64,000 bases of DNA, taken from the NCBI GenBank assembly GCA_963747655.1, contig CAVVFS010000002.1, positions 201,789 through 265,788 of the forward strand, in the 5' to 3' direction. The notes under the pieces were generated by a model. It saw nothing but the letters and a program-made list of their open reading frames with translations. It searched no databases and was not told the DNA's origin. Positions within the stretch are counted from its first letter, which is position 1, and each line of letters begins with the position of its first letter. This DNA comes from an uncultured Gammaproteobacteria bacterium. Lineage in GTDB: Bacteria > Pseudomonadota > Gammaproteobacteria > Enterobacterales > Enterobacteriaceae. Positions 1 to 64,000 of the stretch are shown here, piece by piece. Position numbers and translations under genes: made by a program.

Positions 1-2
1 TC

Positions 3-644
3 TTGTCAGAGGTTGAGCGCGAATACCTGTTTCTGCTGGCGCAAAATCGCCTTCCTGCGTTGCAACATCCTCCAGAATCTACGGTTTCGCCTCATCTGCA
101 ACGACTGCTTGATGCGATGGAAACTATTCCGGCGTTTATCAAAACCGCCGACTGGAGCGTGGTGGCCTGGAATCGTGCCGCGCTAACCGTATTGGCCGAT
201 TACTCTGCCATGCCGGTCAAGCAGCGTAATGTGTTACGCATGGTCTTTCTGAATCCGGAAAAACGTAAACTGATGCCGGAATGGGAAAGTATTGCAGGGT
301 TTTTAGTGGCTAACTTTCGCGCTGAAACGGCCAGAGCCGGAATGAGTGACGCCACGCGGAATCTGATCGATGAGCTTAGCGCGGCCAGCGAAGAATTCCG
401 CGCGCTGTGGCTAGATCAAAATGTCAGAAATCACGGTGAAGGCACTAAAAAAATCCACCATCCTGAAGTCGGCATTATTGCCCTGGACTATTCGTCGTTT
501 GCCGTTGACGGCAATCCTAACCTCAGCATGGTGGTGTATAACCCGGCGACACAGCATGACAAAGCCCTGGTTCTCAAGCTGCTTGCGGCTCATGGCCTGC
601 CAACTCTCAATACCGATTTCTCAGAGGCCGAGGTTTATAAATAA
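3..644 (+). CDS. XRE-family transcriptional regulator, MmyB-like ligand-binding domain (5' end lies before the window)
   Basis: PAFIKTADWSVVAWNRAA...NVLRMVF...FRALW...HHPEVGIIALDYSSFAVDG matches the MmyB PAS-like domain; the frame is open from the window start. Confidence 0.8.
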   Translation: MSEVEREYLFLLAQNRLPALQHPPESTVSPHLQRLLDAMETIPAFIKTADWSVVAWNRAALTVLADYSAMPVKQRNVLRMVFLNPEKRKLMPEWESIAGFLVANFRAETARAGMSDATRNLIDELSAASEEFRALWLDQNVRNHGEGTKKIHHPEVGIIALDYSSFAVDGNPNLSMVVYNPATQHDKALVLKLLAAHGLPTLNTDFSEAEVYK

Positions 645-912
645 TCGTCAGGTTAGGCTGACATAATCATATCCGCTGTTACCGACGCTCCTCCACGCTC
701 GATAATGCAGGCAGCAAACCCCATGATGCACCAGAAATTAGGGGGATTAGGCGCGATCAATGACTGTGCTATTACGCAACTCGAGGGGGATAAAAGTCTT
801 GCACCCGCGCAGTCGCTTGGCTACTTTATTGATGAAGAGCTGATTAAAATCTGATTCATCCTTTTGTATCTGGCACTTAGCGTGTGCTGACCTTTTACTT
901 TCTGGAGTTTTG

Positions 913-2016
913 ATGAAAATTATCGTTATTGGCGCCGGAATGGTCGGTGCATCTCTTACCTGGGAACTTACCGAGGCCGGGTTCGCGGTCACGCTGCTGG
1001 ATGCGGGCGAGGCGGGTAAAGGGACCAGCGCCAACTCGTTTGCCTGGATTAACTCCCACGGTAAACCACCGGAAGCTTATCAGCGTCTTAATTCTGCCGG
1101 TATGCAGGCGCATCGTGACCTTGCCAGGCGTTTTGGTCAGGCTCCGTGGCTTAACCTTACCGGCTGCCTTGAATGGCGTGCACAGCAAGACCAACAGGCG
1201 ATGAAAGATAACGTCGCACGTTTGCAAGGCTATGATTACCCTGCCGAATGGATTAGCGCAGAGCAGCTGCAAGAGCACGAACCGCAGATTCATCTTGATG
1301 GCACACAGGGCGCGATCGGTTGGTTTCCGTCAGAGGGTTGGGTTGACACGCAGCAATATATTCACCTGTTGCTGCAAGCCAGCGCAGCGGAAGGGGCAAA
1401 GATTGTGACCGGCAGTAAGGTCACAGAAATCTTGCAAGAGGGTGACACTGTCACGGGAGTGAAAACCGCCGATGGCACACTGCATCGTGCCGATCTGACC
1501 ATTAATGCCAGTGGTCGCTGGTCTGACAAACCTCCTTATCATGGGCGATTGGCAACCCAGCTGGCACCCACGACCGGGATTCTCATTCGCGTGCCTGCGC
1601 ATTTTGTACCGGTTAATCATGTGCTGGCGACGCCGCTGTTCCACTGTCGCCCTGATGGCGAAGGCGTGACGCTGCTTTGTCCAAATGAGGGCGTTTATGA
1701 TATTGATGAAAGCACGCCACAGTCGCGCGTTGACGAGCTGGCGGCTGACATCATCGTTAAAGCCAGCGCGGTCTGGCCCAAACTGGCCGAGATTAAACCC
1801 GAACACTATAAAGCACGGATGGGCATTCGCGCCTTGCCCGTCGACGGTTTCCCGATCGTTGGCCCAACGCCAGAATTAGCGGGTTATTATACGGTTGTAA
1901 CTCACAGTGGCGTGACGCTGTCACCTTTGCTGGCGCGTTTAGTGACTCAGGAAATTAAGGGCCATCAGGTACCCGAATTAGAGCCTTATCGCCCTCAACG
2001 CCTGATTAAAGGTTAA
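913..2016 (+). CDS. FAD-dependent oxidoreductase (DAO/glycine oxidase family)
   Basis: N-terminal IVIGAGMVG dinucleotide-binding motif; GTSANSFAWIN; C-terminal GIRALPVDGFPIVG and HSGVTLSP. Confidence 0.85.
   Translation: MKIIVIGAGMVGASLTWELTEAGFAVTLLDAGEAGKGTSANSFAWINSHGKPPEAYQRLNSAGMQAHRDLARRFGQAPWLNLTGCLEWRAQQDQQAMKDNVARLQGYDYPAEWISAEQLQEHEPQIHLDGTQGAIGWFPSEGWVDTQQYIHLLLQASAAEGAKIVTGSKVTEILQEGDTVTGVKTADGTLHRADLTINASGRWSDKPPYHGRLATQLAPTTGILIRVPAHFVPVNHVLATPLFHCRPDGEGVTLLCPNEGVYDIDESTPQSRVDELAADIIVKASAVWPKLAEIKPEHYKARMGIRALPVDGFPIVGPTPELAGYYTVVTHSGVTLSPLLARLVTQEIKGHQVPELEPYRPQRLIKG
1442..1454. other. matS site (MatP binding)
   Basis: GTGACACTGTCAC is an exact match to GTGACRNYGTCAC. Confidence 0.8.
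1912..1924. other. matS site (MatP binding)
   Basis: GTGACGCTGTCAC is an exact match to GTGACRNYGTCAC. Confidence 0.8.
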
Positions 2017-2046
2017 ATATTAAAGATTAGAAAAAGGTTAAATCAT

Positions 2047-2619
2047 ATGATCGAACTGGTGCGCTGTGCCTGGGGAGAAAATGATCCGCTAATGCAGCAA
2101 TATCATGACCAGGAATGGGGCGTACCGGTTTATGACAGCCGCGCTTTATGGGAGAAGCTCATGCTTGATGGTTTTCAGGCTGGGCTTTCGTGGCGCACGA
2201 TACTCAATAAGCGCGAAGGTTTCAGAAAGGCGTTCTGCGGATTTGACCCACAAATAGTGGCCGCGTTTACCGAGCAAGATATTGAAAGGCTGGTGACCGA
2301 TCCCGAGATTATTCGCTCACGGGCCAAGATTAATGCCGTGGTTAAAAATGCCCGCGCCTATCTATTGATGCAAGAAGCACTGATGCAGGAAACGGGCGAA
2401 GATTTCTCTCAGTGGATTTGGAACAAAGTTGGCGGTTCACCCATCCAGCATATCGGGCCAATCCCTACCCAAAGTGAACTTTCACAAGATATTTCTCACC
2501 AGTTAAAAAAGCGTGGTTTTAGCTTCGTCGGGCCGGTGATTGTCTATGCCTGGATGGAAGCGACTGGGCTAATCAATAGCCATCATCCTGACTGTTTTCG
2601 TCGCAATCATCTGTCCTGA
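2047..2619 (+). CDS. tag: DNA-3-methyladenine glycosylase I
   Basis: RCAW...YHDQEWGVP...LMLDGFQAGLSWRTILNKREGFRKAF...LKKRGFSFVGP...HHPDC. Confidence 0.93.
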   Translation: MIELVRCAWGENDPLMQQYHDQEWGVPVYDSRALWEKLMLDGFQAGLSWRTILNKREGFRKAFCGFDPQIVAAFTEQDIERLVTDPEIIRSRAKINAVVKNARAYLLMQEALMQETGEDFSQWIWNKVGGSPIQHIGPIPTQSELSQDISHQLKKRGFSFVGPVIVYAWMEATGLINSHHPDCFRRNHLS

Positions 2620-2832
2620 CTCGAATCCCTTTCTCGAAGTTTCGCACAAAATCCGCTATGTCTAAGGCCTTTCTTAAGGCGGCATTTACTTTTTTTGAAA
2701 AAAGTTCCTCATTGTAAGCAATAAAAGTTAAGAAATTCCTTAATTAAACCTTAAAATGCCTCTTTATATGCACGAAAAATATGACCCTATCATTACAGAT
2801 AGTTGAAATTTTCAATTCAGTTAGGCGGCAAA

Positions 2833-3762
2833 ATGGATACCAAGGACAGCTTACTTTTTTCAGAAGCTATTTTTTTTAAAAAACTAGTCATGAATGAGGT
2901 CATGCAAGACAGGTACTGGGATTCAAAGTCAAACAGGGCAAAATATATCCTTCGTAGCCTGATGATGCCAAAATCGACCTATAAGTTACTTGGTTTTCTC
3001 GCGACGACTCCAGACTTAGCCACCCTCATAGCAAGACAGCCTTCATTGCCTTACAAGGTTCATCGCCCGTATTTAAAGGCCAGTCTTAAAACCAAAGATA
3101 AAGTCAAATCAGTCTGTGAAGGCAGCCGTTTGATACACAAAGCCGTTGAGCGACAGACTTACAGAAAAATATACTCACAAGACGGGCTGAAGCTGGCTGA
3201 AATAGAAGGCAAAACTGGCAATTACTCGCTGAAGATCGGCATGGAAAACAAGTTTAGCCGCGAGGGTGAGTTAGTTCTAACCTTTAGAACCAGTGATGGC
3301 ATAACGCTGGCTTCGTGCGCGTTTGGTTTTGTATTTGAAAATGGAAAACCGTGTTTGTTCATCGGTGCCATGCAGGGCGGTGAGAAGGACTGCACGCCTG
3401 AGCTGATTAAAGAGGCCACCAAATCATGCCATGGCCTGTTCCCAAAAAGGCTGTTGATTGAGGCTGCTGGGCAGGTGGCTGAAAAGTTCGGCTGTGTAAA
3501 AATGCTGGCCGTCAGCAACGATACGCATGTTTTCCAAAGTAAACGTTACAAGAAGAGAAAAGAAAACCTGATGCGTGCTGACTACGACGGTTTTTGGGAA
3601 TCTTTATCGGGCCAGAGAAACGATAAAAATGACTACGAGCTGCCTATGGAGATAGCCAGAAAAGACATTGAAGAGGTTGTGAGTAAGAAAAGGTCAGAAT
3701 ATCGCAAACGCTATACTCTGCTGGACGATTTGCAAACGAGCCTGCAAAGCAATCTTCGTTAA
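2833..3762 (+). CDS. VirK/YbjX (DUF535) family protein
   Basis: KVHRPYL, REGELVL, FIGAMQG, TKSCHGLFPKRLLIEA, ADYDGFWESLSG and SKKRSEYRKRY are typical of the family. Confidence 0.85.
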   Translation: MDTKDSLLFSEAIFFKKLVMNEVMQDRYWDSKSNRAKYILRSLMMPKSTYKLLGFLATTPDLATLIARQPSLPYKVHRPYLKASLKTKDKVKSVCEGSRLIHKAVERQTYRKIYSQDGLKLAEIEGKTGNYSLKIGMENKFSREGELVLTFRTSDGITLASCAFGFVFENGKPCLFIGAMQGGEKDCTPELIKEATKSCHGLFPKRLLIEAAGQVAEKFGCVKMLAVSNDTHVFQSKRYKKRKENLMRADYDGFWESLSGQRNDKNDYELPMEIARKDIEEVVSKKRSEYRKRYTLLDDLQTSLQSNLR

Positions 3763-3795
3763 ACCGTTTCCTATACAGTTTTCTATTAATGTCAC

Positions 3796-3823
3796 AGGAG
3801 CCTTTTCAGGCTCCTTTATTTTT
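3796..3823. terminator. Hairpin terminator between convergent genes
   Basis: AGGAGCC-ttttca-GGCTCCT followed by TTATTTTT. Confidence 0.6.
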
Positions 3824-4774
3824 AAAATAGATTCGATACTGCGCCGGGCTAACTTTAAGCTGTCTTTGAAAGGCGCGGCGCAGAATATCGATGCTGGTAT
3901 AACCGCATTTGGCGGCAATCTGTTTTGGCAATAACTCGGAAGATTCCAGCAAGTATCGCGCCTGATTAATTTTCTCCTGCTCCAGCCATTCGCCCGGCGT
4001 CAGGCCTATTTCCTGAGTAAACAGCCGGGTCAGATGACGCGTGCTGACCCCAAGATGATCGGCCAGCGATTTTACCGACGGGGCATTTTCCAGATTACCC
4101 GTAGCCCAGCGCTGCAAATCCTGTAACGCAGATCGGCCACTCAGCGAGGTCTTGCCTGAACGACTAAACTGCATCTGACCGCCAGGACGTTTAAAGAACA
4201 TCACTAATTGAGCGGCAACCGCCATCGCTACTTCGCGGCCTAAATCCTCTTCCACCATCATCAGCGCTAAATCCAGCCCCGATGTCACACCCGCCGCCGT
4301 GCGCAAAGGCCCTTCGGCGATATATATCGCGTCAGCATCGACCTGAATTCCCGGATAACGACTTGCTAAAGTCTCGGCGACTGCCCAATGCGTCGTTACG
4401 CGATGCCCTTCAAGCAGCCCGGTCGCAGCAAGAAGCAGGGCACCAGTACATACTGATCCAAAACGATGACTGTTTAATGCACGCTGGTGAATCGCGCGTA
4501 ATAGCGTTTGCGAAGGAACAAACTGCGCCATATCCGGTGCGCCCGCGACCAAAAACGTGTTGATCGGCGATTCTGTCTGTTGGTCCAGACACTTCTCTGC
4601 CAGTAAGCAGATACCCGATGAGGTCACAATCTTCAGCTCGTTGAGCGCAACCACTTCAAGTTGGTAGATCTTACGGCCCATCTGCTGATTGACCTCGGCG
4701 AATACGTCTAATGGCCCAGATACATCAAGCAGTTGCACGCCTGGGATCGCCAGTATTTGCACGGTTTTGATCAT
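3806..4774 (-). CDS. GlxA-family transcriptional regulator (DJ-1/PfpI plus AraC HTH)
   Basis: LLDVSGPLDVF, SVCTGALLLA, TAAGVTSGLDLAL, RPGGQMQFS and a C-terminal AraC HTH. Confidence 0.9.
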   Translation of the reverse strand: MIKTVQILAIPGVQLLDVSGPLDVFAEVNQQMGRKIYQLEVVALNELKIVTSSGICLLAEKCLDQQTESPINTFLVAGAPDMAQFVPSQTLLRAIHQRALNSHRFGSVCTGALLLAATGLLEGHRVTTHWAVAETLASRYPGIQVDADAIYIAEGPLRTAAGVTSGLDLALMMVEEDLGREVAMAVAAQLVMFFKRPGGQMQFSRSGKTSLSGRSALQDLQRWATGNLENAPSVKSLADHLGVSTRHLTRLFTQEIGLTPGEWLEQEKINQARYLLESSELLPKQIAAKCGYTSIDILRRAFQRQLKVSPAQYRIYFKNKGA

Positions 4775-4951
4775 GTTAATTCCCATTAACTTACGATTAA
4801 TTTCCTGACTTCCTGCTCGATTCACTATTGGGTGTCTGCGTTCGTCATTATGTCTCTTATCGTCATATTACTACGATTGAAGACTAATCACGCAAGATTT
4901 ATTCTTACTGCCAGAACACTCCTCATCACTCTTTGGCAGGCAGGAATTATC

Positions 4952-5593
4952 ATGACACTTAATATTAAAGGTATTCATATCCCGGATAGTCAGATGGCGC
5001 GTCAGGCGACCGAACTGGTTCGCGATACCGAATCGGAGCTGTTGTTTAATCACTCGAGTCGCGTTTATTACTGGGGAGCGCTGGCGGGGCAACAGCGTGG
5101 GCTTAAAGTCGATCACGAGCTTTTATATATCGGCTGTATGTTCCACGATATGGGGCTGACCCACGATCATTGCAGCTGTGATAAACGTTTCGAGGTTGAC
5201 GGCGCTAACGCAGCGCGTGATTTCCTGCGTCAGCATCAAATTAGTCAGGCCGATATTGATAAGGTCTGGACGGCGATTGCTCTGCATACAACTCCGGGGA
5301 TCCCCGAGTTTATGGATCCGGTTATTGCGCTGGTCACCGCAGGCGTAGAGATGGATGTATTAGGGATTAATTATCAGGGATATTCGGCACAGGAACGCGA
5401 GGCGGTGGTTAATGCTCATCCGCGCACGCCACAGTTTAAGGAGGACATTATCAATGCGTTTTATCAGGGCGTGAAAGATAAACCGCAGACCACCTTTGGT
5501 AATGTGAAAGCTGACGTGATTGCCGATAAACAGCCCGCTTTTGATAAAGGTAATTTCTGCTCGATTATTCGCGGCTCTCAGTGGCTGTCATAA
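4952..5593 (+). CDS. HD-domain metal-dependent hydrolase (cyanamide-hydratase-like subgroup)
   Basis: NHSSRVY...MFHDMGL (HD motif), RFEVDGANAARDFL, AIALHTTPGI; divergent from the GlxA regulator. Confidence 0.8.
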   Translation: MTLNIKGIHIPDSQMARQATELVRDTESELLFNHSSRVYYWGALAGQQRGLKVDHELLYIGCMFHDMGLTHDHCSCDKRFEVDGANAARDFLRQHQISQADIDKVWTAIALHTTPGIPEFMDPVIALVTAGVEMDVLGINYQGYSAQEREAVVNAHPRTPQFKEDIINAFYQGVKDKPQTTFGNVKADVIADKQPAFDKGNFCSIIRGSQWLS

Positions 5594-5628
5594 GCAGCAA
5601 TCATAAGCCGTCTCGATAAGGCAATGGC

Positions 5629-5946
5629 TTAAAGATTGTCCTGATAAAGCGTAAATTCGATTTTATACAGTTCAGTGATCCCGGGATAAATCTCGGCGAT
5701 CACTGCCTTTAATTGTTCCAGCGTCATATTCTCCTGCAAAGCCTCAGCATTTGTTAACTGGTGATACTTTATCGGACTCACGCCTGTTATCTGAATATGG
5801 CAAAAGAATTGGTTATCTTCATAACGCGCGACACTGACTATGTCTCCTGACTGATAATTGGCATCACTTTTATCTCGCAGCGTAATGGTTTTGCGACTGG
5901 AGAGAATGTCTGATTCAAATCGGGAAAAGAAGGTAATATTTTTCAT
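5629..5946 (-). CDS. yqfB: N4-acetylcytidine amidohydrolase (ASCH domain)
   Basis: ITFFSRFESDILSSRKTITLRD...ALQENMTLEQLKAVIAEIYPG. Confidence 0.88.
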   Translation of the reverse strand: MKNITFFSRFESDILSSRKTITLRDKSDANYQSGDIVSVARYEDNQFFCHIQITGVSPIKYHQLTNAEALQENMTLEQLKAVIAEIYPGITELYKIEFTLYQDNL

Positions 5947-6178
5947 AGTGTTTTTATTTTATTTTTCAAGGTTATCCAGGGATTTCGTCGGCTATCGAGC
6001 AGTTTTTCGCAATCATGTTAGCCTATTTTTGCTGCCCGTTCATCGGTAATGATGGTCTACAAATCACTCATTGCTCAGCATGGTTCGTAGTAAAAGTTCA
6101 TAAAGTTCCTCTTAGGCGTTTAGTCTCCAGTTAAATCCTTTTTAAATCATGAGTGGCTTTTTAATCACTCTGCCGCTA

Positions 6179-6204
6179 AATTAGGAAATTATAATTTCCT
6201 AATT
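6179..6204. promoter_or_regulatory. Perfect 26-bp palindrome, candidate operator
   Basis: AATTAGGAAATTA/TAATTTCCTAATT, ending about 20 bp upstream of the hydrolase start codon. Confidence 0.6.
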
Positions 6205-6225
6205 AACGAGAAGGCTTTAAAGACT

Positions 6226-7143
6226 ATGCAAAATCATACGGCACAGACCTCCACCACCTCCTGTAACCCGTCAGAGCTGACTCCGGCAGGATTCACTCAT
6301 CATTACGGCATCGTTAACGGGGTAAGGCTGCACTATGTTGCCGGGGGTAATCCACAGGGAGAAACGCTGGTTCTGCTGGCTGGATTTCCGCAAAGTTGGT
6401 ATTCATGGCGTAAAGTTATGCCGGCTCTGGCCGAGAGTTACTACATTATTGCTCCAGACTTGCCAGGTCAGGGGGATTCAGATAAACCTCTCGAGGGTTA
6501 TGACACTCAGTCTGTTGCCACGGCTGTTCATGCTCTATTACAACAAATTGGTGTGACGCATTATTACCTTGCCGCTCATGATGTAGGCGCCTGGGTTGCT
6601 TATCCTTACGCGGCCTTATTTGGTGATGAAATTAAGAAAATGGCTATTCTGGATGCGGGGATCCCGGGAATTACTTTACCTGATGCTTTGCCACATTCAG
6701 GTGACAGAAGCTGGCGCACCTGGCATTTTGCATTTCACGCCATTCCTGATTTGCCAGAGGAATTAATTGCCGGTAAAGAGCGTATTTATCTTGATTGGTT
6801 CCTGAGAAGGAAAACGGCTGCGCCTGATGCTTTTACCGAGGAGGATATTAATGAGTATTTGCGAACCTTCACGCAAAGTGGGGCCATTCGTGCAGGGCTG
6901 GCTTATTATCGTGCACTTGGACTTTCGGCTAAGCAAAATGCGCATTTTAAAACGCTGGGAAAATTGAAAACGCCGGTTCTGGCTATTAGTGCAGAACAAG
7001 GCTCTATCGCCGATATGGCAACCCCTTTACGACCATATTTTGAAAACGTTGAGGGGACGATGATTGAGAAAAGCGGTCATTTCTTGCAAGAAGAGCAGCC
7101 AGAAGCTATTACAAAGACCTTTAAGAATTTCTTTAAATTATAA
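6226..7143 (+). CDS. Alpha/beta hydrolase (epoxide hydrolase/dehalogenase-like)
   Basis: LAGFPQSWYSW, PDLPGQGDS, AHDVGAWV nucleophile elbow, SGHFLQEE catalytic His. Confidence 0.9.
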   Translation: MQNHTAQTSTTSCNPSELTPAGFTHHYGIVNGVRLHYVAGGNPQGETLVLLAGFPQSWYSWRKVMPALAESYYIIAPDLPGQGDSDKPLEGYDTQSVATAVHALLQQIGVTHYYLAAHDVGAWVAYPYAALFGDEIKKMAILDAGIPGITLPDALPHSGDRSWRTWHFAFHAIPDLPEELIAGKERIYLDWFLRRKTAAPDAFTEEDINEYLRTFTQSGAIRAGLAYYRALGLSAKQNAHFKTLGKLKTPVLAISAEQGSIADMATPLRPYFENVEGTMIEKSGHFLQEEQPEAITKTFKNFFKL

Positions 7144-7146
7144 ACG

Positions 7147-7680
7147 GTGACAGTGAAAAGGATGATGAAAAACACGTCAGGAGATATAGCTTTCATTACT
7201 ATTGAAAACCCCGCTGAGGATTCGCGCGTAAAGGGATTGATTGATGGTTTAAACCAGTCACTTGAGGCGATTACAGGTGCCAGCGGCAGTAAAAATGCAC
7301 GGCTTACTGATTTCGATGGCCCAAACGCCCAATTTGTTATTGGTTTACGTGGCAATATCCCGGTAGCTTGCGGAGGTTTTCGTCCTCTTGGTCCTGATAG
7401 TGTCGAAATAAAGAGCAAGACCTTAGAAGCTAAGAGTGAGACCTGCGAAATAAAGCGCATGTTTGCTATTGAAAAGGGCAAAGGCGTGGGGAAACAGATC
7501 CTCGCAGAAATTGAAGCAAGGGCGCTCTCGTTGGGCTATAAAAATATCCAGCTCGAAACTCGGTGTATTAACCAGGTAGCAGTCAATTTTTATCTGCGAA
7601 ATGGCTACGTTATTATTGATAATTATGGCATTTATCAGGGTCGCTCAGAGGCTGTTTGCTTTGCGAAAAAATTGTCCTGA
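7147..7680 (+). CDS. GNAT N-acetyltransferase
   Basis: VACGGFR, EIKRMF, KGKGVGKQIL acetyl-CoA motif, AVNFYLRNGY. Confidence 0.85.
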   Translation: MTVKRMMKNTSGDIAFITIENPAEDSRVKGLIDGLNQSLEAITGASGSKNARLTDFDGPNAQFVIGLRGNIPVACGGFRPLGPDSVEIKSKTLEAKSETCEIKRMFAIEKGKGVGKQILAEIEARALSLGYKNIQLETRCINQVAVNFYLRNGYVIIDNYGIYQGRSEAVCFAKKLS

Positions 7681-7959
7681 GCTGATTTATCGTTGTTATT
7701 TTATTGTGTTGTTTGATTGTTGTTACTTAATAATGGTTAGCTGAATATTTTTATTTAGGCCCTTTTTGTGAATGGATCCACAGAGGGGCCGCATTATTTT
7801 TTCACCTTCTTATTTCACTTTTTTGTTTCAAAGAGAGCCTTATTGAAGCTTAATTTCACACCTTGCTACATAAAGTCATATTTTTAACTAAAATTTACAA
7901 GCACATCCTGCATTGTGCGCCTGTTTTGGCGCCTTTTAAATTTGCATAAGGAGCTTGTA

Positions 7960-8385
7960 ATGACCTCTCTGCGATCCCCCAGAAATTCGGCATTAGCTGT
8001 CGGCATTGTGGCGCTTTTAGATCCCTTGCCGATTGGCTTTTTCACCGCCGCCTGGATATTCGATATTATCTATATTTACAGTACCGAAATTGCCTGGACT
8101 CAGGCGGCGAGTTGGCTGATTGTCTTTGGATTATTCATCGCTATTATTCCTCGAATTATCAATCTGGTACAGGTTTGGGTTGGCACTGCGTATCCGCAAG
8201 GCTCGCCGGTAAAAGTGCATTTTTGGGCTAGCGCGCTGGCTATTATTCTGTCCATTTTTAATGCCTTTATTCACAGTCGGGATGCCTTTGCGGTTGTCCC
8301 TGCGGGTGTCATCTTATCCACGCTGGTGGTGCTATTGCTGCTGTTTGCTAATCTGCAACTCGCGCTGCGCGAACGCACTGCTTAA
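7960..8385 (+). CDS. DUF2231-like membrane protein
   Basis: Four hydrophobic segments (LLDPLPIGFFTAAWIFD...); this arrangement ahead of a sorbosone dehydrogenase gene is common. Confidence 0.65.
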   Translation: MTSLRSPRNSALAVGIVALLDPLPIGFFTAAWIFDIIYIYSTEIAWTQAASWLIVFGLFIAIIPRIINLVQVWVGTAYPQGSPVKVHFWASALAIILSIFNAFIHSRDAFAVVPAGVILSTLVVLLLLFANLQLALRERTA

Positions 8386-8397
8386 GGAAAAGTGATA

Positions 8398-9721
8398 ATG
8401 AAAAATATCAATGCATTATCCGTTTTAGCGCTGACCTTGCCGCTATTACTGACTGCCTGCGACCAAGCCGCCAAAATATCTCCCGAGCAGCAAACCGGCA
8501 GTAATCCAGAGTTGCCGGCCGCGAAAAACTTCCTGCTACCGCCAATGCAGGTACCGAGCGGCATCGCATGGAAAGAGGGAGAAACGCCAAAAGTGGCCGC
8601 AGGGCTGAAAATTTCGAAAGTGGCTGACGGGTTTATGCATCCACGACAAATTACCGTTTTACCTAACGGCGATGTGCTGGTGGTAGAGGCCAATAGCCCG
8701 CCGGGAGTCACTAGTAAGCCCAAAGAAGTGATTATGGGCATGGTGCAGAAGGCTTCTGGCAAAGGCGGGCCGGGGGGTAATCGTATTACCTTACTGAGAA
8801 ATACCAACGGTGACGGTAAAACCTGGGAAAAATATACTTTCCTCGAGGGGCTGCATTCTCCGTTCGGCGTACAACTGATTGGTGACCAACTTTATGTCGC
8901 CAATGCCGATAGCCTGATGCGTTATCACTATCAAACTGGCGAAACGAAGATAACGGATCCGGGGACTGAAATTGCAGATTTGCCCGGTGGCCCAATTAAT
9001 CATCACTGGACTAAGTCTCTGTTGGCCAGTCGCGACGGCACTAAGCTCTATGTTGGCATTGGCTCAAACAGTAATATTACTGAAAATGGCCTGGCTGTTG
9101 AATATCGTCGCGCCGACATTCTTGAGGTCGATGTTGCCACGGGTGCGAGTCGAATTTTTGCCAGCGGCTTGCGCAATCCAACGGGGCTACAATGGGAGCC
9201 GACAAACCGGCAAGCTATGGGCCGTGGTTAACGAGCGCGACGAAATTGGTGCCGATTTAGTACCCGATTATATGACCTCAGTTCAGGATCACGCTTTTTA
9301 TGGCTGGCCTTACAGCTATTATGGGCAGCACGTTGACCAACGAGTCAGGCCACAACGGCCTGATTTAGTTGAAAAAGCCATTAAGCCAGACTATGCGCTG
9401 AGTTCTCACGTTGCTCCATTAGGCCTGTGGTTTTATACCGGCACCAATCTACCCGCAGAATATCGCGGTGGCGCGTTTATCAGCGAACATGGTAGCTGGA
9501 ATCGCAAACCGCTTAACGGTTATCAGGTGGTCTATGTCGCCTTCAAAGATGGCAGACCGGTGGGCCAACCTAAAACGGTAGTTAGCGGATTTTTGACCGA
9601 TGATCAAAAACAGGTTCGGGGATTACCGGTGGGCCTGGCAATGGATAAACAGGGCGCTTTATTGATTGCCGATGATGCCGGAAATACGGTCTGGAGAGTA
9701 ACCGGTGTAGATAGTCAGTAG
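8398..9721 (+). CDS. L-sorbosone/PQQ-dependent sugar dehydrogenase lipoprotein (one frameshift near 9200)
   Basis: Lipobox LTAC; [52 protein letters not shown]; split across ORFs 8392-9231 and 8972-9721. Confidence 0.85.
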
Positions 9722-9795
9722 GTGAAACTTTATATTTTATCTGAATCGATTTTGTTTAAGATCTGTATATAAAGTAACCCGATAATTAGTGCCAC

Positions 9796-9830
9796 GAATG
9801 CTTGCGGTGTAATTAATGCGGCAAGCATTC
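9796..9830. terminator. Inverted repeat after the sorbosone dehydrogenase gene
   Basis: GAATGCTTGC...GCAAGCATTC. Confidence 0.45.
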
Positions 9831-9977
9831 ATTTATAAAGTGACATCCTTTCAAACAAACTCTTCATTATTTACACCTCAACTTTACGAATGTTTTACGT
9901 CGCTAACTGATAACACTTTGCCTAAGCAGGCGTATATTAGTACTTATCGATTTTCTCATCTCCAGTGAAGGTTTGTG

Positions 9978-10426
9978 ATGAAAAAGCTAACTCTATTTGG
10001 TATCTGTGCAACGTTGTTGGTGGGATTAGGCGCTAGCGCCGTTTCCCAGGCGGCTCCCTTTCCTCATGGCGGCGGCGGCCTGGCGGTGGTGGTTCCAGGA
10101 GGGGGTGGTTTCCACGGAGGTGGCCCTGGCGGCGGTTTTCACGGTGGAGGCCCAGGAGGTTATCAGCGGCGGTGCATTGGGGCGGGGGTCACTGGGGCGG
10201 ACACGTATTTGTTGGCGTAGGCCCTTATTGGGGACCGGATCCTTACTACTGGGGGCCTGAACCTTATTATGCGCCACCACCAGTTGTTTATGTAACGCCA
10301 CCTGCGCCACAGGTTTATGTTGAAAAGCAGGCGCCGAGTGCAAGTTACTACTGCCATAATCCAGTTGGATACTATCCACAGGTGCCACGCTGCCCGACAG
10401 GCTGGCAAAAATTAGCGCCAAGATAA
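9978..10426 (+). CDS. Secreted Gly/His-rich, Pro/Tyr-rich hypothetical protein (frameshifted)
   Basis: Signal peptide, GGGFHGGGP repeats, then WGGGHWGG...PPPVVY...YYCHNPVGYYPQVPRCPTGW in another frame. Confidence 0.7.
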
Positions 10427-10467
10427 GACTCGTTACGAGAATTTCGGCAATTTGAGGTTAAGTTAAC

Positions 10468-11038
10468 ATGAAAATTTTTGCCTACGCGCCTGTGGCCGTT
10501 GTTTTAGGTGCAGTAATGTTGTCTGGCTGTGTGAGTCCACCAAACGGACCAGATGTCAGGGCAATGCCAGGAACGGGTAAAAGTTATGAGCAATTTATGG
10601 CGGATGATTCAACCTGCCAAAACTATGCTCGTGGCAATATTAATGGCGATGCCCAGCGTGCAAATAATAACGCGGTAAATACTGCGGCTGCAGCAACCGT
10701 GATTGGTGCTGCGGGCGGTGCATTACTGGGTGCGGCCTCTGGCCATGGTGGTTCCGGCGCGCTAATTGGTGCAGGCAGTGGCCTGTTAGTCGGCAGTGCG
10801 ATGGGTAATGATTCTTCAATGGGTAGCAATGACGACATTCAGGAACATTACAATGACGTCTATATCCAGTGCATGTATGCCAAAGGAGAAAGAGTGCCTA
10901 TGCCGGCTGGATTCAACCAGAGCTATCAGTCTCAGGATTCAGGTGTTCCGCCAGATTATAATCAGCAGAGCGAAGGGGGCTCCACCTGACTATTACCCGC
11001 AGGATAACCAGGGCGTGCCACCAGATTATCCTCAGTAA
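10468..11038 (+). CDS. Glycine-zipper lipoprotein (probable frameshift near 10980)
   Basis: Lipobox LSGC; GAAGGALLGAASG...GALIGAGSGLLVG zipper; the C-terminus continues in a second frame with PPDY repeats. Confidence 0.75.
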
Positions 11039-11096
11039 CTCTGTTTAAGAGTGAAAGCCAGTAATAAAAGTATAAGTAATCGAAGTTATCAGCAGT

Positions 11097-11147
11097 AAAA
11101 AGCCCGGAAATAATGCGACCAGATATCGCATCTGTTTCCGGGCTTTT
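11097..11147. terminator. Bidirectional hairpin terminator
   Basis: AAAAAGCCCGGAAA...TTTCCGGGCTTTT between convergent genes. Confidence 0.7.
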
Positions 11148-11149
11148 CT

Positions 11150-13058
11150 TTAAAGCGCGACCTGACGACTGATTTCTACTACGCGATCGCTGGGTAAGTG
11201 GTAATGATCGGTGATATGAATATTATTTCTCACCATCAGTGAGAAAATATGCCGCTGCCACGACGGAAGACGTTTTTTCCCGTCGCCACGAACAATATTT
11301 TCATGACCGACATAGAAGGTCAGATTCTCTCTGTCGATGCCCAGATCGGCTATTTCCTGATAACCCAGTAATTGCGCAATATGTCGGCTCTTCGATAAAG
11401 CCGTAATGGGCAATAACGTGCCAAAAGTTTGGTGCAATTTCCTCGATTTCAAGCCTGTCTTTTGCCTCGACGCGCGGGATATTTTCAATCTGTATATTCA
11501 GCGAAATCACCTGAGCGTGCAGTGAGCCATTACGCGTGACATGCCAGCGCATAATTGTTGGTGTCTCGGTAGAACGAGTCAAAAATACCGCCGTGCCTGG
11601 CACGCGAGGGATCTGATGCGTCTCGATATCGGTCAGAAATTCTTTAACCGGCATGGTTTTTTCACGCACGACGACGGTGGCAATTCTCACGCCGTGATGC
11701 CAAATCATCATGATGCTATACAATGCTATTGCCATCAGCAGCGGAATATAACCGCCCTCAAATATCTTGACCATATTTGCCGTTAAAAAGCTCAGATCAA
11801 CAATAAAGAACACGCCCGCGATCAGCGCACTGACCCATAAGCTCCAGCGCCAGACCTCACGCATTGCAACATAAATTAATCCGCTGGTCATGATCATGGT
11901 GAATGAGACGGCGATACCATAGGCCGCGGCCAGGCGATCGGAGGATTTAAAGAATACGGTAAGAAATATTGTAGCAACCATCAATAACCAGTTAATGGAG
12001 CCAATATAGATTTGCCCATAACTTTCTGCCGATGTCTGCTTAATTCTTAAGCGTGGCAACCAGCCAAGCTGCATTGCCTGACGAGTCATGGAAAAAGCAC
12101 CACTGATAATAGCCTGGCTGGCGATAATAGTGGAAAGGGTGGCCAGAATGACCAACGGAATAAGCATACCGGGCGGGCAAAGGCGATAGAAGATATTCTG
12201 GGTAATATCCGCACCAGATAAAATCAGCGCTGACTGACCGGCGTAATTGAGCAACAGGCTTGGAAACACTAAACCAAACCAGGCAAGCCAAACCGGGCGT
12301 TTACCAAAATGCCCCATATCAGCATATAAGGCTTCTGCCCCGGTCACACAAAGGAACACGCCGCCAAGCACCAAAAAACTACTGATGCCGTGAGAGAATA
12401 AAAATCTGAAGGCGTAATAGGGATTAACCGCGGCTAATACCTCCGGGTGCTGCATAATGCCCCAAATTCCCAGACCGCCAATCACCACAAACCACAGCGC
12501 CATAATTGGGCCAAACAGTTTACCAATCTTGGCCGTGCCCATTGCCTGAATAGCAAACAGAACCAACAGGATCACTACCGTAACCGGCACAATATAAGGT
12601 TTTGATTCTGGCAAGACCATGTTTACCCCCTCAATAGCAGAGAGGACGGATATAGCAGGGGTAATAGCCCCGTCACCATAAATAAGCGCAGCGCCGAATA
12701 TCCCGGCGAAGACAACTAACGGGCGGTTTTTCTTTTGGGTAAACAGCAAAGACATTAATGCCAGTATTCCACCTTCGCCGTTATTGCTCATGCGCATTGC
12801 AAACATGGCATACTTTGCGGAAGTGACGATCACTAACGTCCAGAAGATTAATGATAACAATCCGAGAACTACCTCGGGGGAAGAACCACCGCCTGATAAA
12901 TACAATACGGTTTTCAAAGTATAAAGCGGGCTGGTTCCAATATCTCCAAAAACAACTCCGAGTGCTCCTAGTGCCAGCAACTTAGTTCCCGCCGGTGCTT
13001 GCTCTTGATCTTCCATTACGTTGTCACTTGACATCCAGTAATCCTCAAAAGTTTCCAA
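11150..13058 (-). CDS. kup: KUP/HAK/KT potassium transporter (frameshift near 11310)
   Basis: LGVVFGDIGTSPLY, GEGGILAL, GAEALYADMGHF, YGQIYI; the C-terminal TFYVGHENIV...HLPSDRVVEISRQVAL is in a second frame. Confidence 0.92.
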
Positions 13059-13268
13059 TTCAAATAGTTAATCGCTAATTCATGCAAGTTTTATCCGTTT
13101 CCTGCTACTAAAGGTCGCTATACTCAGAATAGTCACATTATGCCGCGATGCTAATGTAAACTTGTTTTATAAAATTACGATGAACAGTGAAGAATTGAGA
13201 GCATCTGTTTAATAATTATATTGAATAATGGCGCACAAATTTGAACCCTATATGCCAAGTGAGGGTCT

Positions 13269-15005
13269 ATGAACTTTCGTTTTAACGTCAATGCGGCTAA
13301 TTGGCGTCTATTGCCTAACGCGTGGGATGGGGTTGCTTTCCCCCTGATTATTGGTTTGATAGCCATGGCCGCGGTGGGTTTTCATCAAACTTTATTGCCC
13401 ATTGCCAGCCTTAAAACTCAGGCTATTTCACTCGATCCGCACAATTTACCCGAATATGCTTTGCGAACCACGCTGCGCATGTTGGTTGCGATGTTTGCTG
13501 CGCTGATATTTAGTCTGGTCTATGGAACATTGGCTGCAAAAAGCCGGCGCGCTGAAAAGGTATTGGTGCCGATTCTGGATATTCTGCAATCAGTTCCTGT
13601 ACTCGGCTATATTTCCTTCACTGTGACTTTCTTTATTGCGCTGTTTCCCGGCCGAGTTCTTGGCGTAGAGCTCGCAGCTATTTTTGCGTTATTTACTAGC
13701 CAGGCGTGGAATATGACCTTTAGCTTTTACCAGTCGTTGCGTACCGTTCCTCGTGACCTGGTAGAAGTATCCCGCGGTTTTCACCTTACTGCCTGGCAGC
13801 GATTCTGGAAACTCGAGGTGCCTTTCGCCGTACCTGGACTGATATGGAACATGATGATGTCTATGTCGGGAGGATGGTTCTTTATTGTCGCGTCGGAAGC
13901 GATAACCGTGGGCCATAACACCTTTACTCTGCCGGGCGTAGGGGGATATCTGGCTGAGGCGATTCTGAATAAAAATATTCACGCCGTGGGTTGGGTATTG
14001 CTGACCATGTCACTGGTGATTCTGGCCTACGATCAGCTGTTGTTCAGACCTTTGGTTGCCTGGGCCGATAAATTTCGCATGGAAAATACGCGCTCCAGCG
14101 CTGCGCCAACCTCTTGGGTGCTGGATTTAATACGACATACGCGTTTGATTCATCAGCTATTAACGCCAATTGGCCTCTTTTTTTCAGCTATTGCGCGCAT
14201 ACCGTTTCGACTTCCAACTCGTAAACAGTCCCGCCCGCCAGTCGAGCAGAAAAAGCTATCCCGACGGGGTGATATTGTCTGGGCAACGCTGGTTATTTTG
14301 CTGACGATTTATGTCGCTTATCGGGTGATTAGCTATGTGCAGACGGGAGTCACTCTTGGGGATGTCGAGCACGTATTAGTTCTGGGGCTTATTACGCTGC
14401 TAAGGGTCACGCTGCTGATTTTTATTTCCTCGTTAGTCTGGGTTCCGCTGGGCGTGATGATTGGCCTGCGTCCCGGATTAGCAGGAAAAGTGCAGCCTAT
14501 TGCCCAGTTTTTGGCGGCTTTCCCCGCAAACTTGCTCTTTCCTGCGTTTGTTATTGTGATTGTGCATTTTAATCTGAATCCCGACATTTGGCTTTCCCCG
14601 CTGATTGTTTTGGGCACTCAATGGTATATTTTATTTAACGTTGTAGCCGGAACCACGGCGTTTCCAAATGATTACAAAGAAGCCGCAGCCAATTTTCATA
14701 TTCGTGGCTGGCAGTGGTGGAAAAAAGTCATGCTGCCCGGCATTTTTCCGTACTACATTACCGGTGCGATTACCGCATCGGGTGGTGCATGGAATGCCAG
14801 CATCGTCTCAGAATTTGTGCAATGGGGAGATACCAAAGTCACGGCTCACGGGCTAGGAGCTTATATTGCTCAGACTACCGCAGCCGGCGATTTCCCTAAA
14901 ATCATTCTGGGGATCGCCGTGATGGCCCTGTTTGTGACCCTGTTTAATAGGCTGCTGTGGCGGCCTCTCTATGCTTTCGCTGAATCCAGATTCCGTGCAG
15001 ATTAA
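13269..15005 (+). CDS. ABC transporter permease with two fused TM domains (NitT/TauT type)
   Basis: Two permease repeats (DILQSVPVLG... and QFLAAFPANLLFP...) in 578 aa. Confidence 0.85.
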   Translation: MNFRFNVNAANWRLLPNAWDGVAFPLIIGLIAMAAVGFHQTLLPIASLKTQAISLDPHNLPEYALRTTLRMLVAMFAALIFSLVYGTLAAKSRRAEKVLVPILDILQSVPVLGYISFTVTFFIALFPGRVLGVELAAIFALFTSQAWNMTFSFYQSLRTVPRDLVEVSRGFHLTAWQRFWKLEVPFAVPGLIWNMMMSMSGGWFFIVASEAITVGHNTFTLPGVGGYLAEAILNKNIHAVGWVLLTMSLVILAYDQLLFRPLVAWADKFRMENTRSSAAPTSWVLDLIRHTRLIHQLLTPIGLFFSAIARIPFRLPTRKQSRPPVEQKKLSRRGDIVWATLVILLTIYVAYRVISYVQTGVTLGDVEHVLVLGLITLLRVTLLIFISSLVWVPLGVMIGLRPGLAGKVQPIAQFLAAFPANLLFPAFVIVIVHFNLNPDIWLSPLIVLGTQWYILFNVVAGTTAFPNDYKEAAANFHIRGWQWWKKVMLPGIFPYYITGAITASGGAWNASIVSEFVQWGDTKVTAHGLGAYIAQTTAAGDFPKIILGIAVMALFVTLFNRLLWRPLYAFAESRFRAD

Positions 15006-15016
15006 GGACGATTACC

Positions 15017-16349
15017 ATGTTAGATAATCAAAAAACGTCATCTGACGCTCTGAAAAACTCAACAGAAGAGCGTCAGGATATTCTGGCGGTAAAAAATGTC
15101 AGTCATGGCTATGAGAAGGCCCATGGCGACGTATTAATTCTGGATAATGTTAATTTAACGCTGCAAAAAGGCGAGATTGTTGGGTTGCTCGGACGCTCCG
15201 GCTCAGGGAAATCAACCCTGTTGCGCATTATTTCCGGCCTGGTCACGCCCACTTCAGGGGAGGTCGATTATTTAGGCCAGCCGTTGCAAGGCCCGGCGAA
15301 AGGCGTCGCGATGGTATTTCAGACCTTTGCGCTATTTCCGTGGCTGACTGTATTGCAAAATGTTGAAGCAGGGCTTGAGGCTTTAGGGGTTGCCGCGGCA
15401 GAGAGAAGAACTCGATCGCTGGCCGCTATCGACCTGATTGGTCTCGACGGTTTTGAAAATGCTTATCCCCGCGAACTGTCTGGCGGCATGCGTCAGCGCG
15501 TAGGTTTTGCTCGCGCGCTGGTCGTTGACCCCACGCTGTTGCTTATGGACGAGCCTTTTTCTGCTCTGGATGTGCTGACGGCAGAAACGCTGCGTACTGA
15601 TTTACTTGACCTGCTGGAATCAGGGACATATGCCGATTAAGTCGGTGTTAATCGTTACGCATAATATTGAAGAAGCGGTGTTTATGTGTGACCGAATTCT
15701 GGTGCTGTCCTCTAATCCGGGCAAGGTTGTGGCCGAGATTAAAGTGCCGTTTAGTCATCCACGTAACCGACTGGACCCGGTATTCCGTCGTCTGGTCGAT
15801 GATGTTTACGCCAAAATGACCGCCAGACCCAACAGTGACAACGTTAAGAAAGGGCTTAAGCTGGGCACTCGGCTGCCACATGTTTCCACTAACCTGATGG
15901 CGGGGCTAATCGAAACACTGGCGGGCGAACCTTACCATGGTCGTGCGGATATGCCTGATATTGCCCGCTCGCTGCATCTTGAAGTCGATGACTTGTTCCC
16001 GATTGCCGAAGCCTTGCAAGCCCTTGGATTTGCAGACGTTCGTGAAGGCGATATTTTCCTGACTCCTCAGGCCCGAAGCTTTGCCGAACAGGACACTCAG
16101 CCTCGTAAAATCATGTTTGCCGAGCATCTACTGCGCTATGTTCCACTGGCAGCGTTGATTAAAACGGTCCTGGACGATCGCCCAGGGCATCGTGCACCCA
16201 GGGTTCGTTTTGAGCAGGAGCTGGAAGATTTCCTCTCAGATAGCGCGGCTAAAGAAACCTTAGACACGGTGGTTAACTGGGGCCGTTACGCAGAGATATT
16301 CTCCTACAATGATCAGACTGAATATTTCAGCCTGGAAGACGTAGAGTAG
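15017..16349 (+). CDS. NitT/TauT-type ABC ATPase with C-terminal associated domain (frameshift near 15625)
   Basis: Walker A GRSGSGKS, LSGGMRQR, LLMDEPF; second ORF IVTHNIEEAV...VVNWGRYAEIFSY. Confidence 0.88.
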
Positions 16350-16425
16350 ACTTTAAAATTAAACGTTAAGTTAACGTCTACGTTAAAACTTAATGCCTAC
16401 GTTAAAACCCAAAAGTACAGGTGTT

Positions 16426-18234
16426 TTACTTCTCCCGCGCAGCACGACGATAAAGCGTGCTGCGCGCAATACCGAGTATTTTCGCCGCTTTACTGACATT
16501 ACCGTCACAATTTTGCAAGGTTTCGGCGATGAACTGCTCGTCATGATGTTGTAGATCTGACTGATTTTGAAGATTTGACTGCACGGGCGATTCCTCCAGC
16601 TGGTATTTGCCGGGCAGGTTATCGCAATCTAAAACCTGACCATCGTCGGCCAATGCCAACAACACTTTAAGCAAGCTACGCAGCTGACGGACATTGCCTG
16701 GCCAAGGGTGTTTTGCCAGTCTTTCCAATAAAGTTGGCGTCAGTTGAACCTCTCTTTGCTCGCCACCCAGTTCACGCCACAGTTGTAAAATAAACGCCGG
16801 CAGTGAAGGCCATTCACGCAGTGGCGGAATAGTCATAGAGAATTCTTGCAGCCGATAGAGTAAGTCCTCACGGAATTTTCCTTCGGCAACCAACTGAGTC
16901 AAATTACGATGCGTGGCGCAGATCACCGCAAAATTAACCGGCCAGGATTGGCAGGAACCTAGCGGGGCAACTTCTTTCTCCTGTAACACGCGCAGCAGGC
17001 GGGTTTGCAATACCAATGGCATATCGCCAATTTCATCAAGAAAAAGCACGCCGCCGTCGGCCTCACGAATTTTTCCAATATAGCCATTTTTACTGGCACC
17101 GGTAAACGCGCCGGGTTGATAGCCAAATAACTCAGACTCTATCAATGACTCGGGAATTGCCGCGCAATTGATCGCCACAAACTTCCCCTTACTCCAGCGA
17201 CTTTGCTGATGCAGCATGCGGCTAACGTACTCTTTACCACTGCCAGTTTCGCCCAGAACACACAGTGAAATGCCAGCATCCAGCAGTCGCACCATTTTTT
17301 TATTTTCATTACGCAACGAGAAGGAATAATCGGTTGGGTGAATGGTTTTTACCGGCTGATGACTCTGCTTCGGCGCGCGCAGGCGGAAATAATAACGTTG
17401 CAGGTTGTGGGTAAGCAGTGGCTGCGGAATGCTATTGGCATTTTGCACGTTCTGCGGGAAAAGTTGCTGGAAGGTCAGGGCGCCGAAGTTATCACGGCTG
17501 AGATTAAGCTCGCGCATCGCCATTCTGTTGGCAGACATCAGCACGTTATCAGAGAAGATAAGCAGCAGCTCATCAACATTATCAATCCCTTGCACCTGTG
17601 GATGCAGACTCATTAGCCACTGATCGGGATGCAGGCTCTGCTTCATCCATAGATATTCGATATATTTCGCGGCTTCTTTAACCCACGCCAGCGTGTTGGG
17701 GTGTGGGAAATTAGCCGGCCCGGAGATATCCAATACTCCGGCGATTTGGCCATCTGGCGCTTGCAGAGTCATCGCTGCGCAGTAAAGCCCTTGATTACTG
17801 GTCAAATAATGCTGATGAGCATAAATCTCACAGCTATTGTCAATCGCCAGCGCAGTGCCAATCGCATTGGTTCCACGTCCGCATTCACTCCATAAATTAC
17901 CCGGTGCTAAGGCAAAACGCTGGGCTTTTTGTAATGCCTGCATATCGCCAAAAGTATTCAGTACCAGTCCGCTGGCATCAGAAAGCACCACTACCGATTG
18001 CTTATCGGCAGTCTTTTCGGCTAAAGCCTTAACGCCAGGCTGGGCGATAAGCTGTAGGGCAGAATTGTTAGCAAGCAGATCGGCCAGTTCACCTTTCTGA
18101 ATGCGAGGAAAATCATCGGCCTGGCGATCGATTCCATACAGCTGACTGCGAAACCAAGACTCACTGAGCAGCGGATCCGCGGATTTCTGAGCGTTATTGA
18201 CGACTGACGAATTTCCCTGCATTGAAGACCCCAT
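16426..18234 (-). CDS. Sigma54-dependent activator, AcoR-like (GAF-AAA+-Fis HTH)
   Basis: GTNAIGTAL (GAF), GETGSGKE, ESELFGYQPGAFTGA, FREDLLYRL, WPGNVRQL, GIARSTLYRR. Confidence 0.92.
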   Translation of the reverse strand: MGSSMQGNSSVVNNAQKSADPLLSESWFRSQLYGIDRQADDFPRIQKGELADLLANNSALQLIAQPGVKALAEKTADKQSVVVLSDASGLVLNTFGDMQALQKAQRFALAPGNLWSECGRGTNAIGTALAIDNSCEIYAHQHYLTSNQGLYCAAMTLQAPDGQIAGVLDISGPANFPHPNTLAWVKEAAKYIEYLWMKQSLHPDQWLMSLHPQVQGIDNVDELLLIFSDNVLMSANRMAMRELNLSRDNFGALTFQQLFPQNVQNANSIPQPLLTHNLQRYYFRLRAPKQSHQPVKTIHPTDYSFSLRNENKKMVRLLDAGISLCVLGETGSGKEYVSRMLHQQSRWSKGKFVAINCAAIPESLIESELFGYQPGAFTGASKNGYIGKIREADGGVLFLDEIGDMPLVLQTRLLRVLQEKEVAPLGSCQSWPVNFAVICATHRNLTQLVAEGKFREDLLYRLQEFSMTIPPLREWPSLPAFILQLWRELGGEQREVQLTPTLLERLAKHPWPGNVRQLRSLLKVLLALADDGQVLDCDNLPGKYQLEESPVQSNLQNQSDLQHHDEQFIAETLQNCDGNVSKAAKILGIARSTLYRRAAREK

Positions 18235-18280
18235 GCTTGTATCGAAAGTGTTGCAGTATTGTAGTCAATGGGTTCTTAAG

Positions 18281-18299
18281 GTGTTGCGATTTGCAACAC
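18281..18299. promoter_or_regulatory. Palindromic upstream activator site (candidate AcoR-like UAS)
   Basis: GTGTTGC-gattt-GCAACAC about 105 bp upstream of the sigma54 promoter; a second GTGTTGC half-site lies at about 18248. Confidence 0.6.
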
Positions 18300-18404
18300 A
18301 GATACGGAAATTTTCTTTAAGAGCACAACATTTTAAACTCGTCTTTTAACTTAATTAAATGATTTTTATATACATTTAAAATAAAGGATGGTTTTAAACG
18401 TTTT

Positions 18405-18420
18405 TGGCACGGCCGATGCA
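18405..18420 (+). promoter_or_regulatory. Sigma54 -24/-12 promoter for aldB-adhP
   Basis: TGGCAC-GGCCG-ATGCA matches TGGCAC-N5-TTGC with one mismatch; next to a bEBP gene. Confidence 0.8.
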
Positions 18421-18512
18421 ACACAGATTATGTAACCGCCGCAGTGCAAAACAACGCAGAGACGGTGGACAATTTTTGAAAGCTGTACCCTACATAAAAC
18501 AAGGAGTTTGCG

Positions 18513-20034
18513 ATGCGTTACGCACATCCCGGAAAACCGGATGCTTTGTTCTCTCTCAAAGCAACCTATGGCAACTACATCGGTGGCAAATTCGTAGAAC
18601 CGCTCAGCGGTCAATATTTTATGAATACATCGCCAGTCGATGGCAGTGATATTGGTCAGTTTCCACGCTCAGATGAAAAAGACATCAATGCTGCACTCGA
18701 TGCTGCCCATCAAGCCGCTGACGCCTGGGGCAAGACCAGTGTTCAACAACGTTCCACTCTGCTTTTAAAGTTAGCCGACCGTATTGAAGAAAATCTCGAA
18801 TATCTTGCCGTCGCCGAAAGTTGGGATAACGGTAAGCCTGTTCGTGAAACCCTTAACGCTGACCTGCCGCTGGCGGTAGATCATTTCCGCTATTTCGCAG
18901 GGTGTCTGCGTGCGCAAGAAGGCAGTGCAGCCGAAATTGACGAAAATACAGTGGCTTATCATTTCTATGAGCCGCTGGGCGTGGTAGGGCAAATCATCCC
19001 CTGGAACTTCCCACTGCTGATGGCAGCCTGGAAACTGGCACCTGCGCTGGCGGCTGGTAATTGTGTGGTGCTCAAACCTGCGGAGCAAACGCCGCTGAGT
19101 ATTACCCTGTTGCTGGAACTGGTAGGTGATATTTTGCCCGCTGGCGTGCTTAATGTGGTTCAAGGATTTGGGAAAGAAGCGGGTGAGGCATTGGCTACCA
19201 GTAAACGCATCGCCAAAATCGCGTTTACCGGATCGACCCCGGTTGGCCGTCATATCATGGCCTGCGCGGCGGAAAATATCATTCCTTGCACCGTCGAGTT
19301 GGGCGGGAAATCCCCAAATATCTACTTTGCCGATGTGATGAACGCGGAGCCAGAGTTTATCGAGAAGGCGGTTGAAGGCCTGGTATTAGGCTTCTTTAAT
19401 CAGGGTGAAGTGTGTACCTGCCCATCACGCGCGTTGATCCAGGAATCGATGTATGAAGATTTTATGGAACGCGTGGTAGCTAAAGTCGCCACTATTCGTC
19501 GTGGCGATCCGCTGGATACCGACACCATGATCGGTGCTCAGGCTTCTCGCCAGCAGTATGACAAGATTCTCTCCTACATTGATATCGCTAAAGAAGAAGG
19601 GGGTCGCATCCTGACTGGCGGTGAACGCGCATCAATCGGTACGGATTTTGATAACGGTTTCTATATCCAGCCAACGTTAATTAAGGGTGAAAACCAGATG
19701 CGTTCCTTCCAGGAGGAAATTTTTGGGCCGGTTATCGGTATCACAACCTTTAAAGATGAGAATCGAGGCGCTGGAAATTGCCAATAACACTCAGTTCGGG
19801 CTGGGCGCTGGCGTATGGACCCGCGATACCAATCTGGCTTATCGCATGGGTCGTAATATCAAGGCGGGTCGCGTCTGGACCAACTGTTATCACATGTACC
19901 CGGCTCACGCTGCTTTCGGCGGCTATAAACAGTCAGGCGTCGGGCGTGAAACTCACAAAATGGCTCTGAGCCAATATCAGCAAATCAAAAACTTGCTGGT
20001 TAGCTATGACATCTCGCCGTTAGGTCTTTTCTAA
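18513..20034 (+). CDS. aldB: Aldehyde dehydrogenase AldB-type (frameshift near 19760)
   Basis: [47 protein letters not shown]; ends [14 protein letters not shown]...PLGLF. Confidence 0.9.
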
Positions 20035-20058
20035 AATTCTCGAATTAAAGGAATAAAG

Positions 20059-21085
20059 ATGAAAACGATGAAAGCCGCAGTCGTCAAAGCCTTTGGTGAA
20101 CCTCTGGTTATTGAACAAGTGCCGATCCCTGAAGTGGGATCGGGCCAGGTACTGGTTAAAATTGTCGCTACTGGCGTATGCCATACAGACTTGCATGCAG
20201 CCGAAGGCGACTGGCCGATCAAACCGCAACCGCCGTTTATTCCCGGACACGAGGGCGCCGGTTATATTGTGGCAGTAGGTGAGGGCGTAAAGCATTTGCA
20301 GGAGGGGGATCGCGTGGGCGTGCCGTGGCTATACTCCGCCTGTGGCCATTGCGAACACTGTCTCGACAAATGGGAAACCCTGTGCCTTTCGCAGCAAAAC
20401 TCTGGTTATTCCGTTAACGGTAGCTTTGCGGAATATTGCCTGGCGGATGCCAACTATGTGGGTATTTTGCCAGAAAATATCGGCTACAATGAAATTGCGC
20501 CGATACTTTGCGCAGGCGTTACGGTTTATAAAGGTCTGAAAATGACTGATACAAAACCGGGCGACTGGGTGGTTATTTCCGGCGTTGGTGGCCTTGGGCC
20601 ACATGGCGATTCAGTATGCTGTAGCGATGGGGCTTAATGTTGCAGCGGTTGATATCGACGACAAAAACTGGCATTTGCTAAACGTCTGGGTGCCAGCGTG
20701 GTGGCCAACGCTAAAAATGTTGATCCGGCAAAAGTATTCCAGGAAGAGTTTGGCGGCGCTCACGGCGTGCTGGTTACGGCAGTTTCGCCTAAAGCTTTTG
20801 AGCAGGCGATTGGCACGATGCGCCGTGGCGGCACTATGGTATTAAACGGTTTACCTCCGGGCAAATTTGACCTGTCGATTTTTGATATGGTGCTCGATGG
20901 TATTACTGTTCGTGGTTCGATCGTGGGCACTCGGAAAGACCTGCAAGAAGCGCTCGATTTTGCCGGTCGTCATAAAGTCGCCGCCAATATCTGCCGTCGA
21001 GCCTCTGAGCAATATCAACGATATTTTTGCCCGTATGCATGCCGGCAAAATTGAAGGGCGTATCGTTGTAGATTTGGCACTTTAA
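20059..21085 (+). CDS. adhP: Zn-dependent alcohol dehydrogenase (several frameshifts)
   Basis: [52 protein letters not shown]. Confidence 0.88.
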
Positions 21086-21118
21086 TATTGTGCTTTATCT
21101 ATCAAATTAGATTAAACC

Positions 21119-21140
21119 AAAGGCTCCTGCGGGAGCCTTT
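21119..21140. terminator. Rho-independent terminator
   Basis: AAAGGCTCC-tgcg-GGAGCCTTT. Confidence 0.75.
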
Positions 21141-21197
21141 ATCTCTCTCTACTCTCAAGAAGAACGTTAAAGACTCAAACAGATAAAATCAACATAA

Positions 21198-21500
21198 TCA
21201 ATGAGTATCAGTGTGAGACTCTCTCCAGTCGTTAATCATTTGCTGGGTAACTTCCTTCTTGTAACAGATTGGGGAATAGCCACCGGCACGACTCCAGGCA
21301 CTTCGCCCACCGCAGGAGCTTCCGTTTCTGGCGCTGTTAAATGGGCAGGCGCAAGTCCCAGGATAAGATGATATTGAGTCATCAATTATGGCCTGTTTGA
21401 CCTTATCGTCTGAAATTGTGCCTTTTGCTGCTGCAAGGTTGCTGATAAAAAGGGGAGAAAATAAAAGAGAAAAAGCTAACAATCGAGTAGTTCTTAACAT
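21198..21500 (-). CDS. Small secreted Cys-containing hypothetical protein
   Basis: Signal peptide; YPGTCACPFNSARNGSSCGGRSAWSRAGGYSPICY. Confidence 0.75.
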   Translation of the reverse strand: MLRTTRLLAFSLLFSPLFISNLAAAKGTISDDKVKQAIIDDSISSYPGTCACPFNSARNGSSCGGRSAWSRAGGYSPICYKKEVTQQMINDWRESHTDTH

Positions 21501-21599
21501 TAACAATGCCTCCTTAGGAATAGTCCTACCAAGATTGCATCTTTATATTATTATTTAAACTAAAAGTTTAAAGTTATTGAAGTATGTAACCAGAGTTGA

Positions 21600-21931
21600 G
21601 TGAGCGAAAGTATCAGCACCAGGATAAGTCCTTGTAGCATGACAACTTTTGGCGTATTCAACCCATTGTTCGGCGACAATTCCACAGCCCGCTGTAAAAT
21701 TTCATATCTCCGTGAGCCTGTCGTGATTCCTCGTCACATCGCCATCTACCTCAAAAGAAGTATTAAAAGTCCGCCTGTTGTTAAATTGATTTCGCATTCC
21801 GTAACTTTATAGGGGTTGGGAACAAAGAAGTGCTTAATATGTTCAGGTATAGTCCAGCATTGCCAAATCGACTGCCGGGTAATATTCAGAATGCGTTCTA
21901 TTTTGAGGTCAGTCTGGGGATCAAGCTTCAT
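21600..21931 (-). pseudogene. SRPBCC (Aha1-like) protein remnant
   Basis: MKLDPQTDLKIERIL...CWTIPEHIKHFFVP...; then a frameshift, an apparent internal deletion, an in-frame TGA and a C-terminal GIVAEQWVEYAK fragment. Confidence 0.65.
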
Positions 21932-22153
21932 TGCTCATATCCTCTTAAAATTGTTTACAAGTCATAAGACCTTTCAGTATTAAAATATGTAAAACAAAGG
22001 AATGAAAGAGTGCGGCACGTCTGGAATTGCAACAGTTTTGCCAGCCTGGTGAACCTAGTTTGTTGATATCATAAGCCTGACGTTCATCTTGGCCGCAATT
22101 TCAGTTATATTGTTAAATATGTCACAAATCCATTGATAGGAAGACGTTGCCAC

Positions 22154-23020
22154 ATGATTAACCGCTTCACCCTTGTTGCCATCACGGCAGCGTTTGCGCT
22201 GACCGGATGTGCAAAGATTACCGCCGCTACTTCAGCTACCGGTTCCGCAGTAAAATCTGCCGCTGATTCAGTCCTGATCCCTAAACTCAACACGCCAGAT
22301 TTTTCTAGCGGCCCTACAGTGGTCACCGTTAAACATGTTGCTACCTTGGCAGATGATGGCGAGCCGTTGTATGTCACGATTGACGGTACTGATGCGGGTA
22401 TTCTTGCTATGGGTCAAACGGTTTCATTGCATGTCGCAGCGGGTAAACATAAAGTCGGCGGCTATGCGCGTTCATTGATAGGCAGAGTGACACTGTCACC
22501 GGTTGAGGTCACTACCAGCACTCATGCAGACCAGCATGTCCAATATGCTGTAACAAATACCTCACCGGCATTTACCGTGCGTCCATCAACGAAAGTGTAT
22601 GTTGCTCCGGTTATTGCGCCAGCGCCAGCGCCGGTTGTGACTGCTCCAGCAGTGACAGTTCCAGCAGTGACAACGCCTGTAACTGGCACGACTTCGCCTG
22701 CTGCAACTTCTACTCCTACAACTTCTACCTCTGCTACCACGACGACACCAACGACGACTACTACGACGACAACACCGTCAACTGCAACTACATCTTCTTC
22801 GGCCGCTACGACAACGTCTTCTTCAACAACCACCGCAACGCCGTCGACTGGCTCGAGCACAACGTCTTCAAAAACTACAACGCCAGCATCAACGTCAACT
22901 TCTGCTGTGACAACAACGCCTACTACTACAACGCCTACTACTACCACACCGACTTCAGGCACATCGACAACAACGACTACGCCATCGACCGATACGGTTC
23001 CAACGGCACCGAGTTTGTAA
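22154..23020 (+). CDS. Lipoprotein with a long Thr/Ser/Pro-rich (mucin-like) tail
   Basis: Lipobox LTGC, about 120 aa of beta-rich domain, then about 140 aa of T/S/P low complexity with varied synonymous codons; terminator follows. Confidence 0.8.
   Translation: MINRFTLVAITAAFALTGCAKITAATSATGSAVKSAADSVLIPKLNTPDFSSGPTVVTVKHVATLADDGEPLYVTIDGTDAGILAMGQTVSLHVAAGKHKVGGYARSLIGRVTLSPVEVTTSTHADQHVQYAVTNTSPAFTVRPSTKVYVAPVIAPAPAPVVTAPAVTVPAVTTPVTGTTSPAATSTPTTSTSATTTTPTTTTTTTTPSTATTSSSAATTTSSSTTTATPSTGSSTTSSKTTTPASTSTSAVTTTPTTTTPTTTTPTSGTSTTTTTPSTDTVPTAPSL
22487..22499. other. matS site (MatP binding)
   Basis: GTGACACTGTCAC, exact consensus match. Confidence 0.8.
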
Positions 23021-23053
23021 GTTTGTTGCCAGAGTTCAGTCGTGACAATAAAG

Positions 23054-23083
23054 AAACCCCGGTAAAATTAGCTGGGGTTTTTT
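23054..23083 (+). terminator. Rho-independent terminator
   Basis: AAACCCC...GGGGTTTTTT. Confidence 0.7.
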
Positions 23084-23173
23084 GTTAGTGCCAAAGGATA
23101 GGATCAGGGAAATAAATAAAGTTATAGCTAGAGAGGTATAAAACTAGATTATAAATCAGTAGGGGAGCTTAAA

Positions 23174-23713
23174 TTAGATCTGAGGCTTTAGATATTTCAT
23201 ATTGTCTCTATAAAATCGTAGCACCATAGTGGGGACATCGATTTCATAATATAGGTTGGTTTCATCTTCGCTATGAAAACGATGAGATATTTTTTTAATA
23301 AATCTCAATGCGTTGGAGTTATCTTTGCGGGCATCTACAATAACAGTATTAATTCCAATGGCGCTCATTGCCTGGCACATTAACAAAATGCTTTCAATGG
23401 CCGAGCTTAACGTTTTTTTCTCTGTTAGTATCCAACTCCCACACTGAGCTATGCTTTTTATACTATCCACATTGTAGGCCCGTATAGTGCCAACTGGGAT
23501 AGCTATATCTAGTCTGACTATTAGAAAATAGTACTCTTTACCTGCCGTTTCTCTTGTTTTATAACCTTCTAACCAGTGCTTCTGTACCAAGGGATCGCTA
23601 TCTACCTGACTAAGAAACTTAATGCTAGAAGGCAAGACGCGAATACTGTGTATGAATTCATAATCTTCTATAGAAACAAGACATAGCTTTACTGATTTCC
23701 CAATGTGTTCCAT
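23174..23713 (-). CDS. RimJ/RimL-like GNAT acetyltransferase (AT-rich gene)
   Basis: PVGTIRAY...CGSWIL...DARKDNSNALRFIKK; ATG preceded by GGGGA. Confidence 0.7.
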   Translation of the reverse strand: MEHIGKSVKLCLVSIEDYEFIHSIRVLPSSIKFLSQVDSDPLVQKHWLEGYKTRETAGKEYYFLIVRLDIAIPVGTIRAYNVDSIKSIAQCGSWILTEKKTLSSAIESILLMCQAMSAIGINTVIVDARKDNSNALRFIKKISHRFHSEDETNLYYEIDVPTMVLRFYRDNMKYLKPQI

Positions 23714-24146
23714 GATATTCCCCAGCATGTGAAATATAAATGCAAGACATTGTTTTTCAATGATATTGAAGAGCAATGTGATATGGTGGAAATTAAAAAT
23801 AAACATTATATTGAGTAAGTATAAATTAACATCAAAGCTAATTTATAAGACCAATTAAAATGTATGGATATGGTAAGTTATTTGTAATTTTCGGCCGAAA
23901 TATAAGTTTTCCGTTGTTAAATGGCATGCTCCATAGGTTTTATTAATGCTTCTAGAAGCTTTCTTTTTGCAATGCACAATGATTTTTTTTGCTTTATCTT
24001 AATCGAGCAGTTTGATATTCCTGAAAATAAAGTCTAAGGTCATAAAGTGTATTTAAATTCTTGCAATATTTACCCGCTTAGGCGGGTTTTCTTTTATAAA
24101 ACACGCCTGTAATTTTTTTGTTTATTGATAACGACTATTCAATGAG

Positions 24147-25118
24147 TTAACTTTTCATAAAAGCATTAATTCCAGTCATATTTGCTGATAATGTCCAAAG
24201 GCGTTCTGCCTTTTCCGCATCAATGGCGTAGGAGCGAACGCCGTGAAAAGAGGGCAGATCACTTTCATCAACCGATGCTATTTCGCAGTCTTCACAGTAC
24301 AGCCCACCCAAGCCATTTAGTTGGGGAGAGGTAGCCGCCCACACTTGAGTTGCAGCACCTTGCTGTGGTGTTTTAAATGATGAGTCTGCCGAGCTTCCAT
24401 CAGCGTTTAGCCATCCAGCCGCTATCATTTCATCCTGCGCAAGATAACGTTGAAGTGGCGTGAAAATCTTTCCTGGATCAACCGAAAAAGCACGAACTCC
24501 CTGATGCTTTCCGAGTCTGTCCAGATGAACGGCAAACAATGCATTAGCTGTTTTAGATTGCCCATAAGCCAGCCATTTGTCGTAATTATGGATAAACTGT
24601 ATATCGTTCCAGCGAATATCTGATTGATGATGACCCGCGGACGATACTGTTATTACTCGGGCACTGCCTTTTAACGCGGGCCATAGCAAATTCACAAGGG
24701 CGTAATGGCCAAGATGATTGGTGGCAAATTGAGATTCCCATCCCAGATCATTACGTGTTTCAGGGCATGCCATGATTCCGGCACTGCAAATAATGATGTC
24801 AATATGTATGCTGGTCTCAAGAATGCTTCGGGCGAAAGCTCGTACGCTCGGTAGGTCGGCCAGATTGAGTTGGCAGATATTAATATTTTCTGTCAACTTG
24901 CTGTCAATTAAATTAGTACGGGCCAAGTCTGGATTACGAGACCCGACAATAACTTTTGCTCCAGCCGCGGTTAATGCTCGTGTTGTCTCCAGGCCTAAAC
25001 CAGAGTGGCCTCCAGTTATCACAGCCGTGATGCCAGAAAGATCCACTCCGTCTAATATTTGTCCTGCAGTCGTTGTCGCATTAAAACCTGAATTGATGGG
25101 ATGCTGTTTATTCGTCAT
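24147..25118 (-). CDS. Short-chain dehydrogenase (retinol-DH/WWOX-like)
   Basis: TGGHSGLG, ESQFATNHLGHY, AYGQSKTANALF, KTPQQGAAT. Confidence 0.9.
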   Translation of the reverse strand: MTNKQHPINSGFNATTTAGQILDGVDLSGITAVITGGHSGLGLETTRALTAAGAKVIVGSRNPDLARTNLIDSKLTENINICQLNLADLPSVRAFARSILETSIHIDIIICSAGIMACPETRNDLGWESQFATNHLGHYALVNLLWPALKGSARVITVSSAGHHQSDIRWNDIQFIHNYDKWLAYGQSKTANALFAVHLDRLGKHQGVRAFSVDPGKIFTPLQRYLAQDEMIAAGWLNADGSSADSSFKTPQQGAATQVWAATSPQLNGLGGLYCEDCEIASVDESDLPSFHGVRSYAIDAEKAERLWTLSANMTGINAFMKS

Positions 25119-25257
25119 AGTTACTCCTGAATTAAATCACTTAGAAATTGCTGAGCTTAAACAGTACTTATTAAGTCGCAGACCTATTATTCACACTGGA
25201 CAGCTGGCTGTGAATGCAAAATAATCCATATAACTATCGAAATCGTCTGAGGTTGCT

Positions 25258-26175
25258 ATGGATCCGCTTTCTGAAGTTCTCTCTTTACTCAGTACGCAAA
25301 GTTCATTTTTCACAGGATTGAAAGCGGGGCAGGATTGGGCAATAGCTTTTCCAGCGCCCGAGGGAATAAAGTTTAATGCGATTGTTGATGGGGAATGCTG
25401 GCTTGTCGTCGAGGGTGTAGAGCAGCCGATTCGGTTAGAGAAGGGCGACTGTTTTCTTCTTTCGCGTCAACGAGCTTTCTCACTGAGCAGCGGTCTGGCA
25501 ATACCAATGACTGATTCAGAAAAAGTTTATCGTCTGATGGTCAATGGAATTGCCTCATACGGACCTGCTAATGAATTTTTCCTGATTGGCGGACGTTTTA
25601 ATTTTGGTGAAGAAGCCCGATTATTGCTAGATAGCTTACCTCCGGTCGCAGTCATTAAAAGCGAGTCGAGCGAAGCCACGGTTATGCAGTGGGTGTTAAG
25701 ACAACTTGCTGAGGAAGTATCAAATCCATCATCAGGCAGTGCATTGATAATCCAGCATATTGCTCACATTATGTTAGTACAATTTCTGCGTATCTATTTG
25801 ACCCAAAAAACTAATAACCATCCTGGCTGGTTATTGGCGTTGTCTGATGCACGTATTAGTCGAGTCATTCAGGCCATTCATGCCGATCCCGCATACCGCT
25901 GGACACTCGAACGTCTGGCTGACATTGCAGGAGTTTCGCGTTCAACGCTAGCACTAAGATTTAAGCAGAAAGCAGGTGTTGCGCCTCTGGAATATGCTTT
26001 GCGTTGGCGAATACAACTGGCAACTCGTGAACTGAAAAGTAGCAATGCAACGATTTCCTCAATTGCACAAATGCTAGGTTATGATTCTGACAGTGCGTTT
26101 AGCCATGCATTCAAAAGAATCATGCAATGTTCGCCACGCGAATATCGTGCTGCGCGAACTTCAAAACTACATTGA
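25258..26175 (+). CDS. AraC-family regulator (cupin plus HTH), divergent from the SDR
   Basis: MDPLSEVL start; WTLERLADIAGVSRS; LGYDSDSAFSHAFKR. Confidence 0.9.
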   Translation: MDPLSEVLSLLSTQSSFFTGLKAGQDWAIAFPAPEGIKFNAIVDGECWLVVEGVEQPIRLEKGDCFLLSRQRAFSLSSGLAIPMTDSEKVYRLMVNGIASYGPANEFFLIGGRFNFGEEARLLLDSLPPVAVIKSESSEATVMQWVLRQLAEEVSNPSSGSALIIQHIAHIMLVQFLRIYLTQKTNNHPGWLLALSDARISRVIQAIHADPAYRWTLERLADIAGVSRSTLALRFKQKAGVAPLEYALRWRIQLATRELKSSNATISSIAQMLGYDSDSAFSHAFKRIMQCSPREYRAARTSKLH

Positions 26176-26221
26176 TAACTACATTCATAACGACAGGTGC
26201 CGTAAAGATGGAGTTGAACTT

Positions 26222-26614
26222 ATGTGTTTAGAAAAGACCTATCAGCCCGAAATAACAGAGCAGATAATCGAACTGGAGAAAAAGCTTCATCAGCCAAAGA
26301 TCCGCCAGGACGTTACGTGGCTAATGGAATTGCTGCATGATGAGTTTGAAGAGATAGGCCGTTCGGGAAGTCGCTATGATAAGCAGGATGTGATTAAAAG
26401 CCTGACAGAGCAAAATGATCAGCCCGAAATCTTTGCCACCAATTTTAAACTGAGCCAGCTTGAGCAAAGTTTGGTATTGCTGACGTACGATAGTTTCTAT
26501 CAGGAAAAGCCGGGCATCAGAACACGAATAACATTACGATCATCAATATGGAAACTGAATCATGAAGACGGTCGCTGGCAGATGAGATTTCACCAAGGGA
26601 CGCCGGCAGCTTGA
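26222..26614 (+). CDS. DUF4440/NTF2-like protein
   Basis: LLHDEFEEIGRSG...RSSIW...WQMRFHQGT. Confidence 0.85.
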   Translation: MCLEKTYQPEITEQIIELEKKLHQPKIRQDVTWLMELLHDEFEEIGRSGSRYDKQDVIKSLTEQNDQPEIFATNFKLSQLEQSLVLLTYDSFYQEKPGIRTRITLRSSIWKLNHEDGRWQMRFHQGTPAA

Positions 26615-26696
26615 GTTGGGGGAAATGTCAGAACTGAAGATCATAAGCACAGGTCTATTAAAGCCCAAACACCCAGAATCCACGTAACGACACCTA

Positions 26697-26724
26697 GGTG
26701 CGCATAATGTATATTATGTTAAAT
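26697..26724 (+). other. dif: Chromosomal dif site (XerC/XerD)
   Basis: GGTGCGCATAA-TGTATA-TTATGTTAAAT, identical to the canonical 28-bp E. coli dif; intergenic. Confidence 0.97.
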
Positions 26725-26928
26725 TGCGTATTGAGAGATATGTTGAGCAAGACGTTGACCGTACCTCCATATAAAGCTGTTTACCCTTGGCTGGCCATTG
26801 GGCCGTTTATGCCCTAACCCATCACAAGAATCACTGGCGGCCATTCCTGATTAGGTCATCCGTTCAGAAATATCAATCAGAAATAACCGCCTGCGAATTG
26901 ACGTCATATCGATGACCGCGTGTTTCTA

Positions 26929-27712
26929 CTAAATATCTTTAACCGCCACACCTGAATGGCTGTCATAACCTACGCGGCCAATAAACGGCAAACGCAGCGC
27001 CGGCGAATTAAATTCAACGCCAAGGTTTAATCCCAGAATATTTAATCTCAACAGCCTTCCTGCGCTCCCACAGTGAAACCTAACAGCCCCAGCAATGAAA
27101 CCTGTAGACCTTTACCCGACGGCGGCAATCCTATTGGCCGCGTCAATGGACGGTAATCTTTGCCGATGGCATTGGAAGGCAAATCTAATCCCAGCTGCGG
27201 AACCACGCGGCCAATATGCGCCATAAAAGTATTACTGTTCGGTCCCGGATAAGCATGATAAGTCTGCGGGAACGGATAGCTTTTAATAGCCGCTTCAATT
27301 TCGGGGATCATCGCCTCCGCTTCTGGGCCGCGGCGGTCAACCAGAGTCGAGGCCTCGAACCAAACCAGTAGCCATCTGGAATCGCATAGTTTTGGCGCAC
27401 GACATCGCCGCTGCCCCAGCCAATTACGTCATAGCGGGTGTACTGCGTTTCCCCTGCTCTTTTCAAGATAATCCACGGATGAACGGCAAACAAACCTCGC
27501 CAGCCGTAAGTCGGAGCGGTATAGATTTCAACAATGGCGGTATTGCGGAATTTATGCGGATCCGGTGCTAATGAGGCCGAATCACGTCGGGTTGTCGCCC
27601 AACTTTGGCCAATCGGATCTTGTTTAGTGTGAGACGCTTTAGCGTAACTGTAGCCGAAAGAAATAAGTAAAATGCACAAATAACCCAGACCAATCCACTT
27701 TATATAAGTCAT
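26929..27712 (-). CDS. DUF3750 domain protein (frameshifts near 27310 and 27050)
   Basis: WRGLFAVHPWI, RYDVIGWG, PDGYWFG, YPGPNSNTF, LDLPSNAIGKDY, and INILGLNLGV...LRLPFIGRVG in a third frame. Confidence 0.8.
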
Positions 27713-27953
27713 AACGTGTCGATATATCCCTCGCGGTGTGTCTTTAAACCCTAGAGTAAAAAAATCCAGGCCGCAAGCAGGCTGAATAATCATCACTTAT
27801 TCATAGATTTATCTTATCCCGCCGTATGCTTTATAAACATCTCACATGAGCATATTTCACAATATATCAATGGATAAGCGGTTAAGCAAACTCTGTATAG
27901 TAGCGGCGCGGTATTATTGTATTTATAAGTTTTCATTATAGAGATATGTCATT

Positions 27954-28752
27954 ATGAAAAAATTGCTGTTGTCTGCCCTGATCGCCACTTCGGTTCTCAT
28001 GTTGTCCGCCTGTAAGCAAGGTGACGATAATAAAGTAAAAGTTGCCATTAACACCGGTCCCGATCAGGCTATTTGGCAGGTTGTGCAAAAAGTAGCAAAA
28101 GATAAGTACAATCTGGATGTACGAGGTCATTCCGTTTAATGACTATGTGCTACCTAATGAATCTTTAAACAGCAAAGACGTTGATGCCAACGCCTTCCAG
28201 AGCCTGCCTTATCTCGAAGCACAGTCAAAAGAACGCGGTTATCATTTCGCTATTCTGACCAAAACTTTTATTTTCCCCATTGCCGCCTATTCTAAAAAAA
28301 TCAAAACATTAAAGATATTCCCGATGGCGCAACTATTACTATTTCCAATGAAGCCACTACCTTGGGGCGTAGCCTGTTGTTCCTACAGGCTCAGGGCCTT
28401 ATTAAATTGAAAGATGGCGTAGGTTATTTGCCAACTACTTGGATATCACAGAGAACCCGAAAAAACTGAAACTGGTTGAAGTTGATACCCCACAGTTGAC
28501 CCGTACTCTGGACGATCCGAACGTCACCCTATCCATCATCAATACCAACTTCTCTCACAGGTTGGCCTTTCGGCTTCCCGCGATGGCCTGTTTATGGAGG
28601 GTGCGGCGTCTCCATACGTCAATGCATTGGTAGCACGTGCAGATGACAAAGACAGCAAGAAACTGCAAGAATTGACCGAAGCTTTCAAGACGCCTGAAGT
28701 GGCAGAAAAAGCCAATGAAGTATATAAAGGCGACGCCATTAAAGCCTGGTAA
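27954..28752 (+). CDS. MetQ/NlpA-family lipoprotein (several frameshifts)
   Basis: Lipobox LSAC; FNDYVLPNESL...DANAFQSLPYL; DITENPKKLKLVEVD; ends AIKAW. Confidence 0.85.
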
Positions 28753-29017
28753 AACGTCATTTCCAGGGCCAATCTATAGCGGATTATTAAGGATGGTTAA
28801 TGGCCCTTGTTAATCTCCCTTGTCACGCAATCTTCGCCACGAATTGACAGTTAAATATACAACTGGACTGTTCAAAATTATTTTTTTATGAGAAAAAACC
28901 TATAAGGCAGTATATTAATCTTCTTAAAGTGACATTCTATATTTGCGTGTTAGTATCGCAGCAACTTATTGAAGTACGCATAAGTCAGATACATACATCA
29001 ACGAAAGAGATTAAAAG

Positions 29018-29763
29018 ATGAGAACATCCTTTGTTATTTTGACATGGAATCGAGGAGAGATGCTTCCCGTATGTCTTGAAGCCTTGTATCACGCGATCAA
29101 TGATAAGAAGCAATCCGAGATCATTATCTTCAATAATGCCTCAACCGATAACACTCAAAGCTATTCTGTGCTGCGTATAAAGAGAAATACCAGTCCGATA
29201 TTTCAATCAAAGTTATTAATAATGATAAAAATTTGGGCCTAAGTGCATACCAGCGTTTGATCCCGATGGCCAAAGGGGATTACATTATTGAAGTTGATGA
29301 TGACGTCCTGGAGTTTCCCAATGCGGTCGATGATGTTTTTGTAAAGTACTTCAATACATTTAAGAAGTTTGGCTTCCTGTGCCTGGACGTGATCAAAATG
29401 AACACACTAACGGGGCTAAACCTCCCGCCTCTGAGTATACAGATCATTTCAGTCGATGGTTTAACCGTGCAGATTGGCCCTACCGGCGGCTGGTGTGCAG
29501 GATTTAGACGAAAAGATTATCGCATGATCTCCATGTTTCTTCGAGAAATTCACCAAACTGAGTTTTAACAACGGTGAAGATGCCGTAATATCACGTTACT
29601 TCAGAAGGATGGGTAAGAAATCTGGCGTGATTAAAGACGTAAAATGTTTTCACGCCGTCGGCCCATACTATGCCAAACAGTATAGCTCCCTCGACGAGAC
29701 ATTGAGAAATATGAAACTGCCGGGATCACCAATCTGTCAGACGAATATAAATCTCACCAATAA
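29018..29763 (+). CDS. Stand-alone family 2 glycosyltransferase (several frameshifts)
   Basis: FVILTWNRGEML, NNASTDNT, YIIEVDDDV (DxD) spread over three or more frames. Confidence 0.75.
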
Positions 29764-30266
29764 GGTTTTGTCCGCCAGTGTTGATCTGGCGGACTTCTCT
29801 TCATTGCCTACCTGCCTTACCCTATCCAGCGCCCCTCCCATTTCTATTTTCATAGCTTTTTACGTACTTATCCGCTCTGCGTTTTTTATCTTACCCTTTG
29901 ATTGCACAGTAAATCCGCATTCTGACACTGAGTGACCGACAGACTTTTCCTCGTGGATTTACAAAATAATCTCGAGGAAACAGGTTGTTTTTTGAGCTAA
30001 AATGATTGCGCTACGTGAAATCTGAGAATCTTCTACACCGGTTACCCCTAAGTTTTCACATAGGATGCATGATATTTGGGTTAATACTCATATAATCAAC
30101 AACATATTGATAACATAACCAAAAGTGTAAACATCTATACACAAAATAATTTATTGAGCTAAAGGCCAAAAAGTCCTATATTGGCCGCGCTTTTACTAGA
30201 GCAATTACTTTTTCAATTCATTTATTCAATCGGGACGTTAGTGATAACCCCGGTTGTAGGAGAGAT

Positions 30267-31652
30267 ATGATGACGGATAAAGTCCGTATTGATACTTTAG
30301 GTGCAAATTCATTTAATGAAAACAATGAAACCTATTTGGCGAGACAAGCTGAATTTGAATCGAATGTTAGGAGTTATCCTCGCAAACTGCCTTTAGCTAT
30401 CGCTAAAGCGTTGGGCGTGTGGATCACCGACGTTGAGAATAATCAATATCTTGACTGCCTGGCCGGTGCGGGAACGCTGGCTCTTGGACACAACCATCCG
30501 GACATTCTTCAAAGCATCCAAAATGTCATTACTAGCGGCTTGCCGTTACATACCCTTGATCTGACAACGCCGTTGAAAGACAAGTTTTCTGACTATTTGC
30601 TGTCTCTGTTGCCTGGTAAAGGCAAAGAGTATTGCCTGCAGTTCACCGGCCCTTCTGGTGCCGATGCTGTTGAAGCAGCACTGAAGCTGGCGAAGAAATA
30701 TACTGGCCGTTCTGGCGTGATCAGCTTCTCCGGCGGCTACCACGGCATGACCCACGGCGCTCTGGCGGTAACAGGTAACCTGTCTCCGAAAGAAGCTGTG
30801 AACGGCATGATGCCAGAAGTACAGTTCATGCCTTATCCGCACCTTTACCGTTGCCCGCTGGGCATTGGCGGCGAAGCTGGCGTGAAAGCACTGACTTACT
30901 ACTTCGAAAACCTGATCAACGACGTTGAAAGCGGCGTTCGTAAACCTGCTGCCGTTATTCTTGAAGCGGTTCAGGGCGAAGGCGGTGTTAACCCAGCTCC
31001 TGTCGAGTGGCTGCAGCGCATTCGTAAAGTGACTCAGGAACACGGTATTCTGTTGATTATCGACGAAGTTCAGGCTGGTTTCTGCCGTACTGGCAAACTG
31101 TTTGCCTTTGAACACGCCGGTATCGAGCCAGACATTATCGTGATGTCTAAAGCTGTGGGTGGCGGCTTGCCACTGGCGGTATTGGGTATCAAGAAACAGT
31201 TTGACGCCTGGGAACCTGGTCACCACACCGGTACTTTCCGCGGTAACCAACTGGCTATGGCGACCGGCCTGACGACTCTGCAATATATGAAAGATAACAA
31301 TCTTGCAGAGAAAGTTGCGGCACAGGGCGAATGGCTGAAAGGCAAACTGGCCGACATGCAGAAACGTTACCCGGTCATCGGTAACATTCGCGGTCTGGGC
31401 CTGATGATCGGCATCGAGATCGTTAAACCAAACGAAGCGCAGGATCAGATGGGTTGCTACCCGGCTGATGGCCAGCTGTCTGCACTGCTGCAGAAAAAAT
31501 GCTTCGAAGCGGGTCTGATCCTCGAGCGTGGTGGTCGTAACGGTTGCGTACTGCGCCTGTTGCCTTCCCTGCTGATCACCAATGAAGAATTGGGTATTTT
31601 CCTGGATAAATTTGAGCAGGCTTTCCTTGCCGCTGGCGTCAAACCTGTTTGA
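30267..31652 (+). CDS. dat: Diaminobutyrate--2-oxoglutarate transaminase
   Basis: [56 protein letters not shown]. Confidence 0.95.
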
Positions 31653-31669
31653 GTGGAGTGAATTACCGG

Positions 31670-33141
31670 ATGTCGAAGTTAAACCCGATCCTTGCCGCTT
31701 CTGCGCAAAGCACCGAGGCCTACCAGCAGGCGATCGCCCAAAGTAGTGCGGCCGTTGTTCAGTGGCTGCAACAACCTGAGATGTATCAGGGTAAAACCGT
31801 TGCTGAACTGCGTGAACGTATTACGCTGGACTTCAATCCTCAAGGCCTGGGCAACCAGGCTGCGATTGAACGTGCGATTGAATACTTTTTAAAAGATAGC
31901 CTGTCGGTGCATCACCCACAGTGCGTCGCACACCTTCACTGCCCTAGCCTCGTTGTCAGTCAGGCTGCGGAAGTGCTGATCAACGCGACTAACCAGAGCA
32001 TGGACTCCTGGGACCAAAGCCCGTCAGCGACCATCATCGAGATTAAGCTGATTGAATGGCTGCGTACTCAGGTTGGTTATCAGCCTGGCGACGCCGGCGT
32101 GTTTACCAGCGGCGGTACGCAGAGCAATCTGATGGGTCTGATGTTGGCGCGTGATGCCTTCTTCGCTCGTCAGGGCCACTCCGTACAGCAGGACGGTCTG
32201 GTTGGCGATCTCAAGAAGATCAAAGTTTTCTGTTCTGAAAATGCACACTTCTCTGTGCAAAAGAACATGGCTTTGATGGGTCTGGGTTACCAGTCAGTGA
32301 CTCTGGTGAAAACCGATCAGTTTGCGCGTATGGATCTTAACGATCTGGCCGAGAAACTGGCCTTGGCGAAGGCCAATGGTGAGCAATTCTGGCGATCGTT
32401 GCGACAGCAGGTACTACCGATGCTGGCGCTATCGACCCGCTGCGTGAAATTGCAGCACTGGCAGCTGAACACCAAATCTGGGTACACGTTGATGCAGCAT
32501 GGGGCGGCGCACTGCTGCTGTCCGAGAAGTATCGCGATTACCTGGACGGGATTGAACTGGTTGACTCCATTACTCTGGACTTCCATAAGCAGTTCTTCCA
32601 GACCATCAGCTGTGGCGCGTTCTTGTTGAAAGAATCCCGTCATTACGAGTTGATGCGTTATCAGGCGGCTTACCTGAACTCCGAGTTTGACGAAGCTCAG
32701 GGCGTGCCAAATCTGGTATCCAAATCTCTGCAGACCACTCGTCGTTTCGATGCATTGAAACTGTGGATGGGTCTGGAAGCGTTGGGTCAGAAGCAATATG
32801 CTGAAATCATCGATCACGGTGTGACATTGGCGCAGCAAGTTGCCCAGTACGTGAGCGAGCAGCCTCAGCTTGAGCTGGTAATGCAGCCGCAGTTGGCGAG
32901 CGTGTTGTTCCGCTATCGTCCAGAAGCCCTGGCGAACAGCGACGATGCTGCAATTGCCCTGTTCAACCAGAAAATTGGTGATGCGTTGCTGGATTCTGGC
33001 CGTGCTAACCTGGGCGTGACCGAGTCTAATGGCATTACCTGCCTGAAAATGACACTGTTAAATCCAACCGTTACGCTGGAAGACATCAAGCTTCTGCTGG
33101 CACTGGTAGATAAAACTGCACAGCAACTGCTGACAGCCTAA
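31670..33141 (+). CDS. ddc: L-2,4-diaminobutyrate decarboxylase (frameshift near 32387)
   Basis: [38 protein letters not shown] (PLP Lys), [13 protein letters not shown]; directly downstream of dat. Confidence 0.92.
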
Positions 33142-33165
33142 TTTTCTATCCTGCATTTATGCAAT

Positions 33166-33202
33166 AAAAAGCCGATAACTCGTAAATGTTATCGGCTTTT
33201 TT
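33166..33202 (+). terminator. Rho-independent terminator after ddc
   Basis: AAAAAGCCGATAAC...GTTATCGGCTTTTTT. Confidence 0.8.
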
Positions 33203-33343
33203 ATCGTCATGATGCAAACCAAAATCAAACATTAAAAGTATCGAAACCCATAAAATCACCCTTTTCGTCCTGATCGAAAAAATAAATAGCACTATTTTAT
33301 AGCAGACTCTGTAGCTATAGAGTTCACCAGATTATAGAGTGGC

Positions 33344-33366
33344 ACATTGTATGTTGTAACTAAAGT
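33344..33366 (+). other. Ter site (Tus binding)
   Basis: ACATTGTATGTTGTAACTAAAGT; the last 18 nt are identical to E. coli TerA/TerB. Confidence 0.9.
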
Positions 33367-33404
33367 GCGTATTTTATATTATTCTTATGATGGCCGGCTT
33401 AGGC

Positions 33405-33836
33405 TTAACTCTTCAGTTCATAAAAAATATCGAAATCATCCTCAGCTATCTTGATAAAATCATGATTAATATAAAATTGATTCGCAGGACTATTGCGTAA
33501 AGCCCCTAACCTGATAGCAAGGCAGCGTGTTTTGGCAATATGAGCGAGATGTTCGATGACTGCCCTGCCCAATTTTTGCTTTTGGTAATCTGGATGGATA
33601 TATAAATGGTCGAGATAAAGATGATCCAGTTTATCGCGGACAACAAAGAAACCGGCAAGCGCATCCCCTACCAGAATTTTCTGTGTATCTTTGGGAACAA
33701 AACTATCCAGAAAACGACGTCTAACCTTTTGTTCATCATAACGACCTAAAGCAATAAGACTTGGCTTCATAGCTACAGCCCTAATCTCTGCAAGGGCATG
33801 ACCATCTTGTAAATTAACCTTTTTAAAGACTACCAT
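33405..33836 (-). CDS. GNAT N-acetyltransferase
   Basis: YLDHLYIHPDYQKQKLG...LGALRNSPANQFY. Confidence 0.85.
   Translation of the reverse strand: MVVFKKVNLQDGHALAEIRAVAMKPSLIALGRYDEQKVRRRFLDSFVPKDTQKILVGDALAGFFVVRDKLDHLYLDHLYIHPDYQKQKLGRAVIEHLAHIAKTRCLAIRLGALRNSPANQFYINHDFIKIAEDDFDIFYELKS
33563..33570 (-). other. KOPS motif pointing toward dif
   Basis: CCCTGCCC on the + strand is GGGCAGGG on the - strand. A second copy (GGGAAGGG) is at 43648-43655. The scan was not exhaustive. Confidence 0.5.
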
Positions 33837-33907
33837 GCCCTTTCCTATTTAATTTGATGCCTGTCAGGACTGTATTTCTACAATAGCGCTACTTTATTAT
33901 GTCAAAC

Positions 33908-35377
33908 CTATCGAACATCTAACTTTTTAATATTGTAAATATTAAAATTATTGCTGAGCTTGATAATGAGTACGCCATTTTCGAGTGAAATTGAATCCTT
34001 AGCTGGCCAAGATGGCAGATTTTTAGAGTAGTTAAGGACGCTATCTTTCTGCTCTTCACTGGCATTAATAAAGGAAGCCTTATTGGTGATATTGAAGTAA
34101 TTGACGATTCTTACATCATTACCATTATCCCAATTGAAGAATGACCCACCAAATCCAGTCTTGTCTCCTACTGCCCAATGGTTAACTGGCTTATAGCTAC
34201 CGTAGAAGAATACCGGAGTAGTGCTTTGATCAAAGGAGGGATACTTATCGTAAATTGAAGCCACAAGCCTGTCAGCAAAAGCACTATCTGCCTGGCCCGC
34301 CATATAGTCTGAATAAAATAACAGGCTAGACTGGTAAGTTGCTGAAAACAAGAATAGTGCACAAACTGCAACTTTAGTAAAATCTTCAACCTTTATCAGA
34401 GATAAACCTATAGTTATCAATATTGAGAATACAAACGGTAAGCTCATATAGGTTCTTGTAGGTAAACCATCACCACTGACGACATTAAACAGGAAGATAG
34501 AGGCAAATATAATAAAAATAAGAACGGCAGTAATAAAGAACGTTTTCTTTTTAAATGCATTAAAAAGGATAATAAAGCATGGGATCAAGCACAGGGGGAA
34601 TAACTTTAGCCCATACACTGGTTTTTTAAAGTAACCTCCTAAAGGATTACTAAACACATGGTAAAGTGTTTGGCCTACTCCCTGCTTACCCCACATAATC
34701 ATATCTTTAATATAATCAGTTTTGGTGACATGGTATATTTTTAATACAACATTCAGAAGGAAGCTATTAATTATTAATGCTACCAACAACAATACACATA
34801 GAGTTAAAAAATTAACAATGAATTCTTTTACTTTAAATTCGTCTTTTTTAACCACGAGAGAATATAAAGTCTTGGCCAAAATTAGCGTTATTGGAATCGT
34901 GATAATAGATTGATAGATAGATACAGAAACAATAGCCAACAGCACACAAATGATCTTTCTATTCTTTTCTAAGAAAAAAACGCATGAACACGCGGCCAAT
35001 ACGGCTACAGAAATACTATCTACCTGCTGACTAAACTCTGCCTGGTAAGCAAACTGGGGCATAGCAGCAACTAACACCACGAATACCAAAGATTCTTTTG
35101 GGTTCAAATCTATATATTTTGCAGCTAATACCGATGAAAACGCCATGAGAATCAGAGCGAAAAACAAACTGGCAAACGGTGCATATGGCTCATGGAAGAC
35201 ATACCTATGAAGCAGTTCATGCCCCCAACGCCCTAAAGACAGCGCCTGGTAATTATTATTGAGGAATTCTTCGTCAATTGATAAAGTGAAATGACTAAGT
35301 TCAAATCCATAAACAGCTATATATGCGATGATTGCATATATAAAAATTCGTTTAAAATTGTTATCTAAAGCAATCAT
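33908..35377 (-). CDS. GtrII-type serotype-specific glucosyltransferase (GT-C membrane protein)
   Basis: LSIDEE...LGRWG near the N-terminus, about 10 TM segments, ends WPAKDSI...IIKL; AT-rich; third gene of a gtrAB operon. Confidence 0.85.
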
Positions 35378-36291
35378 TTTTTATCCTTTAAAAGATATTT
35401 TGGCCTTCTTTTTACTTCAATATAAATTCTACCAATATATTCACCAAGAACACCTATCCCGATAAGTTGAATTCCTGAGAATAATAGTATTGATGCTATT
35501 AATGAAGGGTAACCGTGAATGGGGTTACCGAATACCAGAGTTCTTATAATAATAAAGAATGCATAAATAACAGAGGCCATGGAAAAAAACAGGCCAATAT
35601 AAGTCCAAATCTTAAGCGGCACGGTTGAGAAGCTAGTAATTCCCTCTAGTGCGAGATTCCAGAGTTTCCAACCGTTAAACTTAGTCTTTCCTGCAACCCG
35701 TGCTTCTCTTTTATACTCTACAACCCTTGCGTCACCACCAGGCCACGATAAAATACCCTTCATAAAGAGGTTTGATTCGGGAAGTTTCAGAATATCCTCA
35801 ACATAACGTTTAGACATTAATCTGAAGTCACCCACATTCTCTTCAATTTTGGTTTTGCTTAATTTATTATGAGTTTTATAAAAAAGTGAAGCTGTCGTTT
35901 TCTTTAAAAAGTTATCACTTTCTCGATCAACTCTTTTAGCAAGTACAACGTCTGCACCGTCCTGCCACTGCTGAATCATCCCTGGAATGACTTCAATAGG
36001 ATCTTGTAAATCTACGTCTATCGGAATGACTGCATCACCCGTTGCGTGTTCAATCCCAGCATAAAGTGCAGCCTCTTTACCAAAATTCCTGGTAAGGTTT
36101 AATGAGACCACTAAAGGATCAGAGCATGCGAGAGTATTAATGATCGTCTCGGTCTTATCCGCACTTCCATCATTTACAAAGACAATTTCAACTTCATAGT
36201 TTGCAAAGGCCTCATACTCTCTCACTTTTGTATAAAAAAGGAGGATTGTGTCTTCCTCGTTATAAACAGGAACTGCAAGTGATATTTTCAT
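35374..36291 (-). CDS. gtrB: Bactoprenol glucosyltransferase
   Basis: [55 protein letters not shown]. Confidence 0.93.
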
Positions 36292-36653
36292 TTTGGCTCT
36301 CTAAAAATAACAAATCGTGAGTATAAGAACCCTAGTACTAAGCTAATAGAGGAGAAGATAACCAGAGTCAAAATTGGATTAAGATGTATTTTATCTCCAG
36401 CATGGCCAACAAGATAACTTATTAACCCCATGAATATGGTAAATTGAAGATACTTAACCAAAGTCCCTTTTTGTTTAAATGTGATTTTTGAATTGGCAAA
36501 AAAAGAAAAGGTTACAGAAATTGCAAACCCAATCACATTACTTATTGACTGCGTTAGCTTTATTGCTTCGAAGCAAATGATAAAACTAGTCCAATGTATT
36601 GCTGTGTTCATTAATCCGACTAATATATAGTTAATAAGTACTTTATATTTCAT
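36288..36653 (-). CDS. gtrA: GtrA-family flippase
   Basis: [31 protein letters not shown]; overlaps gtrB by 4 bp. Confidence 0.92.
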
Positions 36654-37100
36654 GCTGGCTCTATATTGTTGAAAGGTTTTAAACGAAATCAGAGAGATTC
36701 CATCTCAATAATTGGCCAAAACTTTATAATTCGCAAACGAACAATAACGCTAATCAACTACTGTCCTCGCTCCCTTATCGTACAAGCTACTGCCTAAGAA
36801 TTTTCTTGCTTCTGTTTAATATTTAGCCCGAGATTAAGTCAAATAAATATTTAGAAACATGAATGATACGTCAAAATATTCATAAGAAAAAGATAAAATT
36901 TCGTAAGGTTCATCAGCTTAGAGAATATATTTCTAATATTAAGAGCGCTCCCAGACACCATTCTTAGCCCGATTTCACCTGCAATAACCTCGCGTTAAAC
37001 CCGTTTACACAATTCCTGGCACATTCCACGGCAGCACTAGAACCATTGATTACACTTAATGATTAGATAAGTTTTCTCAGTCGACCAAACAGGAGTGACT

Positions 37101-39378
37101 ATGACCACGAAAAGACGTTCAGTGCCGGGCATTCATCCCTACGATGGTCCGGCTGGCGGCTGGGGTGCATTAAAAGCCACGGCTATCGCCGTTCGCACCC
37201 AAATGGATAATCTGACTGCCCCTGCCACCTTGTTACGCACCAATCAGCCTGATGGTTTTGACTGCCCCGGCTGCGCATGGCCAGATAAAGAGAAACATTC
37301 AACCTTTCAGTTCTGCGAAAACGGCGCTAAGGCGGTGACCTGGGAAGCGACCAGCAAACGTGTAACGCCAGAGTTTTTTGCCAAAAATACCGTAACCTCA
37401 CTGCTGCAACAATCTGATTTCGAACTGGAAGGCTATGGCCGTATGACCCATCCTCTGGTCTATGATCGGGACAGCGATACCCTGCGTCCGGTCGAATGGG
37501 ATGCTGCATTTAATCGTATCGGTGAGATTCTTCGAGGGCTAGACTCTCCAGACGAAGCCGAGTTTTATACCTCTGGCCGTGCCTCAAATGAAGCCGCTTA
37601 TTTATTCCAGCTTTTTGCCCGCGAATTCGGTACGAATAACTTCCCGGATTGTTCTAATATGTGTCACGAAGCCACCAGCGTTGGCTTCCGCAATCAATCG
37701 GTATTGGCAAAGGCACTGTGTCGCTGGATGACTTTGACAAACCGATCTGATTATTTCTATCGGCCATAATCCAGGTACCAATCATCCACGCATGATGGGA
37801 ACCCTGCATGAAGCCGCAAGACGCAATGTGCCAATCGTGGTGTTTAATCCCCTGCGTGAACGAGCGCTTGAGCGCTTTGCCGATCCGCAAAACGTTATCG
37901 AGATGGCGACCTACAGCTCCACCAATATCGCTTCAACCTATTATCCAGGTGAAAGCCGGTGGCGATGCGGCTGCGTTAAAAGGCATCATAAAAGCCTTAC
38001 TAGAGCTGGATGGAGAGATCGGCGAGCTTCTAGATCGCGATTTCATTGCTGAGCATACCCAAGACTTCGATATATTGGCGGCGGATATGGCGACAACAAG
38101 CCTGGGAAAATATTGAGAAAGAATCGGGTCTTAAACGCGATCAACTTCGAGCAAGTTGCAGCCCTGTATGCAAAATCTAAAGCAACAATAATCACCTACG
38201 GAATGGGCGTTACACAGCATAATAAGGGCACGGCTAATGTGCGGCTGATTGCTGACCTGCTTATTGTTACGCGGTAATTTCGGTAAACCTGGCGCGGGGA
38301 TTTGCCCATTGCGTGGCCATTCCAACGTCCAAGGTAACCGTACCGTGGGCATCACTGAAAAGCCTTCGCCGCTTTTTTAGAAAAAATAGAACAGGTATTC
38401 GGATTTATCCCGCCGAAAGAACACGGACATGATGCAGTTAAGGCGATGGAAGCGATGGTCGATGGCACGGCCAAAGCGCTTATCTGCCTCGGCGGTAATT
38501 TTGCCGTTGCGCTGCCCGACCCAGAAAAATGCTTCCCCGCGATGCAAAAGCTGGATTTGAGCGTACACGTTGGTACCAAGCTTAATCGTTCACATCTGTT
38601 AGTGGCTAAAGAAACCTATATATTCCCGTGCCTTGGCCGTACTGAGTTGGATTTACAGGACACCGGCCGCCAGTCGGTGACGGTTGAAGACTCGATGTCG
38701 ATGGTTCACGCTTCTTCAGGCAAACTTAAACCCGCCTCTGAGTGGCTGCTTTCTGAGCCTGCTATTGTCGCGCGCATGGCGAAGGCAACGATACCGCAGA
38801 CCAAGTGCCGTGGATGCGAACTGGCCGCCGATTACAGCACCATCCGCGATTTGATCGAGCAAACTATTCCGGGCTTTGATAAATACAACGAACGTATCGC
38901 CGCGCCCACGGTTTCCGTATGCCTTTGCCGCCGACTGAACGCAAATGGCCGACGCCAGCGGTAAGGCGATATTCTCGGTGTTTAATGGCGTACAGAGGAT
39001 GCCTCTATTGCGGATGCCGAGATGTTGCGCATGATTACTCTGCGTAGCCACGACCAGTACAACACCACAATTTATGCCATGGATGACCGTTATCGCGGCG
39101 TGTTTGGTCGTCGTGATATTCTGTTTATGAATGATGTTGATCTCGAGTCTCGCGGGTTTGAGCATGGTGATCTAGTCGATATTGAAACGTTGGTCGCCGG
39201 CAATAGTCAGCGTCTAGAGAAGATTACCGTCGTGGCTTACAATATCGCGCCCGGCTCGGTCGGCGCCTATTACCCGAGGCTAACGTTCTGATACCCCTGG
39301 ATTATATCGATAAAGAAAGCGGTACGCCCTTCTTATAAATCATTGCCGGTGAGGGTGGTTAAGCATTTCGTGAGTTAA
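37101..39378 (+). CDS. FdhF/YdeP-family molybdopterin oxidoreductase (many frameshifts)
   Basis: [60 protein letters not shown]; ends SYKSLPV. Confidence 0.88.
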
Positions 39379-39463
39379 GCGATTTCTATTACTTAAGCAA
39401 TCGCTAATTACGTCATTCTCCCGCTAACAAACAATCCCCTTCGAGATTTGAAGGGGTAATGTT

Positions 39464-40645
39464 TTAAATGCTATCTAGAGAAAAAGACACATCATCTAGC
39501 GGTCGGCTAAAACGAGTCGCGCTAAAAGGCGCTAAAGCAGCAGGACGTTCGCCACTTACCAGCCAGTCACTCATAAATCGGGTGATCCCTAAAGAAATCG
39601 CAAATCCGTGTCCACACCAGCCATATCCGTAAAGTGTATTGCTTAATCCTTGAGGGCGGTCAATTACCGGAATACCGTCCACGCTAACCGTATCGACTCG
39701 AGACGCATCAGCTTTAATGAAAGAGGAATTATCAATAAACGGAAAAGTCATGATGGCGCTAGAAATATTATTGGCCAGCGAACTTAGCGATCCTTTCCAC
39801 AAACCTTCTGAGGTATAACTCACGCTTGAACCGCCGGAAAGCATCAAGGTGCCATCAAGATTCTGCTTAACCGCCAGCTTGCGATGGGCATGGGAAAGCA
39901 GATGATTGATCTTTTTATTCAGCGGATTAGTCACGTAATGCATCTGTGGGATCAGCTGCCAAAGAGGCGCTTTTTCCTGCGGTTGCAAATAAGGATCGAG
40001 CAATGCCTGAGTACCGATATTAGCAGTGAGAACCAGTTGGCTACCCACAGCAATAAACTCCCCGCTTTCCAGCTTAACGCCTGTCGCCTGCCCGGCTTCC
40101 TCCAAAATCTCAACCACTTTTGCTCCAGTACGGATAATCGCGCCAGCCCTCTGGGCTTGAGCCGCAAACTGTTGCGTTGCAAAAGTATGATCGCAAACGC
40201 CGTCATTAGGACAATAAATAGCACCAATTAGTGAACGGCTAAGTTCAGGTTCGCGTTCAAGCGTTTGTTCCAGGCTTAACACTTGCGAAGGTGAACCCAG
40301 ACGCGTTTGAGTGAGCGCAATAGCTTCCATTTGCCCGCGGACTTCATGTTCACGATAGCCATAGGGCACGTCAAACACCAGTAGGCCGCCAATACGTCGA
40401 TAGCCAACGCCGTTTTCAAACTCTTGCTGATATTTTTCCCATAATGCGAGTGCCACGGCTGCTACAGGCAATTCTCGTGGATCTCGACGATTGGCGCGAA
40501 CGCCTCGCTCGCCCGGGCCACCCGAAGCTCCAGAGGCAATTTCGCCGGCTTCCAGCAGCAAGACTTCTTTACCGGATTTTGCCAACTGATAAGCGAGGCT
40601 AGTGCCGTAGATACCTCCACCAACAATGACAATTTCACTGGCCAT
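39464..40645 (-). CDS. FAD-dependent oxidoreductase (sarcosine oxidase beta/DAO family)
   Basis: IVGGGIYG, GASGGPG, DGIPVI, GWCGHGFAI. Confidence 0.85.
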   Translation of the reverse strand: MASEIVIVGGGIYGTSLAYQLAKSGKEVLLLEAGEIASGASGGPGERGVRANRRDPRELPVAAVALALWEKYQQEFENGVGYRRIGGLLVFDVPYGYREHEVRGQMEAIALTQTRLGSPSQVLSLEQTLEREPELSRSLIGAIYCPNDGVCDHTFATQQFAAQAQRAGAIIRTGAKVVEILEEAGQATGVKLESGEFIAVGSQLVLTANIGTQALLDPYLQPQEKAPLWQLIPQMHYVTNPLNKKINHLLSHAHRKLAVKQNLDGTLMLSGGSSVSYTSEGLWKGSLSSLANNISSAIMTFPFIDNSSFIKADASRVDTVSVDGIPVIDRPQGLSNTLYGYGWCGHGFAISLGITRFMSDWLVSGERPAALAPFSATRFSRPLDDVSFSLDSI

Positions 40646-40949
40646 GAATTTTCCTTTGATTGAGTGATTTTTGATCGGCTACCTTTTTAATTCGGTACCT
40701 TATAGACCAAATAACTATCATTTCCCGGGCCAGGATGCAAAGAAGATAAAAGCAAAAAATCTCTAATAAATCGCTGATTTATCGAAATCTATTCTTCTAA
40801 AAACTCTTTCCTCGAGCAGTCACACAAAACAGGGGTAAATGTCCATGGAATAGCCCGAACGAGCCTAGACTGGCGTACCTTCTCGTATACATAACCTCTG
40901 ACTTACATCACCCGATAAACACGCTAAATACAATGGAGCCCAAAAAATT

Positions 40950-42017
40950 ATGATCCCCGCGATAACCCCGACACAAGGTCGTGAATCATCTATTAATAAT
41001 AACGCTCGGGCGATGCCTCTGATTAAACATCGTGACATATTGCGAGATACGCATATTGATACCTTAGGGCCAGTGAATATTCGTCGCATGGGCAATCTTT
41101 CATGGATTGAAAATACCAATATTGCCTCACTGGCAGCACGACTCGAGTTTATCCACCAGTTGACCTCGCACATCGTTGAGAATATTCCGGTGAAAAACAC
41201 CCCGCTTACGTTGATATCTGTGGGGTCAGGCGGACTACTGACAGAAAGGTATATCGAGCAGCAGCTCAAAAAATCGGGTTATCAAGATATTAGCTGGAGA
41301 ATGATCGATTTAGATTATCAACAGGATGGTTTTCGCGACAGTCGCAAAGAGTTTCGTGAAAGCATTAATAAAAACACTCTGGCTTTTACTACCGAGCAGG
41401 CATATCTCAATAAAACCAACGGACATTCTCTACAGGCCATTGAAGACCGTAACCATAGTGCCAGTATTATCCTCGCCATCGATCCGCCTTCAGCGCTTGA
41501 TGGGCAAGCAGCTCTGGAACAAGCCACTATGTCAGACTGTATGATGATTCGAGGCCGGCCAGTCGATGACATCAAAAAGGCTAATTGTATTTATTTATTG
41601 GCTTCGCAAAAGGAGTATCAACCCTCATTACATCTGGTACAACAGGCGCTAGCAGAAGGTAACCAGATGATCATGTTCAGCTGCGTATTAAAATGCATTC
41701 TTGACCAACACAATGACTGCAAGGTTACTTTTAGCCCATCCTCCACTGGCCAATTATTAAATCAGGACTCCAGGCCGTTTCTGGATTCCGTACATAGAAT
41801 CGCTGAACAAAGCGGGCAAAAATTAGAGTTGCCACATATAGACAAGGCTCTGGGTAAATATCTCACTAGCCTGGATAATGTCGGCATGGCTGGCACCAAA
41901 TTCTTTGTCTCAGACTATGACACCAGCCTTATCCAGCTGCAGCAGCATTTTCAGGCAGGAAATAACGCCACCCTGTTTGCGGCATTTGAGCATAATCAGA
42001 CGCGCTTTCAAATTTGA
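40950..42017 (+). CDS. Hypothetical protein with a SAM-methyltransferase-like motif
   Basis: Intact 355-aa ORF; LISVGSGG followed about 25 aa later by WRMID; no signal peptide. Confidence 0.6.
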   Translation: MIPAITPTQGRESSINNNARAMPLIKHRDILRDTHIDTLGPVNIRRMGNLSWIENTNIASLAARLEFIHQLTSHIVENIPVKNTPLTLISVGSGGLLTERYIEQQLKKSGYQDISWRMIDLDYQQDGFRDSRKEFRESINKNTLAFTTEQAYLNKTNGHSLQAIEDRNHSASIILAIDPPSALDGQAALEQATMSDCMMIRGRPVDDIKKANCIYLLASQKEYQPSLHLVQQALAEGNQMIMFSCVLKCILDQHNDCKVTFSPSSTGQLLNQDSRPFLDSVHRIAEQSGQKLELPHIDKALGKYLTSLDNVGMAGTKFFVSDYDTSLIQLQQHFQAGNNATLFAAFEHNQTRFQI

Positions 42018-42231
42018 AGGTGTTTTAAAATTCTTTTATAACAATGTGTTGTCTGTTTATAAGCCTAACAAATCACCTGCATATAACTAAATAGAATGAC
42101 TAATACGTTTTTCGCATAAGCTATGCCAATCTATGACTATACGGCGTGAAACTGCGGCATGATAATAGTTCACGTTATTATTTTAAATATACAATGAAAG
42201 CTTCAACTGTTGTTTTCTTGGAAGGTGCACA

Positions 42232-42928
42232 GTGCCGGATTGGTTTTCTTTAGCGTTAAGTTCTGTTTGGCCGATGCTCTCGGCTGGCCTGAACTTTACT
42301 ATCCCTCTTACGCTGATCGCTTTTGCACTCGGATTATCTTTAGGTTTTATTGTCGCCCTGATCAGGCTGTACGGTCCTGCTCCATTAAAAGTCTGGTGCG
42401 TTTTTACGTCTGGCTGATCCGCGGCACGCCGCTGCTGGTGCAGCTGTTCCTTATTTTTTACGCCCTGCCAAGCGCCGGTATTACTTTGATGCGTTCCCCG
42501 CGGCGGTGATTGGCTTTACGCTAAACATCGGTGCTTATACTTCTGAAGTGATCCGCGCGACGCTGCTGTCGGTGCCGAAGGGCCAATGGGAAGCTGCGCA
42601 TTCGATGAGCATGAGCTGGTCACAGTCGCTACGGCGCATTATTTTGCCACAGGCGGCGCGCGTGGCCGTACCACCGCTCTCCAATACCTTTATCTCACTG
42701 GTTAAAGATACCTCACTGGCCTCGGTGATAACCGTGCCGGAGATGTTCCTGGCCGCGCAGCGTATTGCCGCCGTGACTTATCAGCCGTTGATTCTTTATA
42801 CCGAAGCTGCAGTGATGTATTTGATGATTAGCTCGGTGCTGTCTGCCTTACAAACCCGTCTGGAAGTCAGACTGGCTCGAAATACCGTAGCAAAGGAAAG
42901 TGAAGATGATAACGCTATCGGGAGTTGA
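42232..42928 (+). CDS. Polar amino acid (cystine-type) ABC permease (frameshifted)
   Basis: IRGTPLLVQLF; AYTSEVIR; LVKDTSLAS. Confidence 0.85.
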
Positions 42929-43673
42929 TAAGAGTTTTGGCCGTAACAAGGTGTTAAACAATATTGCGCTGACTATCGAAGAAGGCAGCGTGACGGCACT
43001 CATTGGTCCTTCAGGCAGCGGCAAGAGCACGCTGTTGCGCTGCATCAACCTGCTGGAAATTCCGCAGGCCGGGCAGATAAAGATTGGCAATGAAGAGATC
43101 CGTTTCACGCCAAACGCCCGCATCGCCAAAAAAGACATTCGCCGCATTTGCCAGCAGACCGGCATGGTGTTTCAGAACTTCCAGCTGTTCCCTCACTTGA
43201 CGGTGTTGGAAAACATCATGGAAGGCCTGATCGTGGTGCAGAAATGGCCGCGTGATAAGGCCAGAAAACGTGCCGAGGAGCTGCTGGTGAAAGTGGGTAT
43301 GCTGCACAAGCGCGACGCCTGGCCCGCCATGCTGTCCGGGGGCCAACAGCAGCGCGTGGCGATTGCCCGTGCACTGGCGCCGTCGCCCAAGGTATTACTG
43401 TGTGATGAGCCAACCTCGGCGCTGGACCCTGAGCTGTCGCTAGAGGTGGTTGCGGTGCTGAGAAAGCTGGCCGAGGAAGGCACCACCATGCTGATGGCTA
43501 CCCACGATCTGCGCTTAGCGGCCAACATCGCCAGCAACGTGGTGTTCCTTGAGGCGGGTGAAATCGTTGAAAGCGGCCCGTCGCAGACAATCTTTACCCG
43601 TTCGCAGAAGCCGCGTACCCAGGCATTTATTTCTACCTTGACCGATACCCTTCCCGATTCTTGGGAAATCTAA
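42906..43673 (+). CDS. Polar amino acid ABC ATPase
   Basis: GPSGSGKS, LSGGQQQRVAIARAL, DEPTSALDPEL. Confidence 0.92.
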   Translation: MITLSGVDKSFGRNKVLNNIALTIEEGSVTALIGPSGSGKSTLLRCINLLEIPQAGQIKIGNEEIRFTPNARIAKKDIRRICQQTGMVFQNFQLFPHLTVLENIMEGLIVVQKWPRDKARKRAEELLVKVGMLHKRDAWPAMLSGGQQQRVAIARALAPSPKVLLCDEPTSALDPELSLEVVAVLRKLAEEGTTMLMATHDLRLAANIASNVVFLEAGEIVESGPSQTIFTRSQKPRTQAFISTLTDTLPDSWEI

Positions 43674-43710
43674 CAATAACACCGATAGCGATTATTCTAA
43701 GGAGTCACTG

Positions 43711-44485
43711 ATGAAGGTAATAGCAGCCGCATTATTAGCGACAGCACTACAGTTTACCGTTTCCCACGTTGCTTTTGCCGAATCAGATTTGGCCAGCATC
43801 AAGTCGGCGGGCGTATTTAAAATTGGTACCGAAGGCACCTATCCGCCGTTTACCTACCACGAGGCCTCAGGCCACCTGGCCGGTTTCGACGTCGATATCG
43901 GTCGTGAAATTGCTAAACGCCTGGGCGTCAAGGCCGAGTTTGTTGAGGGTAAATGGGACGGCCTGATTGCCGGTCTGGATGCCAAGCGCTACGACGCAGT
44001 GATCAACGAAGTGTCTATTACGCCCGAGCGTAAAGCCAAGTACGACTTCTCAGATCCGTACATCGTCTCGAAGGCGGTGCTGATCGTCAGCAATAAGAAC
44101 ACTACCATCAAGTCATTCGCCGATCTGAAAGGTAAGAAATCCGCCCATACGCTAACCAGCAACTATGCGCAGCTGGCGCGTAAATACGGTGCGGAAATTG
44201 TTGCCACCGACGGTTTTAACCAGTCGGTAGACCTGGTTGCCCAAGGGCCGTGCCGATGCACTATCAATGACAACCTTTCTTACCTCGATTTCAAAAAGCA
44301 CAAGCCCGATGCGCCGGTTAAAATCGCCGCCTCCGAGACACGATGCCGAGCAGGAAGGTATTTTGATAAGAAAGGGCAATCCTGACTTACAGCAGGCGAT
44401 CAACAAGGCCCTGACCGAAATGAAGGCGGACGGTACCTATAAGCGCATCTCTAACCAATATTTCGGCGCGGACGTTTCTAAATAA
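43711..44485 (+). CDS. Cystine/FliY-like substrate-binding protein (frameshifted)
   Basis: IGTEGTYPPF, GFDVDIG, WDGLIAGLDAKRYD; ends YFGADVSK. Confidence 0.85.
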
Positions 44486-44693
44486 CTATTTTTAGAAACA
44501 ATAGCTATCGCGCAGTGATGACTCTTGTTGTCACTGCGCTACTTCCTGATTATTCCTCATTTCCTTTCTTTACTATCTATCTATCTATAACGATGACTCC
44601 ACTCAACTTTCCAAAAGTCGTATACGCATTATTGCTGATACACTGTTGCGATAGAATCAAGCCCTAGACACGACACAGAATAGGAACAAAACA

Positions 44694-45904
44694 TTGACTA
44701 TCGCCGCCACCAGCAAGTTTGACTTTGAATCGGTCATTGAACGCCAGTCTCATCATTCCACCAAATGGCTGGAGGTTAGTGAATTCTCGGATAGCCCATT
44801 CGGGCCAACTATCCCTCTATGGATTGCCGATATGGACTTCAAATCGCCACCTGCTGTGTGCGAGGCTTTACAGCAGGCAGTCGAGCACGGTATTTTTGGC
44901 TACAGTGAATGGTCAGAAGATTTCTTCGAGCTTTATTGCCAGTGGCAGGAAACACGGCACGGTTGGGTTATCGACCCGCAGTGGGTATTGCCCTGTGAGT
45001 CAGTGATAAGCGCCATGGACATCATTATTCGCTCCTACAGTCAGCCCGATGATGAAATCATTATTCTCTCCCCGGGTTTCGGGACGTTTAATCGCATCAT
45101 CAAGCATGCCGGTCGCCGAGTCGTTGACGTGCCATTGACTGAGAATGAGCGCCATTATTCGCTGGATATTATCCGCCTTGACGCGAGCATAACACCGCGC
45201 AGCCGAATGCTGGTGCTGTGTAATCCGCATAATCCGATTGGCAAAGTCTGGCATCGTGACGAATTAACGCAAATTGCTCAGTTTTGCCAGCGCCACGGAT
45301 TATTGCTTCTGTCGGACGATGTGCATCAGGATCTGGCTATTGGAGAGGTGCCTTATACGCCGGTTGCCGGGCTTGAAGAGGCAGTTTGCCGATTTACCCT
45401 TACCTTCACTTCGCCCTGCAAGCCCTTCAACCTCAGCGGATTACCGATCACTCATCTGGTGATTAAAAATGCTGCAGATTAGAGAGCGGGTCGAGTCACG
45501 AGCTTGAAGCAATTCAGTGTCCATAAGCCGAACATGTTGGGAATGGTGCCTGTGACGCGGCCTATCGTCACGGTGCGGCCCTGGCTGGATGCGTTGATTG
45601 ACACCCTCGAGCCAACTACGCGCTACTGGACGAGGGTCTGCGCAATATCGCTAACGTGACATTATTTCACAGCGAAGGCAGTTATCTGGCGTGGCTGGAT
45701 TTTCGAAAAACGTGGATTAACGCTCAGGCTGAGCTGCAACAGCGACTGACTCAAGACAAGCCGGTCTGTTGCTCAACAGCGGGCTGAAATTTGGCTCTTA
45801 ACGGTAGCGGTTTTATGCGTTTAACTTTGCCCTGCCGCAGCTCGGAATTAGTGAAGGTTATCGAGCGTTTAGTCCAGTGTTTTAATGACTTAAAAATCAC
45901 ATAA
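44694..45904 (+). CDS. MalY/PatB-family PLP C-S lyase (frameshifts after 45470)
   Basis: PLWIADMDF, HGIFGY, LCNPHNPIG, SDDVHQD, SPCKPFNLSG; later EGSYLAWLDF. Confidence 0.87.
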
Positions 45905-45988
45905 CAATAAGCCGTTTTAAGCATTTGTAGTTGTCGCCAAGGCAGATAATAATCCGTTGATTAGCAAACGTTAATTCTTCGGAGCCAC

Positions 45989-46724
45989 GTGATTAATGTC
46001 AGCGGATTAAATAAAAGCTTTAATCAATACGCCGCCCTGCGCGGACGTTAATTTTTCGGTCGCAACGCAGTGAAGTCGTTTCGGTTATCGGGCCTTCCGG
46101 CTCTGGGTAAATCGACTTTGCTGCGCTCCCTCAATCTGTTGGTCAAACCTGATACCGGAACGCTACAAATTGGCGATCGGCAAGATCGATGCGGAAACGT
46201 TAACCCGTAAACAAACCGCCGAATTCCGCCATCAAACTTCAATGGTTTTCCAGCATTACAACCTGTTCAAAAACAAAACTGCGCTCGAAAACATCACCGA
46301 AATTCTGACTTGTACCCAGGAGCTCAATAAAACCCAGGCCCGCGAGCGTGGCATGGATCTGCTGTCGACAGGTGGTCTGGCGCACAAGGCCGACGCTTAT
46401 CCGGTGACCCTTTCCGGCGGTCAACAGCAGCGCGTGGGTATTGCCCGTGCGCTGAGCGTCGATCCCGCAGGTGATCCTGCTGGATGAACCAACCTCCTCA
46501 CTGGACCCCGAGATGCGCCGTGACGTGTTGAATCTGATTGCCGGACTGGCAAGCCGTAACTTGACCATGATGATAGTCACCCATGAGATGAGTTTCGCCC
46601 GCGACGTTTCGGATCGCATCTTCTTTATGGAACAGGGAAAAATCATCGAACAGGGAAAACCTCTCAGATATTTACCGCCTCCGCCGAGAGTCGCACCCGC
46701 GCCTTCTTACACGACTTTGCCTGA
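45989..46724 (+). CDS. Polar amino acid ABC ATPase (many frameshifts)
   Basis: Walker A region GPSGSGKS; MVFQHYNLF; LSGGQQQRVGIARAL; DEPTSSLDPE. Confidence 0.8.
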
Positions 46725-46806
46725 GCCCGATTATTATTATTACAAATCCGTGCCTTTGCAAAGAATGACCTGCTTACCAATCTTATAATCTACGGAAAGT
46801 CCTGCC

Positions 46807-47524
46807 ATGAATTTCGATTTCCGCTATATGCTGAGCATTATTCCGCAGATCCTCAGCTATTTGCCGGTCACGTTGCTGATTTCGGTATTGTCTATTTTAC
46901 TGGCGACCGTGCTAGGGATTATTTTTGCCCTCCTGCTGCGTGGCGGGTATTAAAATTCCCGCGGCCTTTGCCCATCTGTATATTTCATTTTTTCGCGGCA
47001 CGCCGGTATTAGTCCAGCTGTTGATTATCTACTTCGGTCTGCCGCAGTTTTTCCCGGCGCTAAATTCGATGAGTGCGATTAACGCGGTAGTGCTTGGCCT
47101 TAGCCTCAATACCTCGGCCTATTTGGCGGAAATATTTCGCGCTGCTATCGATTCCGTGGACAAAGGCCAGCTGGAGGCCTCTCTGGCCTCAGGGCTTACC
47201 GTGTTTCAAGCCTCATGGCGCATCGTTTTCCCACAGGCCTGCCGCAATGCTATCCCGGCTACGGGAAATATATATATCGGACTGATAAAGAACTCATCGC
47301 TAGCGTTTACTCTCGGCGTGACAGAACTGCTGGCGGCTGGGAAATTAGCCGCCACCGAATCACTTAAATATTTTGAAGCCTATTTTGCCGTCGGCCTTAT
47401 TTACTGGGCAATGACCATTATTCTGAGCGAATTACAGCGTCGTCTCGAAAAGCTCGTTAATAAACCCTACCTCCATTATAAAGGGATCGGATTTAAACAG
47501 CACGGCGTTATTCTCATTAATTAA
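46807..47524 (+). CDS. Polar amino acid ABC permease (frameshift near 46930)
   Basis: FRGTPVLVQL; SAYLAEIFR; IKNSSLAF. Confidence 0.85.
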
Positions 47525-47566
47525 GCCAATTTAATTAGCCAATTGACACTAATCAAGGAAACGATA

Positions 47567-48457
47567 ATGAAGCTTTTAAAAATGGCGCTGATCGCCAGCT
47601 CGGTACTTTTGCTCACTGCCTGTGATAAGCCCGCGTCTCAGGCAGATGCCGACGATACGCCGCTGCTGCGCGTCGGTACTTCACCGGATGGCTATCCACA
47701 CTATTTTGTCGAGAATGGCCAGGTAAAGGCTTTAGCGTGGATATCCTTAACGCGGTTGCCGATAAGATTCATTATAAAATTCAGTGGGTCACCTCCGATT
47801 GGGTCGGCGTGCTCGGCTCTCTGGAAACCGGAAAAGTGGATACCGTCGGTAACTTTGCCGATACGCCGGAGCGTCGCCAAAAGTATGATTTAGTCGTCGC
47901 CTATTACTACAGTGCCGCACAGCTCGCGGTCAGCATTAATAACACTACTATCCACGGCTTGCAGGATATGAAAGGCAAAACCGTGGCCGCCGATCTCGGT
48001 TCTAACTACGCCAACGTATTGAAAGAATACGACCCGCAAAATCAGATTAAAGCTGGTGAATTTCGAGAGGCAAGACGTGGTGCTCAACGCGGTGGCACAG
48101 GGCAAGGTCGATGCCTATGTTTCCGGGCAAGTGATATTACTTGGTCGCATCAAGCACAGCCATATTCCGCTAAAAGTGGTGGGCGAACCGTTTGGCGTTA
48201 AACAGGTGGCACTGCCATTCCGTAAAGATGCGCGTGGTGAAGCACTGCGTAAAAAGGTGGATGTCGCACTGGAGCAGCTTCGCGCCGACGGAACGCTGAG
48301 CAAAATTTCTGAAAAGTGGTTCGACCGCGACCTGAGTGTGAAACCTTCAGACAATGCAGCCCCGCCTGCTGCAACCGCTGCCGTCACTACCGATGTAACT
48401 GCCGCTACAAATGTAACTGCCACTACCACGACTACCGCCAGCTCAACGAAAGGATAA
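47567..48457 (+). CDS. Amino acid ABC substrate-binding lipoprotein with an Ala/Thr-rich tail (frameshifted)
   Basis: Lipobox LTAC; DWVGVLGSLETGKVD; GTLSKISEKWFDRD followed by NAAPPAATAAVTTDVTAATNVTATTTTTASSTKG. Confidence 0.8.
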
Positions 48458-48462
48458 TCGTC

Positions 48463-49794
48463 ATGTCTTCGCTACACCTTGCCCTGTTTCTTGACCCTAC
48501 TGGCTGCCACTATGCCGGCTGGCGCATGCCCTCGGCCAATAAAGTCCCACAAGCCTCTGAATGGTCGGTGTTAAAAGATTTAACCCTTAAAGCTGAAGCC
48601 GCCAAATTTGACATGGTCTTTATGGCTGACAAGTTATCAATTGACGATATTTATAACCGCAGCTTTGCCGATGCCGTCCACCATCGCATTACAGAGCGTC
48701 CGGAACCCTTTTCAGTGCTTTCTGCTTTAGGCGCTGTAACGGAAAAAATTGGCCTCGCCGGCACGGTCTCAAGTTCGTTTATTCAGCCCTTTGCCGCCGC
48801 GCGAACCCTAGCGACGCTTGACCATCTTACCGGCGGGCGCGCCGCGTGGAATGTTGTAACCTCGACTAGCGATGCCGAAGCCAGCAATTTTGGACAACAG
48901 TTGTTAAGCCATGACCAGCGTTATCTGAAAGCCGAAGCTTTTATTGATGCCGTGCGCACTCTCTGGGATACCTGGGACGATAACGCCATTATCGGCGATC
49001 GTGAAAACGGCATTTACGCCAGCGGGGAACGCATTCGCTACGCCGATATCGATAATGACTGGTTCAAGGTTAAAGGCCCATTAAACGTGCCGCGCTCGCC
49101 GCAGGGCCATCCGGTGACTATTCAGGCCGGAGGTTCAGGCGCCTTTACCGCCCTGGCCGCGCGTCAGGCTGACGCTATCTTTGCCGCCGAGAAACCTAGT
49201 CTGGCCTCTGCGCAGCAGTATTATGCCCAGTTGAAAAAACAGGTTGCCGAGCAGGGTCGCTCACCGGACAGTCTTAAAGTGTTGCCGGGTCTGCAACCGA
49301 TTATTGGTGCGACTCAAAAAGAAGCCGATGATTTGTTGAATGAATTGACACAGTTACATCATCCGCTGGCAACATTGAGTCATCTTTCCAACACTATGAA
49401 CTACGACTGGGGACAGCATAAGCTGGACGAGGCCGTGCCGGATATTGCTGCCCAGCTGGGTCGTCGCGAGCGCTTTGAGCCGATGCTAAATCATGCTCGT
49501 GAAAACGGTATGACCCTGCGTCAGTTTGCAAAATGGGTCGCTCGCTCTGGCTTTATCGTGGCGGGTACTGCTGAATCTCTGGCTGAGCGCATCGCTACCT
49601 GGTATCAAGAGCGCGCGGTGGATGGTTTTGTGATTATGCCTCCTTATGTGCCCGGCGCTTCGGATGATTTCTTTACCAAAGTGGTGCCGATCCTACAGGA
49701 AAGAGGCGTATTCAGGAGTGAGTATCAGGCTGATACGTTACGCGGTCACTTAGGCCTTGAGCGTCCTAGTCGTAGGGTAAATCGATTCGGGTAA
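48463..49794 (+). CDS. NtaA/DmoA/DszA-family FMNH2-dependent monooxygenase
   Basis: AEAAKFDMVFMAD, LDHLTGGRAAWNVVTS, PRSPQGHP, QAGGS, QERGVFRSEY...TLRGHLGL. Confidence 0.92.
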   Translation: MSSLHLALFLDPTGCHYAGWRMPSANKVPQASEWSVLKDLTLKAEAAKFDMVFMADKLSIDDIYNRSFADAVHHRITERPEPFSVLSALGAVTEKIGLAGTVSSSFIQPFAAARTLATLDHLTGGRAAWNVVTSTSDAEASNFGQQLLSHDQRYLKAEAFIDAVRTLWDTWDDNAIIGDRENGIYASGERIRYADIDNDWFKVKGPLNVPRSPQGHPVTIQAGGSGAFTALAARQADAIFAAEKPSLASAQQYYAQLKKQVAEQGRSPDSLKVLPGLQPIIGATQKEADDLLNELTQLHHPLATLSHLSNTMNYDWGQHKLDEAVPDIAAQLGRRERFEPMLNHARENGMTLRQFAKWVARSGFIVAGTAESLAERIATWYQERAVDGFVIMPPYVPGASDDFFTKVVPILQERGVFRSEYQADTLRGHLGLERPSRRVNRFG

Positions 49795-50085
49795 ATCGAT
49801 AATCACCAGTGTGCCAAAGCTGCCAGACTCCACCGTGTGAGGAATGCCCGCTTTGGCCACATACAGCTCACCTGCCGCCACGATGAATTTTTCACCCGCA
49901 ATGCCGAGCTGCAGACGCCCGTCGATAACCAATAAACCTTCATCATAATCATGGACCTCTTCAATTACCGAACGCTCATCCATCCGTAACACTTTAATAT
50001 TAGCGTGGCCGACACGACCTAATACGCGCGAACGCCATGCTTGAGGTAATTCATTGGCTTCTTGTTGCAAAGAATAAAGAGACAT
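49750..50085 (-). CDS. Cupin-domain protein
   Basis: EEVHDYDEGLLVIDG...AGIPHTV. Confidence 0.8.
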   Translation of the reverse strand: MSLYSLQQEANELPQAWRSRVLGRVGHANIKVLRMDERSVIEEVHDYDEGLLVIDGRLQLGIAGEKFIVAAGELYVAKAGIPHTVESGSFGTLVIIDLPESIYPTTRTLKA

Positions 50086-50511
50086 CAGGCGATTTCCTTT
50101 TACTGTTTTATTATTTAAAAAATAACGCAATAAAAAAGGTTCAAAATAAAGGCAATCAATGCCCTTAATTTTGAACCCTCTTTGTCATATCGTTTTTCAG
50201 CTATTACTGTGTCTAAAGATATTGCTGTGTCTAAAGAATCAATGTCAGGAGAATCTGAAGCTATTACCGCTGCCAAATTGAGTAAACCGTAGAAATTAAC
50301 GAAGATGAAATAAATTTTTGAGCATAGATTAGCGATAAAAAAGATAACGGACATCCGTTAACGGCCTAAGTCATTTCCCTCCATTATTAAGCAACTAAAG
50401 TGATTTTACATCCCCGCAACCCTCCATTAATAATCGTCTCGCTCTGCCTTATGAAGGCGCAGGATGTTTTTCTTTTTTGCCTTCAATTATTCTTACCACG
50501 ATGGGAAATTT

Positions 50512-52137
50512 ATGAAGACTTCTACCGCGATTCACTCTTTTTCTGCCCTGACACTATTAATACTTTCTGCATCGCACCCGCTTTATGCTGCTGAAAAACC
50601 ACAACAGGGCGGTGATTTAACCTGGGGCGTAGAAGTTGAGCCAAGTACGTTAAATCCGCAGCTAAACGGACAAGATAAAACCGAGCTGTTACTCAGAGAA
50701 TCCTATGAGTCCCTGTTGGCGCGCAAGCCCGACGGCAGCTACATTCCCTGGTTGGCAAAAGCTTATAAAGTCTCCGACGATGGCAAAACCTACACCTTCA
50801 CACTGCGCGATGACGTCAAATTCTCTAACGGCGAAAAATTCGATGCCGAGGCGGTAGCCGAAAACTTTCGCCATTTGCAGGACCCGTCATACACCGCGGG
50901 TTCTGGTTTAAGCGTATTTGGCGCGCGCATTGCCAATATCGCCACACCCGATGACCATACCGTCGTCATTGCCTTGAAAGAGGTTTACAGCCCGTTCCTT
51001 TCATTCTCTAGCTATCTGAGATTGCTGTCACCGTCATCGTGGAAATCGTCGCAGCTAAAATCCGGTGGCCCAGAAATCATCGGGACCGGTCCGTTTATTC
51101 TTAAAAGCTACCAAAAAGGTCAGCAAATCCGGTTCGTGCGTAACCCTGATTATCACTGGGCTCCAGCTTATGCCGCGCATCAGGGGCCAGCCTGGCTCAA
51201 TAGCGTGACTTATCGTTTCCTGCCTGAATCCTCGGTGAGAACTGGCGCGCTATTGTCGGGTCAGGTTGATGTTATTGAAGGTATTTCTGGCAATGACGCA
51301 GCAGAGTTTGAAAATAATGCCGATTTCACCTATCAGCATGCTTTAAACACCGGCACTCCTTATTCCCTGTTCCTGAATGTTAAATATGGCCCAACACAGG
51401 AGCTGAAAGTCCGTCAGGCGATATTACAGGGATTGGATATTGGACCGATTCTGAAATCGATTTATCGCGGCTAATCGTACTCGCGTGTGGGGTATTACCT
51501 CGCCGCTGGATCCTTTCTATGACAACAGCCTGGAAGGCAAATACGGCAATAATCCACAGCTTGCTAACAAACTGCTTGATGAAGCGGGTTGGAACAACAA
51601 GAGGCAGCAGCGGCATCCGTACCAAAGACGGCAAAACGCTGACGCATCGAAATTATTCAGGCGCAGGCTACTGTCCGCGACCAGCGTGACGTGCTGCTAC
51701 AGGCTTTGCAGGCCGAGGCCAGACAAAAGCTGGGCATTGACCTGAAGATCCGCTATGTCGATTCCGGCACCTATACCGAAGTGCGTAAAAACGGCAAGTT
51801 TGGCTCGATTGCCAACTCCAATACGCCGACTGACGGTATTGATATCGAAAACCATTATCTGCCGATTAATGCAGGCGGATCAATCAACTACAGCCGTACC
51901 GATGCTCCGGAAATTTTGCCATTGCTGCGCGCCGCCTGGCAGACCCAGGACAACGCAAAACGTAAAGCCTTGTACGGACAATTGCAAAATTTTGCTATTG
52001 CCCAGCAGGCGCTGGCTATCCCACTTTATGAGCCAGAAGACCAGATTGCCGCCGCCAGTTACGTTCACGGTATTGGTTTCCGCCCATTCAAACAGATGCC
52101 GGAAAATACCTATGACGTTTGGGTCAGCAAGCATTGA
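50512..52137 (+). CDS. Family 5 (peptide/nickel-type) ABC substrate-binding protein (frameshifted)
   Basis: Signal peptide; TYTFTLRDDVKFSNG; GTGPFIL; ends YDVWVSKH. Confidence 0.85.
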
Positions 52138-52193
52138 TCAGTAAAAACAGGCATTGATCGGCAATAAACGAAGTCAGCACGAGGAGTTATATC

Positions 52194-53208
52194 ATGTCAG
52201 TTGACAGCACGCTCACGACCGAGCAGCAGTCTGGGCGTAAACCACGCAGGCAGTCTGTGTTAGTAAACCGTATCGCCAGGCGGAGTACTGAGCGGCGCGC
52301 TGGTGCTGTGGGCGGCGGTAACGCTGTCCTTTATTAGCGTCTATTTGGCGCCTGGAGATATCGTCAGTCTGTTGATTGGCGAGCAGGTTCGCACCCCGGA
52401 AATTGAAGCGGCAATTCGCGCCGAATGGGGCCTGAATCAGCCGTTGTATATGCAATATTTGCACTATCTATGGCGTATCCTGCACGGCGATTTTGGCCGT
52501 TCTTACTTGCTTAATACCGACGTTACCGGGCTGATTTTAAGCCAGCTTTGGCCAACGCTTAAAACTCACCGGACTAGCACTGGTGGTAAGCATTGTATTT
52601 GCCGTCATTATGGCGGTCGCCACCGCTCATCGCCGCTGGGGTCGTCGCATTGCCGGTTCGATGGAGCTATTACTGGCCTCAACGCCGTCGTTCTGGCTGG
52701 GGATCGTGCTGCTGTTTATCTTCAGCTTTACCCTGCGCTGGTTCCCGGTAGCCGGTGATCGCAGCTTCTCTTCGCTGGTGCTTCCGGCACTGTCTTTAGG
52801 GCTGGCTCAGGGCGCGGTGATTGCACAGGTGTTGCGTCGTGGGCTTGAAGACGCGCTCGATGAACCTTTTGCTCTGACACTGCGCGCCTGGGGAATCGGC
52901 AATACTCACCATTCGCCTACGTCATGCATTGCGTCATGCGGCTTTGCCTGCGGTAACCCTAACCGGCTGGCTGATTGGTGGCCTGCTTAGCGGTGCGGTG
53001 ATCACCGAACAGGTATTTGGCCGTCCCGGGTCTAGGGCAAAATCACCGTCGATGCCGTGCTGGGTAAAGACCTGCCGGTGGTGTTGGCGGTGGCTATTTT
53101 TTCTGCCTTTGTATACGTCGTGATGAGTACGCTGGTGGACATTCTTTATTTGCTGATCGACCCACGCCTGCGTGAAGCGCGATGCTTCCAGGCGAGGAAA
53201 ACTCATGA
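52194..53208 (+). CDS. DppB/OppB-type permease (frameshifted)
   Basis: LAPGD...WGLNQPLYMQY; TPSFWLG; VITEQVFGRPG. Confidence 0.82.
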
Positions 53209-54048
53209 GCCAGACTCTTTCTAGCCGTTGGCGTAAAACGCCAGTATTCCCTGGGCTATGGCCTGGCGCGTGTTTTATCTCTTTCTTAGTGTGACTGGCG
53301 GTGCTGTTGCCGGGTTTGATCAGTCATTACGATCCGCTTAGCGCCGATCCGGTTAACTCCATGCTGCCGCCCTTCCTGGCAGCACTGGCTTGGCACCGAT
53401 CAACTGGGCCGCGACGTGCTGACTCGCATTATTTATGGCAGCCGTTATTCCATGCTGATTAGCCTGGCGGCGATGGCGATTGCGGTCAGCGATCGGCACC
53501 GTGCTGGGCCTGCTGGCCGGTCTGGCAAAAGGTCCGGTAGACGAGTTTATCAGCCGCGCAGTGGACGTTATTTCCGCCTTCCCCGACCTGCTGCTGGCGC
53601 TGATGCTGATTGCCTTTACCGGTCCTGGCACCGTTAACCTGATTTTTGCTCTCGGCGTCGCTTCCATTCCGCGCTTCACCCGCGTAGTGCGTGCACAAAC
53701 TTTCTTGTGATGTCATCAGGTTATGTTGAACAGGCGCGCACCTTTGGCCTAAAACGCCGCGTGCTGATCTGGCGACACGTTTTGCCGCACGCCATCGCTC
53801 ACGTTCCCGCATTGGCGACCCTAGGGCTGGGCACCGCGATTATCGGCACCGCCGGCCTGAGCTTTCTAGGGATGGGCCCTCAGCCACCTACCGCCGAATG
53901 GGGTCTGATGCTGGCCGAAGGCAGAAACTATTTACGAAATGCCTGGTGGATTGCCGCTTTCCCCGGCGTCGCGATTACCCTGACCGTGATTTCGGTCAAC
54001 ACTCTGGGCCGTTACTGGCAGGCCGCTTTTGAAGGAAAACAATCATGA
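53205..54048 (+). CDS. DppC/OppC-type permease (frameshifted)
   Basis: LGRDVLTRIIYG; GLSFLGMGPQPPTAEWG; WWIAAFPG. Confidence 0.82.
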
Positions 54049-55635
54049 GCCACGAACTGTTTATCGATATCCAAAATCTGCGGATCCGCTTTCGGCGACA
54101 AAACGGTGATCGGCGGGTCTGAATCTGCAATTGAAACACGGTGAGTCCATCGCCTTTGTCGGTGAATCCGGCTCAGGGTAAAACGGTAACAGCGCGCAGC
54201 CTGCTGGGCTTGCAGGATGCCAAAGCCAGTATTACCGCCGATCGATTTCTGATCAACGGTGAAGACATGCGCGGTGCCAGCCAGCGTCGCTGGCGTAAAA
54301 TTCGCGGCAGACAAATAGGTTACGTGTTGCAGGATGCGCTGGTGTCGCTCGATCCGCTGCGCCAGATTGGTCAGCAACTCGTGATGCGCTGACCGCCAGC
54401 CAAAATATCGCGCGCGGTTCTCTGCGCGCACAGTCAGTCGCGTTACTAAAATCGGTGGGAATTCCCGATGCAGAAGCTCGATTAAGCGCCTATCCGCATC
54501 AGCTGTCGGGCGGCCTGCGTCAGCGGGCATTAATTGCCACCGCGCTGGCCGGAAAGCCCAGCCTGCTAATTGCCGATGAGCCCACCACCGCGCTGGATAT
54601 GACGGTACAAAAGCAGATCCTCGATTTGCTGCAAAAACGACGCGATAACGGGCAAAGTCTGCTGTTGATTAGCCACGATTTGTCGGTGGTCGGACAGCTG
54701 GCCGACCGTATTCTGGTGATGAAAGACGGCGAGGTGGTTGAGGAAGGCAATGGGAAAGCCTGCTGCGCTCCCCACAGCATCCCTATACAAAACAGTTGCT
54801 TGCCGCGGTGCCAAGTCCGGCGACGCGTGGCTTTAAACTCTCCGGTGAGCCTGGGCAGCCATTACCTGCAAAAACGATTTCTACCGCTAAACCAGTGCTG
54901 GAAGCCAGTGGACTGTTTAAACAATACGCCAAAAAAACGGTAGTTAATCAGGTGAGCTTTACCCTTTCTGCGGGAGAAACGTTAGGGATTGTCGGCGAAT
55001 CTGGCTCAGGAAAATCTACCGTCGCCAAAATGGTAATGGGATTAATTGAACCAGGCAGCGGGACGATTAGCATTCAGGGCCAGCGCTGGAGCCAGGTGCC
55101 GGAGGCGGAACGTCGTCTGCGCCGCCGAGGGATCCAGTTAATCGCCCAAGACCCACTAAGTTCGTTTGATCCGCGCTATAACGTGGAGAAAATCATTGGT
55201 GAAAGCCTCGACAGCGTGGAGATTTACGGCGACGAGCGTAAACGCCGTATTCGACAACTGTTGGATGAAGTTCAGCTTGGGCCGAGCTTTATGAGCCGCT
55301 ATCCTCGAGAGTTATCCGGTGGTCAGCGCCAGCGTATTGCCATTGCCCGCGCTTTTGCGCCAAACCCGGCATTGCTGATAGCCGATGAACCGGTGAGCGC
55401 ACTGGATGTTTCAGTACAGGCGCAAGTACTGGATTTGCTTGCAGAAATGCAGGCTGAACATCATACCGCCCTGCTGTTTATCTCTCACGATCTCGGCGTG
55501 GTTCATCATATTGCCGACCGCGTGGCAGTCATGAAAGACGGCGTGGTGGTTGAGCAAGGTCAGGTCGATAACGTATTCCATCGCCCGGCGCACCCGTGGA
55601 CTCAGCAGCTGATTAACTCATTGCCAACCTTCTGA
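54045..55635 (+). CDS. Tandem-domain peptide ABC ATPase (frameshifted)
   Basis: Two GESGSGK motifs, YPHQLSGG and YPRELSGG, DEPTTALD and DEPVSALD; ends HPWTQQLINSLPTF. Confidence 0.87.
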
Positions 55636-55866
55636 CTTAAGTCATTTTTCTTAAAGGGCGGGACTTTACAGAGCATAAACAACTCGGTAGTATCCCGCCC
55701 AGACATCAGGGTAATCCCCTTTTGCGTAAGCGTTAACGTTAACCAACGCACCATTTGCAGGCTTAATCTGCTTATTGTGCGGTGATTTTATGACTCAGCC
55801 CCAACCTTCTTTTGCACGTGCCTCTGTTGTTTCCAGCCCCGGTTTCTTTCTATTTATCGTTTTGAT
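55549..55866 (+). repeat. 318-bp direct repeat, left copy
   Basis: GTTGAGCAAGG...ATCGTTTTGAT matches 57503-57820; compared by eye, two mismatches (55575 A vs 57529 G; 55850 C vs 57804 T). Confidence 0.95.
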
Positions 55867-56044
55867 GATAATATTTGCCGTAGTGGCGACTAATGCCTCG
55901 TAGCTAAGCCAGAGGTTGGTTTAGTCTCGGCATCTACTTTCGTATAAACTTTATCTTGTGTAACATGGTTATCTTTTAATTTACTTTAAAGCACACAGGT
56001 TCGTTGGATTTTTAGACGACATGTGTTAAGTCAAGAGCATAAAA

Positions 56045-56968
56045 ATGAGTTACCGTCCTGAGCAAGTTTTTCGCTTTAATGGGTCTGTTGGTGTCTCTGG
56101 CACTAATAATCTCGAAGATGTAAAACATCTTCAGGAAATGATTATCAGTGCAGGATATAACCAAATTAGCGGCAATCATGTAAGGGTGAATGGCCAGATG
56201 GATAGTAATACCAAGATGGCGATTATTTGGTATCAGAGATTGTTAAATATGTCTCCTTCTGGACTAGTTCATCCTATGGAAACATGGTTTTTTAACATGT
56301 TCAGCAAAGCTATTTCCCCACACTGGCGGCCTCGACACACTATTGGAACTTTGCATGTGCGAGAAGGCCAGTTCACTTTCAATGCAGAAGGTAGAGATTT
56401 TATTACCGCTGTAGAGCCTTTTAAGCAGCCACTCAACATGCCAAATTTCTCCCGTGTACTTTATTATCCGGGAGGGGGTTCTGGTGTTACCCTTGGGAGA
56501 GGGTATGACATGAAGCTACGTAGCTCAGGAGAAATTCTTTCTGACATTAGGGCAGCGGGCATTGAGGAATATAAGGCTGTTATTTGTTCTAAGGCTGCGG
56601 GTTTAAATGGCCGTCAAGCTGCAAAATTTGTAAGATATTATGGACCTTTAGTCGGAGAGATTACCCATTTGCAGCAAGTGCATTTGTTTGAAAACTCCTT
56701 TCAGAGTTATATCCGCACGGGCCAAAGAATCTTTAATTTTAAAAAAAATTTAACACATAGCCAAATGACATGGAATAAAATAAATGCAAGAGTAAGGGAT
56801 ATATACTTAGATAGTCTTTACCAAGGGTGTTATTCCGCTTCTAAGTTTGCCTTTTTAATTATAAAGAATAATATTAACGACATTCGTCACTATCTAAAGA
56901 CAGATCCTTTTCAAGTCAACACGTATGGAAGAAACATTCTAAGACTGAGGTATATAAGTGAATTATAA
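56045..56968 (+). CDS. Peptidoglycan-binding domain plus pesticin-C-like muramidase
   Basis: N-terminal GTNNLEDVKHLQ...VNGQMDSNTKMAIIWYQ (PG-binding-like); C-terminal FTFNAEG...YPGGGSGVTLGRGYDM (pesticin/T4-lysozyme-like catalytic region). Confidence 0.8.
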   Translation: MSYRPEQVFRFNGSVGVSGTNNLEDVKHLQEMIISAGYNQISGNHVRVNGQMDSNTKMAIIWYQRLLNMSPSGLVHPMETWFFNMFSKAISPHWRPRHTIGTLHVREGQFTFNAEGRDFITAVEPFKQPLNMPNFSRVLYYPGGGSGVTLGRGYDMKLRSSGEILSDIRAAGIEEYKAVICSKAAGLNGRQAAKFVRYYGPLVGEITHLQQVHLFENSFQSYIRTGQRIFNFKKNLTHSQMTWNKINARVRDIYLDSLYQGCYSASKFAFLIIKNNINDIRHYLKTDPFQVNTYGRNILRLRYISEL

Positions 56969-57434
56969 ATACATTCTAATGGCAGCCATTGTCCCATTGC
57001 TTACTCAACAAGCTTTAGCTGCTCCTGATCAGAACCTTTTAACGGGCACAGAGTCCACTTATTGCCAACAGAAGGGAATGAGCGAGTCAAAAAATTTTGA
57101 TTCTTATATTAGCTGTATGCAATCAGAGGAGGATAAATCTAAAAAGTTATTGAATGCTACCTTCAATAAAGCACTTTCAAACGTTCAATCCGAAAATTGG
57201 CTTCTACCAAATGTTAATTATGAAAGCGAGAAATCAAAAATAACTAGCAAAAACAAATTTGATTTGCAAGATGATCAAAATCATTGGCTAAAGCACAAAT
57301 CTGAATTTTGTAATGTTTTAACATCTAAAATAAGTGATTCAGCTAAGATGTACTCAGTTCTACTCATGCAATGTCATATAAATATGGATAAACAACGAGC
57401 TAAGGAACTGAATTATCTTTTGAATAATAACTAA
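56958..57434 (+). CDS. LprI/DUF1311-family lysozyme inhibitor, putative immunity protein
   Basis: Signal peptide, four Cys, LNATFNKAL...DQNHWLKHKSEFC...C...QRAKEL; start overlaps the muramidase end by 11 nt. Confidence 0.78.
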   Translation: MNYKYILMAAIVPLLTQQALAAPDQNLLTGTESTYCQQKGMSESKNFDSYISCMQSEEDKSKKLLNATFNKALSNVQSENWLLPNVNYESEKSKITSKNKFDLQDDQNHWLKHKSEFCNVLTSKISDSAKMYSVLLMQCHINMDKQRAKELNYLLNNN

Positions 57435-57447
57435 TGTTTTAAAATTT

Positions 57448-57484
57448 AGGACTGCAAAGCTGAAAAAATACGGTTTGCAGTCCT
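57448..57484 (+). terminator. Hairpin after the immunity gene
   Basis: AGGACTGCAAA...TTTGCAGTCCT. Confidence 0.65.
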
Positions 57485-57502
57485 CAATACTTTTAAATAA
57501 GA

Positions 57503-57820
57503 GTTGAGCAAGGTCAGGTCGATAACGTGTTCCATCGCCCGGCGCACCCGTGGACTCAGCAGCTGATTAACTCATTGCCAACCTTCTGACTTAAGTCATT
57601 TTTCTTAAAGGGCGGGACTTTACAGAGCATAAACAACTCGGTAGTATCCCGCCCAGACATCAGGGTAATCCCCTTTTGCGTAAGCGTTAACGTTAACCAA
57701 CGCACCATTTGCAGGCTTAATCTGCTTATTGTGCGGTGATTTTATGACTCAGCCCCAACCTTCTTTTGCACGTGCCTCTGTTGTTTCCAGCCCCGGTTTC
57801 TTTTTATTTATCGTTTTGAT
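57503..57820 (+). repeat. 318-bp direct repeat, right copy
   Basis: Contains the last 87 nt of the ATPase gene, the intergenic region and the first 77 nt of the MFS gene. Confidence 0.95.
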
Positions 57821-58946
57821 TACCGCTGCAAACCTTCGTACACCGTTCACTGCGCCCGGCCCGATTCTGGAAAATATTCGCGCGGCCTTTGGCCTGAGTG
57901 CCTCAGCGGCAGGATTACTGAATTTTATTCCCTTGATGATGTTCGCGGTTGTGGCGCCCGTCGCCTCATGGCTAAGTCATAGAATCGGTCTGGAGAAAAG
58001 TCTCTTTGGAGCAGTTTGCCTGATTACATTAGGGTCGATTCTGCGTATCGCGCTGGGTGAATCGGGTTTATGGCTGGGAACTACGATGCTGAGTGGCGGG
58101 ATTGCCGCGGCCAACGTGCTGTTACCGCCCTTAATTAAGCGTGATTTTAAACAACATACGGCGAAATATATTGGCCTTTATGCCTCAACCATGGCGATTA
58201 CTGCCAGTCTGGCATCGGGAATTGCCGTACCGCTGGCACAGGCAACCTCTCTCGGCTGGCATCTTTCAGTGGGAATCTGGATTATTCCTGCGATTGTCGC
58301 GACCCTGGTCTGGTTACCGCTGCTGAAAAAGTCTTCCTCTGTTCAGACGGCGCAGCCAGCCACCAGCAAAATATTGAAATCTCCGTGGCGTTCGGCGCTA
58401 GGTTGGCAAGTTTCGCTATTTATGGCGGCACAATCGATGGTGTTCTACACCTTGATTGACTGGTTTACCCCTTACGCACAGGCAAACGGTTTTAGCCAGA
58501 TTTCTGCGGGATGGTTGCTGTTTATTTACCAGGCAATTTCTATTATTGCCAATCTGGCCTGCATGAGAGCGTTGAAGAGAATGAAAGATCAGCGGCTGAT
58601 TGGATTTAGCGCTTCGCTGGCCATTTTTATCGGCCTCGGCGGGCTTTATCTCGCCCCACATTATGCTTTGCTGTGGCTGATTATTGCGGGTTTGGGCGCG
58701 GGGGCTTCAATGGTAACCTGCCTGTCATTGTTCAATCTGCGCGCTGCGGATCACTATCAGGCTGCCCAGCTTTCAGGCATGGGGCAATGTGTCGGTTATG
58801 GTATTGCGGCACTCGGCCCGCTGATTTTTGGCATGCTGCACCAGTTCAGCGGCAACTGGGCACTGCCGCTGTTCGCGTTGCTTGCCATTAGCCTGTCACA
58901 GATGGTGTTATCCGTGCTGGCTGGGCGCGCAAAACAAATTGGCTAA
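57744..58946 (+). CDS. CynX/NimT-family MFS transporter
   Basis: AANLRTPFTAPGP, ANVLLPPLIKRDF, LSGMGQCVGY. Confidence 0.88.
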   Translation: MTQPQPSFARASVVSSPGFFLFIVLITAANLRTPFTAPGPILENIRAAFGLSASAAGLLNFIPLMMFAVVAPVASWLSHRIGLEKSLFGAVCLITLGSILRIALGESGLWLGTTMLSGGIAAANVLLPPLIKRDFKQHTAKYIGLYASTMAITASLASGIAVPLAQATSLGWHLSVGIWIIPAIVATLVWLPLLKKSSSVQTAQPATSKILKSPWRSALGWQVSLFMAAQSMVFYTLIDWFTPYAQANGFSQISAGWLLFIYQAISIIANLACMRALKRMKDQRLIGFSASLAIFIGLGGLYLAPHYALLWLIIAGLGAGASMVTCLSLFNLRAADHYQAAQLSGMGQCVGYGIAALGPLIFGMLHQFSGNWALPLFALLAISLSQMVLSVLAGRAKQIG

Positions 58947-59115
58947 ACGCGCTTACGATTTTTGACCCGGTTCTGGCATTTTAGACGGGTCATCTTTCGC
59001 ATAATCCGGCTGTGGATTATCCTTCACACGTTTGAAATCTTCATTAGCCTTGTCTAGATCGCTATTCTTACACATATTTATTTACTCCTCCTTAAGTCGT
59101 GTCTCGTCTCATGAC

Positions 59116-59310
59116 GTTATTTAAAAGCCTATTTAACATATCTATTTAACATGTCTATTTAAGATTTACATATAAAAATCTGGCCTTTCTAGAAACATGT
59201 CTTTCTAAATAAGTCTATTTAAAGAGCTTGTTTAAAAAACTCACACAAGTAGATGATTTAACCATCACACTAAAATATCGACTTAAAATAAGCATCGACT
59301 TAAAAATAAC
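59116..59310. repeat. Degenerate array of about 13-bp units (core TATTTAA)
   Basis: TATTTAA at 59118, 59130, 59143, 59156 and 59216, with variants at 59186, 59202, 59229, 59255, 59280 and 59297. Confidence 0.6.
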
Positions 59311-59380
59311 GAGGCCCACAGACAGTGCCGTGGGCCGGATAGCAATAATTCATAAATCACTTATCCAAATAGATTTTGGA

Positions 59381-59551
59381 TTAGTGACTACCATGACTAT
59401 TTTTGCCACCTTTTTTACCTGCTTCACTGGCACGCTCACGGTCATCGGCGAAATTCCCTTTGCCGTGTTTGTTACCGCCTTTTTTGCCCGGATCTGTAGA
59501 TTTATCATGATTGTCTGCAGCATTACCGGTACCACCACGATGCTCGGCCAT
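59381..59551 (-). CDS. KGG-repeat general stress protein (YciG/YmdF/Con-10 family), 56 aa, missing from the ORF track
   Basis: Hand translation: MAEHRGGTGNAADNHDKSTDPGKKGGNKHGKGNFADDRERASEAGKKGGKNSHGSH*. Confidence 0.9.
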   Translation of the reverse strand: MAEHRGGTGNAADNHDKSTDPGKKGGNKHGKGNFADDRERASEAGKKGGKNSHGSH

Positions 59552-59872
59552 AATATCCTCCTAACGGATAAGTTCTGTCCTTTTAAAGGCTTTCCATTTG
59601 CAAAGTAACATCCTGTTATAAGCCTATATTAAGAGCATGATGCTCGAAATTAATAATAGTGCAGCCTTTAATTATGTCAAAAAAAGCATCATTATTTTAA
59701 CCAAATACTTATAACCTGCTAATTAATAAAAATAAATAATAACCAGAAAATAGCAAGGTTATTTATAATGCATTAAATTCCATAGAGTTAAATAAGTTAA
59801 TTTTTATATGTATTTTTTAATAAAGCTAATCAAGTTTTAAGCTTTGTCATTGGCTCGTATAAATAACCAGCT

Positions 59873-60499
59873 TTATTTTAAATGCCTGAGCATCGCCTCC
59901 CCTACTGTTTCGTTCCCCGCCTTGAGCAGGTTTTCCCCTGCGCCCTGTAAATCTTCAGCCGGTTTATTTTGTCCGAGTTTAAACGCACCAATAATGTCTT
60001 TAATGATAATCTCGATGCCCACCACGCCTTTAAGCATGCCGTTAATAAAATCATCAGGTGAATCAGTCATCTTCCATGGATTCGCCTGTGAAGCCTCGTG
60101 CTGATGAGTAAGACCAGCCAATATTTCACGCAGAAACTGCGCATCGTGGTGGAAGACAATTTGCCCACGAACATGCACCACGCGGTAATTCCAGGTAGGC
60201 ACTTCGCGATGAGTCCGCTGCTTGTTCGGATACCAGTTCGGCGAAATATAGGCATCGCCGCCGTTAAACACCACCAGCACCTCTGCCCCTTGCTCAACCT
60301 GCTTCCATAAAGGATTTGCCCGAGAAATATGGCCTCGCAATTTAATCCCTCCTCCCAGTAAACGTTCTACCTGAAGTGGAATATGCACGGCGTCGAGCTC
60401 GCCCTGTCCCTGAGTTATCAAGGTTCCAAGCGGATATTGTTCAATAAGTTCATACAGCACTTCTTCACGCGTCTCTTTAAAGGCGGCAGCAATATACAT
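59873..60499 (-). CDS. PaiB-family FMN-binding protein
   Basis: GHISRANPLW, DAYISPNWY, VPTWNY, KLGQNK. Confidence 0.9.
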   Translation of the reverse strand: MYIAAAFKETREEVLYELIEQYPLGTLITQGQGELDAVHIPLQVERLLGGGIKLRGHISRANPLWKQVEQGAEVLVVFNGGDAYISPNWYPNKQRTHREVPTWNYRVVHVRGQIVFHHDAQFLREILAGLTHQHEASQANPWKMTDSPDDFINGMLKGVVGIEIIIKDIIGAFKLGQNKPAEDLQGAGENLLKAGNETVGEAMLRHLK

Positions 60500-60681
60500 C
60501 GTTAATCTCCGGCTAAATCTGTTTCATCAATTTCCAAATAACTGTCGCTGTGTAATGGCAGTCATTATGCAACAGGCAGTTCTGTAAATTATCGAGATAG
60601 TGGTTTAATGTTAAGTGCCACTTTCGCAAATTCTTGATATACCACATTGAGTCATTTGCCCGTTAATCAGAAGCTTAAAAC

Positions 60682-62169
60682 ATGCCAAGAAAAGCAAAAA
60701 TCGTTGAAATCCCGGCTATTGGTGAACTGAACAGGCAGGCTGGTCAATTAAGCCTGCAACTCGCTAAAGCCTTGAAAAAAGCCATACATCGCGGTGAGCT
60801 AAAAGCGGGTGATTTATTGCCTTCGACTCGAACACTGGCGGCAGCGTTAACCCTTGCCAGAGGCACGGTGATTGAAGCCTTTGAACAGCTAATTGCCGAA
60901 GGTTTTTTTGAAGCCACGCGCGGCTCCGGAACCCGTGTAACCGCGCAGCTTGGCGAAGTTGATACAGAACGCCCTGATGCAACAGGCAGTGAAGCGGATG
61001 CGCCCGCGCTTTCCGCCCAGGCAGAACGCTATGCCCATGCGGGCAGCAGAATCAGCGTATTACAACCGGTTCCCTTTGCCGTATCAGTGCCTGCCGGGCC
61101 AACGCTTCCCGATGATATCTGGCGGCGTATTGGTAATCGAGTGAGAGCAAAAGGACCGGGCGCACCTTCCGGATACAACACTCCTGCGGGCGCTTTGCCT
61201 TTGCGCGAGGCGATAGCGGAATATGTCAGGAAATCACGCTCGGTACATTGCAACGCGCAGCAAGTCATTATTACCGCAGGCACGCAACAAGGCCTTTATC
61301 TCTCTACTCAGATATTGCTGGATTATGATGACAAAGCGTGGGTAGAAGATCCGGCCTATCACGGCATTACTTCAATTTTTGAATGTACCGGACGGCAAAA
61401 GCAGATGATCCGCGTGCCGCTTGATGATGAAGGGCTAGACGTACAGCGTGGAATAGCGCTTTGTGCCACAGCCAAAGCCGCGTTTGTCACTCCTTCGCAT
61501 CAGTATCCCGTGGGAATGCCCATGAGCATGAGGCGCAGACTGGCCTTGATTGAATGGTCTAAAACCAATAAGTCATGGATTGTGGAGGACGATTATGACA
61601 GCGAGCTGCGCTTTGAGGGTCACCCTTTTCCGTCAATGCAGGGATTAGCCCCTGAACGCGTCGTTTATCTTGGCACGTTCAGCAAGATCCTCTTTCCCTC
61701 TTTAAGGCTCGGTTACGTCGTGGTGCCAGAAAAGTTGGTCGATGCTTACTGTGGAGCACGGATGCTGATTGACCGCCATGCGCCGGTTGCGGATCAGTAT
61801 GTACTTGCAAGTTTTATGGAAGAAGGCCATCTCGACAGACATATTCGCCGTATGCGTAGCGTTTACGCCGAAAAGCGGGCGGTGATGATTACTGCGATTA
61901 AGCAAACTATTGAGCCGGAGCTGGCCTGGCTGCAACCGGGGGATCAGGGCATGCACATGGTGCTGTGGTTAAACGCTCGATTTTGTGACCAACAGGTAGT
62001 AAGCCGGGCCATCGAGGCGGGTATTTCTGTGCGCGCCGTTTCTCCGATGTTCAGCCCCAGCCTTGCCCGCCCCGGCTTAATCCTCGGATTAGGCGGCTTT
62101 AGCGATCGGCAAATCATCACCGCGGTAATAAAATTGGGAGAAGTCCTGCGTAAACTCGCCAGCGTTTAA
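60682..62169 (+). CDS. MocR/GabR-family regulator (GntR HTH plus PLP domain)
   Basis: LPSTRTLAAALTLARGTV, VEDPAY, TPSHQYP, EDDYDSE, GTFSKILFPSLRLGY. Confidence 0.92.
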   Translation: MPRKAKIVEIPAIGELNRQAGQLSLQLAKALKKAIHRGELKAGDLLPSTRTLAAALTLARGTVIEAFEQLIAEGFFEATRGSGTRVTAQLGEVDTERPDATGSEADAPALSAQAERYAHAGSRISVLQPVPFAVSVPAGPTLPDDIWRRIGNRVRAKGPGAPSGYNTPAGALPLREAIAEYVRKSRSVHCNAQQVIITAGTQQGLYLSTQILLDYDDKAWVEDPAYHGITSIFECTGRQKQMIRVPLDDEGLDVQRGIALCATAKAAFVTPSHQYPVGMPMSMRRRLALIEWSKTNKSWIVEDDYDSELRFEGHPFPSMQGLAPERVVYLGTFSKILFPSLRLGYVVVPEKLVDAYCGARMLIDRHAPVADQYVLASFMEEGHLDRHIRRMRSVYAEKRAVMITAIKQTIEPELAWLQPGDQGMHMVLWLNARFCDQQVVSRAIEAGISVRAVSPMFSPSLARPGLILGLGGFSDRQIITAVIKLGEVLRKLASV

Positions 62170-62449
62170 CGCAGTTGCACAAAGAGCATCTAATTTCGCG
62201 AGGATTATCTAAAAATTGGGCTATGCAAAAGCCACTTTCAAACAAAAATTCATTTTCAGACAAAATGCAGCAACCAAATGACTGGAAATCCACGGTTAAA
62301 CCACATTCCCTACTAGACTTAACCTGTCTGGCTATTTTTTGAACTAGCCATTTAATGAAGTTCAAGTCATTGAGACTTCATCCACCCTTTATGTGCGTAC
62401 TCATTCGTTTTTGCCCTTTCTTCTTGCGTACGCGCGAGGACTACTATTC

Positions 62450-64000
62450 GTGAAAATGGCTTTCGTTAAATGGATTAATAACAGATGGGATCCCCAGGCC
62501 TCACAGGGAACAATAACTGAGGCCAATCAGGACTCGCCGCTGATGGTCCCTATTGCCGCCGAAATTTTTTCCGTTGACCAGATGGAACGCTACGGAGAAA
62601 AACTCGCTCAGTCACACAAGCTTTCGACGCACAAGGCGCCCTATTATCTGTTACATCGGCTCACCGATAGCGAGAAACTGCTGTCGGAAAACTGCAATAT
62701 TCTCAGCTCGGGTGGCGATAAAAGCATTGCGCCGGCGGGAGAATGGCTGCTCGACAACTTCTACCTGATTGAAGAACACATCAGGCTGGTGCGCCAGCTG
62801 CTGCCTAAAAACTTCGGCAAGGGCCTGCCGACGCTGGTCGAGCCGCAAAGCTGTCCGCGCATTTATGATATTGCCGCCGAGGCTATCGCCCACAGCGATG
62901 GTCACTGGGATGCCAGCACGCTCGTGCGTTTTATCACAGCTTATCAGCGCGTTACCCCTCTTAAACTCGGCGAGCTTTGGGCCTTTCCGGGCATGCTCCG
63001 TCTGGCGTTGATTGAGAATCTACGGCGTATCAGCATTGAGGTTACCCAAGCACAGCAGGAACGTAATCTGGCAGAAAGCTGGGCTAACAAGATTCAAGAC
63101 AGCGCTGAAAACGATCCGGCCAACCTGATTATTGTGATTGCCGATATGGCGCGCACCAATCCGCCGCGAACCAGCGCATTTGTCGCCGAGCTGGTGCGAA
63201 GATTGCAGGGCCATGGCTCAATGCTGGCGCTGCCACTGACCTGGATAGAGCAACGTCTGGCGGATGTGGGGCTGAGTTCGGCAGAGCTTATTAGCCGTTT
63301 TAATCAGCAACTGGCGCTGAGTCAGCTGTCGGTCAGCAACAGCATTGCCGGTCTGCGCAAACTTAACGAAATGAATTGGGCAGATTTTGCCGAAAGCGTT
63401 AGCGAAGTCGAGAAAACCTTGCATCAGGATCCTGCCGGAATTTACCCGGCAATGTCCTTCGCCACACGAGATAATTATCGCCACGTGATTGAAAAACTGG
63501 CGCGCAACTGCACTTTTGACGAGGGTGATATCGCCAATAAAGTCATCGCCATGAGTAACGCTGCGCCAGTGGGAAGTCAGCAGCGCCACGTCGGTTATTT
63601 TTTGGTTGATACCGGTAGCAGCGAGCTGGAAAAAGTACTGAGCATCCGTTATTCGCTGATCAATTACTTCCGTCATCAAATGAATAAAACGCCACTTCTT
63701 TCATGGCTGGGAAGTTTGAGCCTGCTGACTACCGCTCTCACCGCTAATCTGCTGTTCGAGACCCGTCAAAACGGCATGGGATGGGCGCTGTGGCTTTTGC
63801 TGTTGCCCATTATCATCATGTGCAGCCAGTTTGTAATGGATTTACTGAATGAAACAGCCAGCCGCAGCCGCGCGCCACGCTCCTTACCAAGAATGGATTT
63901 TTCGCAGCATATCCCTGAAGAGTCGAGCACATTAGTGGCTATTCCCTGCCTGTTAACCAGCCGCAGCGGGATCGATAAACTCACCAATAGCCTTGAGGTT
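62450..64000 (+). CDS. ndvB: Cyclic beta-1,2-glucan synthase (NdvB/ChvB/Cgs), 5' part, runs off the window
   Basis: Open frame from GTG 62450 (GAGGA upstream): AGEWLLDNFYLIEEHI, PRIYDIA, LGELWAFPGMLRLALIENLRR, QDPAGIYPAMSFATRDNYRHVIE. Not in the ORF track because no stop codon falls inside the window. Confidence 0.88.
   Translation, partial: MKMAFVKWINNRWDPQASQGTITEANQDSPLMVPIAAEIFSVDQMERYGEKLAQSHKLSTHKAPYYLLHRLTDSEKLLSENCNILSSGGDKSIAPAGEWLLDNFYLIEEHIRLVRQLLPKNFGKGLPTLVEPQSCPRIYDIAAEAIAHSDGHWDASTLVRFITAYQRVTPLKLGELWAFPGMLRLALIENLRRISIEVTQAQQERNLAESWANKIQDSAENDPANLIIVIADMARTNPPRTSAFVAELVRRLQGHGSMLALPLTWIEQRLADVGLSSAELISRFNQQLALSQLSVSNSIAGLRKLNEMNWADFAESVSEVEKTLHQDPAGIYPAMSFATRDNYRHVIEKLARNCTFDEGDIANKVIAMSNAAPVGSQQRHVGYFLVDTGSSELEKVLSIRYSLINYFRHQMNKTPLLSWLGSLSLLTTALTANLLFETRQNGMGWALWLLLLPIIIMCSQFVMDLLNETASRSRAPRSLPRMDFSQHIPEESSTLVAIPCLLTSRSGIDKLTNSLEV

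Follow-up and report, generated by a model that had tools for sequence, protein, structure and literature searches.

In the window, a 64,000-nucleotide stretch of a Rouxiella genome, a transporter operon and an MFS gene are separated by 1636 bp of inserted DNA, which is enclosed by two 318-bp direct repeats whose starts are 1954 bp apart. The features of the locus are the following, all on the forward strand:

54141-55635, + strand: fused two-domain ABC ATPase gene of the peptide/nickel importer type (ORFs; Pfam ABC_tran; NCBIfam DppF/OppF/GsiA-type)
55549-55866, + strand: left copy of the 318-bp target duplication; the ABC gene has its true 3' end here, and the MFS start beyond the intergenic region is truncated
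55665-55693, + strand: sigma-70-like promoter match, TTTACA-17-TAGTAT (consensus scan only)
55867-57502, + strand: inserted DNA, 1636 bp, GC 0.37, missing from conspecific and sister genomes
56045-56968, + strand: effector gene, 307 amino acids (Pfam PG_binding_1; AlphaFold2 model; Foldseek)
56958-57434, + strand: immunity protein gene, 158 amino acids from a GTG start (Pfam LprI, E 4e-8)
57448-57484, + strand: hairpin with an 11-bp perfect stem and a 15-nt loop (sequence inspection)
57503-57820, + strand: right copy of the 318-bp target duplication; the ABC 3' end is reduced here to a dead 87-bp fragment, and the MFS gene has its true start beyond the intergenic region
57744-58946, + strand: CynX/NimT-family MFS transporter gene, intact, 400 amino acids from ATG (ORFs, domain search)

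The 318-bp repeat is beyond chance: by repeat search and pairwise alignment, the two copies (55549-55866 and 57503-57820) are identical at 316 of 318 positions, and no comparable short-range repeat in the entire 4.85-Mb genome is as identical. Each copy consists of 87 bp from the end of the ABC ATPase gene, a 139-bp intergenic region and 92 bp from the start of the MFS gene, and neither of the two mismatches (55575 A versus 57529 G; 55850 C versus 57804 T) changes an amino acid in the ABC or MFS frame. In the left copy, the truncated MFS ORF (55775-55903) extends 11 codons into the insert. The intergenic region bears the promoter-like site, which, from the consensus scan, is presumably the MFS promoter; its second copy lies at 57619-57647, and the left copy is oriented into the cassette.

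The insert has a GC content of 0.37, compared with 0.51 in the flanks, and contains only two ORFs, those of the muramidase and the LprI protein; 178 bp of the insert precede this bicistron and 68 bp follow it. Neither ORF encodes an integrase or a transposase, and ORF and domain searches of the insert and the neighbouring genes found no integrase, excisionase or fragment of either. Repeat searches found no terminal inverted repeats of the insert, no tRNA is located at the repeat (which is made of protein-gene ends and an intergenic region), the plasmid and phage collections contained no match to the insert, and its ends have nothing in common with those of other copies of the cassette family. 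A sequence-only reading of the window had described two 318-bp direct repeats with two mismatches around 1636 bp of DNA devoid of integrase, transposase and terminal inverted repeats; repeat search, alignment and ORF content all reproduce that description.

The same reading held that both neighbouring genes remain whole, which is correct for one of them. The MFS gene is intact (with an alternative TTG start at 57729), and its product falls within the same 90%-identity cluster as the CynX/NimT family MFS transporter of Rouxiella sp. WC2420. By contrast, the ABC ATPase gene is split over three frames in the assembly, the last fragment spanning 54796-55635. Relative to the intact 533-residue ORF of the sister species G009, it carries five 1-bp indels (54093-54754) upstream of the repeat, which probably make it a pseudogene from causes unrelated to the insertion.

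The cargo of the insert is a muramidase/immunity pair, an interbacterial weapon whose secretion and toxicity are predicted. The effector is composed of an N-terminal peptidoglycan-binding domain (residues 24-74) and a C-terminal muramidase domain with a predicted pesticin/T4-lysozyme fold. Its AlphaFold2 model is of moderate quality overall (pLDDT 65), with values of about 75-90 in the C-terminal domain, and the top Foldseek matches are Yersinia pestis pesticin (4aqn/4arm/4epf; E 4e-4, probability 1.0), followed by T4 lysozyme. Across 30 homologs, T149 and D155 never vary and E115 hardly does; the spacing of six residues between T149 and D155 is that of T201 and D207 in pesticin, an equivalence drawn by eye. 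The best homolog is 62% identical, and that of the Pantoea agglomerans type strain 50%. The immunity gene, the start of which overlaps the effector stop, encodes a signal peptide that, from the translation, ends in ALA (followed by AP) and an LprI (DUF1311) lysozyme-inhibitor domain; the Logan gene call uses an alternative ATG start at 56979, yielding 151 amino acids. The hairpin lies 14 nt downstream of the immunity stop and likely marks the end of the transcription unit; a terminator scan missed it because the loop is 15 nt long. The PG_binding_1 and LprI domains, together with pesticin as the top structural match, bear out the muramidase/immunity cargo proposed earlier. The genome carries two TssC loci and one orphan Hcp gene, and its type VI secretion system would be the most likely route for delivering the muramidase into the periplasm of rivals, with the periplasmic LprI-type protein shielding the producer and its kin.

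As the sequence-only reading had assumed, the repeat is ordinary host DNA, and the empty allele exists in relatives. A conspecific contig (L134) carries a single 318-bp copy and no insert (99.05% identity over 3045 bp, gapless), and the site is likewise empty and single-copy in four sister Rouxiella species (G009, G002, G003 and G004). Three alleles (55590, 55652 and 55712) are common to both copies and differ from both L134 and G009; on this allelic evidence, the duplicated DNA belongs to the strain's own lineage. Between the copies themselves there are just two differences, which lie 27 and 17 bp in from the outer edges: the left copy reads A...C and the right copy G...T, whereas the conspecific and the sister species have G...C. 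The non-reference alleles are located in the outer, functional gene parts, the reverse of older examples, in which repeat interiors are homogenised and the diverged edges are insert-proximal. Because older repeats homogenise inside while their edges diverge, repeat identity is a poor clock for the recent date that the sequence-only reading gave to the event.

Homologous cassettes are scattered over many unrelated loci among housekeeping genes, and long duplications flank some of these as well, which answers a question posed by the first reading. Such duplications measure 274-279 bp in Rosenbergiella (with empty sites in three other species), about 130 bp in Pectobacterium (five species) and 420 bp in a gammaproteobacterial metagenomic genome. 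In all, the cassette is repeat-flanked at 6 of 58 homolog loci, compared with 0-1 of 58 at control positions. About 90% of homolog loci are without a long flanking repeat, and so either long duplication is not the sole route of entry or the repeats decay. Across events, the repeats range in length from 64 to 420 bp, and in every example the repeat extends across the intergenic region and ends just inside both genes. The repeat-flanked cassettes at unrelated loci each duplicate their own local host sequence, indicating that the duplication is made anew each time. It had also been envisaged that, in relatives, a larger prophage or island might harbour the cassette; no such larger element was found among 41 relatives, 80 homolog loci, and the plasmids and phages searched. 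The Rouxiella genome has at least two other long-duplication islets, one with a 317-bp duplication and the orphan Hcp as cargo, the other with a 181-bp duplication, and both sites are empty in relatives.

A further integrase-free islet of 1.2 kb in this genome lies between 104-bp repeats that overlap tRNA-Met. It may be an ordinary decayed integrase island, in which case the long-duplication explanation is unneeded for some such islets.

We read the locus as a natural insertion with long target duplication, in which a 1.6-kb foreign weapon unit was placed between the ABC ATPase and MFS genes and 318 bp of host sequence were doubled; we give this reading a probability of roughly 0.45. For its origin we tentatively propose, at somewhat less than even odds, non-homologous joining of foreign DNA at two overlapping points within the strain's own lineage. 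The foreign DNA would have been joined without homology, its left end after 55866 and its right end before 55549, and either staggered end-joining or two replication template switches would copy the intervening 318 bp. Selection would tolerate such an event where the duplication bridges the gap between two genes, since each gene end and the promoter then survive in one intact version. No joining signature is readable at the locus, and a single crossover would give the same product, so that the duplication structure fits both models; the two repeat mismatches do not separate joining from crossover either.

The crossover model, that of the sequence-only reading, is a Campbell-type import, which we consider rather unlikely. 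A non-replicating circle of about 1954 bp or an ends-in linear molecule, carrying the cassette and one 318-bp copy, would have been excised from a close donor in which the structure was already present, and would have integrated into an empty site through one RecA-dependent crossover between the mismatch positions. The structure exactly matches a single-crossover product; the mismatches fit a host A...T crossed with a donor G...C, and two differences in 318 bp are within the inter-strain divergence of about 1%. There is also experimental precedent: of 60 recombinants obtained when a non-replicating plasmid was introduced by conjugation into E. coli, 56 had arisen by a single crossover that left duplications of 109-950 bp (Amarir-Bouhram et al. 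2011, PMC3240628). However, this model only relocates an existing structure and leaves the first event at any locus unexplained: the circle must first hold the 318 bp, and its integration therefore cannot account for the origin at the Rouxiella locus. In addition, since both copies carry the three lineage-specific alleles, the donor must have been nearly the same clone. A 2-kb circle lacking an origin or transfer function has no evident route between cells, and a double crossover in the flanks would transfer the whole structure equally well.

Tandem duplications are frequent and unstable in enterobacteria, as found by the Roth laboratory, and this lends some plausibility to a model in which duplication came first: a transient, larger tandem duplication would have received foreign DNA, perhaps far longer than the present insert, harmlessly in one copy, and deletions of redundant DNA would then have trimmed it to 318 bp on each side, the minimum that leaves each gene with one intact copy. 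This would account for the repeat ends just inside both genes in every example, for an insert without conserved ends and for the spread of repeat lengths from 64 to 420 bp. It requires three events, however, and around the clean bicistron neither surplus foreign DNA nor any vestige of a larger duplication is visible; we consider the model improbable.

Less probable still is a decayed site-specific element, phage-like or integrative, that carried the 318 bp as its attachment site, inserted by means of its own integrase and then lost everything except the toxin/immunity pair. Host-sequence repeats that are single in empty genomes do resemble attachment sites, the tRNA-Met islet suggests that clean decay may occur in this genome, and tRNA-linked cases have been listed as probable site-specific events (Furuta 2010, PMC2853133). 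Yet the insert and the neighbouring genes hold no trace of an integrase or excisionase and there is no tRNA; the cassette belongs to no larger element among the relatives, plasmids and phages searched; its homologs sit at many unrelated housekeeping loci; and 318 bp of near-perfect identity with lineage-specific alleles is unlike an element-borne attachment site.

Finally, the integrated topology is based on the assembly and on a k=31 Logan unitig from run ERR10755938, which equals window positions 55820-57559 exactly and ends 30 nt past each mismatch, as expected of a k=31 graph when both alleles are present in the reads. An assembly artefact or episome, in which a chromosome with one 318-bp copy was misjoined to the cassette or coexists with it as a separate circle, is very improbable: although an integrant (A...C / G...T) and an empty chromosome (A...T) plus circle (G...C) give identical k-mers in such a unitig, both junctions and all four alleles are present in the reads, the assembly of the genome into 9 contigs suggests long reads able to span 2.3 kb, a 1954-bp circle without a replication gene should not persist, and the same architecture recurs in several independent assemblies of other genera.

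Under the preferred reading of an insertion with long target duplication, the left repeat would supply the cassette with an upstream duplicate of the MFS promoter. RecA recombination between the repeats could precisely delete the cassette, restoring the empty allele, or could amplify it or homogenise the repeat interiors, and the flanking homology would let the whole structure move between strains. Loss of the cassette would be counter-selected, because a cell without the immunity gene would be killed by its siblings, and such punishment of loss would account for the pairing of an unstable architecture with 'addictive' cargo, be it restriction-modification genes or toxin/immunity pairs.

A wider reading, speculative and on balance doubtful, is that 'addictive' modules without a recombinase generally enter genomes by long target duplication, whatever their cargo: restriction-modification and toxin/immunity genes, and perhaps defence and toxin-antitoxin genes as well. 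The duplication would be made by a host pathway of staggered joining or template switching and not by a nuclease of the cargo. Kin killing would punish recombinational loss and so preserve the structures, in some cases, such as Rosenbergiella and Pectobacterium, even across speciation. If this is true, long repeats are a readable scar of the entry of orphan weapon and defence islets into chromosomal hotspots; the Pantoea hotspot study addresses where orphan type VI effector/immunity pairs sit, not how they arrive. The Rouxiella locus is a clean example, with filled and empty alleles within one species, and connects weapon cassettes with an architecture that has until now been a subject of the restriction-modification literature.

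Nobusato et al. (2000, Gene 259:99) reportedly described insertion with long target duplication for restriction-modification gene complexes. In many phyla, restriction-modification genes unaccompanied by another mobile element are flanked by long, variable target duplications of up to about 420 bp (Furuta, Abe and Kobayashi 2010, PMC2853133). The Rouxiella locus has this architecture: direct repeats longer than 30 bp (318 bp, 316/318 identical) that are single-copy in insert-free relatives (L134 and the four sister species), and an insert of less than 20 kb (1636 bp) with no integrase, transposase or phage genes and a non-tRNA repeat. It lies outside the restriction-modification set, its cargo being a toxin/immunity pair instead of restriction and modification genes. 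In both, a small low-GC unit is bounded by direct repeats of tens to about 420 bp, the repeat often covers the end of a neighbouring gene, and loss of the cargo would be punished. The Rouxiella case differs in that its host is an enterobacterium not known as naturally competent and its repeat also doubles a promoter now facing the cargo. The suggestion that DNA breakage by restriction enzymes drives insertion (PMC2853133) is inapplicable here, because the secreted toxin/immunity pair has no DNA-cutting activity; this argues against a restriction-breakage origin of the duplication and points toward a host process and selection against loss.

The cargo family is also in print. Homologs Pse15/Psi15 act through T6SS1 in P. 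agglomerans (Leo et al., bioRxiv 10.64898/2026.08.01.741415), where a gene for a pesticin-like C-terminal muramidase is likewise followed by an LprI-domain gene in a bicistron; for the Rouxiella pair, type VI secretion and toxicity are predictions from sequence and fold. Pse15/Psi15 and Pme (bioRxiv 10.1101/2023.03.17.533219) also occupy orphan sites in variable regions, apart from the secretion gene cluster, and neither paper describes flanking duplications or an entry mechanism. With architecture and cargo family both published, the "undescribed system" of the sequence-only reading is not one, although our literature search found no report of long target duplication entry for toxin/immunity cargo. 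Pesticin itself (PDB 4aqn) is a plasmid-borne bacteriocin whose receptor-binding and translocation domains are missing from the Rouxiella effector.

Further systems were compared. An insertion sequence or transposon was rejected, there being no transposase, no terminal inverted repeats and duplications that vary from 64 to 420 bp, as was an integrase-mediated island or prophage remnant, there being no such gene and no larger element in the searches above. Tyrosine-integrase islands and prophages share host-sequence direct repeats at both ends that are single-copy in empty genomes, but here there is no integrase or tRNA, the repeats exceed usual attachment cores by far in length and identity, and the host sequence differs at every locus. 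As for an integron cassette, the right joint reads GTTGAGC, which on visual inspection alone agrees with the GTTRRRY core; the cassette ends share nothing with other family copies, and integron insertion would not be expected to yield a 318-bp duplication. In Campbell-type integrants (PMC3240628), the insert also lies between two direct homologous copies and is reversible by recombination. There, however, the plasmid carried a cloned homologous segment and was integrated in its entirety, whereas the Rouxiella insert has no vector backbone or marker and its cassette no known way to acquire a host segment. Displacement arrays of orphan effector/immunity modules or Rhs/CDI tips have been attributed to homology-facilitated illegitimate recombination (Kirchberger et al. 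2017, PMC5361080); the metagenomic locus L088, with partial copies of the upstream gene, resembles them. These arrays likewise gain toxin/immunity modules without a recombinase and retain partial upstream-gene copies, but their repeat comes from the toxin locus itself, whose conserved 5' part serves as an anchor, whereas the Rouxiella repeat is unrelated housekeeping DNA and nothing has been displaced.

The 1636-bp insert (55867–57502) lies between two direct copies of host sequence:

55549–55866, + strand, left copy of the direct repeat, 318 bp
57503–57820, + strand, right copy of the direct repeat, 318 bp, 1954 bp from the left copy

The copies are identical at 316 of 318 positions, and both mismatches (A/G at 55575/57529 and C/T at 55850/57804) are synonymous. 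Each copy takes in 87 bp from the 3' end of the ABC ATPase gene, a 139-bp intergenic stretch and the initial 92 bp of a CynX/NimT-type MFS gene. The DNA between them has a GC content of 0.37, compared with 0.51 in the flanks. It holds two genes that overlap, as well as a hairpin whose stem is 11 bp long; neither an integrase or transposase nor terminal inverted repeats were found in it. The sequence-only reading of a muramidase/immunity insert between host repeats, without a recombinase, is thus confirmed. Neither the leftmost 178 bp nor the rightmost 68 bp of the insert has a match among 100 loci or in the genome, so no conserved cassette ends that might serve a trans-acting recombinase were found.

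The genome (4.85 Mb in 9 contigs, the window being C2:201789–265788) belongs to Rouxiella, because its MFS protein falls in one cluster with the counterpart from Rouxiella sp. WC2420 (sister genome G009). In G009 (95% identity), the ABC and MFS genes are adjacent and the 318 bp are present in one copy, an arrangement shared by three other sister genomes (G002, G003 and G004). A Logan contig of the same species (run ERR15285253) aligns without gaps to the flanks joined in silico (99.05% over 3045 bp). The empty, single-copy allele by which the sequence-only reading proposed to check the insertion therefore exists both within the species and in its relatives. A Logan unitig from run ERR10755938 corresponds exactly to 55820–57559 and stops 30 nt past each mismatch; a k = 31 graph would break off there if each mismatch is represented by its two alleles among the reads. 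Both junctions thus occur in raw data, and it is the assembly that supports the integrated topology. The exact effector has been recorded in only one 1740-bp Logan unitig.

Both neighbouring genes had been read as whole. This holds for the MFS gene, which is free of indels, but not for the ABC ATPase gene, which has five relative to G009, where the ortholog is an intact 533-aa open reading frame (ORF). The importer operon upstream of the insert (51470–54760) carries about 20 single-base indels in all, and a second cluster lies at 45.4–47.0 kb (45380–47060). The stretches between the clusters are indel-free, a pattern that resembles genuine decay into pseudogenes more than a general error of assembly. 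Beyond the MFS gene on its downstream side, a low-GC stretch (58950–59870) contains 13-bp periodic repeats (TCTATTTAACAT...) at 59128–59175 and a small KGG-repeat stress-protein gene (59381–59551, minus strand); it is also found in the conspecific contig and is therefore native.

The 307-aa effector has a peptidoglycan-binding domain, the only part matched when its profile was compared with the sequences of solved structures; the muramidase fold came from structure prediction. In the AlphaFold2 model, the C-terminal domain (pLDDT 75–90) is predicted to resemble Yersinia pestis pesticin most closely (probability 1.0), followed by T4 lysozyme. Among 30 homologs, T149 and D155 are invariant and E115 nearly so, and the spacing of T149 and D155 is that of pesticin T201 and D207. 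The 158-aa immunity protein combines a signal peptide with a lysozyme-inhibitor domain of the LprI type. Orphan homologous pairs are widespread (Cronobacter, Pseudescherichia, Pantoea, Erwinia, Rosenbergiella, Pluralibacter, Kosakonia and others). A pair of the same domain make-up in Pantoea agglomerans, Pse15/Psi15, confers a competitive advantage that depends on type VI secretion (bioRxiv 10.64898/2026.08.01.741415), and a similar protein was earlier named Pme (bioRxiv 10.1101/2023.03.17.533219). The Rouxiella genome has two TssC loci. The closest effector homolog (62% identical) lies among housekeeping genes on short metagenomic contigs, and plasmid and phage collections contain no match to the insert that could indicate its source. 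A prophage or larger island around any cassette homolog, which would have pointed to a decayed conventional element, was sought in relatives, plasmids and phages and not found.

When 80 homolog loci were each compared with themselves, several independent sites proved to have long direct repeats on either side of the cassette, which the sequence-only reading had suggested looking for. Overall, such repeats flank the cassette at 6 of 58 loci, compared with 0–1 of 58 control positions. A scan of this genome also uncovered further small low-GC islets between repeats of 100–356 bp.

Cassettes and islets between local direct repeats (C, contigs of this genome; L, extracted loci with their own coordinates)
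L049 5654–7767; L078 5650–7689; L090 4863–7752; L088 4671–7121: homologous cassettes in 130–420-bp local duplications (Rosenbergiella, Pectobacterium, metagenomic genome)
C3:341660–344276 (L128 1261–3877): orphan Hcp and 230-aa membrane-like protein; 317-bp repeats, 93% identical; empty single-copy site in G009
C5:443377–445051 (L129 1078–2752): glycosyltransferase-like gene; 181-bp repeats, 98% identical; empty in G002, G004 and G007
C8:333845–335283 (L130 1046–2484): DUF1493 gene and 172-aa membrane-like gene; 104-bp repeats overlapping the 3' half of tRNA-Met; no integrase

In Rosenbergiella nectarea and R. collisarenosi, the repeats (274–279 bp) span the 3' ends of two convergent genes together with a bidirectional terminator between them; the empty single-copy site occurs in at least three other species, and copies at different loci share only the bicistron and about 50 bp upstream. 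In five Pectobacterium species, conserved repeats of about 130 bp (terminator, intergenic DNA and gene start) enclose cargo of 2 to 3.4 kb. In a gammaproteobacterial metagenomic genome, a 420-bp repeat including a permease gene end lies in a tandem array. Within the Rouxiella genome, tRNA-Lys genes and RtT elements adjoin the C3 islet, the repeat mismatches of which switch cleanly between copies at position 163/164. A 91% identical copy of the C5 gene sits at another locus of G004, with no repeats there. The C8 repeats may be an ordinary attachment site, and the islet is probably a decayed conventional island.

A diverged muramidase/LprI pair is found on contig C4, in an island absent from every other Rouxiella genome searched, and hence with no empty site for comparison:

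C4:164123–165507 (L030 6124–7507), second muramidase/LprI pair in a low-GC island, 49% and 25% identical
C4:162224–162578 and 163440–163795 (L030 4225–4580 and 5441–5796), 356-bp repeats, 92% identical, derived from the 3' portion of a NUDIX gene

The repeats beside this pair enclose a 205-aa ORF of unknown function, the same architecture as at the window locus. Elsewhere (C2:2341–17000 and C4:368500–373300), low-GC DNA carries arrays of 200–700-bp repeats of 85–95% identity, 1–5 kb apart, which look like orphan toxin-tip arrays of the Rhs/CDI type.

At three positions, both window copies carry the same allele, one seen neither in the conspecific strain nor in G009, indicating that the duplicated DNA is the lineage's own; the copies differ only near their outer edges. 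In Rosenbergiella, repeat identity is 93% within a genome and 85–87% between species. In these repeats and those of the C3 islet, both older events, most of the differences are found next to the insert and the interiors show none, a mosaic indicative of gene conversion over a long period of persistence. Repeat identity is therefore a poor clock, and repeat-flanked structures are not necessarily short-lived.

The host sequence that is duplicated is local to each event, so that the duplication must be made anew at each locus. Our preferred reading, a tentative one (probability about 0.4), is a one-step non-homologous insertion in which the two joints would form in overlapping order, either because the ends are joined in a staggered manner or because the template is switched; events that span an intergenic region would then be retained by selection. 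The mechanism proposed in the sequence-only reading, single-crossover import of a circle that holds both the cassette and the 318 bp, is a less likely but serious contender: it yields exactly the observed product, and when a non-replicating plasmid integrated in Escherichia coli, the majority of integrants showed duplications of 109–950 bp (PMC3240628). However, it leaves the first joining of cassette to host segment unexplained, which is why we favour non-homologous insertion. The available data fit both. The two mismatches are expected with equal probability from in-place duplication and crossover import, and the insert-proximal divergence of older repeats would follow from a diverged donor as well as from decay of the redundant fragments with interior conversion. 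Duplication first, with later trimming, is improbable; a decayed integrase element, of which the insert holds no integrase, is more doubtful still; and an artefact is very improbable, both junctions being present in the reads.

It follows from the structure that the cassette can be deleted precisely or amplified through the repeats, which can also undergo gene conversion. The repeat contains a promoter-like site, a consensus-like match only, that now also faces the cassette. A cell that lost the cassette would no longer be immune and would be killed by its siblings, which may account for an unstable architecture with such cargo.

The locus had been proposed as an undescribed system; insertion with long target duplication is, however, already in print. 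Restriction–modification genes of all types, in many phyla, are found within long, variable target duplications of up to about 420 bp without any other mobile element, by an unknown mechanism for which DNA breakage by the restriction enzyme was suggested (Furuta et al. 2010, PMC2853133). Open-access texts yielded nothing directly linking long target duplication to type VI effector pairs. The window locus has the same structural features as the restriction–modification cases, but its cargo, unlike theirs, cannot cut DNA. It is thus a known architecture with a new class of cargo, recurring across genera.

Follow-up and report, generated by a model that had tools for sequence, protein, structure and literature searches.

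Organisation of the locus

The window analysed here is a stretch of 64,000 nucleotides of contig C2 (C2:201789-265788), and it contains two overlapping genes on the + strand. The first, ORF A (56045-56968, +), is a candidate effector gene for a protein of 307 aa, predicted to consist of a PG_binding_1 domain and a muramidase domain of the pesticin/T4-lysozyme fold, without a signal peptide. The second, ORF B (56958-57434, +), is the putative immunity gene, and encodes a protein of 158 aa with the LprI/DUF1311 domain (Pfam PF07007), a signal peptide and four cysteines. The gene begins with GTG and overlaps the end of ORF A by 11 nt; if translation began at M8 instead, the protein would have 151 aa. 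Upstream of ORF A there is an AT-rich leader (55867..56044, +) that forms the 5' end of the cassette and is presumed to hold the promoter. An AAGAG motif resembling a Shine-Dalgarno sequence precedes the ATG, and no convincing sigma-70 consensus was found within 55867..56044. Beyond ORF B, a hairpin with 15-nt arms that are 93% complementary (57444..57488, +) is likely to terminate the cassette; a simple terminator scan did not call it.

The two genes sit on a cassette of 1,636 bp, in which the GC content drops from ~0.52 to 0.32-0.42. A 318-bp segment of the host chromosome stands on either side of the cassette, as X1 (55549..55866) on the left and X2 (57503..57820) on the right, and this segment is single-copy and continuous in the congeners G009, G003, G004 and G002. 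Both copies span the intergenic region between an ABC ATPase gene and an MFS transporter gene. In X1 the ATPase gene reaches its genuine 3' end (stop at 55635), and the MFS sequence is a non-functional duplicate of the first ~92 nt of that gene; X2 has a non-functional duplicate of the final 87 nt of the ATPase gene and the genuine start of the MFS gene (57729). The two copies differ at 2/318 positions, each difference being synonymous and lying in the functional copy. We regard the cassette as horizontally acquired; with only two differences in 318 bp between the copies, its insertion is very recent. Positions 55820-57559 are also found, at 100% identity, in an independent Logan contig (run ERR10755938). 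An exact look-up of two fragment proteins, made to see whether the apparent frameshifts in the ABC operon are real, found neither on record.

The cassette contains no recombinase, there is no adaptor or chaperone gene near ORF A, and PADLOC gave no match. An earlier note, made from the sequence of this stretch, had seen no vgrG, PAAR, hcp or lysis gene in the neighbourhood, and this holds. There is no match to vgrG, hcp, PAAR or tssC in the window, all such matches in the genome lying on other contigs (C3, C4, C7 and C9), and the pair is flanked only by the ABC ATPase and the MFS transporter, at a chromosomal, intergenic site.

Structure prediction for ORF A

The N-terminus of ORF A, MSYRPEQVFRFNGSVGVSGTNN, is by inspection free of any hydrophobic stretch, and the protein is therefore judged to lack a Sec signal. 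Pfam identifies PG_binding_1 at residues 24-74 (nt 56114-56266; 25.9 bits against a cut-off of 23), and the muramidase domain spans about residues 105-307. The C-terminal half alone has no significant Pfam match, Pesticin (PF16754) being absent at E<=1; the same profile is matched weakly by 19/39 of the homologues of ORF A (best E 8e-4). A tblastn search with ORF A leads to plasmid genes annotated as 'pesticin C-terminus-like muramidase' (E 2e-19). The NCBIfam and PHROGs profiles gave nothing useful, the weak PHROG endolysin matches (E 0.2) being confined to the PG-binding domain. Searches of the solved structures, by phmmer with ORF A (1lbu, E 0.09) and by hmmsearch with a 39-sequence family profile, returned just the PG-binding domain and noise, with no pesticin match. 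The link to pesticin rests on the fold.

The AlphaFold2 (AF2) model has a pLDDT of 78, with residues 140-307 above 85. When this model is compared with the PDB using Foldseek, ranks 1-9 are all pesticin, with T4 lysozyme next. The best matches are to the pesticin structures 4arm, 4aqn, 4arp and 4epf, all with prob 1.00 (4arm_A: E 4.9e-4, 182 columns), and the rmsd is 3.1-3.9 over about 182 columns. Identity to pesticin over the 182 structurally aligned columns is about 18%. The C-terminal domain is thus predicted to have the lysozyme-like alpha+beta fold of the pesticin and T4-lysozyme type.

The putative catalytic residue is Glu115 (codon 56387-56389), in the motif FNAEG (56378-56392). Family members keep this Glu in >=90% of cases; in the motif GVTLGRGYD, T149, G153 and D155 are invariant. 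ORF A departs from the family at the second residue ahead of Glu115, where it has Asn in place of a near-invariant Asp (FNAEG against FDAEG). In TssI2 of Vibrio fluvialis, residues T863, G867 and D869 are essential, and are equated by the authors with the catalytic residues of pesticin (PMC9620997). The T-x3-G-x-D spacing in ORF A equals that in TssI2 (T-to-D 6, T-to-G 4). By pattern, as opposed to residue-level superposition, E115, T149 and D155 appear to match E178, T201 and D207 of pesticin and E844, T863 and D869 of TssI2.

The ORF B protein

ORF B matches the Pfam LprI profile with 34 bits against a cut-off of 22. Its N-terminus, MNYKYILMAAIVPLLTQQALA|A, looks like a signal peptide by inspection, with cleavage predicted after ALA, at residue 21. 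The four cysteines are C36, C53, C118 and C139; across 66 partners, three of these are invariant and one nearly so. The predicted structure (pLDDT 89) has as its best fold match the DUF1311 structure 3GI7 (prob 1.00, TM 0.79), and the second-best match at family level is 4nsr, deposited as an 'immunity protein'. The PHROGs match is phrog_4895, of unknown function. Profile, helical fold, cysteine pairs and predicted export signal together place ORF B in the LprI/DUF1311 family. The founding lysozyme inhibitor of the family, LprI of M. tuberculosis, is a lipoprotein, whereas ORF B has no lipobox.

There are several precedents for DUF1311 proteins acting in immunity (PMC12981562, PMC9796082, PMC12135965), and the conserved adjacency of the two genes (in 60/66 cases, see below) suggests that ORF B may neutralise the adjacent muramidase. 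The earlier note had described a PG-binding-like and pesticin-C-like muramidase without a signal peptide, overlapped by a signal-peptide-bearing, four-Cys LprI-like gene, and had proposed profile searches and structure prediction for both proteins as a check. The check agrees with that description on both counts: ORF A has PG_binding_1, a pesticin-first AF2 fold and a non-hydrophobic N-terminus, and ORF B has the 11-nt overlap, the LprI profile and the 3GI7 fold.

Homologues and their genomic context

ORF A belongs to a clade of 42 orphan homologues spread across the Enterobacterales (SH-aLRT 99), which includes a protein of the P. agglomerans type strain (L041). T6SS genes are found within 10 kb of none of the 42, and nearly all of them are followed by LprI genes, sometimes in arrays. 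Among the homologues, the downstream ORF is an LprI gene in 60/66 cases, mostly with a 4-nt overlap. Cronobacter has 3-4 LprI genes in an array, a layout to be expected if they confer immunity. It is worth adding that tssC is present in 38/38 of the other orphan-bearing genomes tested, against 163/301 in a family-wide sample. The family has a patchy distribution, is horizontally transferred, and can be multi-copy; no match turned up when 5,426 E. coli genomes were searched by blastn. Rosenbergiella homologues have Lys or Gln at the position of the putative catalytic Glu, and their LprI partner is intact. The NCBI names shown for members of the orphan clade are 'peptidoglycan-binding protein' or 'hypothetical protein', with one 'lysozyme family protein'.

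The sister of the orphan clade is a group linked to hcp, in which the gene order is tssB-tssC-hcp-muramidase-LprI inside T6SS clusters (8 loci; Hcp was identified by Pfam, E 1e-34 to 1e-37). In Pectobacterium the order is hcp-muramidase-LprI. Full-length relatives with 30-35% identity are found directly after hcp in T6SS clusters of Pantoea, Erwinia, Pectobacterium, Ewingella and Winslowiella, and a relative with 39% identity follows vgrG on an Enterobacter plasmid. Relatives linked to vgrG occur on plasmid pENT01, in Azotobacter and in Pseudomonas.

The T4-lysozyme-like fold would also fit an autolysin, either a housekeeping one or one derived from a phage (an endolysin remnant, or a muramidase making room in the wall for some large machine), with LprI keeping it in check. 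PG_binding_1 is common in endolysins, and the weak PHROG endolysin matches noted above fall on this domain only. The genomic evidence points the other way. No homologue of ORF A was found by tblastn in 50,697 phage records, and there is no holin, spanin or other phage gene in a Pfam tally of 148 neighbouring ORFs at 37 orphan loci, so that the homologues are not mainly phage endolysins next to holins, a finding that by the earlier note would have refuted its reading. Further, an autolysin would need a route to the periplasm, which ORF A does not have, and the patchy, horizontally transferred, multi-copy distribution with arrays of inhibitor genes speaks against an autolysin. We therefore rejected ORF A as a phage endolysin, and the autolysin explanation in general is scarcely credible.

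Comparison with known systems

Among the closest known systems is Pse15/Psi15 of P. agglomerans, an orphan pair of a pesticin-domain protein and an LprI protein that gives T6SS1-dependent killing from a surrogate strain (bioRxiv 10.64898/2026.08.01.741415, Aug 2026). Like the pair described here, it is a bicistron outside any T6SS cluster, in which a protein with a C-terminal pesticin domain is followed by an LprI-domain protein. The type-strain protein L041 is 50% identical to ORF A over its full length, and the type-strain pair is very probably Pse15/Psi15, as judged from strain and description in place of an accession match. On this identification, ORF A would be a homologue of an effector shown to act via the T6SS. 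The present pair differs in genus, insertion site and sequence (~50% identity for the effectors, about 20% for the immunity proteins), and the preprint describes no flanking target duplications, unlike those around the ORF A cassette.

The lysozyme-like effectors of the T6SS1 hcp islands of Pantoea and Erwinia (for example in Pantoea sp. OV426; PMC9796082) are predicted effectors that also combine PG-binding and muramidase domains, with LprI downstream, and have 30-35% identity to ORF A. Unlike ORF A, they lie directly after hcp in the T6SS cluster, and they form a separate clade. TssI2-TsiI2 of Vibrio fluvialis (PMC9620997) and VgrG3cp-TsiV3cp of V. cholerae (PMC9927483) are T6SS-delivered pesticin-domain muramidases of proven activity, with a periplasmic target and a cognate periplasmic immunity protein. 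ORF A shares with them the pattern of the essential Glu, Thr, Asp and Gly residues, but in TssI2 and VgrG3cp the pesticin domain is part of the VgrG spike protein, a specialised effector, whereas ORF A would be free-standing cargo with its own PG-binding domain.

Two further systems were compared and rejected as a class or as homologues. The WHIX-class T6SS effectors (PMC12135965) share with the present pair a pesticin-like type of toxic domain and the DUF1311 immunity family. By inspection, ORF A has ~30 residues between its domains, against the ~300-aa bipartite WHIX, and in place of the motif WHxxxH it has HWRPRH. In EHEC, the DUF1311 protein Etsi4 rescues cells from the periplasmically toxic, hcp-adjacent Etse4 (PMC12981562). 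BLASTP finds no detectable similarity of Etse4 (ECs_0214/0215) or Etsi4 (ECs_0213) to ORF A or ORF B, and this pair is an analogue only, with an immunity protein of the same family as ORF B.

Pesticin and Pim of Yersinia pestis (Pst/Pim) likewise pair a muramidase with a periplasmic immunity protein, the neutralisation by ORF B being putative. Pesticin itself is a secreted bacteriocin with a TonB box and a FyuA-binding domain, which ORF A does not have. This raises the question of whether ORF A is also a contact-independent bacteriocin, released by lysis or in vesicles and acting from outside as pesticin does, with ORF B as the immunity protein of the producer. The catalytic fold is that of pesticin, and an LprI gene likewise overlaps the gene of a plasmid-borne, pesticin-like Enterobacter bacteriocin of 734 aa, so that true bacteriocins also use this toxin-immunity module. 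However, homology of ORF A to the 734-aa protein starts at residue 107, and ORF A, with 307 aa only and a PG-binding domain at residues 24-74, has no N-terminal translocation or receptor-binding region. Nor is there a lysis gene, a plasmid or an SOS context at the chromosomal site, and among the relatives the linkage is to hcp and vgrG instead of colicin-type plasmids. ORF A was rejected as a bacteriocin of the pesticin/colicin type, and release in this form is very improbable.

T6SS of the host genome

The genome carries an intact 13-gene T6SS on contig C7, with full-length tssA-C, tssE-G, tssJ-M, hcp, clpV and two vgrG. This cluster already holds a GH19 effector together with immunity genes of the LprI and TsiV3 families, and a WHIX-like protein (WHGGIH, GH19, 774 aa) is encoded after vgrG. 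A second cluster, of the Pantoea type, on C9 is fragmented as judged by ORF lengths, with tssM, tssA, tssC, hcp, clpV and vgrG all split, and retains two intact LprI genes directly after the broken hcp. Frameshift counts from a comparison of C9 with G009 were discarded: the clusters are 65-75% identical, and the indel counts are alignment noise. There is also an orphan Hcp on C3. In all, the genome holds at least 5 LprI genes, one TsiV3-family gene and two muramidase pairs.

The hcp-linked relatives of ORF A reside in the Pantoea T6SS1-type subtype, which is the one fragmented in this assembly, so that delivery would need the intact C7 system or the orphan Hcp on C3. With a mass of 35 kDa, the ORF A protein is large for the Hcp lumen. 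It is conceivable that the pair is an effector-immunity module by descent only, whose toxin is not delivered in this strain, its cognate T6SS1-type apparatus having decayed, and that LprI alone matters, as a defence against muramidase effectors from competing bacteria. The intact LprI genes behind the broken hcp on C9, the at least 5 LprI genes in the genome, the Rosenbergiella homologues that have lost the putative catalytic Glu and kept LprI, and the orphan-immunity retention documented in Pantoea and EHEC are all in keeping with this. On the other hand, the effector ORF is intact and of full length with its catalytic motif present, the very recent insertion leaves little time for selection either way, the T6SS on C7 has all its core genes intact, and errors in the assembly could account for the frameshifts on C9. 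Such a disarmed state is unlikely.

Proposed function

The explanation that we favour, and consider very likely, is that ORF A and ORF B form an antibacterial T6SS effector-immunity pair on a horizontally acquired 1.6-kb cassette. The earlier note had proposed a toxin exported in trans, either as T6SS cargo or as a bacteriocin, with LprI as its inhibitor. The bacteriocin branch is improbable, since ORF A has nothing like the ~430-aa N-terminal import region of the 734-aa plasmid-borne protein, and the analysis supports the T6SS-cargo branch for five reasons: full-length relatives follow hcp in T6SS clusters, and one follows vgrG; the orphan layout is the rule in the close clade, with tssC in every one of the other genomes tested; the downstream ORFs are predominantly LprI, sometimes in arrays; the orphan pair Pse15/Psi15 kills in a T6SS1-dependent manner, and the type-strain pair falls in the clade of ORF A; and no relatives were found in the 50,697 phage records.

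The toxin would be made in the cytoplasm, without an export signal of its own, and be loaded as cargo on a T6SS encoded elsewhere, most likely through Hcp, because the closest non-orphan relatives are encoded directly after hcp. After firing into the periplasm of a neighbour, PG_binding_1 would anchor the protein on the sacculus, and the pesticin/T4-lysozyme-type domain would cut the glycan strands, with Glu115 as the acid together with T149 and D155, thereby lysing the neighbour. The translationally coupled LprI/DUF1311 protein would be exported by Sec to the periplasm of the producer, where it would bind incoming toxin from sister cells and inhibit it. For this strain, with one intact T6SS and one fragmented cluster, we infer the activity of the toxin, its loading and export route, and its delivery.

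With about 50% identity, the pair is a divergent addition to the Pse15/Psi15 type, which was validated recently. The type appears to form a single large orphan clade, horizontally mobile and present in no fewer than 15 genera of enterobacteria, with the hcp-island effectors as its sister group. This supports re-annotating the genes of the orphan clade as T6SS muramidase effectors. With its five or more LprI genes, its TsiV3-family gene and its two muramidase pairs, the strain is a compact example of a T6SS arms race centred on peptidoglycan.

Insertion of the cassette

The insertion of a 1.6-kb cassette that has no recombinase, with a 318-bp target duplication, poses a mechanistic question. 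The same architecture of an insert between repeats is also seen in Rosenbergiella, where a related cassette occupies another site, one that is empty in a sister species, and a second time in the present genome, where the cassette between zapB and rraA is unrelated and has a single gene. In these three verified, independent cases the target duplications are 180-320 bp. Duplication of the target upon insertion would keep both neighbouring genes intact and flank the cassette with long direct repeats. Recombination between these by RecA could release a circle made of the cassette and one copy of the target, and Campbell-type (ends-in) recombination could bring such a circle back into a naive chromosome. 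That such recombinase-free entry and exit is a general route for small cassettes, of effector-immunity pairs and of other genes, in enterobacterial chromosomes is a tentative suggestion, and rather doubtful as it stands; if the pattern is general, it would account for the patchy spread and scar-free loss of orphan effector cassettes.

[quoted passage not shown] One on C8 is a duplicated tRNA gene, and several more are REP-like repeats. For another on C4 (NUDIX), the site is not resolvable in relatives. A literature search on long target duplications yielded only a general survey (PMC2884548), in which repeats, mostly of <30 bp, border 10-18% of the small variable segments.

Predicted muramidase and its LprI partner

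Positions 56045-57434 hold two ORFs in the same orientation. The first, ORF A (56045-56968, + strand), encodes a 307-aa protein whose N-terminus, MSYRPEQVFRFNGSVGVSG, contains no hydrophobic segment, and A therefore has no Sec signal. Pfam PG_binding_1 matches residues 24-74 better than the curated cut-off, so that the peptidoglycan-binding domain and missing signal peptide described in the earlier note are both borne out. The rest of A gave no match in NCBIfam, PHROGs or PDB sequence searches. An AlphaFold2 model was obtained with a pLDDT of 78 overall and above 85 at residues 140-307. Y. pestis pesticin fills the first nine places among its PDB matches (prob 1.00), with T4 lysozyme next. In an alignment of 39 homologues, a conserved TFDAEG block appears in A as FNAEG, with its Glu115 conserved in at least 90%, and the block SGVTLGRGYDM, containing T149, G153 and D155, is invariant. 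The spacing of these three residues is that of T863/G867/D869 in Vibrio fluvialis TssI2, a pesticin-domain effector in which all three are essential and were equated by the authors with the catalytic residues of pesticin (PMC9620997). Pfam Pesticin is matched weakly by 19 of the 39 homologues, and tblastn with A recovered plasmid genes annotated as 'pesticin C-terminus-like muramidase'. Given the conserved blocks, these matches, the modelled fold and the TssI2 spacing, we accept the C-terminal domain of A as a predicted pesticin/T4-lysozyme-type muramidase, whose activity we infer, and the Glu of FNAEG as its likely catalytic acid, both as originally proposed.

It is worth adding that the E115 column holds Lys in Rosenbergiella nectarea (P0087) and Gln in R. 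australiborealis (P0070), with the LprI partners intact. Such proteins may be toxins that have lost their activity, or they may indicate that the Glu is dispensable.

ORF B (56958-57434, + strand, 158 aa) has a GTG start 11 nt ahead of the stop codon of A. Its N-terminus, MNYKYILMAAIVPLLTQQALA|A, is signal-peptide-like. The protein contains four Cys and scores 34 bits against Pfam LprI/DUF1311 (cut-off 22), in agreement with the overlapping, signal-peptide-bearing LprI-like gene of the first reading. The model of B (pLDDT 89) has as its top match the DUF1311 structure 3GI7 (prob 1.00). The next family-level fold match is 4nsr, deposited as 'immunity protein', which we take to be V. cholerae TsiV3. 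The ORF directly 3' of the muramidase encodes an LprI protein in 60 of 66 related loci, usually with an overlap of 4 nt, and three Cys of these partners are invariant.

Homologues and their genomic contexts

Scoring of candidates from the protein database gave 199 relatives at E <= 0.001; the matches listed are from Enterobacterales and mostly named 'peptidoglycan-binding protein' or 'hypothetical protein'. Eighty chromosomal loci, taken with 10-kb flanks, form two context groups. Members of the first, full length at 30-35% identity, lie within T6SS clusters in the order tssB-tssC-hcp-muramidase-LprI, in Pantoea, Erwinia, Pectobacterium, Ewingella and Winslowiella. The second, at 43-58% identity, has no T6SS structural gene in the 10-kb flanks, and we call these loci orphans. 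Plasmid hits include pENT01, where vgrG is followed by a DUF3592 gene, a homologue and a DUF1311 gene. A Pfam tally of the 148 genes adjoining 37 orphan loci found no Hcp, VgrG, PAAR, holin or phage family; the top family is extra LprI genes, and the remainder are housekeeping. Cronobacter sakazakii (L019-L022, 10001-12981) has arrays of three to four LprI genes after the muramidase. In some of its strains a 6-kb stretch contains two muramidase-LprI pairs, and DUF3828 (Tai3-like) and DUF1493/DUF7480 genes adjoin the pairs.

A maximum-likelihood tree unites the 42 orphan rows in a single clade (SH-aLRT 99), which contains the window protein, its paralogue and the Pantoea agglomerans type-strain protein, and whose sister is the hcp-linked group. 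The tree conflicts with taxonomy, and the cassette therefore moves by horizontal transfer. Enterobacter sp. TMH.L2 (L050) and Rosenbergiella gaditana (L051), for instance, belong to two different families but have near-identical muramidases (terminal branches 0.007 and 0.027), a sign of very recent inter-family transfer. TssC is encoded in all 38 other orphan-bearing genomes tested, and in 163 of 301 genomes of a family-wide sample that includes many reduced endosymbionts.

It should also be noted that this genome has a paralogous pair in a low-GC island (G000:C4:164123-165506; L013 8124-9507), consisting of a 309-aa muramidase (49% identity) and a 153-aa LprI protein. Beside it is a 205-aa protein with a signal peptide and no assigned family; 356-bp copies (92%) of a NUDIX gene's 3' part lie on both sides of this protein's gene.

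Comparison with published systems

A T6SS immunity role has been predicted for LprI/DUF1311 proteins of Pantoea hcp islands (PMC9796082), and members of the family adjoin WHIX effectors with pesticin-like C-termini (PMC12135965). In EHEC, the DUF1311 protein Etsi4 relieves the toxicity that an hcp-adjacent effector shows in the periplasm (PMC12981562), although these two have no detectable homology to B and A. Vibrio VgrGs with pesticin domains are proven muramidase effectors (PMC9620997, PMC9927483). The foremost precedent is Pse15/Psi15 of P. agglomerans, an orphan bicistron of pesticin domain and LprI, with T6SS1-dependent killing from a surrogate strain (August 2026 preprint, 10.64898/2026.08.01.741415); the type-strain pair at L041, 50% identical to A, fits its description. 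This kind of element is thus already known.

The earlier note proposed export in trans, as T6SS cargo or as a bacteriocin. The hcp- and vgrG-linked relatives, the regular LprI partner, the TssC of orphan-bearing genomes and the Pse15/Psi15 precedent support the first branch, and A-B is probably a T6SS effector-immunity pair. The bacteriocin branch we judge unlikely. A 6.2-kb mobilisable Enterobacter plasmid does carry a 734-aa pesticin-like bacteriocin gene overlapped by an LprI gene. Autolysin and endolysin readings are also unlikely. As to phage endolysins next to holins, tblastn against 50,697 phage records found no homologue of A, and the orphan neighbours include no holin.

Export route in this genome

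The genome (G000) has two T6SS clusters, on contigs C7 and C9. The C7 cluster is complete, with every core gene full length. Within G000:C7:206454-215426, vgrG is followed by the gene for a 774-aa protein that combines a GH19 domain and an EF-hand with a WHGGIH (WHIX-like) motif; after it come an LprI gene (G000:C7:212338-212814) and a TsiV3-family gene (G000:C7:214512-214868). The C9 cluster (G000:C9:341000-368000) belongs to the Pantoea T6SS1 type: its TssC and Hcp share 82-94% and 89% identity, respectively, with the Pantoea varia proteins. It is fragmented in this assembly, with tssM, tssA, tssC, hcp, clpV and vgrG split. The broken hcp is directly followed by two intact LprI genes (352584-352982 and 353050-353463), orphan immunity genes that are what is left of an hcp island. 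An intact orphan hcp is found on C3 (343155-343634). Since the C7 cluster and this hcp are both intact, delivery of A by either is plausible in this strain but unproven; there is only a slim chance that the pair is now retained mainly for immunity. The C3 hcp and a 230-aa gene of unknown family stand between 317-bp direct repeats (93%) in the nadA/tRNA-array region (G000:C3:341660-344276), repeats that could be no more than units of the tRNA array.

Insertion with a long target duplication

The one feature that merits further work is the mode of insertion. G+C is 32-42% across the A-B region, against about 52% in the flanks. The cassette (55867-57502; 1,636 bp, 37% G+C) is bracketed by two copies of a 318-bp segment (55549-55866 and 57503-57820). 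This segment is host DNA, made up of the final 87 nt of an ABC ATPase gene and the initial ~92 nt of an MFS gene with the intergenic region between them. Four congeners have one copy of it, and there the two genes are neighbours. The copies differ at just two positions; in each case the functional copy carries the derived, synonymous base, and the insertion is therefore recent. An independent Logan contig (L116, run ERR10755938) covers both junctions with copy-specific bases, so the structure is not one assembler's artefact. The junctions show microhomology of 1-3 nt, and no recombinase, inverted or terminal repeat or att-like element was found at the cassette. The duplication may have arisen by illegitimate joining to two sister chromatids, by template switching, or by Campbell-type (ends-in) integration of a circle; products of this sort leave both neighbouring genes intact and would for that reason be favoured by selection.

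This arrangement is seen again at other sites. A related muramidase-LprI cassette lies between 271-279-bp duplicates in R. nectarea and R. collisarenosi (L042 9654-9924/11494-11764; L070 9650-9928/11412-11689). The duplicated segment takes in the 3' ends of two convergent genes, one YncE-like and one for an aminotransferase, and the terminator between them. In R. australiborealis that site is empty, and its own cassette copy is elsewhere (77% nt identity). A one-gene cassette between zapB and rraA (G000:C5:443377-445051), with a 278-aa glycosyltransferase-like product, has on either side a 181-bp duplicate (97.8%) covering the 3' end of zapB and the intergenic region. The empty site, as reconstructed, runs without a break in four congeners. 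This case suggests that the long-duplication mode is not specific to toxin cassettes.

Upstream, the interval 52558-54754, compared with G009, a sister species (92.7% identity), has 15 single-base indels (12 insertions), not within long homopolymers. These and other breaks upstream of that interval leave the ABC importer genes in fragments, up to the last ATPase gene (54796-55635), which is whole. The cause is either dense pseudogenisation or an error of local assembly.
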